From: Yuukianura sp. NJ FZ-2021
Taxonomy: Eukaryota
Assembly: GCA_046563655.1 (NCBI GenBank)
Contig: CM102285.1
Coordinates: forward strand, 3,906,001-3,970,000
DNA: 64,000 bases
Direction: 5' to 3'
Each line of letters opens with the position of its first letter. Position 1 is the first letter of the stretch. Of the stretch, positions 1 through 64,000 are shown in pieces. The position numbers and the translations under genes are program-made. Below the pieces are notes generated by a model, which had not been told where the DNA came from, made no database searches, and was given only the letters and a program-made list of their open reading frames with translations.

Positions 1-2943
1 CCAAATCCAAGTCAGGGTGTCATTGACAAACCTATTCTAAAACCTCAGAAATTATCATTTTGGGATGAGGTAATTCTCGTTTTACAAGTGGTTCAGATGA
101 CTTTTAGTCCTTAGGAGAGAGTGTAAAGTGTAACTGTAAACCACTGGGAATTGTAACTAGAGTCCCCCATGGGGATGGCAAAAAGATGTGACACAATATG
201 CTTCGTATTATTCGTCTGTGTAATCAGAGAGACTCAAGTAGCGGAGGGGGAGAATGATGGGGCTAAGGACTTTGTTTAAGTTTTTAAGCGATGATGAAGA
301 GCATGATGATGAAAGTGAAACCTTAAAATGTCAACTTACACTTTTGTATTTGCTACAATTTGTACTGCGCAAGTATTACTGCCTAAGTATGTTTCTCCAC
401 TTGACATTAGACAGATATCCGAAAACACTTGAATCCAGTACCGTGAATTTTTTTTTTACTTCTAGTAATTTCTGATTTTTTTTTTTTTTTATAATTTTAG
501 TAATTTTGTAACCTTTGCAATTCTAAAAGTTTTGTAATTTTCTAAAAACTAGACCTATTGTTTGAAATACTTGTAGTCATATGCAGGGTAGTCAAAAATA
601 TGTGCTACAACCTCCGAAATATTGGCAAAAAAATATTTTTTTTAAATTGCCCAAATATTTACAAATTTTTGGGCAACAATATTTGTGCAAATATATAAAT
701 ATTTATTATTAGAAAAAGGGAAATATTTTCATTAACATTACAGGCATGGAGAGTAAATATTTTTGACATCCCTCATCATATTTTATTTTAACATGATGTT
801 AATTGATTGATTTTCTTGTTCTAAATTTAAACACAGACATTTTCTGGCGGGATTTAGTAGGATGAACCCGATTTATGAAAAGTCGTCCAAAGTTCATTTG
901 TGTGACGGCACCGCCTTAACACATAAGATTGGTCGTGCTCAATTGCACCGTGAAATTTTTGACAAATGAGACATGTCAAAGCCCAGTTCCCAATCTTGTC
1001 CAAAAATGCCTTGGTTCAAAGTTCTACGGCTAGTGAAAATGGCAAATGGTGATGACTTTATGGCATTCATTAACCTTACAGCTCCGTATCTCATAAAAAA
1101 GAGTAACCATAACATGGAATGGAGGGAGGGAGACGTCGCACGGTGCAGCGGTTCGTGCAAAGACCAATTTAGTCCAGTGCTTATACAAAATGGAAATGTC
1201 AATGTCGCTCTTGACGTCAACGTCGACGCACCTTCACCTCTACTGTATTTCCCAAGAGCCTCCAGCACAGAGGCAGGAACAGAGCAAACAAGAAAACAGA
1301 CGCTCTCCAACCCTACTTAAAATTCTGTTCCATATTCCTACAGTTTTTCTGTTTTTCCAAAGTTCAAAATCATAAAAACAACAGAATTGTGTTTCACAAC
1401 AACTTACGGCACAGCGGCAATAAATCAAAAGAAAAGAAACGTTTCGTCATTCATAAGAACGCACACGCAAACGGAATATAGAGCTACATAAAAATCAAAA
1501 TCGAAATAAAAAAAAATCAAATTGAAGCATAGCAGATTCCACTTTTTTTTTTTTTACAGTTTTCTTTCTTTTACAGTTTCAACAAATCAAACAGTTTTTA
1601 TAGATCAAAAATCAATTGTCCTTTTTAAGTCCAAAACTTAGTATACTTTGTACACAGACCTAAACCACTTTTCAAAACGATATTCTTTGTTACTTTTAAA
1701 ATTCATACATTCTACAACTGCATGCAAGTTGCACAAAAGTAGAACTTTTAATTTGACACAACACAAAGGATACTGCTGGACGTCCCATCTCCCTGGATAA
1801 CAAAATCGTCCAGAAGATCCACCATTGTTAAATTGCTATTTACATTTCAAAATGTCAATTTTTATCATTCTGCCTCCCATTCTGCTCTCAACTTCTGTCA
1901 CTCTGTATCTGTCATGGACAAAGCGGCAGGCAGCATTTCCGTGATGCTTCTGCCTTGAGGTTATTGCTCACTCTACTTTATTATTTTCAAAAAACGAACA
2001 CATGAACACTAAAATATACAATAGAAGGATCTACTACTAGCAGATTTCCTCCTCTACGTCAAAACATAACTTCTATTCTGTCTCTCTCTGCACAGGTCAG
2101 AGACAGTGCAATGAACTCTAGAAACAGTTCAGAACATGCCGCATCCTCCGCATACTTTCACATTCAAACTTGAAACTTGCAGCTTTTGCAACCGCTTAGA
2201 CAAAGTTTTTCTAAATCCGAACATGTAGTCACCGAAGCCAACCCCGAAAAAGAAGTTAGGCTGTGCACAGACCGACGCTCATTTCCTTCTTACACACATT
2301 TCTATTTTCAAAACGGGAACAAAACTATACTTTAGCGTTTTTTTTAAACTTCCTTTAAAACATTAGTTTGTTCCTTTGGAGCCAAGAGACTCTTTTTTTG
2401 AATGCTTGAAATTGTAGCAGGGCATAATGGCAAAAGACATTTATCCAACCGTCGCCCACATTATTATGCTCGTAACCAATGAATCCGGGGTTGCAAAACC
2501 AACGAAAGAACGAAACGGATTTCATTTGGAACTTGAATAGCCTAAGACTATTATTATAAGATCCAATAAACAACCGCAGAAAAAGCCATTCTAAATTTTC
2601 ACACTTATGCCTTTCTCTCCCATGCCATTCTGCATAGCCCAACTTATACGCACTAAAACGGTGCCTACAAAACCCACACTTAAGAGCCAAAACTGTCAAA
2701 AATCCACAGTTTCGCAAACACTTTCGACATTTTTTTTATTCTAAATCTTACTGAATTTGTACAAATTATTTAGCACATCACCTTTAAAACTTCGCGTGGC
2801 ACTTTTACACAACACTTAAACCCCTTATAAGGTTATACTCAACACTAAAAAAAAAACAAAACCAGGAAATAATTTTGCGAGTTGTCTCTAATGGCAGTCT
2901 TTGACAGATGGGAAAGAAGATGACCTTGTTCCAATGTCCAGCC

Positions 2944-3340
2944 TAGGGGTCGCATTATCGATAACATTTGCTTATTATCGATAACCGATAATTATCGATA
3001 ATTTGGGCCTTCCATTATCGATAATCCGATAACGATAATTTCACATGTAGAGGGTATGGGCCATACAAAGCAGGTGAAAAAATCCTCGCAATTTACGAGA
3101 CAAACGTGATTTTTAGTTGAACTTCAATTTTATTTAATTTAGAACAATGTGATCTTGTTAAAAAATACTCTGCATTAATTTTGATAGATTTATGGAAATC
3201 TTTGAATTACATACCCCTCAACATGGCGCATATTATCGACAATTATCGATAACGACGGAAAAATTTCGATAATTATCGATAATTTATTATCGATAATTAT
3301 CGATAATTATCGAGAATAATTCTCGATAATGCGACCCCTA
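2944..3340. mobile_element. Non-autonomous hAT-type MITE (397 bp)
   Basis: Perfect 18-bp TIR TAGGGGTCGCATTATCGA at both ends. 8-bp TSD GTCCAGCC at 2936-2943 and 3341-3348. Subterminal TATCGATA repeats, no coding capacity. Confidence 0.92.
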
Positions 3341-6300
3341 GTCCAGCCCTTGACCAATTCTCTGCCAGCATGCATATATATGCTATGTATTTCTAACAAA
3401 TGTGTGGTAACAAGGGGATTTAAGACGGCGCGTGCAGGTTATAAAATGTCTGCACATTCTTCCACAAAAAATCTGCACAAAAAAGTTGAATCGAATCACC
3501 TTCGTCTACTGACATTTTATTTGGCAAAAGAACAAAGGAGCAGTTCAGACTTTCATCCCTGCAATTCCACATCAGAATCAGACATAAGAAGAAACTAAAC
3601 TGAACATGGAACATGAACATTCGAATCTGGGACCAGAACTAGCAAAACGACTTACGACGATCGAACAACTTCAAAGCCCTCCATTCATTGCGCAATTTAA
3701 CTGCAAAGGCAATTGAATGCTCAATTGATCCCGAAAAATTTTGAAATGGAGATACAAAAATATCGATTCAAATTCAAAATGGAATTTACTGAAAAAGAAA
3801 ATGCATAATTCGAATTGATTTAATTCCATAAGTAAGTTACCTCGCATGTCTAATTTCCATAAAACCATACTTGCAGAGAGTGAAAAACGTTGTGTGATCG
3901 ATCGACTTTTGGTTGAAAATGACCTGGTTCAAATGTATCGCACGCAATATCGTAAGTTAGATATGTCTCAACCTTAGCTTATGTTCTTGTGCACATTTTT
4001 CAAGGATCCTGGAAGTCAAATCCAATTTACGAATGAAAGAAAACAGAAATTCTTGTTATGCTCTTGTGACAAAGGTTCTCAGAAATGTCAAAAAGTTTGG
4101 CCGATACAAAGACCTAGTTTCAAATAAACAATGACAGCAATAGAAAAACTTAAAAAAGAACAACAAAAGGCATCCGCCGCCGTCTTGAACAAGAAAATTG
4201 TTCAAGGAAACGACGCAAATGAGCGGAACTGGTTAATTGGCTACATTAAAAAGTTCCAAAGTTTTTGCAGGGCATACCACGCCGCTGACTATTGCACCTT
4301 TAAAAGCATCATTATTATGGGAAAAGAACAAAGAAAAATTGGAGTTGCTGACTGCTGCTGTGCTGACTAAGAAAACCGTCGTGCAGAAAACGTTGAGCCA
4401 GTGTTGGCAAAAACGTGCAAATAATGAACAGGAAACCTGAGTGCGCATGGAGAGGCACGGCCAAAAGAAAACAACAATGTACGTCAAACCCAAACTTACA
4501 ACAACATCTCTCGTAGTCGTTTGATTACGAAAATGTCAATGCCAAACCTACCAGTCTCAAGGTGAACTTGGCGCTTATACAATATACAATTTGACTCCGG
4601 GCATTGTGGCAGTAGGGTGGGTGGGGGTGCAGGAATTACGCACCATCAAAATTACAACTTTTTAAGATCGTCTTAAAACTGTGACAAACGTTGCAATGCG
4701 CCAAAAAACTACTCATTCTGCCTTCCTCCCGTCGTCTAGTACACAGAACTGCACCCTCCAAAAGCGCTTAATGCATTCATTTGTACACTAGGGTGAAATT
4801 TCGAAATAAGATTTTTGTTTACTAATTTTTTGTGTACTGTAAAACCAGACGTATTTCTGCATTCTTGTTTTGTCTCATTTTTTTTTGTCTACTCGCTTCT
4901 AAAACTCTGCAACTCTGCTGTCTCTCAATATTGCATGTTTAATTAATTCCTTAAAAAAGATGATAAAGAGTGACTACTTACTGTTTTAAAAAGCATAACA
5001 AGAACGTCGAATCTCATAACCTAACGCTATTTTGGTTTAAATACTTTATGACAGCGACTATGGACGATTGTTCAACAATTTAAATAACGTTGGACGAAAC
5101 TGCTATGTAGATTTAAACTTGAAAATGAAAGCCAAAGCCTTAAGGACGGGTAAGAGGCAGCGTTTGTTTACGATTTGCTGTCAGCCATTGCCGTTAGTAA
5201 CATAGCAAAATCAATGCTCAAACGTGCAAAAGTCGGCACTCTTTCGAATGGTTGTCGAATCAAAGTTTTTCAAAGTACAACATTTCAAGTAATCTGGGGC
5301 TCAACAATCAACGTATTCCCATGGAGACGGCTAATTTCAGTGCCGACTTTCGCTAATTTGCAAATTACTATAGAATTTCATCTACTTTGGCTAATTAGAT
5401 GTTCATTATAAGACCTAGAAATGCGTTTGAGGTGTCTAAAAATCCGGAAGACCATGGCGCTTAAGTCGCCGTGACCAAATTTCTGAATTTTTGTATCATT
5501 CCACGCTTAGAAAAAATTGAACTTTGTATTCAATTTTTAGTATTATTTCGCAACAAAAATTCAAATTCCGATCACTGCTCTGTATTTTACAGGTAATGAC
5601 GAATTTTTAGAGCCCTTGTACACATTTCTACGATATACCTGTGAGTTCTAATTAGACCTTAAAGTTAGTTAATTTGAGGCGAAACGAGACACCCCGTTGC
5701 CATGTGTGATTCCTTCTTAAATCGGAAATCGGATTTTGGAAACGACACCATACCCAAGAGAAGAAAACCGAAAGTGATCTTAAGTTTATGATGTGCTACA
5801 GCATATTTGACTCAGATTATGTAATGAATACACTGAAATTCGTTTGTTACCTGATTCCTGTTGTCGACACGACTCCATCATCATTGATCTTCAATTCGTT
5901 ACTTGATATTCGTTGTCTTTCTCTCAGAAAAAGTTAGTGTTGGATTTCGCTTTCAGTGGTAGTATGATGGCCTTGACCGACGCTGCCCTTCATTCACGAT
6001 CAATTCGGAGTGAAAGTAATGTTCTTCTCAATTGTTCTAACACCTTAGTCTTTGCTTATAGTTTGTAAAAATTTCACAAGGGAGAAGATACAGCTGAGGA
6101 TTGTTGCATGTCAACACGGTCATTCCCTTACTGGATCACTACTGTTCTCTCTCTGGGTACTGAAAAGCGGAAACAATCACACTTGAGTTAATTCAATGCT
6201 TAGTATAGGAATTATAGACAGTTGACCTAGTAGCCAATTGTGGCACGATTACTTTGGTGCGAGCACGGGCGAAGACGTCCTCCTTCGGTGAGTTGTTGCA

Positions 6301-7256
6301 TGTGAATGGTAGTGGTCCAGGGAGCAGAAGCGTGTGTAAAAGTGTGAAGATGCTTGAGAGCCAACTTGGGATGACAGTTGAGTGAAGGAGGGAAGAAAAG
6401 AGGCACATCACATCACACAACAAAGTGTATCATGGCGGAGGTAGTGGGTCTTCTGGAATGATATAATGATAAGCATAGAATTGCATTTTATACAAGTTAT
6501 TTTCGAAATTATTCGATGTATTACCTTACGAATAGGTGCACAACACCAGCAGAAATATTTATTGCTTTATGTATGAGCGAAAATACGACGATGGTACGTC
6601 CAAAAACGAGAGATAGGAAGAGTAGAATTAAAAATGCGAGGGAGAAATTCCATAACAATTGTAATCCCGCAATAAGGTCCACTCCATACTCCATGCAAAA
6701 CTCCTTTGCTTCCAGGGCCATACTAAACCACGGATTCCGTGATATTTTTATGGATTTGGATCATCCAGCTAAAATGCCGAACTTAACTGCACGCCGCCAA
6801 TGCCAATGCCAAATCCTGTCAAAAATGTAGAGCATGTAATACAGCAATACGTCAACAAGTAGAGTTTAAATAGGATTAGTTTAGATGGCTAAAATTATTT
6901 CAAAAGTTGGTTAAAATTGGATTTCTGTCATTCAATTTATAGAACTTGTATTTTATATGTGCTTTTAATACGTACTTTTGAGTTGGATTCTTGTAATTAA
7001 ACTTTTAAAGCGTATTCTGGTCCTGGCTTATCATCATCGAATATGCAGTGACATTTGATTTGACATACTCGAAGGTCCTTAATAGGTAGAAGGATTTCTC
7101 AGTTTATTTTTTCGAAACTACTATTTGAAACGGACTCACAGTTCATCCATAACAATGGATGGGGAAATGAGCTGACTACCAACTGCACGACATTGGTTTC
7201 ATTTTGCTACGTAGAACTAGAACAACTCAATTGATCAAGTATTTAGTAGATGAATT

Positions 7257-7781
7257 TTAGATTTCGTTGTCCAGAATAGCAGGGCCGTACGAATTCATTT
7301 TTGGCGGTTCGGCATAACGTTGAACCTTTGGACCCAATCCCAGTTCACCTTTTACGTACTGTTTCCAACGTTCGTCCATCATGGCTACAATCCTCTTAGC
7401 CTGAAATCATATAAACAAAAATGTGGGTCATGTCAATCGCAAAAAAGTTTCTAAGTAAAACAGACTATGTTTCTAGGATCCAACCCTTGGAATGTTGGAA
7501 TTAGTTGGAAGCGTAACGTGTCTTTGTACCTGCTTAACGGCGAACATGCATTCAGAGAGGTCATGGTAATAATCTTTACAAGCGGACTTGGCTTTAATAT
7601 GTCCATAAGCCTCTTGACAGTCCAAGTAATTTGCTTCAAAACTACTGCAAGGGTCCCCGTGGTCACAATGTAGCAGAGGAGCGGCGATGTCCGTTAGTGG
7701 AGACCTTAGGAAAGGTGCAATTTCTCCAATTCCTTCTTCGAGTGGTTTCGGGTCCATCATTCGTTGTAAACCGCTACCCAT
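7257..7781 (-). CDS. NDUFS5: NADH:ubiquinone oxidoreductase subunit S5 (15 kDa subunit), 2 exons
   Basis: Exons 7781-7530 and 7400-7257 with a GT-AG intron. Translation ...PFLRSPLTDIAAPLLHCDHGDPCSSFEANYLDCQEAYGHIKAKSACKDYYHDLSECMFAVKQ|AKRIVAMMDERWKQYVKG...AEPP has the twin CX9C pattern and the PFLRxPLTD and ERxKQ motifs of insect ND-15. Confidence 0.9.
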
Positions 7782-8997
7782 TGTCGTTTTTATGGATACA
7801 GTATAGAGGACGAACCGTAGGCAAACTTTAGCTTGATTTTCTTTTCTGCTCCAGAGCCCGGTAACTTTTGCCCTAGAAATTCCACGAAAAATCAAATCTA
7901 GTATCTATTTAGCTTAAAGGTATCGGTTTAAAAGAATTAAAATACATAGTTACATCTCAACAGTAACACCATTCACATAATTAACATCTAACCCGTGTAC
8001 TCCTACTCCTAGTCCGTACTTACCTACCTCGGACGAGCGGTAAAGGTGGAGGACCTACTACTAATAAATCTACCCTTGAACAGTTTTTATTTATTTGATT
8101 TGTTGTTTGTTTGGGAATAAGATTTTAGTTGATTTTTTAGTACATAAATCCTCAATTCACTTGTAAAATTCCCCCTAAAAAACAGCTGGTTTTTACAAAT
8201 CTTCCACACCGTTGAAGATGGCGCCAATTTACAATTAACGAATGACGATTTTCATAAGGACGAATGACCATTATTGTATCCATAAACTGTAGTAGTGAAT
8301 CCAGCCATTTTTGGTGGCTACAATAGGCAGCCCACCTGACTGTAACTCTGGTAACCACTCTGTTGTGGCACTGGCAATTCTTGTAACCACTTTAACCTAA
8401 CTTAAATCAAAATGACAACAAGCTACCCAGTTATCCACTAAAGATTACTGGAATGACTACAACAATGGTCGATAAACTTATTGCAACCAGAGATGAATGG
8501 ATGACTCATCGTCGTTCGCAGCCTTTTCCTGCGTTACTGTTGGGCATCACTTGAGTACTAAAAATTAAGTTTTATACCACTCATTAAAATGAACGATCTA
8601 CAACAATTAATTTAACTTGTATTACTATAACTTTAATTAAATTGAATGTAATTTTGAAATCCAGCGTATTATTAATTAGTGGATTACAATTTATAGTAAA
8701 TCTCTTTTGTCAGAAGATGAGTAACCCTTTGTGAAACTCTGTGGTGTAAAATTAACTCCCAGTTCAATCCCCAGTTCATTAACATTTTTCGTTGGAAATT
8801 TACATCAAGCAGAAGAAACAGCAGCAAGAAAATATCGCAAAACAGGAAGATCATCTGCCTTCGACGTCTGGATCTCAGATCACAGATAGTAATGTCAGAT
8901 TGATTTCTGAGGTGTTGGTCGTCAATTAGTGTATTAAGTATTACTGTTACTAAAGTCATTAACTTCAGCAACCAGGTGGTACATTAGGTGACTCTTT

Positions 8998-11371
8998 ATG
9001 GGAAGCTTCGGTGAATCAAATCCAATTATTCCGGCGATGATGGAGAAGAACCTTGAAAACGTCTGGTAATGTCGTTGATACTTTTAAGACTGGCTTAAGG
9101 AAGGCAACGTTGTCCTTGTCAGCGATTTGTTTTAATAGATACTTACTTGCTTGAGTCACGTTCTAGATCTAATTGTTTATTTCGTTTACTAGGTCCTCAA
9201 TTTTAGGCGAAGTTCGATCAAATTCTTCGAATAAACTTCCTTCGGGCAAAGCCATAGTTGTCTTAGGTAAAGTGTAGCTATTTTATTTCTAGTCTGATTT
9301 TAAAATTCTTTTGTTTGTCATTCTATTCTGATCTAACTTCTTCAACGGAGATTATGAAGTTATTCGACTGGATACTTATGAATACAGATGAACTAGTACC
9401 TGCATGATAACTTGTGAAATCGTAGAAACATAGGATTAACATTAGTGCATTTATTTTGTGAGAGACACATTCACGTGGAGCAGTTTTAATTATACAACAT
9501 TTACAACTTAATTTTCAATAGTGACTCTCACTCTAATATATTTTCTTTTTCACAGGTGACCCGGAGACTGGCAAAACAACGTTAGTTGCAAAATTGCAGG
9601 GAATAGATGCTCCTAGGAAGGGATCGGGGCTGGAATATGGATATCTGGACATTCGAGATGATTATAGAGATGGTAAGCTTTAAATTAGTGTAACACGACG
9701 GAACGGAATGCAAATAACGCACACTTTAGTTCCACTTCCAATTCTTCCTCATTCGATTCATCGAAAGTGCAAGTAAAAACTAATCTTTTACTTAATTTTA
9801 GATTCAACTCAGCTTGGGGTTTGGGTACTTGATGGCAACGCAACTCACTCGAATCTCCTACGTTTCACATTATCTGAATCCACGTTCAGTGACACTCTAA
9901 TAATGCTCACAGTATCAATGGCCACGCCTTGGTCAATGTTAGAACAACTCCAAACTTGGGCTGAAATCCTTCACGATTATGTTGACACCCTAAAATTGTC
10001 TCCCGACCGCGTAAGAGAATTACGCACGAAATGTGTCCGAAGGTGGTTGGACTACGTTGAACCAGGAGATGAGTTAGACTTAGCCGGTAGTGCGAAATCT
10101 AGTTCCAGTAACAAGGATTCCAAAAATCATCTCGACGATGAGCCTGTCCTTCCTGGAAACACTCTAAACAGAAACATGGGCCTGGATATTATAGTTGTTG
10201 TAACAAAGGTACGTGCTTTCTTGATAAAGCTCTACAACAACTTCAACATAGTAAATCCCATCGTTTGAACCCATTCTCATTTACTCAACAGACGGACCAC
10301 ATTACCACGCTGGAGAAAGAGAACGATTACTTGGACGAGCAGTTCGACTTTATTCAATATCATGTCCGTCAGTTTTGTCTGCAGTACGGTGCAGCACTCT
10401 TTTATACTTCGGTCAAGGAGGACAAGAACTGTGATCTCCTCTACAAGTACCTAGTCCACAGGATCTATCACCTTCCGTTCAGAACACCAGCTCTCATTGT
10501 GGAGAAAGACGCTGTTTTTATGTAATTCAACACTACTGCATTCCTCAACTTTTAAGTTTACTAATCGGAACTGAACAACTAATTTTCAATGTATTCTGTT
10601 TACCTCGGAGCAGTCCTGCTGGGTGGGACAACGAAAAGAAAATGGCAATTCTGCATGAGACGATGACATCATTCAAGCCCGATGCGTATTACAATGACGT
10701 ATTACCAAAACCAATTAATACAAGAAAGGTAAATATTGTGAACATTTATGAAAAAAACATGAGGATAAGACAGATCACAGATCTTTGAAACTGTTCAATT
10801 TTGTTCCAGGCGGTGAGGACAGAGTTTGAGGTGGAACTGGAAGATGAACAATCATTTTTAGAAAGGCAACTAGGCATTCTGCAACAACAGGTAGCTAGCA
10901 CGAAGGACAATAGGCAGTCGCCCTCACCCCACACTCAGAAGCCACGAGTTACGCCCACGATTACGCCTACCTCAGGTGGAACACCACGGAAAGTAAGCTT
11001 GCCATTTCAATGAATCACGACTGTGAATAGTAAATCAAAGTAATGCGTGGCTCGAGATTGTTAAGAGGGGAAACGATTTTTTAATTTCAGACTGACCAGC
11101 CAACGGACCGAGTATTAGCCAATTTCTTCAACTCATTACTTAGCAAAAAGTCAAGCGGATCACCGGGTTCCCCAAAATCAAATGGTACGCCTAATACCAA
11201 GTTTAACAAAACTTATGTACTATTAATGTCACTTCATTTGAAACTGCAAAGTTAAAATGCTTTCGTCATTGTTTTTGTCTTGCAGAGGAGACCAGATCCG
11301 AGGCCGCTGCAGAATTGGACAGCCTAATTAGTAAGAAGGAGTTGAATAGCTTGAACTCATCCGACTGTTAG
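8998..11371 (+). CDS. DYNC1LI: Cytoplasmic dynein 1 light intermediate chain, ~9 exons
   Basis: Spliced translation [38 protein letters not shown] (P-loop), [98 protein letters not shown]. Start codon uncertain (8998 or 9037). Confidence 0.95.
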
Positions 11372-11998
11372 CTACTAGGATTTCATCACATTCAGCGAGT
11401 CATTCGATTTTGCTAAATTCGATGACTGTGGGCTCTGGGAAGGCGAAATCCCCGAGTGCATGCGCTATCGTAAATCAATTCGGATTGAATGCCAGAGTAT
11501 TTCAATTCAGAAAAGCAACATCTTCCGTTGTTTAGCCTATGCGGTGTTACTTTATTCAGCCAAAATAAATTTTAATTTATCTCACTCTAATTTCACAACA
11601 ATGAAATCAAGTCAAATTAAAACAGAAATATTTCCAAGAGATGTAAACGCTAGACGGTTTTAGGTTGTGGCTCAAGAATAAGACCAGAATTTGGAACATA
11701 GATGCACAACAGTAGCTTAAAAGTAAATGCAACAACTATTCCTTTCGGTCTCTTATGAAACTGTTGTTGTTTAAGGCTGCTTAGTTAGCTCTTACTTTCA
11801 ACATTAACATTTACTAAATCATAACAAGGTGAAAGCTTGATTTAAAATAAATTTTGTCTACCAGGAATAAAAAACGCAAAAATAGTTCATGTTTTCTTCT
11901 TTAAAAAAAGTTTAAACTTACACATTCTTCACACCGCTTCTCGAGATTCAACTGTCAAGCAGGGAAGACTTTGTCAGTCATAGTTTTCGTTTAAAATT

Positions 11999-14586
11999 TT
12001 ACAAGTCCGGAGCAACTAGAAGAAGTGGAAAAAATGGAGAATTTGTTGGCATGAAAAGCGTTACGCCTCCTTTGTAGCCGGCTGGGATTGTTACATGTGT
12101 TGTTCTTATTCTCTTAGCTATTGAATTGCTGCTGAACACTGGTATCTCCTCCAACAGTATATTTGCTACTTGGCCTAAAACAGAAAATGTGTTGATGTAA
12201 TTTCGTAAAACAGGTTTTAGTAGATCTATAGATCAATTGTAACTGTAACTTTCCTTACCTAATACATTGAGCTCGTTCCATTCTGGATTTGGGTGCCTCA
12301 TTATTTGTCTAAGGTCAGTCGTAGGTTTCTTTCTGTCAAGAATGTCTGATCGACGAACAAGAAGAACTGAAGGTGAGGTAAGCTGCGGCAAAATTGCACT
12401 CGGAGACTCCCGTTCCACTGGATTTGTAAGGAAAATTTTGTCAGGAGAAATCCCAAAGATCATTTGATGGTGCCAAGCATCTGGGATCTGTTGACCTTCC
12501 TGTACTTGCTCGGGAGTTAAAACTTGCATATTCCTTGTGACTACGGGCACAGCACCTGATAATACACCAATCGAATGTTAATACTGAAATCAAGTCGCAG
12601 GGAAGTGATTGACAGAAGCTTAAAGTACCTTTGCAAATCCAATGGAGTAACCATTTGCAGAACTTTCCAGCATCAATTCCTGGTTTCGGTTGGAAAAACC
12701 TTCCGTTGACAAGACCATTCGAGACTTGAACTGCTCCTTCCAGGAGATCTTCATGTGCTGCTCCTGCTACAGATCTCGAGAAAAGATATTCTGGGATTTC
12801 GGCTGAATTTGCTCTGAGACGTGTCTTCACACAATAGTTGACATAGGACGAGTCAATGTGATCAAATCCTAGAGCTTTCTGTAAATTGAATTAACAGAAT
12901 TCAAAACTTAACAACCAAAATAATATTTCCGGGCACCTTCGCCGCTCGAATCTGCGGTTGGCTTACCAGTACATTACAAACTGCGGTGGCTCCACAAGCA
13001 GAAATGCCGATTTGAGTCAGGCTTCGCTGGCACGCTTCTTGTTCACTCCATATCATTACTCCTCCAACTTCAAGCTCAATTGAATCCTAAAATTATAATA
13101 AAAATTAATCATTAGCCGATAGCATTACAATGGAGACTATAAAGGAAGTTTAGAGTATAAGGGAGAGAAAAAAACTTTTACGAAGACGCCTTACATCATC
13201 CGTCGACGATTTTGGCGACGTATTGATGACTGCTCGATAACAAGGCAAGGGCTCATTCTTGATCAGAGGGTCTGAATTTGAAAAACACTGATTTCTGGAA
13301 ATCCGTGGGCTGACTTCCAGTGTTGTAACGCCATGTCTATCATCATCAGTAGTAGATGAAACTTCCTGAACGCTTTGAGATCGCATTTCAGGGAGAGTAC
13401 TTGACTTGACTAATCTCATCATCAGATGTCGACTTGGTGTTCTTGTTGCGCTGTTTGGCTCCGGAGGACCAAGCTGGAGCTGAGGATTGAGATGGGAGGA
13501 ACCGGGTTGAAAATGGGTCGGTGGCGCCGCATCACGACTGCAGTGCGGCTGAGCTGACGTGGCAATAGTTGGAGTTGGAGGTGGTAGAGTTCGAGAGGAG
13601 CATGGCTGATTCCCGTATGAGGTACTACTGGTTCCCGAGTCTTTAGTAACGTCCTCCGAAAGTGCTTCAGAGTTCGTCGGCGTGGCAGGGAAGTTACTAG
13701 TAGCGGAGTTTGATCTATGGCTTGGACTCCCGCCATTTGTAGTTGGACCATCAGTAACATCTACTTCATGGCGCATCGGAGAAGAAGCTGCTGCCGACGT
13801 TCCCGGAGCTATCTCTTCATGTTGGCCAAAATTCCATACGGTGTTATTCATGTCCATATCTAAGAACAAAGGAAAACATTACTGTATTATTTTGTAAACT
13901 CGGGTGCCTGTTGGACACCACGGATGTAATGAATTGCAAATTGCTTTATGTATTTGTGTACTACAGGTTGTTTCAGCGAAACGTGGCAATGTTCAATACA
14001 GAACAGAGCCAGGTTATTAGTATACTATGTTTCTCTGATACATCCAGTATTTACCAGCTTGTCTATCTTGAGAATCTGAATGGTAGTCTTCCTCATCGTC
14101 ACCAAATCCACCAGGATCAAAGTCCATTTCCAAAAAATCCATATCTGGAGAAAAGAGGTCCCCAGCAGCTACCGGTTGACCTACTCCATTGACGCGATTC
14201 CTGCTCACAGTAACGACACTCCCATTGGAAGCGTGATGATGAGTTGTGGAAGAAGCTGACGCCGAAGGATTGAATCCCGATAACCCGTTGTATTTTGGCC
14301 GTCTTCGAGCAGGGGGCAAAGCGGAGGCGCCGCAGCTTTCGTCAGCAGAACTTAAACTGTCGCCTTGGTCGAAAGTAAAAAAGCTTGATGGTAGATCCGC
14401 TACGGCACGAGAATCCCCCTTGTACGTGTAAACGCAATACTCATCATCCGTCTCGTCATCCTGGCAAGTTTCATTTTGATTTCCATTCGCCGGATTCGAT
14501 GGTAATAATCTACTTGTAGATGAAGTAGGGTTCACATCACCACTCATTTTCGACATAGGTTGCCTACTTGAATCAGCAGCATCCAT
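11999..14586 (-). CDS. Uncharacterised protein: long disordered N-terminus plus C-terminal putative papain/C39-like domain, ~6 exons
   Basis: ORF pieces 14586-~14057, ~13860-13180, 13087-12968, ~12880-12630, ~12556-12259 and ~12174-11999 are joined by GT-AG introns. The C-terminal part has TQIGISACGATAVCNVL and DAWHHQMIFGISPDKIFLTNP. The domain call is inference. Confidence 0.8.
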
Positions 14587-16837
14587 ATTCTAAAGAGTCA
14601 TGCTGGAATGAAATACAAAAAGTGTTGTTATTATATGTACCATAACATTCATTTGGTTAAGTAAACCTTAAAGGAATAATAAGGCCAAAGGTTGAGCGAA
14701 GCGTAGTAAGTAACATTTGGTTTACATTACATATTAGATATTACATTAAACGTATGTTATGTCCATTGATGGACCTAAAATCAAAATAACAAAACATTTA
14801 TACGTCTTACTCTCCCTCCAAAAGGCACCAGTGTACAATTAGGCTTATTGACTTCTTCAATCGTTTAATCCCGTTCCTACTACTTATAGAATAAGTACTA
14901 TGTTTAATTGATTGACCTCACTTTTCCAACTCAGAGTAAATTACCAACGTCTTTAGCCCTTTTCCAGTGTCCAGTTTACTTTCAGTCTCTTCTTCTGGTC
15001 AATCAATTGATGATCTTCAAATTCAAAGAAATTCAGTCTCTAATTCAAAACTTAACTGAAATCTTTTGAGAAAAATTTCAAGTGCTGGATTACGGTTGAT
15101 GCTGCCAGGGGGTAACACCATATCGAAACACCCTAGTTACACTTACAATACACAATTGTAGAGTTTTGCAACGTCTGGAATTCTATTTAATGGGTATTAA
15201 TCTTTAATCGAAACCTTATCTAACCCCAACTTGAATAAATCAAGAACGGGTGTTACAATGAGGCGTTACAGTAACAGTAGTCGAGCGTTACATTGGGGTA
15301 TTACAATCGGCATCACTTACCTTACTCCTGCCATTTCAGGTTTTATTTGAATGGATGAATGAATGAAAATGAAACTGAATTCAAGAGTTCTGGAAATGTA
15401 AAAACAAATTGAATATGCAAATCATGGCTGAATATGGCAATTGCAAATTTATCAGCAGGGTGTTTCATAAACGGCATCATCGGTGAGAGTTGTTTGCAAA
15501 ACTGTATTAGCGGTAATCACATAATGTGATTCACATTATGATTGTTCACAGTTTACAACTCAAATTTACATTAAATTAGTTTGCTTAAATTGATTGCACT
15601 GGACTCTCGCGGACTGAACATTGCTTTAAGTAGCGTAAAAAAGTAAAGCCACCATTTACAAGTTGGTCCGTAACTTACGGAGGTGAATTCTAGTTTTGTC
15701 ATTTTATGAGTTTCGCAGTAGGATTCTAAGGATTCTAACATTAGCAATTGCCCGTTTGCAATTGCCAGTGGCAAGATGAGTCATATTTTCAAAATCAGCG
15801 GTGGACATTTGGTGCTTTTTGTTGAGTTTTCTAACGTAGCTTCAACAAAAATGTCTAACGAAGGTAATTAACGATGATATAATATATGGACTAATGAAAA
15901 ACAATTAGAAATACTATGTAATAACACTCATAAATTAATTATACATTCGGTCGGGCTCATTTTTTCACCGCATAACGGATATCAGCTGTTTGTTGGTACA
16001 GGACGGAGCGCAATGGCAAGCGGGCATACTATTGACTGAATGAATCAACAATCAACAATCAGCTGTTGAAACAAGGCGAATTTTTCAGTCTTCAGGTTTC
16101 AATTCAAATTGTGAAAGTGCTCCGCTCTTGATCGCTATAAAATTAAAATAAACATCATTCAGAATCAGAATCTGAAGTAAAATGGCACAGCTGAGTTGAT
16201 CACGAAGAAAGATAGAGAAAACGGATTAGAGATTAACGGTAATTTTATCACTAAATAAGGTCTTAAGGGATCAAATGCTTACTTTTATTACATAGTGCTA
16301 TAACATCTTGCGCTGTTTGTCGCACTTATCTTTCAGTTTCTGCCGTACTTTCGCAAAGCACGGGCACGGGGTACTACAGTCAGTACGGTCACATCCTCCA
16401 ATGCGTCGTCTTTAACGATCCGAGGTGGACGACACAACTACAATTAGGAACAAATTCACTGGGAATCTCGTCTGGGCTCACACTGCTTTGATAATGAACT
16501 TTCTTACGAACCCAAAGTTCTGTGTCCATGTTCATTGACGGTATGGTTTTTATTACATTTGATTTGAATGAGATAAATGCTGAAGTGCAACAATGTGGTT
16601 CCATTCCGTACTTGTATAACAGGGTTACTGTATGTTGCATTTTCAGGTTATTAAGTATAGCCCAAAGGGTGGATTGGATTATGTTCATATCTTCACTGGA
16701 TATCTGTTGCGGATTCAATCTACTGACGCGGTCGTTTACGAAGAGTTTCAATCGCAAAAACTACTACAACTCGTAGATGTGTCAGACTTAACATTTAAAT
16801 GCCTTCTGCGTCTACAGCAAGAGACTTTCCCAGTGTG

Positions 16838-19485
16838 ATGTCTTCATCATCCGGAAATAACATTGGAGAAGCGGATCACGATCCGACAGATACCGAACAA
16901 CTCCCTCCGGCTGCTGCCGTCACTCCCCCCACGACGTTCTTAAGTAATGGACAAAGGCTGACACTTGGAATTGTTGTGTTGATGCTTGTTGACGTGATAT
17001 GGGTGGCTTCATCCGAGTTAACTGAGGTAACCCATATAGAACATTGAAACTTAACATGGATTGGTAAGGAAATTATCCATCTGTTTCAGTACATTTTCCA
17101 TGACGAGAAATTCAACAAGCCGTTCTTCAGTACATATCTCAAGACTTCCATGTTTCTCATCTTTTTGTTCGGTTTCTTATTCTGGACTCCTTGGCAGGAG
17201 CAGTGTTGCGGATTGTCCGATTCTCGTCCTTATTCCGTAAATACAATAAGTTCAAATAGAAGTACCAATTTAGCCGGTGGAATTTGATTTTAATTTGATT
17301 GGGAATATTTCAGTTGCTATCGAGCGAGCCTACAGATACATCCTTGTCGTTGCCGCCGGATATAATGGATGATAATGCCAACGAATCTCCACTGGTACTG
17401 TTAATAAATGGCTTTGTCTGTTTCTTCCCAATTCAGTAATTCATCATTTTTGTTTATCCTTTGACAGAGCGCACCTACCTTTATTCCAATTAATTATGAC
17501 CCGAGTTCCGGCAACGATAGCAGCGACGAAACAAATCACCAGCGTTCAGTCAGATTCAATAAAATTGCAGAGGTGAGTGTACAGTATCCACAGTGAGTGA
17601 CTTGAAAAATTAGCAGTAAACTGGTGATTTGTTTTAATTTGTTAAAATAATTCTGAATTCCAGGTCAGGCATATGTCAGAATCAGAAGCAGCTGAAGCAG
17701 TCTTTGCTCGACTTTCATATCAAGCATCTATTCAGGCAGAACAACACGCGCATCGGCTGGCAAATAAGCTTGGACCTCGTCAAACTGCTCAACTCGCACT
17801 AACGTTTTGTTTCATGGTAAAACGTTTTTCTTGATTTCTAATTGATATCATCAAGGCTAATTTGTTTCGTTTTGCAGTGGTTTGCAGCCAACTACTCTTA
17901 CCAACTTGCCATTTCAAACACGGAAGCTGGGATTGTCAATGTGCTCTCATCCTCATCTAGTCTCTTTACTCTTGTGTTGGCTGCCATTTTCCCTGCAGTT
18001 GCGGCCGATAAGTTTACACTCTCCAAGTTTTTGGCCGTCTTGCTCAGCTTTGGTGGTGTCGTAAGTAGCTAACAGTTGAGACCCGTATGCACAATTTACA
18101 AGAGCTTTTGATATTTGCGTTGTTTAAACAGATTGTTGTCAGCTTCTCAGATCTGACAATTGAAAAGGCCAGCGTACCACTTGGAGCCATATTTGCGCTA
18201 GTTAGCGCCTGCTTCTATGCAGGTTACCTTGTCTTTTTGAGAAAGAAAGTTGACCACGAAGATAAAATTGAAATACCAATGTTCTTTGGTAAGCTATACC
18301 TAACTAACAGTTTAAGTCCATTTCATTGATAATCATGTTGTTTCGGTTGTATGTTGTATCTCAGGATTTGTGGGACTATTCAATCTTATGACTTTATGGC
18401 CGTTATTTTTTCTACTTCACTCAACTGGGCTGGAGGAGTTTGAATGGCCCTCTCATCGGCAATGGCTCTTCCTGATTGTAAATGGCGTCATTGGAACCGT
18501 GTTTTCAGAAGTACTCTGGCTCTGGTGAGTCCATCATCATAAATGCTATAACATTCACGACAAGTTATTTAAATCTTATTTTTAACACTACAGGGGGTGC
18601 TTCTTGACTTCGTCTCTAATTGCAACGTTAGCAATAAGTTTGACCATTCCGTTGTCAATGGTGGCTGATGTTTTACTCAAAAGGATATCTTACTCCATTC
18701 TGTTCTACGCTGGAGCCATACCAATGGTACTCTCGTTTTTCTTCGTTACCTTACTCTCGCACTACGACGGATGGGATCCAGCGTTCGACTTTTTCAAATC
18801 AGTTCAAAAGGCACTGTGGTGCCGACAAGGCGAACCACGCTATCGAAGGTAACACGTTTGTTCTACTTAACACGCAGTATTTATTGTGAAAAGAATAACA
18901 TACTACGTCAGCATTGCTTGTTGCTCAGTGATACTAATTTATGCTGCTTAAAACTAATGCAACAAGCTTTAACTTTGAGTCATTTTCGTCTGGATTTTTC
19001 AAATCGCGTTAGGATTTTTATTCTCAACCTGTTTTCTTGTTTTCATTTGAGAGCTACGCCTTTTTGCATGTGACTTTTCAGAAATCGTCGCAGGCGGATT
19101 GCATCTTCCAGGCTTCTTCGTCGAAATCTTTCTACATCTTCCTTTCCCAATAAAAAGCGATGCTAGCAACCTGCGAGTTCTTAAATACAACCATTTTTTG
19201 GCATTTTGGCTTTTGCTTAAGATCTGACGAGGTCTTTGACAATTTTCATTCACTTATTTTGCTTTGATTTTTAAAACTGAAGGAAACACCTTAATTAGTC
19301 CGATTTTTTCTTTTGAATGTGCTAGGATTTTGGTCAACGATATTGAGCAGCGCGAGTCTCTAATTGGAATTAACAGGGGCGATGAGGAAAATGGATTCCG
19401 GCAGTTACTAGACGACTCAGAATCGGACTCCGATTCTCCTATTACCATAAATCCACCACCAGCAAGTTCTCATCTTCCAATCTAA
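16838..19485 (+). CDS. SLC35F5: Solute carrier family 35 member F5 (EamA/DMT transporter), multi-exon
   Basis: [141 protein letters not shown]. Canonical splice sites. Confidence 0.93.
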
Positions 19486-20278
19486 CATCTACTTCAAATT
19501 ATTTAAATTGAACAACGTACTCCAAGACAACCAATAGAGGCTACTTTAAGCAATAAGTTCCAAAACCACCCTCTACTTTTAGAGCTTAACTCTTAAACAT
19601 TTCCAGATTGATCAAGAAAAGTCCAAACAGTATGTAAAGAATTATCGACTTCCTGCTTCCGACGTCATCCGGACGCCTCTCAATAATTCGGAGATTTCGG
19701 GGTTTTGAAGTTAAAGCACATATAGATTTTTTAAGCTTTTTGATTGGTTGTTATACGTGATCCTGATCACTGATCGTGAAACTTTATAGAGTGGATAGTA
19801 CATAGTAACCACCATATACGATGGTTACTACTGTGGACGGACTGCGGCAACTAGAACATTCCATATTTGTACATAAAGTATTCAACAGTCGACGGGATTC
19901 CGGTATCGAATCGGTTGCTAATCTAAAGTCCCATAAGTTCGTGTAATAAGTTGTTCCGAAATTGTTTATATTTTAACTTTTAATAACAAATCTCCAGTAA
20001 TAAGTTTTCTTGGTCGTCTGGTGCCAAATTATTCAACAATAAATTCGTTCAACTTTTGGTAACTCAACTTTTCTTTTCCAAAAACTTAACGTGATGACTA
20101 GTGCACTTGTATCTCTAACGTGTCAAAGTTTTAAGGAATTGGGACCCAAAAATGAAATAAGTGAAAGTGTCAAGGGCTCATTAGCATTCAAATGAAAAGA
20201 AGTGAAGCGTCCTTCACCTCTTCTTCAAAGTCCGGGAAAGAGTGGCCTAAATGTCCCATAGACCATACTTTCTTTAGA

Positions 20279-20286
20279 TATAAATA
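20279..20286 (+). promoter_or_regulatory. Probable TATA box of the small secreted-protein gene
   Basis: TATAAATA ~100 bp upstream of ATG 20380. Confidence 0.5.
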
Positions 20287-20379
20287 AGGGTCCGTGGGCC
20301 CTTGGACTTCAACAGTCGACATCACACCTCCAGACGAGTAACTCAGTCTTAAAGTCCAGCGCCAAACTCAAACTGAAAC

Positions 20380-20743
20380 ATGGGCACTTCTAAGTTGGTA
20401 AGTTTCTGTGTTCAGCATCTTTCCTATTTACTTGAGTGAATTTTGTTTTTGATTTTGAAATTCCTTATTTTTGCAGTTTATTCTCCTCGTTCTTACGGTT
20501 TCCCTTTGTGAACCTTCGCCAATTCCTACCGATGCTGCTGAAGTTCAGACGCCTGCGGAAGACAGAGTCCTTACTGCACCTTACGACATCAATCCATACT
20601 TTGGATTCCGGAAATACGGAGAACTGCGCTACGAACCACTGACACTGCCATATCTTCCAGGCTCACCAATTCCTAATCAACAATCGAATCAACCAATGCA
20701 ATACGTCCATCCATCTTCAAACTACGAGCCATCCCTGTACTAA
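20380..20743 (+). CDS. Small secreted Pro/Tyr-rich protein (94 aa), 2 exons
   Basis: Exons 20380-20397 (MGTSKL, GTAAGT donor) and 20477-20743 (FILLVLTVSLCEPSPIP...). Signal-peptide-like start and upstream TATA box. Confidence 0.75.
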
Positions 20744-23357
20744 ACTCTAAAGCCATATAATGTGACTTTGACATCTTTGTTTTCGAGTGAAAGCCATTGT
20801 AGTAAGTCAAGCAGGATGTGCAAAGTCATGCATGTCCAGAAAGTTGTGGACTCGCCCTAATGACGTGCAAAATATTGTTGACGTTATATGTTGATGCTTG
20901 TTATTTTTGTTATTTTGTATTTTCCTAACTTATTCCTGGAAGAGGACATTAAACCTTTTAATTATTTCCCATGCGTGCAATGCATTATTTTAATTTCTTA
21001 AATTTTTCATTCACGCCTGACGCCTCTGCTCTCATCACCGTAAATTTTGACGCGTTAATCTGTTTGCATTTTTTTTCTCGGACAATACAGTTCATTATAA
21101 ATTTTACTTCACAGTGATGATTTTACTATGGCCGACGTGGAAGCGTCTCATGCTTAGAATTTTCCAGAAACGACGTTCAAGAAGTTAGCGTTTTTCCTGG
21201 TTTGATATGATAGTTGATTCAAATTTAGCCTTTTACGTTTGGAGCACATTGAAATGCGCATGAGAAACTTTGAAATGAACATGCGAATTTTTTAACACTT
21301 TCTGATACAAATCAGAAACGAGTGCGAAGGTATTTTAAATTGACGTTGATACTTTAATTAATTCTGTTGGGATGTACGTCAAAACTGGAAAAGGTTAAAT
21401 TTTTTGCTCTTGAAAAGTAGAAATTTAAAGCAAATCAATGCCGGATTTGCAGGCGATATGAGTCAAGGATGTTCAAAACCAGTTTCAGACATTTCCAAAC
21501 GAGAGTTTTTCCCAAGCTTAATCACTTTTTACTTTTATTTTATTGCCAATAATACTGCGATTTAGCATGATTTGCCCCCGGTGATCGTGTGCGCTCAAAT
21601 TCAATAGCAAACAAAATAACTTTTTTGTGTTCGTGTTTTAACTAAAATGAGAACAATTTTATAATTTCATTTAACCAATACTTGACAAACTCATTCGACT
21701 TGACCTTATTCTGGGCGTAATTGTGTGAAATCAAATCGAACTGTTGGTTTTTCAACTTGTAATTTTTTCTGGCTACTTCAACCTTTTAAATTTCAGTTTC
21801 ACACGTACCTGGTGGTGGCAGAAATTAAACCTTAATGTGTGAATTTACAAATACCTTCACCAAACATAAACAATGTAACAGTAAAAAAAACTGTGTGAAA
21901 TCAATTCTCTAATTGTAGATCAACTCGACCTGAGGTGTGATGGAAATGGGATGAGGTTGTTTACTTGACGCAAGAAAAACTATTAAGTGCTTGGGAAATT
22001 ACAAAGTTTTAGACAAAGCAAGAGACAAGGTTGGCTCGCAGTCGCAAATTGGAAATTATTGGTTTGCAAAGAAAAATGCAATTTTAACGTCATTTCCAGA
22101 AAGACAACAACAAAGTGACGTCGTTTTAAGTTATGTCTGTATTGGACTCCGTAGCAAATAAGACACAAAACGATGTCTCATTGCGGATGTAAATTGACGA
22201 CATGTAATGTAAAACTCTCATGTTTAACGAGAATATTTCACTTGGAACAAAGGACAAAAATGCGTCTTTAGTTAGGTCAAGCGTTACCTCTTTTTCTGCG
22301 TTTTTGACTTTGACACTTTGAATTTCATTTGAAGCGAGAATGACTCCTAACGTATGTACTAATAGTCATCATAAATCACAGGGTAAAAAACATACTAAAG
22401 TACTTTAACATTTTAAAGTGTTTTCATTAACACTTTTAAGCGCAATGGCGTGCTTAACTTGGAAAACTTGCGATTCCAGAAACTTTAATAAGCAAAAAGA
22501 GGATTAATTAAGACAGATTCGCTAAATGATTTATGCAGATTATGTTGGCGTAGAATAAATTCTGGAGAAGGTTGATTAGTGATGGCCAAGTTGACGCTTC
22601 AATGTCCAAATGACCTTGAACTTTCTACAAATTTAAAAAAGATAAAAAATTTACTCCAGTTTTTGTTTTCAGACAAAAGCGTCTTCAACTTCCAACAAAA
22701 TCTTATCCTCCACCCGCCCCTCCATAAAAACTCGTTTTTGGTTTTCCGAAAAGCAAACTTTAATTGCTCAATTATTGAATTTTGCCTAACCATAATGCAA
22801 CTCCCACCTAAAAGATCTGGTTTCAACTAAACCAATTCATTATTCCTGGAATTTCGCCAATTTTGGACCAACTCTTTGTGGCTAATGGCCGAGTTTATAA
22901 AACGGATTGGCTTTTCGCATTAGAAAAAAACTAAAGGTGCTTATTTGTTTCTGCAATAAACTTTTTAAAAGCTTTTCCCTAAAAAAAAAGTTACATAATT
23001 TGTTTTTCCAGTTTTTCCATTTGGACACTTTTAACTATTTCTATTGCCTTTCTTCGTTATTGTCTAAAATCCACTTTGCCATTTTTTCTATTTGTCAGCA
23101 CGCCTGGCTTGAATACCTGAAAACCGGATCGCAAATATACATCCTGCTCGAACCCAATCCTCAATCGACAGCTTTTCTTAGCAGATTAGTACCGAATCAA
23201 ATGAAGTGACTACTGAAAAAATGTCTAAAAAATGCAAATTAGTAAGTCGTTTTAGTTGCGTTTACAAAGTCTAACAAACTGAATGCTTGAAGTACGTCTC
23301 CGGCGAAAGTGCTTTGCCAACTTGTCTAACCTAAAAGACCTTTAAATTTTCCTTCCT

Positions 23358-23647
23358 GGTTCCATACCGTTTCGCTGAATGAATTTTTCCGAAGGTTCTT
23401 ACTTCGAATGAATTCCTGCGAAACGATTCCCCCCAAAATTAGTTGTTGAAAAATCAAAACCTAACCTTAATAAACTTCGCGCTTCCTCAAACATAGTCTT
23501 TAGATTAGTGATATTTAACCTAAACTAAACTTAACTTTATGTTTAGACATAACGCAAACAAATTTTACCTTCAAAGAAACATTTTGGAGTAAATCGTTTC
23601 GCAGTAATTCATTCGGAGAAATTCGTTCGGCGATATGACGTGCTACC
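23358..23647. mobile_element. Degenerate Mutator-like MITE (GGTTCCA / GGTAGCA ends)
   Basis: Imperfect subterminal inverted repeats (CGAATGAATTCCTGCGAAACGATT vs AATCGTTTCGCAGTAATTCATTCG). Degenerate 9-bp flanks TTCCTTCCT / TTTCTTCTT. Internal AACCTAACCT. Confidence 0.6.
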
Positions 23648-24026
23648 TTTCTTCTTAGTATCGCGCTTAGCAAGGTCAACTGACCGCCGATGCTGGGAAT
23701 TTTGGATTTAGCTAGAAATCGTATCTACATCTCACGACTCCGTGTCAGCTAGCACCTACCCACCTAAAATCCAACCCAAAAGCAGATCTTTGCACAGATC
23801 AAAACTAATGCAAAAGTACCTAAGCCCATTTCGACTCCTTGGGAAACAATGGAATTTACCCTTTGTGTCACTATAGAGTATTCGGCATTTTCCTCCTCCT
23901 TGAACCACGTTATGGAAATAAGTTTATATAACTTGGAAATAAAAATTAAACAAAAGGCATGAGATTTTTGGAAATTACGCCATCGTGGCATAGAGTCATT
24001 TTAAACGCCACAACAATCCAAGATCG

Positions 24027-24034
24027 TATAAATA
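24027..24034 (+). promoter_or_regulatory. Probable TATA box of the glycine-rich protein gene
   Basis: TATAAATA ~100 bp upstream of ATG 24129. Confidence 0.5.
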
Positions 24035-24128
24035 CAAGCGAAGATGCAGTACTCAGATTAGTAATTGTTTGGAACTACTCTACAATTCACACCTTCAGTT
24101 ACACCCGTTCCCAGTACTAATTTTCACA

Positions 24129-24685
24129 ATGAAATACTTTGTAAGTGAAATACTTTTGAAACAAAGCATTTACAATCCTACGAAAATCCAGGATCTAGAA
24201 TACGTTCCAAAACTTGAATTTCAAAATTTCCAACTTTTTCAAAAAAAAAAAAATTCTAGCAAGGAAATCAATCGATTCTTTTACAAATCTATTTCAGGGA
24301 GTTTTGGCCTTGTTCCTGCTGGCGACCATTTTGGCCGTAGCGTTCGGTGCTGAAGAGGAAAAAGAGGATTTAGTTGGTGCTGAGCAATTCTATGGTGGTT
24401 ACGGCCGCGGATACGGAGGTTATGGTGGTTACGGACGTGGTTATGGAGGCTACGGTGGTTACGGACGTGGGCACGGAGGTTTCGGGGGTTACGGAGGCTA
24501 TGGCGGATACGGAAGTAAGTTAACTAGCATTACCATTAACTCAAGTTTTTTTACTGAAAAAAAGCGTTCATAAAAACGTAATTGCGTCATTGGAATTACA
24601 TTACTAATTTGTGTGTGCAGGAGGTTATGGTGGTTACGGAGGATACGGACGTGGATATGGAGGATATGGTGGATACTTCGGTTAA
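24129..24685 (+). CDS. Secreted Gly/Tyr-rich protein (GGYGRGYGGY repeats; cuticular or antimicrobial-like), 3 exons, 97 aa
   Basis: Exons 24129-24140, 24298-24514 and 24621-24685 sum to 294 nt. MKYF|GVLALFLLATILAVAFG signal peptide, acidic pro-segment EEEKEDLVGAEQF, then YGG repeats. Confidence 0.9.
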
Positions 24686-25177
24686 ACTTAAACACATTCC
24701 TTCAAACTCCGAATCCTGTCTCAACTATTTGTATCTTCAATTCATGCCAAATTAATACCGAAGAATGGACGAAAATTTTGATATTATCCAAATTTTATAA
24801 AGCTTGTTAAGGACTTTCATTTATATACATTGAAAAAGAAGAAGCGTGGACTCATTGTACAAATAAATGTGTGTGATACTGACAACTATGAGAAAAAGAA
24901 GTGTAATGTATTTTAGTTTTGAATTGATTCCTTGAATTGAATAGGATTTTCTACAACTCGATTAAAGTTTAGAAAAACAAAGAAATCTACGATGGTAAAG
25001 AAACAAGAGAAAAAATGTTGAAATTCAAGGCGTGAATACGGACTAAAAAAATTAACGCACATATTAGTTGCGTGTTACTAAACACCAACAAACACTGGTA
25101 AGTTAGACTAATACCTTACGAATTCAGAACGCTCGAAATCAACAGAACAGGCAGAGAGAGATATGACGACCTTGAGT

Positions 25178-27438
25178 CTAGTCGATGAAAGTATCAGATT
25201 GGCCATCTTCCGGAACCAAAATGCCCTTAAGCTTCTTGTACTGATCTCGAGTTAGAATGTCCTGGAAGTGCAGGTAGAGTTCAAATGGTCGGTTTCCGAC
25301 GAGCCCTTCTCCTTTCAACGCTGCTTCCAGTTCCTTGAACGAGAACATCCCATAAGGTTGTTTGGCAGAGGCGCAGAGTTTGTCGAAGAATTTTTCAGCA
25401 TAATCGTTGAAAGCAGCACACAATTGGTCAATCTCTCGTGGGCTCTTGGCTTCATTTTGAAGTAGAAAGTGTGTTCGAATCAGCTTCTTTGGGATTAAGT
25501 TCGTGTTTCCGAATAGCGTTCCTTTGCTGATTTTTTTCGGACGCTCATCTTCATCGTCATCCTCGAGGGATGGCGCGCGACGCTTTCTTAGTGGTGATGC
25601 CACAGTTGGAGACGATCGACTTGGAGCAGAATTGATTTTCGCTGTTCTTGAGGTCTGTACCGGAGGGGAATTGGCATCCGTCTCTATTACTGGAGCAGCA
25701 TCATCTTCGTCGTCCAATCTCGGTGTTGTAGAAGGCGCCAGAATTTGAATTTGATTGCTGGCTTTTGCCGTACGAGTAGGGCTAGGAGATGTAGTATCTT
25801 TATCTCTAAAACGCTTAGTAGTTGAAGAAGTACGGTTGGCAGCCGAAACCGGAGCATCATCACCATCCAGATGCAATTCATGTGCTGCTGATGACGACAA
25901 AATTTCAGTGATGTCGTTTGATGCGGGATTAGTTCGAAAAGATCGGCGCCGATTATCTTTAGAACCTTTAGTAGTTGAAGCAGTAGTGCATGTGCTGGTA
26001 GCCGAAACCGAAGCAGCGTTACCACCTAGATCCAATTCATGTGCTGCTGATGACGGAAAAATTTCAGTGATGTCCTTCGAGGTGGGATTAGTTCGAAAAG
26101 ATCGCCGCCGATTATCTTTAGAATTAGAACCTTGAGTAGTTGAAGCAGTAGTGCTGGTAGCCGAAACCGAAGCCTCATTACCATCCGGATCCAATTCATG
26201 TGCTGCTAATTGAGATGGTGGCGTTTGAGCGATGTCCTTTGATGCAGGATTAGACCGAGAAGATCGTCGCCCATTATCTTTAGAACCTTTAGTCGTTGAA
26301 GCAATAAAGCTGGCAGCCGCAGAACTTTGAACAACTGTACCGTGTAGCTGAGATGGGTTCACATTTTGACTCAGTTGCGACTGTGACATACTCGGATGCT
26401 CATCATCATTGCTATTATGGAGCAAAGCCGAACGGGCTTCCGGTTCTGGTAGCTGCAATGCTCTTGGTCCAGACACTTGCGCTGAGTTGCTTGTCGGTAC
26501 GGGTGACGGTGGAGCCGAAACCGAAGCATCATTACCATCCGATTCGTGTGCTGCTGATTGAGATGGTGGCATTTGAGCGATGTCCTTTGATGCAAGATTA
26601 AGTCGAGAAAGTCGAACTCCTGTTATCTTTAGGAGCCTTTGGTAGTAGTTGAAGCAGTAGTGCTGGCGGCCGAAGAACTTTGAACAATTGTACCGTATAG
26701 CTGAGATGGGTTTACGTTTTGACTCAGTTGCGGTTGAGAAAAAGATGGGCGCTTAGGCTCCCTTGGTTTCTTAGATGTAAGAGCGGGAGATTGCTCAGTG
26801 CTCGTGTCCGGATCAATGCCTTCCAGGTGTCGATTCGTCAAGAGATTTCGCTTCGGAGGAGATCGAGCGATTTTTTTCTTGGCGGGTTGTGGAGTTGGGC
26901 CATCCAAAGTGGGTCGGTGCAATTCGGATTTGCGTACACGGCGAGTACGTTGATTAGATTGTGCCGGAGTTGGAAGGTATTGCGTGGGCGCCGCACTTCT
27001 TGGCATAGGTGTCAACTTATCGCTGAGCCAATTTCGCCTTGCCCCAGAGCTTACTGGTGTAGATTGAAACATTTCCTCGCCGCTTCCTAAGTCAAGCTCT
27101 CGGTTTGGCGGGGACCCACTGGTTCGAACTCTACTACTTTTCCTCGGCAGTGGTTCTCCCTTTTTCGCGTGGTTTTTCCATTCTCTTGAGAACTCATGGC
27201 TAGAGTATGGCCGATCATCATCGTCGTCATCGTCGCTAAGGATTGGTTCGAGCCCTTTCGATTGGGAATTCGCTTGGTCAGCTCCTTCCGGTTCCGTAAT
27301 GCTTCGCCTGGCATATACACTGCTTCTTCTCGGCAATGGTTCTCCCTTCTTAGCACGTTTTTTCCATACGTCGACGAACTCTTCAGCATCATATGGTCTG
27401 TCATCGTCTTCATCGAATTCATCATCGTCTGATGCCAT
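25178..27438 (-). CDS. Putative CENP-T-like kinetochore protein: long disordered repeat-rich N-terminus plus C-terminal histone fold
   Basis: Two ORFs in different frames (27438-26629 and 26572-25178) can be joined in frame by a 74-nt GT..AG intron at 26693-26620, giving 728 aa. The C-terminus LIPKKLIRTHF...DYAEKFFDKLCASA...FKELEAALKGEGLV...LYLHFQDILTRDQYKKLKGILVP resembles the CENP-T histone fold and its extension. Confidence 0.65.
25850..26730 (-). repeat. Intragenic tandem coding repeats (TKGSKDNRRRS.R.NPASKDI...SAAHELD.DG..ASVSA), ~5 imperfect units
   Basis: Recurring DNA motifs GCCGAAACCGAAGC, AATTCATGTGCTGCT and TTATCTTTAG. The SQ.QLSQNVNPSQL.GT.VQSS block occurs twice. Confidence 0.85.
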
Positions 27439-28369
27439 TTGTTGTACGTCTGAAAAAGTTGAAATATCATTAACCTCAGGAATTATGTCTCACTATGATT
27501 AACTAGTTTTTAAACTAATTAACTCAGTTAACTTTAGCAGTTAGTCCTATTTTCAAGAAAGCAAACTCCTGAAAAATAAAAACTTTCTGGGTTGCAGTCT
27601 CATTTCTGCAGTTCGGATCCATGATCCATTATCAATCACCTAACCTTGAGTTGGGTTAACCTTACTTGTGTGATGTAACTGTAGTGCTGCTGCTGCTGTA
27701 AGTTGTACACAAATAACGACGATGATGATGACTTTGATTGTTTGATTTTCAGTTTGTTCAATTCAATTTGAAGTGGAACTTGTGGAACAGCGGAAGTTCG
27801 GAAGGAGGGAAGAGTTGCGGTAAGGTTTAGCGGACATCATTGTAGCTGCACGTTGTGGCCACTCTGCGAATCAGGGTTGGTAGAGGTATCCTCCACCCAC
27901 CCTGCTGCGAATATAATTACTGGCTATGCTGTGTTGTAACTTATGTTGTCGCTTATAGGTTAAGCTGACTGCATAAGTTGCCACTTAAAAGTTTGGTCAT
28001 AGGTCAGGTAGAGGTATTAGGCTAACAAAGGGTGGGTACGAGGTGAGACTACAATGACGATCGTTAGTCCTTAAAGCGTCCGGCGGGAAAACAATAACGA
28101 GGAGAGGTGCTCCTAATCCTCGGTTTTATCAGACTGCTGCACAAAACCGACTTCGCATAAAAATCCTCTTTCTTACCGCTTCCCATAAAGCAGTGCTTTC
28201 CCATTGTAGCCACGTAGTCTAAACCAACCGCCACAACATTGTAACCACCCGTTACTTCTACAAAGAGATTACGGCCGGTAAAAGGTATACTAAAAGAACT
28301 ATCCGCTTGACTTTAGGCATAAAAATGAACGTTTATTTATCGTTTAACTCCGAAGTGATATTTGACGAA

Positions 28370-31300
28370 TTACTGGATATTCACCTCGAGCGGTAGAGGT
28401 CCATGTACAAAAAGAATCGTCTTGAGATGAAGAATCTCTTGGTGATGGGCGTATAGGTAGGCTCTAGTTTCCCACATGATTTTTACCAGTACTTCTTCGT
28501 TCACTTCATCCAGGTCTACCATCTGAGAAAGGTTGGGTGAAAATCTAAAGAACGGAACTCCCAATGCAGCACACCAAGCCCTTGATCGCTCGACGACTTG
28601 ACCCTCTGTCTGAGTTGCCTTTTCCAAATAACAAAAATCGATACAGAATGATTCTGAAAGCTAAAAGTATTTAACTTAAATATCAGATCACCGCAATAAC
28701 ATACCTGCTCCACTAGAAGGGCAATTATATTGGCGATTTTAGGTACTTTGACTATGGCATCCCAAACTCCTTCAGGTCGCGCAATGTCATAATGTACAAA
28801 ACTGGCTTGTACGCGAGGCTGAACACCAGTTCCGAGCGAAACCACTACTGACGGAAATTTGCTATCAATTTCACTGCTCTCTCCAACGGCTCTCATAGCT
28901 GCGCCAAACTGAGTAAGTTCAGTGAGGGCATCCAGCGTGGGATTGTTCGCAACCAATCCACCTAAACAAAGATTAAAATATTAAAGCTGTTTTATATCTC
29001 ATAGAACCAAGTAACTGTTGTTGGTCAGCCGTACCATCGATGTACTTTGTATCAAGTTTGAAGTAGCTCGGTGCTGCGCCCGTAGCCTTTGCAACCTCCC
29101 ATATGAAGAGATCTTCTGGTCCTCGCGTACATGAATCACTCTCGCCGAGAATGACGGACGGTGACAGGTAATTTCGGAAGAAATGAAAGTCTGCAGGCCG
29201 TTGGTTAGCAATTGCAGTTGATACCATGACTCTGTCAATGAAAAATTTTAAATGAATCTCATAAACTGGGATAATAAAAATAATTATTAAAATCAAGTTT
29301 AGAAGTTAGTAACTTGAAAAATATACATCAAATGTTTAGCCAACCTCGGTCTAGTGAGCATGCTCATTTTAGTTTCAGCTCCAAACTCCTGCTTGAGGAA
29401 TTCTTCCATCTTTTCCGAGCTGTAAGGTCTACCTCCAGTGAAAACTTTGTCTTTCAAGCGAAGATACAACGCTTGGATCTCAATAGGGCTCTTACCAATG
29501 GCCAGACATAGAGCCAAAATCCCTTCAAGTAAAAATCGATCCAAATAAGTGCGACACAAGGCCAATGACATGAAATCATATTCTGGATGTTAATTCGAAA
29601 CTTTTTACAAACCTCCGGTCGAAGTTCCGGAAACCCAGTCAAAGACTTCAACAACCGGAACACCGAATATCTGCAATTACAAACAAAAACCGAATGTGAA
29701 AACGTTTAAAAGTTAAATGATTTGAAGTAACTTATGCAAGAACCTTTTGAATGTAAATGAGGATTTGGGTTAGGACGAGTCCTCTTATTCCACCTCCGTC
29801 CAAGCATAATAGACGTCCACCTACGTGACCCGAAAAATTGTCTCGCATGGCAGAACCAATCGCACAATTTTTTTCCTTGCCACCACTTTCTTCTTTTTGC
29901 GAATTTGAGACGCTGGAACGACGAGATCGAGAGAGCACTTCTCGACTAGACGAAAATGCTTCGAGAGCTTGGTGGACCATACTCAAATCCGAAACTCCTA
30001 TATACGTTTCCGGAGGAACTCCCTTGTAAACGTCATTAAAACGACATCCTTCGGCACATTTTCCCTTCAAAGACTCTGGACAGCTAGACAAATAAACTTT
30101 AGATTGTTACAGACACAAACTTTTAGCGTTAGCACATAATAAAATACAATACCACACGGCTCCGCAGCTATCTAAAATGAAGAGCACTTGATCCTTGTTG
30201 CTCCTTTTCGAAGTCGCCACTAAGTGTCTAGCGCTGAAACCCTGTTCATTCTTAAGGTCCAGATCAGCGTCAAACCCAATTAGAACCTGACGAATCAAAA
30301 TGAAGAACGAAGCAATCAACATGGAGATCAGTTCTGAGTAACTAAAATTAATGTATCGTTTTAAGTAGAAATGGAAGGAACATGCAATCAATGTTGTCGT
30401 AATTCAACCGACAATCATTAACAGATATTTGAAATAAAGCGACACTCACCTGAACAATAGTCGCTGAGCAGATTCCGGCAGCGACATGCAGCGGGGTGTT
30501 TCCCAATTCGTCCTTCATGTCGGGAAACGCACCATGACAAAGCAATGCTAAACATCCTTTTAAATTACTTCGTCTTGCCTGACAATCATATTTACAAAAC
30601 GAAAACTGATGTGAGATCTGTTAGAACAACAAGATTGCGAAGCACTGACTAAACCCACAGTACCTACATGTAAATGAAGAGGAGTCTCGCCTTTTTTGTT
30701 GCGAAGGTTGGGATCTCCACCACGGTCAAGGATTAACTGTAACGCCTCTAGTCCGATTGCCTGATGTAGGGCAGCATTACCGTCAACTTCATCCTTAATT
30801 GAAAAAAGTCAGCAACATTTTAGCGTTTGAAATTAAAAGGATATTGGGCCGTTGGCCCACGGATGGGCAAGGAGGGGGGGCAGCCAGGGAAAAAGGGGTC
30901 TGGCGGCCGAAGGCCGCCAGAGGGGTCCGGATTTTTGAGCAAAAATTTAAAAAATCTTGGAGCCTAGATACTCATTACGGCGTTTCCTGACCGTGTTAAT
31001 CGTGCTCAAATTGACTTTTCTCCTCAAAAATCTCAAAGTTTCTTGCGCCTTCGGCGCAACACATCGTTTTCGGGGTGTTTTAGCCATCTAACCGGGGTCA
31101 AATTGACTTTTAGTCAATGAAATCTGAAAATTTTTTGCACAAATATAGCTTTTGCCGTTAATTTCGTCGCCACGAATCGAAATTTTTTGGCAATTTTTTT
31201 TCCAGTTATATAATTTACGATTTTCCAAAAACCGATGACCGGAGGGGGGGGGGAGGGGTGTAGATTCCCTTCTCAGGGAGGGGTCTGGCGTCAGCGACCT

Positions 31301-32791
31301 TGCCCATCCGTGCGTTGGCCAATTCTTGGACCAATTTCTGTTGGGTGGGATTTGGGATTGGTAGTTCAAACCGAACCTGCAGGTTAATTTGGTCATAAGA
31401 GTTGGACAGAAGAGCTTCCATTATAGCAAGAGGAAAGTCGTTCTTTAGTGCAATGGCGAAGGGGTAGCCGTGATGTAATGTTCGTTTGAGAGGATCGCAT
31501 CCAGCACCAAGGAGAATCTAGTAGTAATCAACAAATAAAAGTTAAAATAATTTCAGTTTGTATCACTTGGGTAGCTAATAAATTGTTTCAAACCTCGACA
31601 TTTTGAGGCAGGTTGAGTTTGCACGCGATTCCAAGCGGGGTAAGGCCTTCACCATTGTACTGATCGAGCAAGGGGAGCATAGACTTCGGAAGTTTAGCAA
31701 TTACTAACTGTCACATCAAATCAAAGGTGAACTTGATTAGGATTTGACGATACGTGTTCGGTTGAATTCTGTATCAAAACTTGGCATTAGAGATATACCT
31801 TCAGAGCTTCCGGTGACGATTTGCCAGCAAAATGAACAACGTTATTTCCTAGCAGATCTCTAGCGTGCAAATCTGCATTCACATTTAGTAGCTCGTTTAC
31901 AGATTCAACTGCTTTAGCTTCAAGCGCAACATGCAGTGGGGTCATTCGGGTTGGTTCTGGTTGCGCGTTCAGGTATCTGTTCAACAACAAAAACAAGTGA
32001 CCCAAAGATTTGTGGGTTCTAGTGCAAAAATGAAAAGCCGGTCAACGCATACTCACTGCTTCATTAAATCGGTGTTTAGAGCCTTTGCATAGTTTAAGCA
32101 AACGGCAAGATGGGCTGGGGTCCATCCTTCCGAGTAAGGCTCACGCAGCTTATCACAGATTTTTTGGAGACTAGTTGTATCACTCATCTACAACGAAAAA
32201 GAATTATAGCATTACTTATCCATTAAAAGTTTTCAAGCGTTTGAAGTTCATTCAGAAGATAGATTGTTACGTACAGCAGTAGGCTCAGTTTTGACCAATA
32301 CTCCAATACATTTACTATATCGATTGAAAGTTGCCGTTGCTTCTAGCTGATCATCTGATCTTAACAGGTACCACATGCGGTGAGAAACAGGATGATGGAG
32401 AATGATGTTCCACTGCCTACTTGGCCCTGTGTAGGTTCCAGACTCATCTCGTTCACGAAGAATGACAATAGAAAACTCATCCCTACGTCTCACATGAGAT
32501 CGGGAAACCTGCAAGAATTGACTGACAATTACGGAATTCCGTACAACAACGTAAGAGGCTAGCTTAATTAGATATACCCATAGGTAACTGTTAGTAGGTA
32601 ACTGAAAGATAAAAAAAAAGCCTTACGTCCTCTATGGCTACTTTTCCGGTAACTTCTTGAACTGTATATGGCGTGTTTGTTATAGTAGATGCACCGCTGA
32701 CAGCGGCAGTTAAATCGGTGACTACCCTACTGGCACTGGCAATCCGATCGACCAATCCACCGAAAAAACCTTTCCCTCCATCTGATGCCAT
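28370..32791 (-). CDS. PLA2G6: Calcium-independent phospholipase A2 beta (ankyrin repeats plus patatin domain), multi-exon
   Basis: Ankyrin repeats (GWTPAHLA, MTPLHVA, GLTPLGIA, GETPLHL, GNTPLHVA). Patatin motifs LLCLDGGGIRG, FDWVSGTSTG, ATGAAPSYF, YIDG|GLVANNPTLDA, VVSLGTG, RAWCAALGVPFFRFSP. Confidence 0.95.
30858..31312. mobile_element. Non-autonomous DNA transposon (455 bp) in an iPLA2 intron
   Basis: 15-bp TIR CACGGATGGGCAAGG at both ends. 8-bp TSD CGTTGGCC at 30850-30857 and 31313-31320. GC-rich interior. Confidence 0.9.
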
Positions 32792-33168
32792 TTTCACCAC
32801 CAATACTGTTGAAAATCGGAGCCTGCTTAATTGTTTCTACTTCTAAAACTCGAATTTCCGGTATAACTAAACCAAATTAACGAAAACCTTACATAAATGA
32901 ATCAGATTTAAGGAGCGACCTGTCACTTTTAGCCAGTCAGCTGATTGGAATTTGGACAGTGATGTGATGTAATCACTTGAGTCGGCAAGGCATATCTCAT
33001 GGGGACACTAATTCTATGAAAACTCAGATGGAGGAATCATACTCTAATTGACGACCACTCCGTAGGTCACAATGGGAAATCCCATGCTAATGCAAACTAT
33101 ATGTGCAAAAAACTCTCTGTGTGGAAGAGTGGAACGATCCTGGGGTGTACCTTTAACATTGCTTCTCC

Positions 33169-34072
33169 CATAGAGTTGTCAAGACGACGATTTTTCGTTT
33201 TTCTTTTAACTAGAGTGGACATGAGGCATTTTTTCAACAAAATTTTTGAAGCAAATTAAAAGAGGTAAAAAAACCGATTTCACCTGAACTTTAAGCCCGG
33301 TTCTCACGACGAAATTCAAACGTTCTTTCAAACTTTCTCAAATTGTTGATAAAAAAAAAGTTAAAAAGACAGTCAAATAATTTTTGACTTCCAAAGGGTG
33401 GATCTTTGGTTGGTGAATCGTGGAGCCAAATTAACTTCTTGCTAATTAACTTTACTGCAAGTGGGATTTGTAGAGAAAGGTTGTGGCAGTACTTTAGATA
33501 CTTTAGAAGGATATCCATAACTTCTGAGCTACAGCAGCTTGAACACCCGTGTCAGGTCCATAGTTCCTAAATCACGGGGAAATGACCTGATTTCTGGTAA
33601 TTTCTACCATTGATAGATACTTATTAGTAAGTAGATAGTAACTTAGATGTAGATAGGTGGTTTAGATGTAATTAACTTAAGTATCAGTAATTTAATTAGA
33701 ATTAGTAAATAGTAACTTCAATTTAACTTTTTGCAAAAGCAATTTCAGCAGCAGAAGCAATTGTTGGGTTGCTGCCGCTGCCACCTCTTCTTGGCACACT
33801 ACTAGTCACCATTTGTATTATGACAGATATGCGCGGATATTTTGTCTAAAAAAAAAGCTGTTTTTCGTATTTTTATTCATAATTTTAGAAATTTTGAAAA
33901 CTGAAAATCTAAATTTCGTCGTTTGTGTGAACCGGGCTTAAAGTTCAGGTGAAATCGGTTTTTTACCTCTTTTAACCTCTTTTAATTTGCTTCAAAAATT
34001 TTGTTGAAAAAATGCCTCATGTCCACTCTAGTTAAAAGAAAAACGAAAAATCGTCGTCTTGACAACTCTATG
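33169..34072. mobile_element. Non-autonomous P-superfamily-like element (904 bp) with ~140-bp TIRs
   Basis: Near-perfect long inverted repeats starting CATAGAGTTGTCAAGACGACG. 8-bp TSD GCTTCTCC at 33161-33168 and 34073-34080. The superfamily is inferred from the CAT terminus and 8-bp TSD. Confidence 0.9.
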
Positions 34073-34173
34073 GCTTCTCCAATCTCCAAGCACAGACTTC
34101 CACAAATTCCATCTCAACTCAGAAACCAAAAGGAGGGGCTTGCCCCCCCCCAGCCTTTACAATACATTTTCGA

Positions 34174-34323
34174 TTCAACTAGACGGAACCCGTGATGTTT
34201 ACACGCACTAGGTCATAGCTCGGGTCAAACGAAAAAGCTAGCGGATTTTTGACAAAATGTTCAAAATCATCGTTCCTTCACGTCATCGTGATGTGTGAAC
34301 ATCACGGGTTCCGTCTAGTTGAA
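34174..34323. repeat. Short inverted-repeat element (~150 bp), probable MITE
   Basis: TTCAACTAGACGGAACCCGTGATGTT at the left and its exact reverse complement AACATCACGGGTTCCGTCTAGTTGAA at the right. No clear TSD. Confidence 0.7.
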
Positions 34324-35180
34324 ATAAATTAGCTGGCGATTTCCCTGCTGAAATTGCGGGAACGCATACGACTCTGACACTGAATGAGAGCATTCTATCT
34401 GGATTTTAAGGAATGCACCTTCGCGTTTAAAAAAAAATTCAAACACATTAAATACATAGTACCTACATAATTTTAACTTATAAATTATTTTATATACGGA
34501 ATTTCTGAAGTTTTGATATTAAATCAAAAATGTGACGCAACAATGTTTTCGCTTTTCTCTAAAATTGGAGGGTACAGTCTATACGGAAAAGCACCTATTT
34601 TTCGCAAAGTTAAAAATATTAAGTTAGGTTTCTAACTATTAAAACCAACGACAGAGGAAAAAAGTAGCAAGAAGGCATACCAGTCGGTAAGAAATTTATT
34701 TCGAGGAGGAATTCAACAACTTTTTTTCTGGAATCGCGTTGAACAATTTGATTAGTGATTTTTTGAAAAATATTAGCGCAATGAAATTCAAAAAGTTTGT
34801 TCCAACTATCGTTTCCATTTCATCAATTTTATGGTATCGTTGCCGAATCCTAAAATTAAATAGTTCATTGCGATTATTTGGTCAACGGTCGGAATCAACC
34901 CCAATTGTGCTGACGGCACGCGTCCTTGTTCTAAAAATTCTTCGTCATTAAGGATGCTAATCAAGTGGAAGAAATAGTTTTAGGATAGAAACTATTCTGC
35001 AGCCACCGCAAATACTTGAACTGGTTTCGAATAAATTTGATGATTCAAAAGTTAGCCAATCACAGTTACCAGCATCTTTGATGCTTTTTTAATGGCATTC
35101 AATCTTCATTGAATCATCAATCGCTTTTTGAATTTTCAGCGATTAGAGTTCTCACTTTTTCTCAACAGTCTACAACAACA

Positions 35181-36113
35181 ATGTTTAAGTACGTAGCATC
35201 TCTTTTGGTGCTAGGATTTGCAACAATTTCAGTTGCAATTCCTAGAGGAGTTGGAATCAACGTTCGTGATTACTTTGAGCAGCGATGTCGACCAGACAAG
35301 GGATTCATTACCGAAAGTTTTGAAGATTGGGTAAACCCATTTTTTGAAATTCATTTTTAGATTCCTGTTTCAAAATTATTTCGTACAGAAATTTTAACTT
35401 GGACTGATTGTTTGAAATGGGAAATTTTAAAGTTTATTCCAATTGTAGATGGGGAATTTAACTCTCGGGACTCCATTGTACTTTCCATTGATGAGCAATT
35501 TAGACCTTTTGCGACTGACGCAGGACTTGTTTCGACAGTCGGATTTGAGCTTCCTGACGAAAGAACAAGTACTCAATTCCTGTATTACGATGGAAAATGA
35601 TGGAGCCCACTTGACGTTCAATGGCTACTGCGGCCAAAGTTTCAACAAGGATCTCATCCCTGTCGTTTCAAAAGTCTTCAAGTGGAAAAAACTTTTTCTG
35701 GGTGGTTAGTACTACTTTTAATTTATATTCAACTTTTAGTGACATTTAAAGGTCAAATTGTTGACCTTTTACTTGGCTTGTTTTTAATCTGCATTGTTCA
35801 ATTGGACTCATAGTTGCGTTGTTTCTTGGCAGGAGTCGGCGGTTCTTTCCGCATTTCTTTGAGTGACAGCAAATCGTGGCAAGTTGTTGACGTATGTTGG
35901 GGAGATGGACAACGGAGCTTCGCCGTAATTTCCTTGTACCCCACCCTTTCTCGTTGCACGCTAAAAACCATCGTGGAGCATGTCAAGGCCATTGGATTCC
36001 AAGAACAATTCTACACTGGACTTAAGTATGACCAAGTCACCTGCGCATGTCAACGAAATCGAATTCCACTGGAACTTGAAGATCCGTATTCCACGTACGA
36101 AGGTTACTACTAA
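35181..36113 (+). CDS. Secreted protein, possibly lipocalin-like, 3 exons, 227 aa
   Basis: Exons 35181-35330, 35449-35701 and 35833-36113 total 684 nt. Signal peptide MFKYVASLLVLGFATISVA. The C-terminal SDSKSWQVVDVCW..FAVISLYPTL..IVEHVKAIGF..YDQVTC recalls a lipocalin C-terminal pattern (fold call is inference). Confidence 0.75.
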
Positions 36114-36361
36114 AGTTCATCCTAAACTGTGAAATGTTTGACATAGAGGCTACGTTCAAAGGCTCAAAAACAGACTATTGACTTGCACTGTTTTTTTTTT
36201 CAATTTGATTAAAATTTTTATTTAATTTTATTTAATTTTAATTTATTGATAAAAAATTTGACACGTTATCTACTGCTACGGTTGCACCAACCAAGGTTGA
36301 TTTTTTTTTTGTCAAAATGTTGGCCTATTTGTCACTACTCATCAACAAAACGCATAATTTG

Positions 36362-38480
36362 TTATAATCTCTCGTTGAAAACTGCAGAAAACTTTTCCGG
36401 TTCACGGAAGAAGCCAGGCGGTCCTTCAAGGTTTGGCGGTGGTTTGGACGGATCACATACAATATCGTATTTTTGAAAAATGCTGGTTATGAAAAGGAAG
36501 TAGCTGTCTCTTCCTAGTGTTTCGCCCAAGCACTGTCGCTTTCCTGTACCGAACGGCATCAATTCTTCGCACTTCATCACTTTTTGCCCATCCGAACTCA
36601 AAAATCGTTCCGGTCGGAAGTTTTTGGGATCTCCATAGATTTCTGTGCTGTAATTATTGGAGTAGAAGTTCGGAACTACGATAGTTCCTTTCCGAATGTC
36701 ATAACCACCCAAAGTCGTATCTTCTGTCGTTTCATGGAACAGACCGAACGGAGTGGGAGTAGCATACCGATGAATTTCCATTGTCATCGCCTCAGTATAT
36801 GGCATACTACATAAAAATTTGAGGCAAATGAACACTTTTGCAGACGAGTTTTTACATACCTTCGAAAATTCTTTTTCTGAATTACTTAGCGCGGTCAGCT
36901 AATCTTGGCATTCGATTTCTACCAATGACGGTGTCCAGTTCTTTTTGAAACTTTTTTTTGAACTTCTGGAAATCTAACGAGGTAAAGAATTGACCATGTC
37001 AATAGAGATGAAGTTGTTCCTAGACCTGCTCCATACAAGTCGCCAAGAACATACTCCAGTGTATCATCTTGTAAAAGCAATGCAATGCAAATCAAATTAT
37101 TTCAAATCAAAGTAAAGTTCATAATCAGATCTCATCTGAAACAATTTTTTAAAGCTTACAGCCGCGTTTTCCGAAAAAACTGGACTGGGGATCCGTCGTT
37201 TTTTTAATTTCGGCTAAGTAAACATCAATTAAATCCCTTGGTTGTGTAGGATCTACTGGATTTTTAATGTGACTCTCAATTGCATCTTTGAAAATTTGCA
37301 TAAACGGTTTGACTCTTTCGACAAGTCGGTACCAGTCTTGCAAAAGGAAGTTCGGCAAAATATCTAGTAATTGTGGAAACAAAGCAAACACGCCAATTGC
37401 TTTCCCAGCTTCGCTAAAGACGCTATTATAAAAGAAGAGCAAAAATGAGTTTCAACATTTAAAAAAAATAACATTGTGTTTTAAAAAAATGTACTCATGA
37501 GCCTGCTTGATAACGTGTTTGAGAAAAACGGCATCCGGATCCTGGCGTTCTCCAGCCATCAAAGTCCAAAGAGAATTTACCGTAGCAAGTACCAGTCTCT
37601 CTCGCATTTCCACTGGAACGCCTTCGTTAGCCTTCATCCATTTCAGAAAATCGCAAAGTTCTTCGTTGATAAAAGTCTCCATGGAACGCTTTCCGAATCC
37701 AAATTCACGTAAATTGCGCAGCACGAAGCGACGCTGTTCTAAAATAAAAACAGTTTTTTTTAATGTTGAAATTCGATAAGTTTATTTTTCAACTCTTTCT
37801 GGAATTGATTTTTACCAGCCCATTCTTGTCCTTCGCCATTTACAATTCCTAAAATAATTAGAAAAACGCATAGTTTAGAATTTGGCTTATATTTGAATTC
37901 TTTTGCAAACTTTTTACCGTGTTTTCCGTTTGAAAAAATTGTAAGGGGTTTGAAATCCGTTCTTCCGTTGAAAGCTGGATGTTGAAAGGCTTCTCGTATT
38001 AATTTTGCGTCATCAATTATCAAAACGCTGAATGTTCAAATCGTTTATAAATATTTGAGATTCTATGCTTATTTGAGTTTAATGCAAACTGAATAGGTTT
38101 TTCTTTGTCATTTGTGAATGTGTTAACATTTAATTTAGTATTTACTCTGAAAGGCCAAACTTAGTTCGGATTAGTGGTCCATATTCTTTAGCCCAATTTT
38201 GAAACGTAATGTGAGGATACGCTCCTACTGTGAAAATTCCACTTACAAATGGAATATTCCAAGGCCCTACGACAAATTATTTTTCAATTACTATTACTAA
38301 ATTTAAAATTTGAATCTAATAATTATTAAATCAGAACATTGGTGTTATTCTAAATACTCAATACAATTTTTTTTTCAAATTTTTACCTGGCGGAAGGTTG
38401 TACTTTTTTTTCGAACTCAAGAAGTAGTACAGCCCATACAAAATTGTAACAATCAAAATTAATTCCACAAACGAAGCCAT
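36362..38480 (-). CDS. Cytochrome P450, clan 2 (CYP2-like); apparent +1 frameshift in an A8 run
   Basis: N-terminal anchor then LPPG|PW, QRRFVLRNLREFGFGK, PRDLIDVYL, GAGLGTT (I-helix), EIHR, FRPERF, PFGTGKRQCLG (heme). The frame breaks at 36952-36959. Confidence 0.9.
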
Positions 38481-40389
38481 CTTTAATTAAGTACCAGTTA
38501 AATTCTGGGACAATTAAATTTGTAACAAAAAAGAGTGCGCGAACCGTGCCCAATTTGATATGAACTCTGTTCCAAAACTCTGAATTAACTCTTCAGTTTA
38601 TCATTTGGAAAATGGCTGCATTACTCTAATCTCTGGACCCATTTTAATCTGGAAACGTGCCGATTTTTAGACCAAAGTTTGCATGAGTTAAAAGAGCTTT
38701 GAAGTGTTTTGTTATGAAAGATAATGAAATTTACTATTGTACAAATTTCAGCGACGTCAATAGTCGAATATAGAGTTAAAGATGAACAACTTTGTCAAAC
38801 AAAATTTTAGAAACGGCAAGGTCAAAATACTTCGTGTCAATTTAAAAATTAAATTGCCAAGAAGCAAATCACATTTTATTACATGATTCCTGGAGTTATT
38901 AATAAAATACTGCAGTTCTTTTTTTTATATTTCTGGACAGGGTTAGAGAAAACGCTTTAATTGCGTTTAAATTTTCAATTTCCTTTTGTTGAATATTTCA
39001 GTTGACTTCACTATAATTAATACATATACTTCAACTTGCGTCTGAGCTGAGGGCTGAAAAATAAAGGAAATAGAGTTCTTAATTCCAAACTACATTTTTA
39101 AAATCATCATTACTGACATAGCAGGTCGAAATTGTATAACTGGAACAATTTTAAAAATATAAACTGCATCCCATTCTTTACGACGTAATTGCAGTTTGCT
39201 ATTTTTCTGTGAAATCACGAAATCTTTTACAGTGTAATATATCATTTGTTTCATTTTTACTTCACATTGACGAGATTCTGTTTTGTGGGTGAGTACTTTT
39301 TTGAAGCTTTGTAAAGATTTTATAATCAGGATCATGGACATTTTGAAGTGAATGGCTGGCTGAATAATAATTATAAGTATGCAGAAAAAACTTTCAGTTC
39401 AGCTTCGGAGTAAATGCATAGCATAGGATAACCTTGAAGTTCAAGATGAGGTAAGCGTCCAAGGTCAACTCTTCTAATGCAAAGGGAGGCTACTGAACTT
39501 CCTTTCGCGGCTAATTCCACAGTGAAACTTGATCTTCACTACCAGCTTCTAACCTAAGCAAAGCACATTACTTATTTATGCATTTTATGCATAAAAGTCG
39601 TGGAGTTTATAGCTTTTTCTTGTTCAGTTTTTTTTTCTACAAGAGATAGTAAAACAAAAATTCTTGGTAAGTTGTGGAAGCTCTCTACAAATGTAGAGGT
39701 TCTAAGAAAGTTGGATCGATTCTGCTACCATAAAAAGTCCGAGTTACTATGTTCATTCGTTTCCTCGTTGCAAAATATAGTTATACTTGGAGTCGCATGA
39801 GTCTAGTGAATTTTAGACATTACTATGCTGAAAGTGGAAAAAAAATTCACTCTGAAACTGAGGAATAAATTCTGCATTCGCCGGCAGCCAGAGAGTTGAG
39901 TTGGGTGAATTGGATTCAGCAGAGGAGGAGAGTTTGTGAGAGTGACGAATTGGCAAAAAACGTTTTCATTGAGTATAATAAGAAAGCGAAAAGTCTACGA
40001 CAGTTCTTGCCAATTCGTTTTTAAAAAGTTTCGCTCTGTTATTAGTTGACTATCTTTTTATACTAAAAAGTCAGTCCAGAACTCGCCTTAGTCACAACAG
40101 CATCAAAAGTTAAAACAAATAATTTTCTCAAACTGATACTGGGAGTTAGAAAACTTTCAGCATCACTTTGAAAAAAGGTAAGAATTTCTTCATACCCGTG
40201 AAACGTAAAGTAAAAACTAGTTCTTTTTCATTAAATGACATTCAATCATTATTAAATTCAAACATCATTAAATGACAAAAAAAATTGCTTCTCAAACTTT
40301 GTTTTTAATTTTTAGAAAAAAATAAGGCAAAATCAAATTGATTGATATGAACTTTTTCTGGTTGTAGTTTTGAAATCCGAGCCTCGGGA

Positions 40390-42540
40390 ATGAGCGAAAC
40401 TGGAGATACAGTGCCTCAGGCAGCAGCGATGGAAGTCGAGGCAGTTGCAGAACAAAGTGTCGAGGTGGCGCCATCTACCAAAGCGCTAATGGATTTCAGT
40501 CTCAGTCCCGACCAGTTGTTTTTTGACTTTGGAGAATCAGTTGACCTGCCACTTCCAGTGAAAAATGTGGATGAAGATGAAGATGGGTTTGAAAAGATTG
40601 AGGTCTCCGTCTCATCCTCTCCATTTGTATCTGCCGCAGTTGTAGCCTCGCAGCGTTCAGTAACTGAAAACCTTGGTCCAGCGTTTAATACTTCAGATGA
40701 CGCCAGAGTCGATTTCTTTTTCCATGTCATGGAACAGACTGCACCGACAGTTGTGACCGATCTTCTAGAGAAAGCTTGGAACAAAGACGCCTTGGACACA
40801 TTGAGGCTCATTGGTTCTCTTCGTGACATCAAAGATGGCAAGGGCATTCGCTACCAGTATCACCATTGCTTGAAATGGCTCTACAAGTACCATCCGCTCA
40901 CTCTCTACAACAACCTACCGCAGTTACTGAAACTGGGTTACTGGAAAGATGCCTTGGAGATGCTCATGACCATTGCTTTTCGGGGACTCATTCCTCAGTT
41001 CTTGACGGCCGACGATGGTAATAAACAGCGCGTGCCAAATCCCGTCCGACGAGGAAGAAGGGGCAGGAGGGCCCCAGCACGAATCAAAAAGCCGAGACAG
41101 TCAGATGCCGAAAAGCGACTGTATAACGTCACAATTGCCAGGCACTACCGAATGGACAACGCCGCTAACGTTGCTAAAATTCCTAAAAAGGCAATGGATT
41201 CTGCGCGATTTCGGTTTGCTCGAGAAACGTTCATAAATGACACGAAATATCGGATGTTCCATGTCAAAATTGCTAAGATCTTTGCTGCTCAACTGGCCGA
41301 AGATTTGGTTTTGTTCAATGGATCTGACAAAAAGAAGAAGAACGACATTTCTCTGGCCGCCAAATGGGCTCCGTCCCTTGAAGGTCACTTCGATCGGTAC
41401 ACTTTAATTGCGTCCACAATTGCCCTGGAACTGGCTCGGCTACAGAACAAAGACTTTCTTACTAAAACGTCCATTCCTACTGCTACATACTTGGCCCGGA
41501 AGTTCTACAACAAGGAAGTATGTGTCCCACTACGGGCTCATTTGTCCATTCCAGAAAGAGAAATGTCATCTGGAAACTGGGCCAATGTCAACTATAACCG
41601 AGTTCCAGCGAGGTGCATGCAAATCAATAAGGCTCACTTCATTAAACATGACAAGGAGCGACTGATGGCCTATCTAACTAAAGACAAAAGCAAAGTAGCT
41701 GGAGCTACGTTGAAGCCAATCGAAGTCATCCGGAGAGCAATGGCGATGCATAACAGCACGGAGGAGGCGGAGCGAATAATTCTGGAGAAACAGTGGATTT
41801 CATTGGTTGAGGACATCAAGAAGAAAGGTAATAAAATTATTCTAACATAACTGACAAGCTTGAAACTTCTTAGTTAAAAAATTTAAATTTTCGTTTCATA
41901 AATTTCAGGAAGCTTGATGGCCGGAGCAATTGCAATTTGTGACGTGAGTGGATCCATGGACGGTGATCCCATGATGGCTGCTATGGGTCTCACATTGTTA
42001 ACAATGGAACAGACACAGGCTCCATGGAATGAGATTTGCGTCACATTTAGCGAAGATCCCACGTTGTTCCATCTAAAGCCAGAGATGACGCTGTTGCAGA
42101 AAGTCGCTGCTCTCCATGACATGGATTGGGGTGGAACGACCAACTTCCAGGCGACATTGGAGTTGATCCTGCAGCTTGGCGTTCAGAACAACCTTCCGCA
42201 AGAGGACATGCCGAAGATTCTTTTTGTTTTTACTGACATGGAGTTCAATTCAGCATTTCCTGGTACCACTGCCACCAACTTTGAATTTGCCAAGAACCAG
42301 TTTGAGCAGAAAGGATACAAACTTCCAACAATTGTGTTTTGGAACTTGCGTGCTGACACTCGAAGCAAATCCACGCCTGTGCAAAAGGATGAAAATGGGG
42401 TCATCCTCCTCTCTGGATTCTCGGCACAACTGCTGTCTTTTGTCATGAATAGCAAAGATCTGGAAACTTGCACTCCCTGGAATTTTGTTAGCAAAGTCAT
42501 TGCTGCTGACAAATACTCAACTCTCCAGGTTTACGACTAA
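40390..42540 (+). CDS. DUF2828-family protein with C-terminal vWA domain, 2 coding exons
   Basis: Exons 40390-41827 and 41909-42540 (phase-1 GT-AG intron). Motifs TENLGPAF, VDFFF, LRDIKDGKG, GYWKD, SLAAKWAPS, NYNRVPARCM, HDKER, QWISLV, AIAICDVSGSM, TFSEDP, DWGGTTNF, FVFTDMEFN, GYKLPTIVFWNLR, SGFSA. Confidence 0.88.
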
Positions 42541-43938
42541 ATTAAGGTTATTTTTGCTTAATAACTTTATATTTATAACCAAAAATTAAAAAAAAAGGTT
42601 TAAGAATACATAAATATATGTATCTAATGTACGCACATATGTAAAAAAATGAATATGTGTGAAGAATAAAGATAATATTGCATATAAATATAAAACATGC
42701 ACTGGCTTTTTGAAAGAAAGTTTGTGACATAAAAAATGTGATATTTGTGGCTATTTGGCTGGGCTGAAGTCCATTTCTTTAAAATTCATCCAACAATATG
42801 GTTCTGCGCAGCAGGGTTACGCAGGATACGACCAGTATGGATTTCCATTGCCTAGACATCTATACGAACAGCAAGTTTCTTACTATGCTCAACAATACGA
42901 CGTAAGTATACCGTCAATTCGAAACAAAAATTGTATAAAAAAAACTCTTTCTTCAAAAATTGGAAAACAAAGGGAGTGTATTTTAGAAGTGAAACTTTTG
43001 CAAACTTGAAAGGTTTTACGAATAAATGATCTGAAGTTTTAGAATTTGTGCCAAATTTGTTGCTTTTATTCGAAAAATTTCACTTTTTTATGTTTTCAAA
43101 ACAGCTTGGATGTGATTCTCTGTCATAAAGTCACGGGATTAGGAATAGACAGTTTTACGCTTGTTGACGTAATTGATGCCGTGGATAACGTCACGCGAAT
43201 TTTTCAAGTAACGTCTTTAAATTTTTCGTTGAAATTTCATTTTATTTTGTGTTCCTCTTTAAAAAAAACGTTCTATTGTTTTCTTAATTTCATAAATTTC
43301 GCCAAAAAGCAATTGAATTTCGTCAATTTAGTTACAAAAAAATTCTCGTTGAGGGTAAGCACTACCTAAAACGCCCATTCCCTGTTGCGTCGCTCAAATT
43401 CATCAAAACTCAAAAGTGAAACACCCTCGAAAGTAAATTAATTTGAGGCGGACGACACTCCCCGCTGCCATGAATTATCCGTCCTTAAATGTCGAATTTA
43501 AAATTGGAATCTAATTTCAATTGTTTTTACTGACCTCAAAGTTACTCTATTTTCCTAAATCTGTCAAGTCTAATGTTTTCAGCAACATTTCAATTGTGTC
43601 ATACAAATTCAAAGTGACCTTATTCCTAATGCCAATTTTCCGTCTACTAAATGTCAATGTTCGTAAAATAATCATTTCAGTTTCGTTCTTTACGTTTAAA
43701 GAAAACAAAGGACTACTAACCAAACTGTTTCTAAATAAAAAAGTAACAAAACACACCCTTTCAACATGTTTGTTTTGATGATTCTAATATTTGTTTCACC
43801 AAAGAGCGGCTTGGCCCATGTGGTGACATAGTAAGTAAAATTATTATAAAGGTATATAATTAATTTGACCCAATGTAAGTATTAAGTATTTTTTTTTTTA
43901 TTTATAGTCTTATATATTTATATAGTCTAGATTTTGTT

Positions 43939-44258
43939 AGTAGTATGTCATTTCTCCGAAATGACATACATAAATTCCGAAGCGAAATGCTCTGAATGAA
44001 TTCCTTTGAAACCAATTGCCTCGACTGATTAATTGCTCAGAAATTGAATTCTTTTTCATTAGGTGGTTGTGCTACGTTGTTTAGTTTAGTGAAAAATCAG
44101 AAGGTGAGGTTTGATTAGGATTTACTAATCGACAACACTATGTATGTTTGATATAGCATCCTTAGGCTAGGTTTAGCAACTACAACTACTTTCGGAGCAG
44201 TATACCGTTTGGAACAATTGGTTTCGGAGCAATTTATTTGGAATAAAGGCATGGAACC
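43939..44258. mobile_element. Mutator-like MITE (320 bp)
   Basis: Perfect 9-bp TSD GATTTTGTT at 43930-43938 and 44259-44267. Ends AGTAGTATGTCA.. / ..CATGGAACC resemble those of the 23358-23647 element. Confidence 0.75.
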
Positions 44259-44399
44259 GATTTTGTTGCTAAAGTTTAAATATGTAGAGTATGTATTTTT
44301 AGTGATGTGGCTTGCGGGGCATCCTGTAAACAAAAATGTACAGACAAAGGCTTTAAATTTTCAAAGTGTGAAACTGGAGCAGGGCTCAGTTCAGACCGA

Positions 44400-44755
44400 C
44401 CACCCAAGTTACACAGGACCAATACCCAACTACTGCACTTGTACTACACCGCCATGTACAAATGGTAACGAACGTTGTCAAAATGCCAAGTTGGCCTTTG
44501 AATGTAAGCAATGGAAAGGCTCAGTTTATTGTAATCCCAAGACAAATCAGTGTGAATGTAGATGCAAGTTGCATGCATGTACATTCACACTGATTTGTCT
44601 TGGGTTGCATGATGCAACCCCACAAAATGCGACCAATATTGTCTCGACCAAGGCAAAAAGTATGGAGCAAATTGTGAAGAAGATACTTCCTTTGGATTGA
44701 ATTGTGTCTGTAACCAACCGCCTGCAAATGGAAGTCCAAATGATACGACTATAAG

Positions 44756-44823
<68 letters not shown>

Positions 44824-45112
44824 GACTAATGTGATACGACTATGAAGGAAAAACAGGCACGGAGCCACTGTATTGACAGTTATGAAGAGTACAAAAATTG
44901 CTATGATTACGGAGAGTTGATTTGTGCTGCTCAACCAAAGGAAGTTACCAAAAAACGAAATCCGTGCAAATGTAATTAATTACAATGCAGCCAAATGTAC
45001 CAAATTTTGTAAGTCAAACAAGAAAATGGGAAAATGTAAGCCATTGGATACGAAGAGAGCAAAAAAGTACAAGTGGCTGGGAGATCGTAATGTTGTATAT
45101 TCCAGTTCATAA
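44400..45112 (+). pseudogene. Decayed multi-domain Cys-rich (defensin/CSab-like) gene
   Basis: Fragments YCTCTTPPCTNG..C..C..YC..CECRC, CNPTKCDQYCLDQGKKYGANC..CVC, HCIDSY..C..C..PCKCN* and AKCTKFCKSNKKMGKC. Interrupted by a 50-bp insertion, a (TA)n tract and stops. Confidence 0.55.
44759..44822. repeat. (TA)n microsatellite, ~32 units
   Basis: Uninterrupted TA run, flanked by two copies of TGATACGACTAT. Confidence 0.98.
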
Positions 45113-45278
45113 CAAATTTAACTTTTGCTGTTTAGAACTTGCTGTGAAGTAGTTTTATGTTGCTCATTTAGAAACGAGGTTGATAAAATAGTTTCTGACG
45201 TGACATAAATTCCAGAAAGCTAAATTCGAAGTTCGGTAACTGAAGTTAATCAACTTCAGTTACGATTCAGAAGTGGAG

Positions 45279-46950
45279 ATGGTGGCGTCAAATCCATTTG
45301 ATGTAGCGTTACCTACTATCCGCAGCGGGTTCTTTTGGTACGCTTATACATTTGACGTACGAAAGGAATACATGTCATATGAAGTCATCAGGGGCAAGCA
45401 CTCTGGCGTAGTCAAGGGCATGACAATAATTGGTGCAACAGGAAACCTCGCAGTAATACTGGTATGTTGGCTACTCGGACTGCGTTTTGAACAAAATCCA
45501 AAACTTATTCTTTTGCTCCTCGGTCTCATGTGTCAAGAAGTGTTCACTATTGGTATGCAGATTTGGCATTTAGCCAACATTTGGGAAATCCCTATCATGC
45601 TCACTAATTTCCTTGCAACTACGCCGTTCATAGGTAATTTGCAACACGTAATACTATGTTTTATTATATCTCTACTGTTAAATTTTCATGACGTTTAGCA
45701 GAGAGGAATGCTGGAAACAAAATATTCGACAAGTACATGATTGGACTCCAACTTCTCAACTGGGGATTTACTCTGCACCGCTGGATTTACGTTCCCGAAA
45801 TTTTGCTAATTGTGTATTTTGCCAAGAACAAGGCGGCAACACTTTTGCCAAGAATATATACCGTCGTAGCCGGCTATCCACCACCATCTACGGAGCTGTT
45901 TGCTTACATCACATACCACGGCGTTTTCATAACCATGATTAGCCTTGGTGGTATCGGAGTGCTACAAGGACTTTTCTCAGCATACTTATTTGTCAACTGT
46001 GCCGTCGTGTACACGAAGTCTACTTGGTCTACAATGCAACAGTTGTGGTAGGTATAATAAATTGTCTTTTGTTTAGTTTGCATTTTTCGGATTACACCAG
46101 TTGTGGAATCTAATTTTATTGAAAAAAAAAGATCCAAGCTTTCGGACAATGCACTCTGCCCTTCTTGAGGGATAAGAACCATAAATTTGTCTTGTATTCT
46201 TAAACATGTATTGCATATATATATATACGCCATTTTCTAGAATTCCATCATAGCGGGTAGCTAAAGTTTCAAATTTTTAGTTAACTTTCCCCGCATTCTA
46301 GAAAATGGCGTTCTTCCGCCTGTTTTCCCTCCATATTTCCGAAATTTAAACAAGTTACTGATTTCTGGGTGTACTCTTCTCGGTGGCGCACACTATAACA
46401 TCTTTCACCTCTTTTTTACTCTAAAACCCAATCTACAATTTAATCCTATCTCTGCAGTAACAACCTGAGGAATGCGAAGAATTGGGTTGCAGTTGAGGAT
46501 ATTCAGACATCTTATGCGGTCCAGCAAGTATTTAATGCTTGGATAAATGATATCGTTTCACGAGTTGTAGAATTCGGAATCTATGTGGGTGCAACAATGC
46601 TTACTCTTTGCATTTACGGATTATTTGCAATGACAAAATTAAATTTCCGATCGGTTGGAGCTCTTATGGGGATCGTCGCGTCTGCTGCAATACTCATATC
46701 GTACGTTGTGAAAACAGGAATTGAACTTGCAGTATCATTCTTCACTCAATCCGTGGAATGTTGTGACATCGGACAGCATCTGCTACCAAATCGACAGTGG
46801 ACCAAACAAAATCGGAAGTTTTGGAAGTCCAGAAGACCAATCTGCATTAGAGTAGGAACACACTTTATTTTAGAAACCAAAAATTATATCCTCATACTTT
46901 TTGGAGACATTATCCTACAAAATGCAATTTTTCTTATTCTCACTTTTTAA
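45279..46950 (+). CDS. GR/OR-like multi-TM chemoreceptor, copy A (most divergent), 3 exons
   Basis: Exons 45279-45633, ~45699-46047 and 46458-46950. Several hydrophobic segments. C-terminus RKFWKSRRPICIRVGTHFILETKNYILILFGDIILQNAIFLILTF. Confidence 0.75.
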
Positions 46951-48338
46951 AAGTACTTCATTTCGTTTAACGTTATCCATTTATATGGTGAAATATTTTA
47001 CTAGCATAGGAACATTTGATCATAGTAAACAACAAGAATCTTGGCTGGCCTTTGGCCAGCCAAAGATTCTTGACTGTTGCGTACGTACCAGTTTGACGAA
47101 TTAATTAAAAAAAAACGATATCCAGTCGTTAAATTAACAAAAAGATCGACCAACCAGAATTGGGTACAATTAGTTAGTATTTAGTTTACTTCAACCCTTG
47201 CGTTTTATAGGAGGACTAAACTGTCATGCGCACAGAGGGTGGATACAAATCCGAGGAATCCGAGATCCGACTTTGAGCCAGATCCATAGAGAGGACAAAC
47301 AGACGTATGCACAATAGTGCCTTATGTATATGATTTAAACAAACATTTGATCACCGATACGGTGTAGCTTGACACAAAAAGGTGCATCATTTTTCTTCTC
47401 GCTATTTGGCTTACGTTAGTTACTTATTCTACGATACTTTACGAAATTGTATTTTTTTCATTTTGATCTCATTTTTTCTCCGAAGTCGTTTATGCTATCC
47501 TGCCCAAAAGTAGAGCAACTTAGAGTACAGTATATAGCGAAAAATTGTAGTTAGGCATAACAATTCATTCATTACACCTGTAATAAAATATTTAGTGTTT
47601 GCGTTTTGAATCTTGAGTGATTTCAATTCAAAACTAGCGGCGCCACACTCTTGTTCCATTCCCCTGCTGGAAAATTTTGTTTTGAGACATACTTATTTCA
47701 AAGCCCCAAACAATTTTATAAAATTGACGTCGTTTAGTGTCGAAGTAGTATTTCAGTTCAATTCAATGTCATCACCAATTGTTTGCATCGTGAAACTATT
47801 ATTTATTTAGGATAAGCGCTGTTAAACTGGAGAAAAATAATTCGAAAAACTGGTGTTATTTAAAGCAATTTTAGTGTTTCCGGTGTAGTTCTGCATGTTC
47901 TGTTATTAGAGAATGTACGAAACCTCCTATATGTATTGAACCTCTCCGTCTGTCTTGCCAGCCGTTGTAGACAACGATCTCAGAAACGGTGTAATATTTC
48001 GATGATTTTCTTCTAGTGAACACCGGGTAACCCGAGAATGTGCACCAATGAATATTATCTCTCTGGACCAACTCCTTCCGGACCAACGGTCAAGATCAAC
48101 CCATCTCCCAATAACGTTGAAAATGACTTCTACAATAGTTGTTCATCTCATTGCGGGCAGGAACTCAGGCGTATAAACCTTGGGTTTATGACCTTGCGGA
48201 ATGCATCAAAATTAGCCCCAAATGTTAGGTTAACCTACACAGTAAGTATGATTAAGGCAAGGTGTCGACCTAATGCTCCTGCAGGGAAAGGTAACCATTG
48301 GTAACTGAAAATGTAGAGAACGGTCTCTACTCCCTCTT

Positions 48339-48575
48339 CAAGATTGCTATAACAACCATTTCTACAAATGGCGTAACAGGTTATGTCATAACTACGGTTT
48401 AACAAATATTGTTTGTTTTGAATTTTTCTGCGATTCGTTGACCTCTCGCCATTTGAAATCAAATGTGATTCGTATGAAATTCGTACCAAAGTTGTTTTTT
48501 CTTGTTTTTTTTTAAATCGGAGTTATGGCAAAACCTCTTACGCCATTTGTATAAATGGTCGCTATAGCAATCCTG
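48339..48575. mobile_element. MITE (237 bp) upstream of receptor copy B
   Basis: ~50-bp imperfect TIRs (CA(A/G)GATTGCTATA..CCATTT.TACAAATGGCGTAA). 9-bp TSD CTCCCTCTT at 48330-48338 and 48576-48584. Absent from the paralogous upstream regions of copies D and E. Confidence 0.85.
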
Positions 48576-49033
48576 CTCCCTCTTGGATGAGGACAGAAAA
48601 TGAGGCACCCGCGTCTCATCGAGTCACACAAGTTTTATACATCAGTTGACCCCGACCGGAGCCCTCCTCACCAATGACTCCTCCTTTCGGATCAATTATC
48701 ACGTTTTTTCATGTTACCGTTTATGATCATAGTGCATTAAAAAATTTCGCATGCTGTATTTGCGAATGTCATCTTTCGCTACTTACATACACCGCTTTAC
48801 AACCGTTTATTTGTTAAAAATTATAGGTATGCTTGATACTCCAGGTTAATCATAGGATTTACCGTAATGTTGTGAATCTCGCATTTATTGCTTGAATAAC
48901 GTCAATTGCAGTAAAATGCTGGAATCGGGCCGCAATTTAAAAAGAATGACGCATGCATATGAAGATTTTTTTAAAGTCAATTTCAATACTTTTCTAAACG
49001 TGAACTAAGTTGTTCACAACAGAAGCTACAACG

Positions 49034-51359
49034 ATGCCGCAAACAAAGACGGTGGAATATGCCATTCCTAGAATGAATGTTGGATACAGTTGGAGCTGCT
49101 ATACCTTTTACGTCTGTAAGAACGATGAAGACTTCTACCACGTAGTCAGACGACCTACAACAGTCGGTGTTAAAGTTAGAGCGGTTGTGTGTTTGGCTAT
49201 TAACACTGCATGGATAGGATTCTGCTCTGCATTTGGACTACCATATACGAATAACCCACAAGTACTCATGTTCCTTCTTGGAATTATGACAACAGAAGCA
49301 CTTTTGGCCGGCTACCAAATTTGGTATATCATATACATGGACGACATTCCTGGTCTCCTCTCCGCTTTTCTACAGTTTGATAGCTCGCACGGTAAACTTC
49401 GGACGTTGGGATTTCGGTAACTTGATAAGATGAGTTTTCTTATATATTATTTATTGTTACAGGTGATAATCGCAATGCTGTGGACAAAACGAAAATTGGA
49501 ATGCGTACGATGGCATATATTTTAACTGCGGTTCATTATTTCCTAACGCCTGTAATACTAGCATTCCTGTACTTGACTGAAAGTGATCTTTCAAGAGTTC
49601 CATTTTGGATTTCTGAAAACATTGTAGGAAAGGAAACAATATGCGACATAAGTGCAACTTATGTCTTGTACCATCTGAGCTTTCTGACTATTGTCATCAT
49701 AAGCTGCATTTCATTTCTTCATGGATGCTACTGCATGTACTTAATGGTTTTCTTTGCGCTGGCGAACCCTAACATCACTCGAATGGAAATGGAACAGTTA
49801 TGGTAAAATTAATTATGATGGTGAACAAAGACTAAATTAACCTCTTCAACCCTAACTACGACTTACATTTTTTTATTGAATGCTCAGGAGACGGACTGCA
49901 ACTCTTGTCGTACTTTTAGTATATTTGTTGTAAAAACCACTTGAACGACGAGAAACACGTTTTTATTCAATTGCATTGTAACTGTTACTGTTACATGTTT
50001 CCTAGTGATTTTACCAAGCTACTAAACAAAAAGTCACAGCGCAATGCTATAATAGTCTCACGAGCACTTAATTTTGTTTTGCAAAAGTATATTACTGGAG
50101 TGGCTAGCCCTAGCAACCAGTGTTGGTGGATGCATAAATTATTTCTTCCACTCCCCTCGAAAGTGATGGATATATCCGGATTTTTTGGGTTTCTTCCGAA
50201 CGAAACTCAATTTCATCCATCGGAAACAGTACTTCATTCGGATTTATCCATTTATCCAGTGGATATATCCTGGACGAAATGCTAAAAAGGTGGATATCCA
50301 CCAACACTGCTAGCAACCTAGCAAAAAGACGAAATTCGCGCGCAAGGTTGGTTGAGGTAAAGATGACTCAAAATCGACAATTTGCGAATGAGTTGCATTG
50401 AATTCTTGTTATAAGCGCAAAACTTGTATATTTCATTTTCCAATCCTAAAACCAATCTAAACTACCAGTCCGACGATTCGTTACACTTGGTGATTACAAA
50501 GGAGAAAATTACTTTGTACACCGCCGAACTTCCAATAAAAGGAAAACGTTGTCGGGAGAAGTGTTAAAAACAATTTTCCCTACTAAAAACTTTCGCAAAA
50601 AAAATGAAACGACTCGCGAAACTACTATTAAAGTGCATTTGCCTTTTCGTTTAAAAATAAATTATAAAAACTTGTTTTGTCATCCAGGGACAGAAAAACG
50701 TTTTTAATTCAGGGTCGAAAGGTATATTTTAAGTATTTGAGATTAAGGTATTGAAGAGGGTTAATTCTTTAAGAGTTATTTTATATTTTTATTTTTTATT
50801 TTTTTACAGAGTTATTTTATATTCGCCATCAAAAAGTCACATATTAGTTTTCTGTTGCAATTTCAGTAAGGACCTTATAAACTCCACAACATGGGATGCT
50901 ATTCAGCAAGTACATAAGAGATACAACGCCCAACAAGTCTACAGCAGGTGGATAAACAACGTATTTTCCTTTCTAACAGAATTTTCAATTTATGGTGGGG
51001 CAATTATGCTAACGGTTTGTATTTATGGGATATTGAAACTAATGGAGTATGAGCTACATTCTGTTGCATTGTTAATAGTTATTGTCATTGTCATTATAAT
51101 AGTTGCCACATATAACTTGAAAACAGCAATTGGACTATGTGTAGCGTATTACCAACAGTCAACGGAATGTTGTAGAATTGGCATGAAAAAGAAAGTTGTA
51201 GGAAATTGGGGAATTTATAACCGAAGATTTTGGCTATCAAAAAGACCGGTAACACTCACAGTGGGTTCACATTTTTCACTAACTCATACCAATTATATTC
51301 TTCGATTATTTGGCCAAATAGTTGTAGAAAATGCAATTTACCTTATCCTAACCTTTTGA
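49034..51359 (+). CDS. GR/OR-like multi-TM chemoreceptor, copy B, 3 exons, 396 aa
   Basis: Exons 49034-49391, 49463-49802 and 50867-51359 total 1191 nt, in frame. C-terminus FWLSKRPVTLTVGSHFSLTHTNYILRLFGQIVVENAIYLILTF. Confidence 0.8.
50118..50309. mobile_element. hAT-type MITE (192 bp) in intron 2 of receptor copy B
   Basis: 14-bp TIR CAGTGTTGGTGGAT. 8-bp TSD CTAGCAAC at 50110-50117 and 50310-50317. Internal TGGATA/TATCCA repeats. Confidence 0.9.
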
Positions 51360-52133
51360 AACTTCGGATTAAGAAGCTTAAATGTTAGTAAGTAATTTAA
51401 TTATGTTACACTGCCATTACGTTCAGAACTTACTTTTACGGAAGGAACATGTTTAAATAATGTTATGAGTTATATAAAATAATTTAAGTAGCGTCTTTAA
51501 ATTTGTATTTACTTAAGATAAGCGCTGTTAAACTGTTGCTTATCGAAAACATAATCCCAAAAACAGTTTTATTGCATGGATTTTGAAAAGCAATTTTTGT
51601 GTTTATGGTGTAGTTCCTGAATATTTTATTAATAATCAGGAAAACTAGTTGATGCCTGGACCTTGTTTCTCTGTCTGTCTGTCTTGCAGTGGAAGTGATT
51701 ATCTCCAAAATGGCGTAGCATTTCCGTGATCTATTTTACTAATTATGTCCCAAGTAATTTCTTTCCGAGTCAAAGGTAAAGTTCTCATTTTATCGTTCAC
51801 AACCATAGTGCGTTAAAGTTTACCATGGTGTACATGCGTGTACATCCGTATGTGAGTGCAACGGCATCTTTCTCTACTTACGTACACCGGTTTACAACAA
51901 TCTTTTTTTTTTATAACTAATAGCTTGGCTCATTATTCTCCAGACTACTCGTAAAATTTTCCAGGTCGTAAAGTATAAAATTTATTTTTTGAAAACAGGC
52001 CAATTACAGTAAAATGTTGGAAACGGGTGGCAATTTAAGAAAAAAAATCGCATAAAAAGTTTTTAGTTTTTTCTAAAGTTCATTTTAAAATTCAGCAAAA
52101 GCTAAACCAGTTGCTTACAATAGAAGCTACAAG

Positions 52134-53699
52134 ATGCCACAAACCAAGACTGTGAAATACGCCATTCCTCCATTGCATGTTGGGTATAGTTGGGGCTGTT
52201 ATAATTTTGACGTCTGTAGAAATGATGAATTATACTACGTAGTCAGACGACGTACAACAATCGGAGTTAGGGTTAGAGCGGTTGTATCTTTGGCTATTAA
52301 CACTGCTATGTTAGTATTCTGCTCTGCATTTGGACTACCACATGCAAATAAGCCACAAGTACTTATGTTCATCCTTGGGTTTATGACATCAGAAGCACTT
52401 TTGGCCGGCTACCAAATTTGGTATATCATTTACATGGAAGAAGTTCCTGGTCTCCTCTCCGAACTTTTGCAGTTTGATCGCTTGCATGGTAAAGTTCGGA
52501 AGTACTTCAATATAAACATTTTGTAAACTTAAGTAACATGAGTTTTCTCGTATATTATTTGCCATTACAGGTAAAGATCCCAATGCTGTAGACAAAACGA
52601 AAATCGGAATGCGTACGATGGCATATATTTTGACTTCGATTCATTATTGTCTAATACCTGAAGTACTAGCCTTCCTGTACTTTACTGAAAGTGATCTTTC
52701 AAAAGTTCCATTTTGGATTTACGGAAATATTACAGGAAAGGAAAAAATATACGAAATAAGTGGAACAATTTCTACTTATGTCCTGCACCATCTGATCTTC
52801 CTGACTATTATCATCATAGCCTGCATTTCATTTCTGCATGGATGCTACTGTATGTATTTGTTGGTCATCTTTTCATTGGCACAGCCTAACATTACCCAAA
52901 TGGAAATGGAACAGTTACGGTAAAGTTTATTATGATCAAAATTTTTAATGTATAATTATGAACAAAAATAGCTTAACATCTTCCCTTCACATATAGCAAT
53001 AAATACTTTGTTTTCTAGTGGCCTTTACTATAAAATTGATAAACAAAAATTATTTTGTCAACCCGAAAGAGAGGCCGGTTTTAATTCAGGGCTCCAAAGG
53101 TTGCACTAACTATTTGAGATTAAGCTTATTAAAGACTTTCATTCTTGAAGGTTTAGTTTTAATGTCGCCATCAAAATGTCACATTATTTTTCTATTCCAA
53201 TTTCAGTAAGGACCTCATAAACTCCACAACATGGGACAACATTCAGCAAGTACATAAGAGATACAACGCCCAACAAGTCTACAGCAGGTGGATAAACAAC
53301 GTATTTTCCTTTGTAACAGAATTTTCAATTTATGGAGGGGCAATTATGCTAACGGTTTGTATTTATGGAATACTGAAACTAGCGGAGTATCAGCTACATT
53401 CTGTTGCATTGTTGATAGTCATTGTCATTATCATTATAATAATTGCGACATATAACCTAAAAACAGCAATTGGACTATGTGTTGCGTACCACCAACTTTC
53501 TACGGAATGTTGTAGAATTGGTCTAAGAAAGAAAGTTGAAGGAAATTGGGGAGTTTATAACACAAAATTTTGGATATCAAAAAGACCAATAACACTCACA
53601 GTGGGGACAAATTTTTCACTAACCCAGAGAAATTATATCCTTCGACTATTTGGTGAAATCGTTGTAGAAAATGCAATTTCCCTTATTCTAACTTTTTAA
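52134..53699 (+). CDS. GR/OR-like multi-TM chemoreceptor, copy C, 3 exons
   Basis: Same exon structure and intron phases as copy B, with high similarity to B. Confidence 0.8.
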
Positions 53700-55250
53700 A
53701 ACTTCTAACTACTTTGCTATTAACTTAAATACTTTAGGTATTTAAATATGTTACGCCACTCTTACGTTCAGACCACCACCACCATTAGTATTCTATTTAC
53801 CTTGTACTACCACAAATAAACTATAACTTTGGGCTAAAGGTAGTGTAATTGGATTTTCACGTCCGTCCTCACAAAAAGGGAAATCAACAAACTGAAGAGT
53901 TTGTTGATTTTAGAGATTGTGAATGGTGATGACTGATGAGCCCCAAATTCAAAGAAAACCATCTCTACTGTGTAGCTTAGCAATTTACGATACGTACTAT
54001 ACGAGATTGTAGTTTTTTTATTTCTAATTTTGTGTCTCAGAAATCGTCTACCCAAACTTAACAAAACGTAGGGTATAGTGAAACATTGCAGTTGAGCGCA
54101 ACAATCCATATTATACGTGTAATACATTATTTAGTGTGAAATTTTTAACTCTTGTGTGATTCCAAGGCAACATATGCTGCTCCACAGTATTTTTGCTACT
54201 CCGCTGTAAAGCTTAGAAAAAAACTGTGTATTTAAAAAATTTTTGCTTTTGCCTTGATACTTTTTTAGAAAACTGACTATTTTAGAAAATTGACGTCGTT
54301 TATTCTCGAAGCGATACTCCAGTTCAGCTCAATAATGTCATCACCAAATTGTCTTTACATTTTTATTTATTTAGAATAAGCGCTGTTAGACTCATGCTTA
54401 TCGAAAACATAATCGCCAAAACCAATTTTGTTGGATTTTCAAAAGCAATTTTTGTGTCTGCCGTGTAGTTCCATGCATATTTCATTATTAAGCAGCGAAA
54501 ACTTCTTTATGCATGGACATAGTGTGTCGGTCTGCCTGTCTTTCCGGTCACTGGAGGCGATTATCACTATTGAATATCACGGCAACGCAGAAATTGACTT
54601 TTTTCAAAAGTTGTACATCTCATTGTGAAGAGCAAGTCTGGCATATAAACCATTAGGTTACCATTGGTTTATGACCTTGTGGAATGCATAAAATTATTTC
54701 CAAATGCCAACATTCTAACCTACACAGTACGTATGGTTATGGCAAGTCATCGACTTAATGCTCCTATAGGGCAAGATGACTACTGGCAACTGAAAATGAA
54801 AAACAACGGTTCCTACTCCTTGAATGAGCACAGAAAATGAGGTACTCGCCGCTCATCGAGTCACACAAGTTTTGCCTATATCAGTTGATCCCGAGTCACC
54901 CCCTTTCGGGTCAACGGTCAAGTTTTTTCAAGTTAACGTATATAGCCATAGTGCGTTAAAAAGTTCGCCAAGCTTTATAAGCGTGACCAACCGTTTTGCC
55001 ATCCTTCGCTACTTACGTACACCGGTTTACAACCGTTTATTTGTTAAAACTGATAGGTATGCTTTTTGCCCCAGGTTACCTACCCGTGATCTCGTGAATT
55101 TTACATTTATTGTTTGAATAAGGTCAATTACGGCAAAATGTTGGAATTGGGTATCAATTTTAAGAAATGCGACGCACATGAAGTTTTTTTAGTTCACTTT
55201 AAAACTCTTAAAAAAAAGTAGACTAGTTGTTAAAAATAGAAGCTACAACG

Positions 55251-56652
55251 ATGTCGCAAACAAAAACGGTGGAATATGCAATTCCTCCATTGAATGTTGG
55301 ATACAGTTGGAGCTGTTATAATTTTTACGTCTGCAAAAACGATAAGGAATTCTACTACGTAGTCAAACGACCTACAACTATTGGTGTTAAGGTTAGAGCG
55401 GTTGTCTCTTTGGCAATTAACACTGTTGTGCTACTATTCTGCTCTGGATGTGGACTGCCATATGCGAGTAACCCACAAGTACTGATGTTCCTCATTGGAT
55501 TTATGACAACAGAAGCACTTCTGGCCGGCTACCAAATTTGGTATATCATTTACATGGACGATATTCCTGGTCTCCTTTCAGCACTTCTGCAGTTTGATCG
55601 CTTGCATGGTAAAGTTCGGAAGTACTTCAATATAAACATTTTGTAAACTTAGTAGCATGAATTTTCTCGTACATTGTTTGCCCTTGCAGGTGAGGATCCC
55701 AATGCTCTGGACAAAACGAAAATTGGAATGCGTACGATGGCATTTTTTTTAACTTCGGTTCATTATTTCCTAACGCCTGTTTTACTAATTTTCATGTACT
55801 TTACCGAGAATGAGTTTTCAACAATTCCATTCTGGCTTTACGGAAACATTGCCGGAAAAGAACCACTATACGAAATAAGTGAAACAATGTCTACTTATGT
55901 CGTGTACCATCTCATCTTCCTGACTATTGTCATCATAGGCTGCATTTCATTCCTGCATGGATGCTACTGTTTGTACTTGATGGTACTCTTTGCGTTGGTA
56001 CACCCTAACACTACACAGATGGAAATGGAGCGCCTATGGTAAAATAAATTGGTGAACTAAACTATTTCAGGTTAAACTATTAACGACGACGGCTAATTCT
56101 GGAGGATCTCATTTCAAATTCATTTTCAAATGTTTTCATAAGTTTTCTATTCCATTTTTTAGCATGGACCTTAGAAACTTCACAACATGGGACAGAATTC
56201 AGCAAGTCCATAAGAGATACAACGCCCAACAAGTCTACATAAGGTGGATTAGCACCGTGTTTTTCTCGGCAGTAGAATTCTCAATTTATGGAGGCGCAGT
56301 TATGCTAACCGTTTGTATTTATGGAATACTCAAACTAACGCAATATCAGCTACATTCTGTTGCATTGTTACTAGTCCTTGTGATTGTCATTATAATAATT
56401 GCTACATATAACCTAAAAACAGCAATTGGACTATGTGTTGCGTACCACCAACAGTCTACGGAATGTTGCAAAATTGGCATAAAAAAGGAAGTAGTGGCAA
56501 ATTGGGGAATTTATAATAGAAAATTTTGGATGTCAAAAAGACCAATAACTGCCAGGGTGGGGACACATTTTGCACTAACTCAGAACAATTATATCCTACA
56601 ACTATTTGGTGCAATAGTTGACCATGCAATTCACCTTATCCTTACTTTTTAA
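55251..56652 (+). CDS. GR/OR-like multi-TM chemoreceptor, copy D, 3 exons
   Basis: MSQTKTVEYAIPPLNVGYSW...AIHLILTF, with conserved intron positions. Confidence 0.8.
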
Positions 56653-58208
56653 AACTTAGAATTAATCTTATATTAGCCTAAATCTTTTTAAGTCGTGCAC
56701 CTACACTTAAGGTTCAACTATCTGCACAACCGCTCCATAGATTAAATGAATACATCTCAATGATTGGGCTAACCGTATGGACAAGTGAAGCTTTGATTTA
56801 AATTTACCGATTTTTGAAAGCTTTGCTGCATACGACTCGACGTTTTAGGTTAAATAATTCTTTCAACTTCCTTTCATTTGCCCTTTCAATTTTTTGTCTT
56901 TCCATATTTAGCCATCCCTGAAAGTGAAAAACCAAGTGAACCAAGTGTTTCTGTTTCATTTTGATATTTGTAATAATACGCGCTTTAAAAAAATAATCAG
57001 CTTTTAGATTAAATGAGCAAATTGGATTTACAATTTGCTCACTTCAACTGAAATCTTTACAATTTGTAAAGCCAAATTTCGAAAGTGGCTACTTATTCAA
57101 GAATAATTGCTGGAAGCTGTTATAGTAGTTTACACTTTTAGAATTTAGCAAGTTAATACACAGAGTTAACTGCCTTGCCAAATGGTTCTAATTTGTTTTA
57201 AATCACCCGGTAAATTTTAAATTTTGAATTAAAATGCAATCAAATGAAATTAAAGGAAAGTTTTAAATGAAGTTTCTTCTGTTGTCCTTTGAAGTCATTT
57301 AGGAACCTTTTCAGGAAGTCGTCGAAGATTAGCCACTCCTCTAATTTTAAATTTTAAAAGTTTCCACAAGCCACATTGTTCACTAAAAAGCCGAAATAAA
57401 TCAAGAAGGAAATTAATTGTCCATGTTAGACTCAAGCTTATCGAAAACATAATCGCCAAGAATAGTTTCATTGGATTTTCAAAAAGCAATTTTGTGTTTC
57501 CGGTAAAGTTACTGAATAGTTCATTAATAAGCAGGAAAAATACTTAATGCATGAACCTAGTGTGTCTGTCCGCCTGTCTTGCCGGCCGTTGGAGGCAATT
57601 ATCTCGCAGACGGCATAGCATTCCCGTGATCTGTTTTACTAGTTGATACCGGTTGACTCGGGAATTTTGACTATTAAATATCACGGTAACGTAGAAAACG
57701 ACTTCTTCTTCTTCAAACGTTGTACATCTCTTTGAGGGGAGCAACTCTGACGTATAAGCCATTGGTTTATGACCTTGGGAAAGCGACAAAATGCCTCAAA
57801 TGTCAACATTCTAACCTACACAACACGTATGGTTATGGCAAGCCATCGACTTAATGCTCCTATATGACAAGATGGCTACTGGCAACTGAAAATTTAGAGA
57901 ACGGTCTCTACTCTCTATTGGATCGGTCTGGGACAGAAATTGCGGTACCCGAGTCACACAAGTTTTGTGTACATCAATTCACCCCGAACGTACGTCCTTC
58001 CGGGTGAATGTTTGAATTCTTCCAAGTTACCCTTTATAACCGTAGTACGTTAAGAAAGTTCGCCAGGCTTTACCGGCGTGAGCAGCCAATGTTAAGTTTC
58101 GCTACTTACGTACACCGGTTTACAACAGTTTATTTGTTAAAATGAATAGGTCGGCTTTATGGCCCAGGTTACCCGTGATGTCCTGAATTTTACATTTATT
58201 GTTTGAAT

Positions 58209-59087
58209 CGTAGCAGGTCATAAGGGCCAAACCAAAAATGGCCAACCCAATAAGCGCCAGTCAAAAAAAGGAACGAAAATAATGGCCAAACCAAAAAGGG
58301 CCAAACCAATAAGGGCTACCAACAATAAAAGGCAACCAAAATAAGGGCCAATCCAGGGTAAAGTTTCGGAATTGGGGCTCAGCCCAGATTTGGACGCCAT
58401 GTTTTTCCAGCTAATTTGAAAGTGCTGAAACCGATTATGAAAGAATTTTCACCGGAAATCAACATTTCAATTTTTTTTTTCCAAATTTTGGGGACAAAAT
58501 TGTATTTTTTTGTCTCCGACTTAGCTCAAAATCGGTATATAGACTAATTGAGCGGTACCAACTCTCTGCGGAGTTTCGTGAACATTATTTTGATGCAGTT
58601 ATACCAACGCTGTTCGTTAATAGTGCATTGCCATGGCAACATCGACAATACACTATGTGCATCTTGCTCAACAAATTTAGAGCATCAACACCAGGCCAAC
58701 TAAACAAAAAGACACACGCGCTTTCTAAGGTAAGTCTAACAAGATTCTGAGCCACGTTTTGGAGCATTAATTCCATGAAAAGTGTTTCTCAGTTGCCCCA
58801 TATTATTGCGGCAAGCCGGTTTAAGTCACATCAATTGTCAAGTCCCTTCAGAAGACCTGTGCTAAACCCTTGAGCACTGCCCTACCTTCTTTTTCAAAAT
58901 TTCGAAAGAAGATTTATCCTGGTTTGTCTTTGGGCCTTATTAAAAATACCTCTTATTGGATTGGCTATTTTTGGATTGACCCTTATTTTTTCAGCCCTTG
59001 TTGGTTTGGCCATTCTTGTTGCCCTTTTTGACTGGGCTTTATTGGATTGGCCCTTTCCGAATTGGCCCTTATGACTGACCTGGAACC
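58209..59087. mobile_element. Non-autonomous DNA transposon (879 bp) inserted upstream of receptor copy E
   Basis: TSD GTTTGAAT at 58201-58208 and 59088-59095. Ends CGTAGCAGGTCATAAGGGCCAA / TTGGCCCTTATGACTGACCTGGAACC. Subterminal AAGGGCCAAACCAA arrays. The empty site is visible upstream of copy D (~55112-55119). Confidence 0.9.
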
Positions 59088-59215
59088 GTTTGAATAAGGT
59101 TAATTACAGTAAAATATTGTAGCAATTTTAAAAAATGACGCACATGAAGTTTTTTTTAAATCACTTCAAAACTCTGCAAAAAGTAGACTAGTTGTTGACA
59201 ATAGAAGCTACAACG

Positions 59216-60605
59216 ATGTCGCAAACAAAGACAGTGGAATATGCCATTCCTCCATTGAATGTTGGATACAATTGGAGCTGTTATAATTTTTACGTCTGTA
59301 AAAAACATAAACAATTCTACTACGTAGTAAGACGACCTACAACAATCGGAGTTAAAGTTAGAGCGTTCGTATCTTTGGCAATGAACACCGCCGTGCTAGT
59401 ATTCTGGTCTGCATTTGGAGTGCCATATGCGAATCACCCACACGTACTAATGTTCCTCATTGGGTTTATAACATCAGAAGCAATTTTAGCCGGCTACCAA
59501 ATTTGGTATATCATTTACATGGACGAACTTCCTGGTCTTCTTTTCGCACTTCTGCAGTTTGATCGCTTGCATGGTAAAGTTCGGAAGTATACTTAAGGTT
59601 AAATGATGGAAATATTTCATAAGCTTAATACCATCAGTTTTGTCGTCTATTATTTGCCCTTACAGGTGTTGATCCCAATAATGCTGTGGACAAAACGAAA
59701 ACTGGAATGTGTATGATGGCATATATTTTAGCTTTGCTTCATTATTTCCTAATGCCTGCAGTACTAATCTTTCTGTACTTGACTGAGAATGATTTTTCAA
59801 AAGTTCCATTTTGGATTTACCAAAACATTGCAGGAATATACGAAATAAGTGGAACAATTTCTACTTATGTCCTGTACCATCTTGGATTCCTGATTATTGT
59901 CATCATATCATGCATTTCATTTCTGCATGGATGCTACTGTATGTATTTGATGGTCCTCTTTGCGTTGGTATACCCTAACACTACCCAAATGGAAATGGAA
60001 CGTTTGTGGTAAAATTAATTATAATTGGGAACTGTATGGTAGACGGTTAATTATGGAGTATGTCTTTTCAAATTCACCTTCAAAAGTCACATAAGTTTTC
60101 TCTTCCATTTTTCAGCAAGGACCTTAGAAACTTCACAACATGGGACAGAATTCAGCAAGTCCATAAGAGATACAACGCCCAACAAGTCTACATGAGGTGG
60201 ATAAGCACCGTGTTTTTCTCGGCAGTAGAATTCTCAATTTATGGAGGCGCAGTTATGCTAACCGTTTGTATTTATGGAATACTCAAACTAACGCAATATC
60301 AGCTACATTCTGTTGCATTGTTACTAGTCCTTGTGATTGTCATTATAATAATTGCTACATATAACCTAAAAACAGCAATTGGACTATGTGTTGCGTACCA
60401 CCAACAGTCTACGGAATGTTGCAAAATTGGCATAAAAAAGGAAGTAGTGGCAAATTGGGGAATTTATAATAGAAAATTTTGGATGTCAAAAACGCCAATA
60501 ACTGCCAGTGTGGGGACACATTTTGCACTAACTCAGAACAATTATATCTTGCAACTATTTGGTGCAATAGTTGACAACGCAATTCACCTTATCCTTACTT
60601 TTTAA
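59216..60605 (+). CDS. GR/OR-like multi-TM chemoreceptor, copy E, 3 exons
   Basis: Same structure as the other copies. Exon 3 is nearly identical to that of copy D. Confidence 0.8.
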
Positions 60606-61109
60606 AACTTAGAATTAATCTTATATTAGCCTAAATACTTCATGTACCTACACTAAAGGTTCAACCATCTGCACAATACCGCTCCATAAATTATATGAAT
60701 ACATCTCAATAATTGCGCCAACCATGTGGACAAGTGAAGCTTTGATTTTTTAGCGTTTTTGCTAGCTTACTGCATAGTACGTCGCGACGGTTATTTTTAT
60801 TCTACTATTTATTATTAAATTATTTATTATTTATAATTATTTATTATACTATTCATTATTAAAGTACAGTTTCTCTTCAAAAGTTTTAGCAGTGCACATA
60901 GTCCGTATAAGTCGTATAATCTATTTGTGTACATATGTGGCATAATACCGTATTTTTTATGATGCCCCAATGTCAAATACATTGCTTATCTACGTATTAT
61001 ACGTATATAATACGTACAGTTATACGTTTAATACGGTAATAGTATCCGAAAAATACGGTATTTTACGCGCCCTGAAAGTTAGTATCAGTTTCAGTTTCCA
61101 ATTGAAATT

Positions 61110-63521
61110 TCACGACTTCCTGGTTTTCTGTACGCGGCTTTTCGCTGGTTTGCTGATGTTGACCTCCGCCTTGACTCTCTTTCTTTTCACTGAATTCCGG
61201 ATTGTGTGGGATACTTTTGACTTTTTGACTGAGGAGCTCTGAGTTCGAACTTTGCCACAATCCACATGCTTCTCGTGAGTACGCAGATCTCTGCGGACCA
61301 GAAACAATCTCCCGCACTTCGGGCAAGGATATGATGGTGAACCCCCGTGGTGGCGTAGAACATGAATTTTTAGTTCCTCTCGAGACCAACAGCGTCTTGG
61401 GCAATTGTTGCAGTGGAAGGGATGTGCTAGGCCGCTGGTCCCGTGTTCCTGAACTAAATGTTGTTTCATGTCCTGAAGACATGTAAACTCCAACTTCTTA
61501 TTGCGACATCCGGCTTCGTTACAGTAAAGGGGTGGAAGTGGTTCACAAGCATTGCCTTTTCGTCTCTTGACTTGTGATGGATTCGTGACATTAGTTTCGG
61601 ATTCAGATTGCGTCGGTGGGATTGCATCAAGGTCATGGACACACGTTACTGGTACTGTTGATGGTGTTGCCATTGTCATGGTCCCCAGAGCAACGGTTTT
61701 GGAAAGGTGTACAAGTAGACAGTGACGAAGAAGCCCAGTTTCTGTCCAAAATGGTCTGCCACATTCTCCGCATGGATGTGTCGGAGTATCGCCGTGGTAT
61801 CGCATGTTGTGGACCTTGAGATCCTTGCGATTTCCAAATCGCTTTTGGCAGTTATGGCAATGATAGGGGTGTCCCAAGTCGTTACCGTTGTGTTCTTGGT
61901 TGATGTGCTCTCTCATTTCTTGAAGACAATCAAACTTCATGTTCATTTCAATGCAAGCGGCTTCATTACAGTACAGTGATGGCAAAGCTTCATAAGGCGT
62001 AACATCACTCCTCGGTAGCGTTATCACATCTTGTCTATGCGTATGAACTCGTAGATGGTGACGAAAAACTGCCTTTTTTGTCCAAAATGGCTTTCCACAC
62101 TTGGGGCAAGGATGTGACGAGCTCCCACCATGACTTTGAAGGACATGAGTTCTAAGATCTCTGAAATGTTCATACCGCTTTTGGCACTGTCCGCAATGGA
62201 AAGGATGTTCCAAGTCGACACCACCGTGGACCTCAGTGATATGATCCTTCATTTTGCGGAGACGACGAAACTCTACCTTAAGTTCCAAGCAATTTGCTTC
62301 ATTACAGTATAGAGGCGTAGGTTTCTCCTCAGGCATGGTAAAGTTCTTTTCGAAGGAGAGCATTTCGGTATTCAAACCATTTGAATCCTTTGCTCCTTCG
62401 GAATGGGTTCGCAGACAATGCGTCTTAAGTACTTTTTCTGTCCAAAAAAGTAAGCCACAGTCTGGACAGGCATGCGACGGGGTCCCACCGTGGTGTCGTT
62501 CTGAGTGAATTTTAAGATCCTCACGTCTCCGATATCGTTTAGGGCATTTAGAACAATGTATTGGATGTTCCAAGTCCTCACCGCCATGCTCATTCGTGAT
62601 GTGATCTTGCATCTCTTTTATACGCCTGAACTGAACGTTGGCACAATCGGTGTTGAAGTTGCAAAAGAACGGTAAACGAGACGGTGGTTCCCACGTAGAT
62701 GATTGTCTCGCTTTTCTCGAAACTGTCGCATCTAAAGCGACTTTCACTCCGTCCCAAAACGAATCCCTACTGCTGTTAGACTCATCGGCCAGTTGATCCT
62801 GTGGAAATGTGTTGCCCTCCGAGAAACAAATTTCATCCAAAGCTGGAGAAACGCTTAGCTGCAAAGGTTTGCCGATATTAACCCGACTAAAGCTTGCGTT
62901 TCTGCAGGCATTGTCCTGGCTTAATGTAACAGACGAGCTGTGAAAGAAATCCAAATTAAGGTCAAAATAGCAGCCAACCTCAAATTCTGTTCATTCAAAT
63001 ACGCCGAGTAGTCGAGTTAAAACTCACCCAAAAGCAGAAGATGCTGTGCCATCAATGGAATCAATATGACCTGGAACGGGATCGCAATGGTTTTGCTCTG
63101 GTTCCAGTACATCCATTTCTATTCTTAGTTTTAAATACTCAGCCATGGCTTCCAATTCAGTCCAAGATGCTGGACATGGTGAACTCCCCCTAATCTGTGA
63201 ACGAAGGCTAATGATTTGTTCTGCGTGCGTGATCAGACGATGTCTAATTGTTTCTGCCACATCGGTTAACTTAGTTTGGAGTCGGCAAATCGCTGAATAA
63301 GTGAAGTCCGCTTCACAGACAAGTTCCTGGCAGTTCTGACAGTAATTATCACCTATAAAGTAGGGGCTATGGCCTTCATCCAAGTGAACCGTCTTGCACA
63401 CCGATGTAGCCATTAGACTCGACCATGCTGGTGGAATTCTGTGGCTTGGCTGTAGTAGAGTTGATACGGGACAGCCGCAAAGACAGCAAGTTGAAAACGT
63501 CGTACTTTCTAAAGTCAGCAT
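61110..63521 (-). CDS. C2H2 zinc-finger protein with N-terminal ZAD-like C4 domain, 2 coding exons
   Basis: Exon 63521-~63028 (CCLCG...CQNCQELVCEAD..RLQTKL) splices in phase 2 to exon ~62939-61110, which holds four repeats of a three-finger module (~12 fingers). Confidence 0.88.
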
Positions 63522-64000
63522 GTCGGTCGATTCGGATTCTACTTACATACGCCCTGTACAGAAAAAAAAAGATCCGTTCACTTCAACAATGAAATCCAAA
63601 TCACAGATTGGATTGTCCTTAGAAATGAGCGAAATAGTTTTTTTTTAGTGAAATCACGAAATTTAAAAATTCCGGAAATATAACTTGACTTACGTTGTAA
63701 CGTCCGTACTGGTGGAGGAATAGCTAGTAATTGGTTACTATTTCTGAATGCATAAATGATTCATAAAGTTGAACACTAATTAAAGAAGATTAAACTCTCG
63801 AACTTTGAAATCAACGACAGAAGTCCTGCTGGACGCTGGAGAAATAACTTTCATAGAAAGGCAATAAGGCTAATGCAAATCTACCCATCTGATGGGCCTT
63901 GACTAAAAGTCTGAAAACGCGATTCGCTACTTATTGGAATCGTCAGATTTACATTTTGTTCAAGTGCGATAGTGCGAACGTTATGATTGTTTGTGACGAC

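Follow-up and report, generated by a model that had tools for sequence, protein, structure and literature searches.

A probable springtail CENP-T with a C-terminal domain predicted to take the open fold

Judged by the predicted structure of its C-terminal domain, a minus-strand gene of the springtail Yuukianura sp. NJ FZ-2021 very probably encodes an orthologue of CENP-T, as an earlier note on this DNA had proposed. The proposal is probably right given that the ranking of structural matches and the coverage of a C-terminal extension support it, while no sequence profile gives a match; the assignment follows from the lead of three distant CENP-T orthologues that also cover two extra helices, each score by itself being middling. 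As a whole, the observations are best explained, with good probability, by a springtail CENP-T of about 750 residues that reads across a frame break and carries an open-type domain. The gene lies in the window, i.e. the whole stretch of 64,000 nucleotides analysed (contig CM102285.1 of GCA_046563655.1, positions 3,906,001 to 3,970,000), and its features, in window coordinates, are as follows.

25178-25180, minus strand: stop codon TAG (TAA in one variant), from the sequence and variants
25211-25282, minus strand: extension predicted to consist of two helices (82-90 and 93-99 of the model) with a conserved G-I/V/L-L/V-I/V-P end, from the model and the fold alignment
25310-25489, minus strand: predicted histone fold, consisting of alpha1 (13-22), alpha2 (29-52) and alpha3 (63-72), from the model
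25475-25543, minus strand: basic patch RPKK...IPKKLIR, partly ahead of alpha1 and partly within it, from the sequence, with the register against silkmoth set by eye
25795-26739, minus strand: Ser/Thr/Ala-rich repeat arm with three copies spaced 159 nt apart and two spaced about 350 nt apart
26615-26641, minus strand: frame break with a premature TAA (26631-26629) in this assembly, from the sequence and contigs of another sample
26629-27438, minus strand: ATG-led N-terminal open reading frame of 269 aa, in a frame different from that of the domain-bearing one, which it overlaps
27130-27228, minus strand: acidic patch with a Trp-containing motif, second copy, residues 71-103, from the sequence and echoed in the metagenomic orthologue L055
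27316-27414, minus strand: acidic patch with a Trp-containing motif, first copy, residues 9-41, likewise from the sequence and echoed in L055
27450-27665, minus strand: probable intron of 216 nt within the 5' leader, with a GTAAGG donor and, 11 nt ahead of the ATG, a TTTTTCAG acceptor, from splice signals

The C-terminal residues quoted in the earlier note are indeed encoded on the minus strand, at 25178-25525, with the TAG stop at 25180-25178 as the end, and this domain is real conserved coding sequence, not a chance reading frame. Public DNA contigs from five runs, two samples and two studies were aligned to the locus, and 24 variant sites (25178-26231), drawn from the best-supported 40 of 180, were classified. 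Among these 24, the 12 sites located within the domain or immediately ahead of it (25178-25568) are all silent, and in the repeat arm (25755-26231) one of 12 is silent and 11 change a residue. When the domain is compared with that of L055 over 112 codons, 37, 27 and 68 sites differ at codon positions 1, 2 and 3, respectively, with 61 residues identical. Given the silent variation in the domain and the third-position bias relative to L055, the window gene appears to be working and constrained. Searches of the genome with two different queries each returned the window locus as the sole match.

The domain belongs to a small family. A full HMMER scan yielded seven representatives at E-values up to 0.001 with 33-54% identity, and an alignment-based search added a further relative, P0012. 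The word-index protein search returned no relatives for the single domain query; with the alignment as query it gave five among longer proteins, one of them new, and one, already known, among proteins of near length. The only relative named by source is the collembolan Allacma fusca protein CAG7660274.1, which is recorded as an 'unnamed protein product'. Four long members (P0004, P0005, P0007 and P0012) combine a low-complexity arm with the domain at the very C-terminal end, and the long members span 417-1289 residues. L055, a metagenome locus found as one of 447 pattern matches, is an orthologue with 54% identity in the domain. At the end of the extension, G101 and P105 are invariant in all eight aligned sequences.

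Sequence searches did not place this family. Pfam searches with the window reading frames and 10 relatives returned no relevant family, CENP-T_C giving no match at E-values up to 10, and a scan of the genome with PF15511 returned H4 and H3-like genes with the window locus absent from the matches. These misses, together with the unnamed Allacma record, bear out the expectation that automated annotation would overlook the gene. The PF15511 result lowers the probability of CENP-T membership without removing it, given that insect CENP-T likewise required iterative HMM searches for its detection, according to the part of bioRxiv 10.1101/836262 drawn on here. A search of the PDB with the eight-sequence profile yielded no CENP-T chain; the match of a phycobilisome linker (9k9w, E 4.8e-7) in the PDB search by sequence was rejected as the sum of three weak repeats, each with an E-value of at least 2.5, and it disappeared with the profile query. 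The ESM Atlas gave nothing informative for the window domain, and for P0002 it gave general histone folds, with archaeal, TAF13 and CENP-S-type leads, all under 0.9. In hhalign comparisons of the springtail alignment with 12 other histone-fold pieces of the genome, the probability was at most 1.2%.

The structural evidence comes from AlphaFold2 models built either from the single sequence or from the eight-sequence alignment. The latter reached a pLDDT of 82 (73-82 across five models) and consists of the five helices listed above. When this model was compared with 48,161 representative chains using VIA-align, the CENP-T proteins of chicken, human and yeast came out at ranks 1, 2 and 4 (3b0c_T, Z 7.4, rmsd 2.9, 89 of 91 residues; 7qoo_T, Z 6.6, 97 aligned; Cnn1, 6ypc_T, Z 5.9, 88 of 92), with a SAGA subunit at rank 3 as the best chain other than CENP-T (9ynu_E, Z 6.0, 79 aligned); all Z values of this model are below 8, where according to the tool a score can reflect a common helical arrangement, and the human CENP-T and the SAGA subunit are tied within 1 Z. 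After re-alignment of 158 Foldseek chains, vertebrate CENP-T takes the first six places (Z 7.0-7.8 over 89-96 residues), compared to 6.2 for H2B, 6.0 for a SAGA subunit, 5.6 for NF-Y and 4.8 for CENP-S/MHF. The best of them, 3vh5_T, aligns 92 of 94 residues at Z 7.8 and rmsd 2.9, model residues 7-100 falling on chain residues 533-626. In Foldseek itself, the highest query TM-scores among the matches listed belong to chicken CENP-T (0.57 and 0.59). In all three comparisons the lists of matches are filled with histone-fold chains. The alignment with CENP-T chains takes in both predicted extension helices and runs to the C-terminal end of the chains, at model residue 107-109, and identity to CENP-T in the structural alignments is 12-17%. 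As far as the predicted structure is concerned, the histone fold claimed from sequence was thus recovered, and neither CENP-S nor TAFs or NF-Y gave a better match; the proposed two-helix extension, a feature unique to CENP-T, also held, its model helices superposing on the CENP-T extension and its motif resembling those of moth and bird by eye.

With vertebrate CENP-T (chicken 3b0c, 3b0d, 3vh5 and 3vh6; human 7qoo, 7r5s and 7xho, chain T) and yeast Cnn1 (6ypc_T), the springtail protein shares a long, in its case likely disordered, N-terminus and a C-terminal histone fold with a two-helix extension ending in L/I-x-P, the predicted geometry superposing over 89-97 residues; G-L-V/I after alpha3 and the start of alpha1 are also similar. 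The springtail alpha1, IPKKLIRTHF, resembles IPRSWIKEAF of bird CENP-T by eye (Dataset EV2 of PMC12678787). The fold is two residues shorter than in vertebrates, with an extension 4-5 residues longer before the final Pro, and three residues longer than in moth, in each case by eye. With insect CENP-T (Bombyx and Spodoptera), as far as described in the sections of PMC12678787 used here, it has in common a very long, fast-evolving arm and difficult detection, along with the F-E-x-Y-x-x-F pattern of the extension and a K-K/R-x-x-K/R basic patch in alpha1; the extension was also used as an argument for the homology of insect CENP-T (in the available part of bioRxiv 10.1101/836262).

The two groups differ in how the domain folds. 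According to PMC12678787, insects have a monomeric CENP-T fold and no CENP-W; in the insect form alpha3 and the extension are repositioned (section 8), with alpha3 parallel to alpha2 and the extension in CENP-W's place, and the springtail model fits the open form instead. Shrimp, millipede and horseshoe crab are described in section 12 of the same survey as having CENP-W and a predicted canonical CENP-T arrangement, which, by this description, is like that in the window model. Accordingly worded, the domain is predicted by the model to follow the open fold of the vertebrate and shrimp type, known from crystals of CENP-T/W, rather than that of the compact insect monomer; this fit is to vertebrate and yeast chains, no Bombyx or other insect CENP-T chain having appeared among the listed matches of the fold searches.

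An open fold, if correctly predicted, should need a CENP-W-type partner, and, given CENP-T orthology, the combination of an open fold with such a partner appears to be slightly favored. A real but less probable option is that springtail CENP-T is already free of a partner and folds singly or in association with itself. It could then adopt the compact form of insects, or else a form peculiar to springtails, where the conserved G-M-F-S/T-F loop and the terminal segments would cover the CENP-W surface. This is what loop 2 might suggest, being rewritten and more hydrophobic, with G-M-F-S/T-F in the place of the vertebrate HAGRKTV and, in all eight sequences, an invariant G59 and aromatic residues at 61 and 63. 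The extension, too, is moth-like by eye, FELYLHFQDILTRD resembling FEFYEFFNEFMPRE of moth CENP-T, and the span from alpha1 to GLV is intermediate, 66 residues compared to 68 in bird and 63 in moth, also by eye (Dataset EV2 of PMC12678787). There is a precedent in ticks, where canonical CENP-T helices are predicted and a self-supplied helix occupies the place of CENP-W (PMC12678787, section 12). The single-sequence model points in the same direction: Foldseek matched it mostly with histone folds at E-values above 1, and VIA-align placed CENP-T at rank 16 (Z 4.2, rmsd 5.8) behind compact helical bundles, which fit better; however, with a pLDDT of 60.6, this model is weak evidence. Against a partner-free protein stands the better model, which superposes on heterodimer-form CENP-T over both the fold and the extension, as in the alignment with 3vh5_T, and the repositioned alpha3 and extension of the compact insect form (PMC12678787, section 8) should prevent such a superposition. 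Under an intermediate scenario, which we consider unlikely, springtail CENP-T would have kept the open canonical geometry with CENP-W, as well as CENP-S and CENP-X, already lost, the hydrophobic loop 2 and terminal segments acting as substitutes.

Candidate partners were sought in the genome with profiles. Scans for CENP-W (PF15510), CENP-I and CENP-N yielded no candidates and the controls likewise gave no match, so that the zero for these three in the genome is no proof of absence. The histone-fold scans returned 43 matches for PF00808, 19 for PF15630, 3 for PF09415 and 45 for PF00125. We read 20 of the loci (L009-L011, L013, L014, L023, L031-L034, L040-L042, L045-L050 and L052) and, in addition, L056; the remainder lie in histone clusters. 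No candidate for CENP-W, CENP-S or CENP-X stood out among the loci read, which in our assessment presumably represent Dr1, NF-YB, NF-YC-like proteins, NC2alpha, TAF3, TAF12, H2A.Z, histone variants or chance matches. POLE3/Chrac-14, which is expected to be present in the genome, likewise went unrecognised among these loci, so the sensitivity of the histone-fold scans is limited. Two matches to other components were rejected, namely one to CENP-K (E 2.2e-4), which falls in a long gene, taken here to be EEA1-like, for a coiled-coil protein with a C2H2 finger, and one to CENP-L (E 0.18), which sits at a membrane-receptor-like gene.

Several histone-fold genes encountered in these scans deserve mention in their own right. 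L009 (G000:C3:12817443-12817637), the best match of PF15511 other than H4, is a divergent H3-like gene that lacks introns and encodes a Pro-rich tail of about 200 aa; it is likely a CenH3 candidate. Spliced divergent H3-like genes were found at L040, L042 and L046 (G000:C7:9573984, C4:14015748 and C1:5759077), the genome thus holding several H3 variants. At L031 (G000:C3:3671704), an H2A-like fold ends a 432-codon frame whose tail is acidic and then repeat-rich, and L034 (G000:C8:1958042) is a divergent H2B-like exon with little positive charge. L048:751-1146 may be what remains of a histone fold in two exons, interrupted by two in-frame TGA stops, either a pseudogene or a chance match.

If the protein were not CENP-T, it would have to come from another histone-fold family, such as TAF6/TAF13/SPT3 or CENP-S, or represent a springtail-specific fold, the likeness to CENP-T being due to convergence or model bias. 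We consider this improbable even though Foldseek ranks TFIID/SAGA (TAF) chains 1-3 by E-value for the eight-sequence model, at E-values above 1, the SAGA chain 9ynu_E scores close to CENP-T, the Atlas leads include TAF13 and CENP-S clusters, and both Pfam and the PDB fail to match CENP-T by sequence. The chains of these other families cover a smaller number of residues (62-79) or superpose with a worse rmsd, and they leave the C-terminal L-x-P end uncovered, unlike CENP-T. Moreover, Pfam readily detects the TAFs, NF-Y and NC2 of this genome but misses the window protein, neither the window domain nor any of the 10 relatives giving a Pfam match to the TAF, SAGA, NF-Y, NC2 or CENP-S families, and the combination of fast divergence with a huge disordered arm agrees with what is described for insect CENP-T in the part of bioRxiv 10.1101/836262 used here.

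For CENP-T, the reading frame has to be followed through the arm. The frame that bears the domain is open from 26752 to 25178 on the minus strand and has no Met upstream of the break; joining it with the N-terminal frame takes a net deletion of 2 nt near 26615-26641 and gives about 752 aa. That the two frames belong to one gene follows from L055, where an exon upstream of the domain matches the N-terminal frame (33% over 186 columns, E 1e-14) and both halves lie on one strand within 3.2 kb. Apart from the leader intron, splice signals suggest a single coding exon. An intron at the break is mechanically possible but was rejected, given that its donors (GC or GT) are weak and lie inside coding-type repeat and that the exon ends of the L055 orthologue fall elsewhere. 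In sample S1, two haplotypes span the break with 223 nt compared to 228 in the window and 290 compared to 301, i.e. they are 5 or 11 nt shorter, both 2 modulo 3 and hence of in-frame length, so that in-frame alleles likely exist; the contigs that span the break come from four runs of one sample in one study and from a repeat region, each piece covering part of the gene. An error in the assembly or a rare allele is the likely cause of the break. That the gene is instead broken in the sequenced individual or lineage, truncated at 269 aa with the domain as a recent pseudogene remnant or null allele, is highly improbable: the premature TAA at 26629, the lack of a Met in the downstream frame and of a convincing intron across the break would fit, but the in-frame differences of the S1 contigs (one sample, repeat region), the exclusively silent variation at the classified sites of the domain and the status of the window locus as the only match in the genome all argue against it.

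The arm of the springtail CENP-T comprises about 630 low-complexity residues that span the break and, judged from their S/A/P/T/R-rich composition, likely disordered. The earlier figure of about 600 disordered residues stands for the length of the arm, not for its continuity in this assembly: the single open frame assumed there is split by a frameshift that was overlooked. The claimed abundance of S/T-P sites did not hold, 15 in 628 residues being at the level expected from composition (14.2 +/- 3.2 in shuffles), and the same applies to CDK sites, with three full S/T-P-x-K/R sites compared to 1.9 +/- 1.3 in shuffles. Three S/T-P motifs are common to the arm and the one orthologue compared, L055, whose upstream exon shares F-x-STP, TP-x-PRS, PDTSTEQSP and SQPQLSQ..NPSQLYGT with the N-terminal frame. 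Elsewhere in the species, one haplotype lacks 354 nt of the arm in frame. At L055:5197-8336, each of the arm repeats forms an exon of its own, and the splice junctions are nearly identical, which amounts to a tandem exon duplication; the repeats in the window share one exon. No vertebrate TPRTLL-type Ndc80 sites were seen by eye in the N-terminal frame. The two acidic motifs with Trp have counterparts at equivalent places in L055 and, by analogy and as a guess, this duplicated motif is the best candidate for an outer-kinetochore docking site.

By analogy with the characterized systems, a mode of action can be outlined for the springtail CENP-T. The predicted histone fold would pair with a small protein of the CENP-W type. 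The basic patch at alpha1 (K13-K14-x-x-R17, with RPKK upstream), whose three columns hold K/R in 6, 2 and 4 of the eight sequences, respectively, may grip centromeric DNA in the manner of patch 1 of Bombyx, the DNA-binding patch in the alpha1 region of silkmoth CENP-T (PMC12678787, section 10). The two-helix extension, which in CENP-T is the contact with CENP-K (in the part of PMC9252888 used here), could dock on CENP-K/HIKM. Finally, the arm might reach the outer kinetochore via the two N-terminal acidic motifs with Trp, recruiting Ndc80 and/or Mis12, as reported for the CENP-T arm (bioRxiv 10.1101/836262; PMC9252888; available parts of both).

The surrounding genes are of other kinds. A small secreted Gly/Tyr-rich protein with a weak match to the Pfam family GRP (E 0.0013) is encoded at 24202-24686 on the plus strand, convergent with the CENP-T-like gene. 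On the other side, at 28370-30810 on the minus strand, lies a gene of several exons that encodes ankyrin-like pieces along with a GGGIRG motif and that we take to be iPLA2/patatin-like; two of its exon frames, searched singly, gave no Pfam match.

The CENP-T family is already known, and the window gene would be a new member of it at the branch that decides when the insect monomeric histone fold arose. Drosophila is not known to have CENP-T. No collembolan is among the species covered in the accessible sections of the 2025 arthropod survey (PMC12678787), and a literature search, covering few subscription papers, found none that deals with CENP-T or CCAN together with Collembola, springtails or Folsomia; the supplementary species table of bioRxiv 10.1101/836262, which lies outside the part used here, might include wingless hexapods. 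Springtail CENP-T likely closes the gap that separates shrimps from insects. The window gene, Allacma CAG7660274.1 and their unnamed relatives provide search seeds that standard profiles miss, and the 115-residue domain can be expressed and tested directly. Collembolan CENP-T would help to date the loss of CENP-W in insects, serving as the outgroup that fixes both the date and the order of events, i.e. whether the loss of the partner or the change of the fold came first. Should the intermediate scenario be true, CENP-W would have been lost before the fold collapsed to the insect monomer, a collapse that the loss would perhaps have driven, and the loss would be placed in the ancestor of hexapods instead of that of insects.
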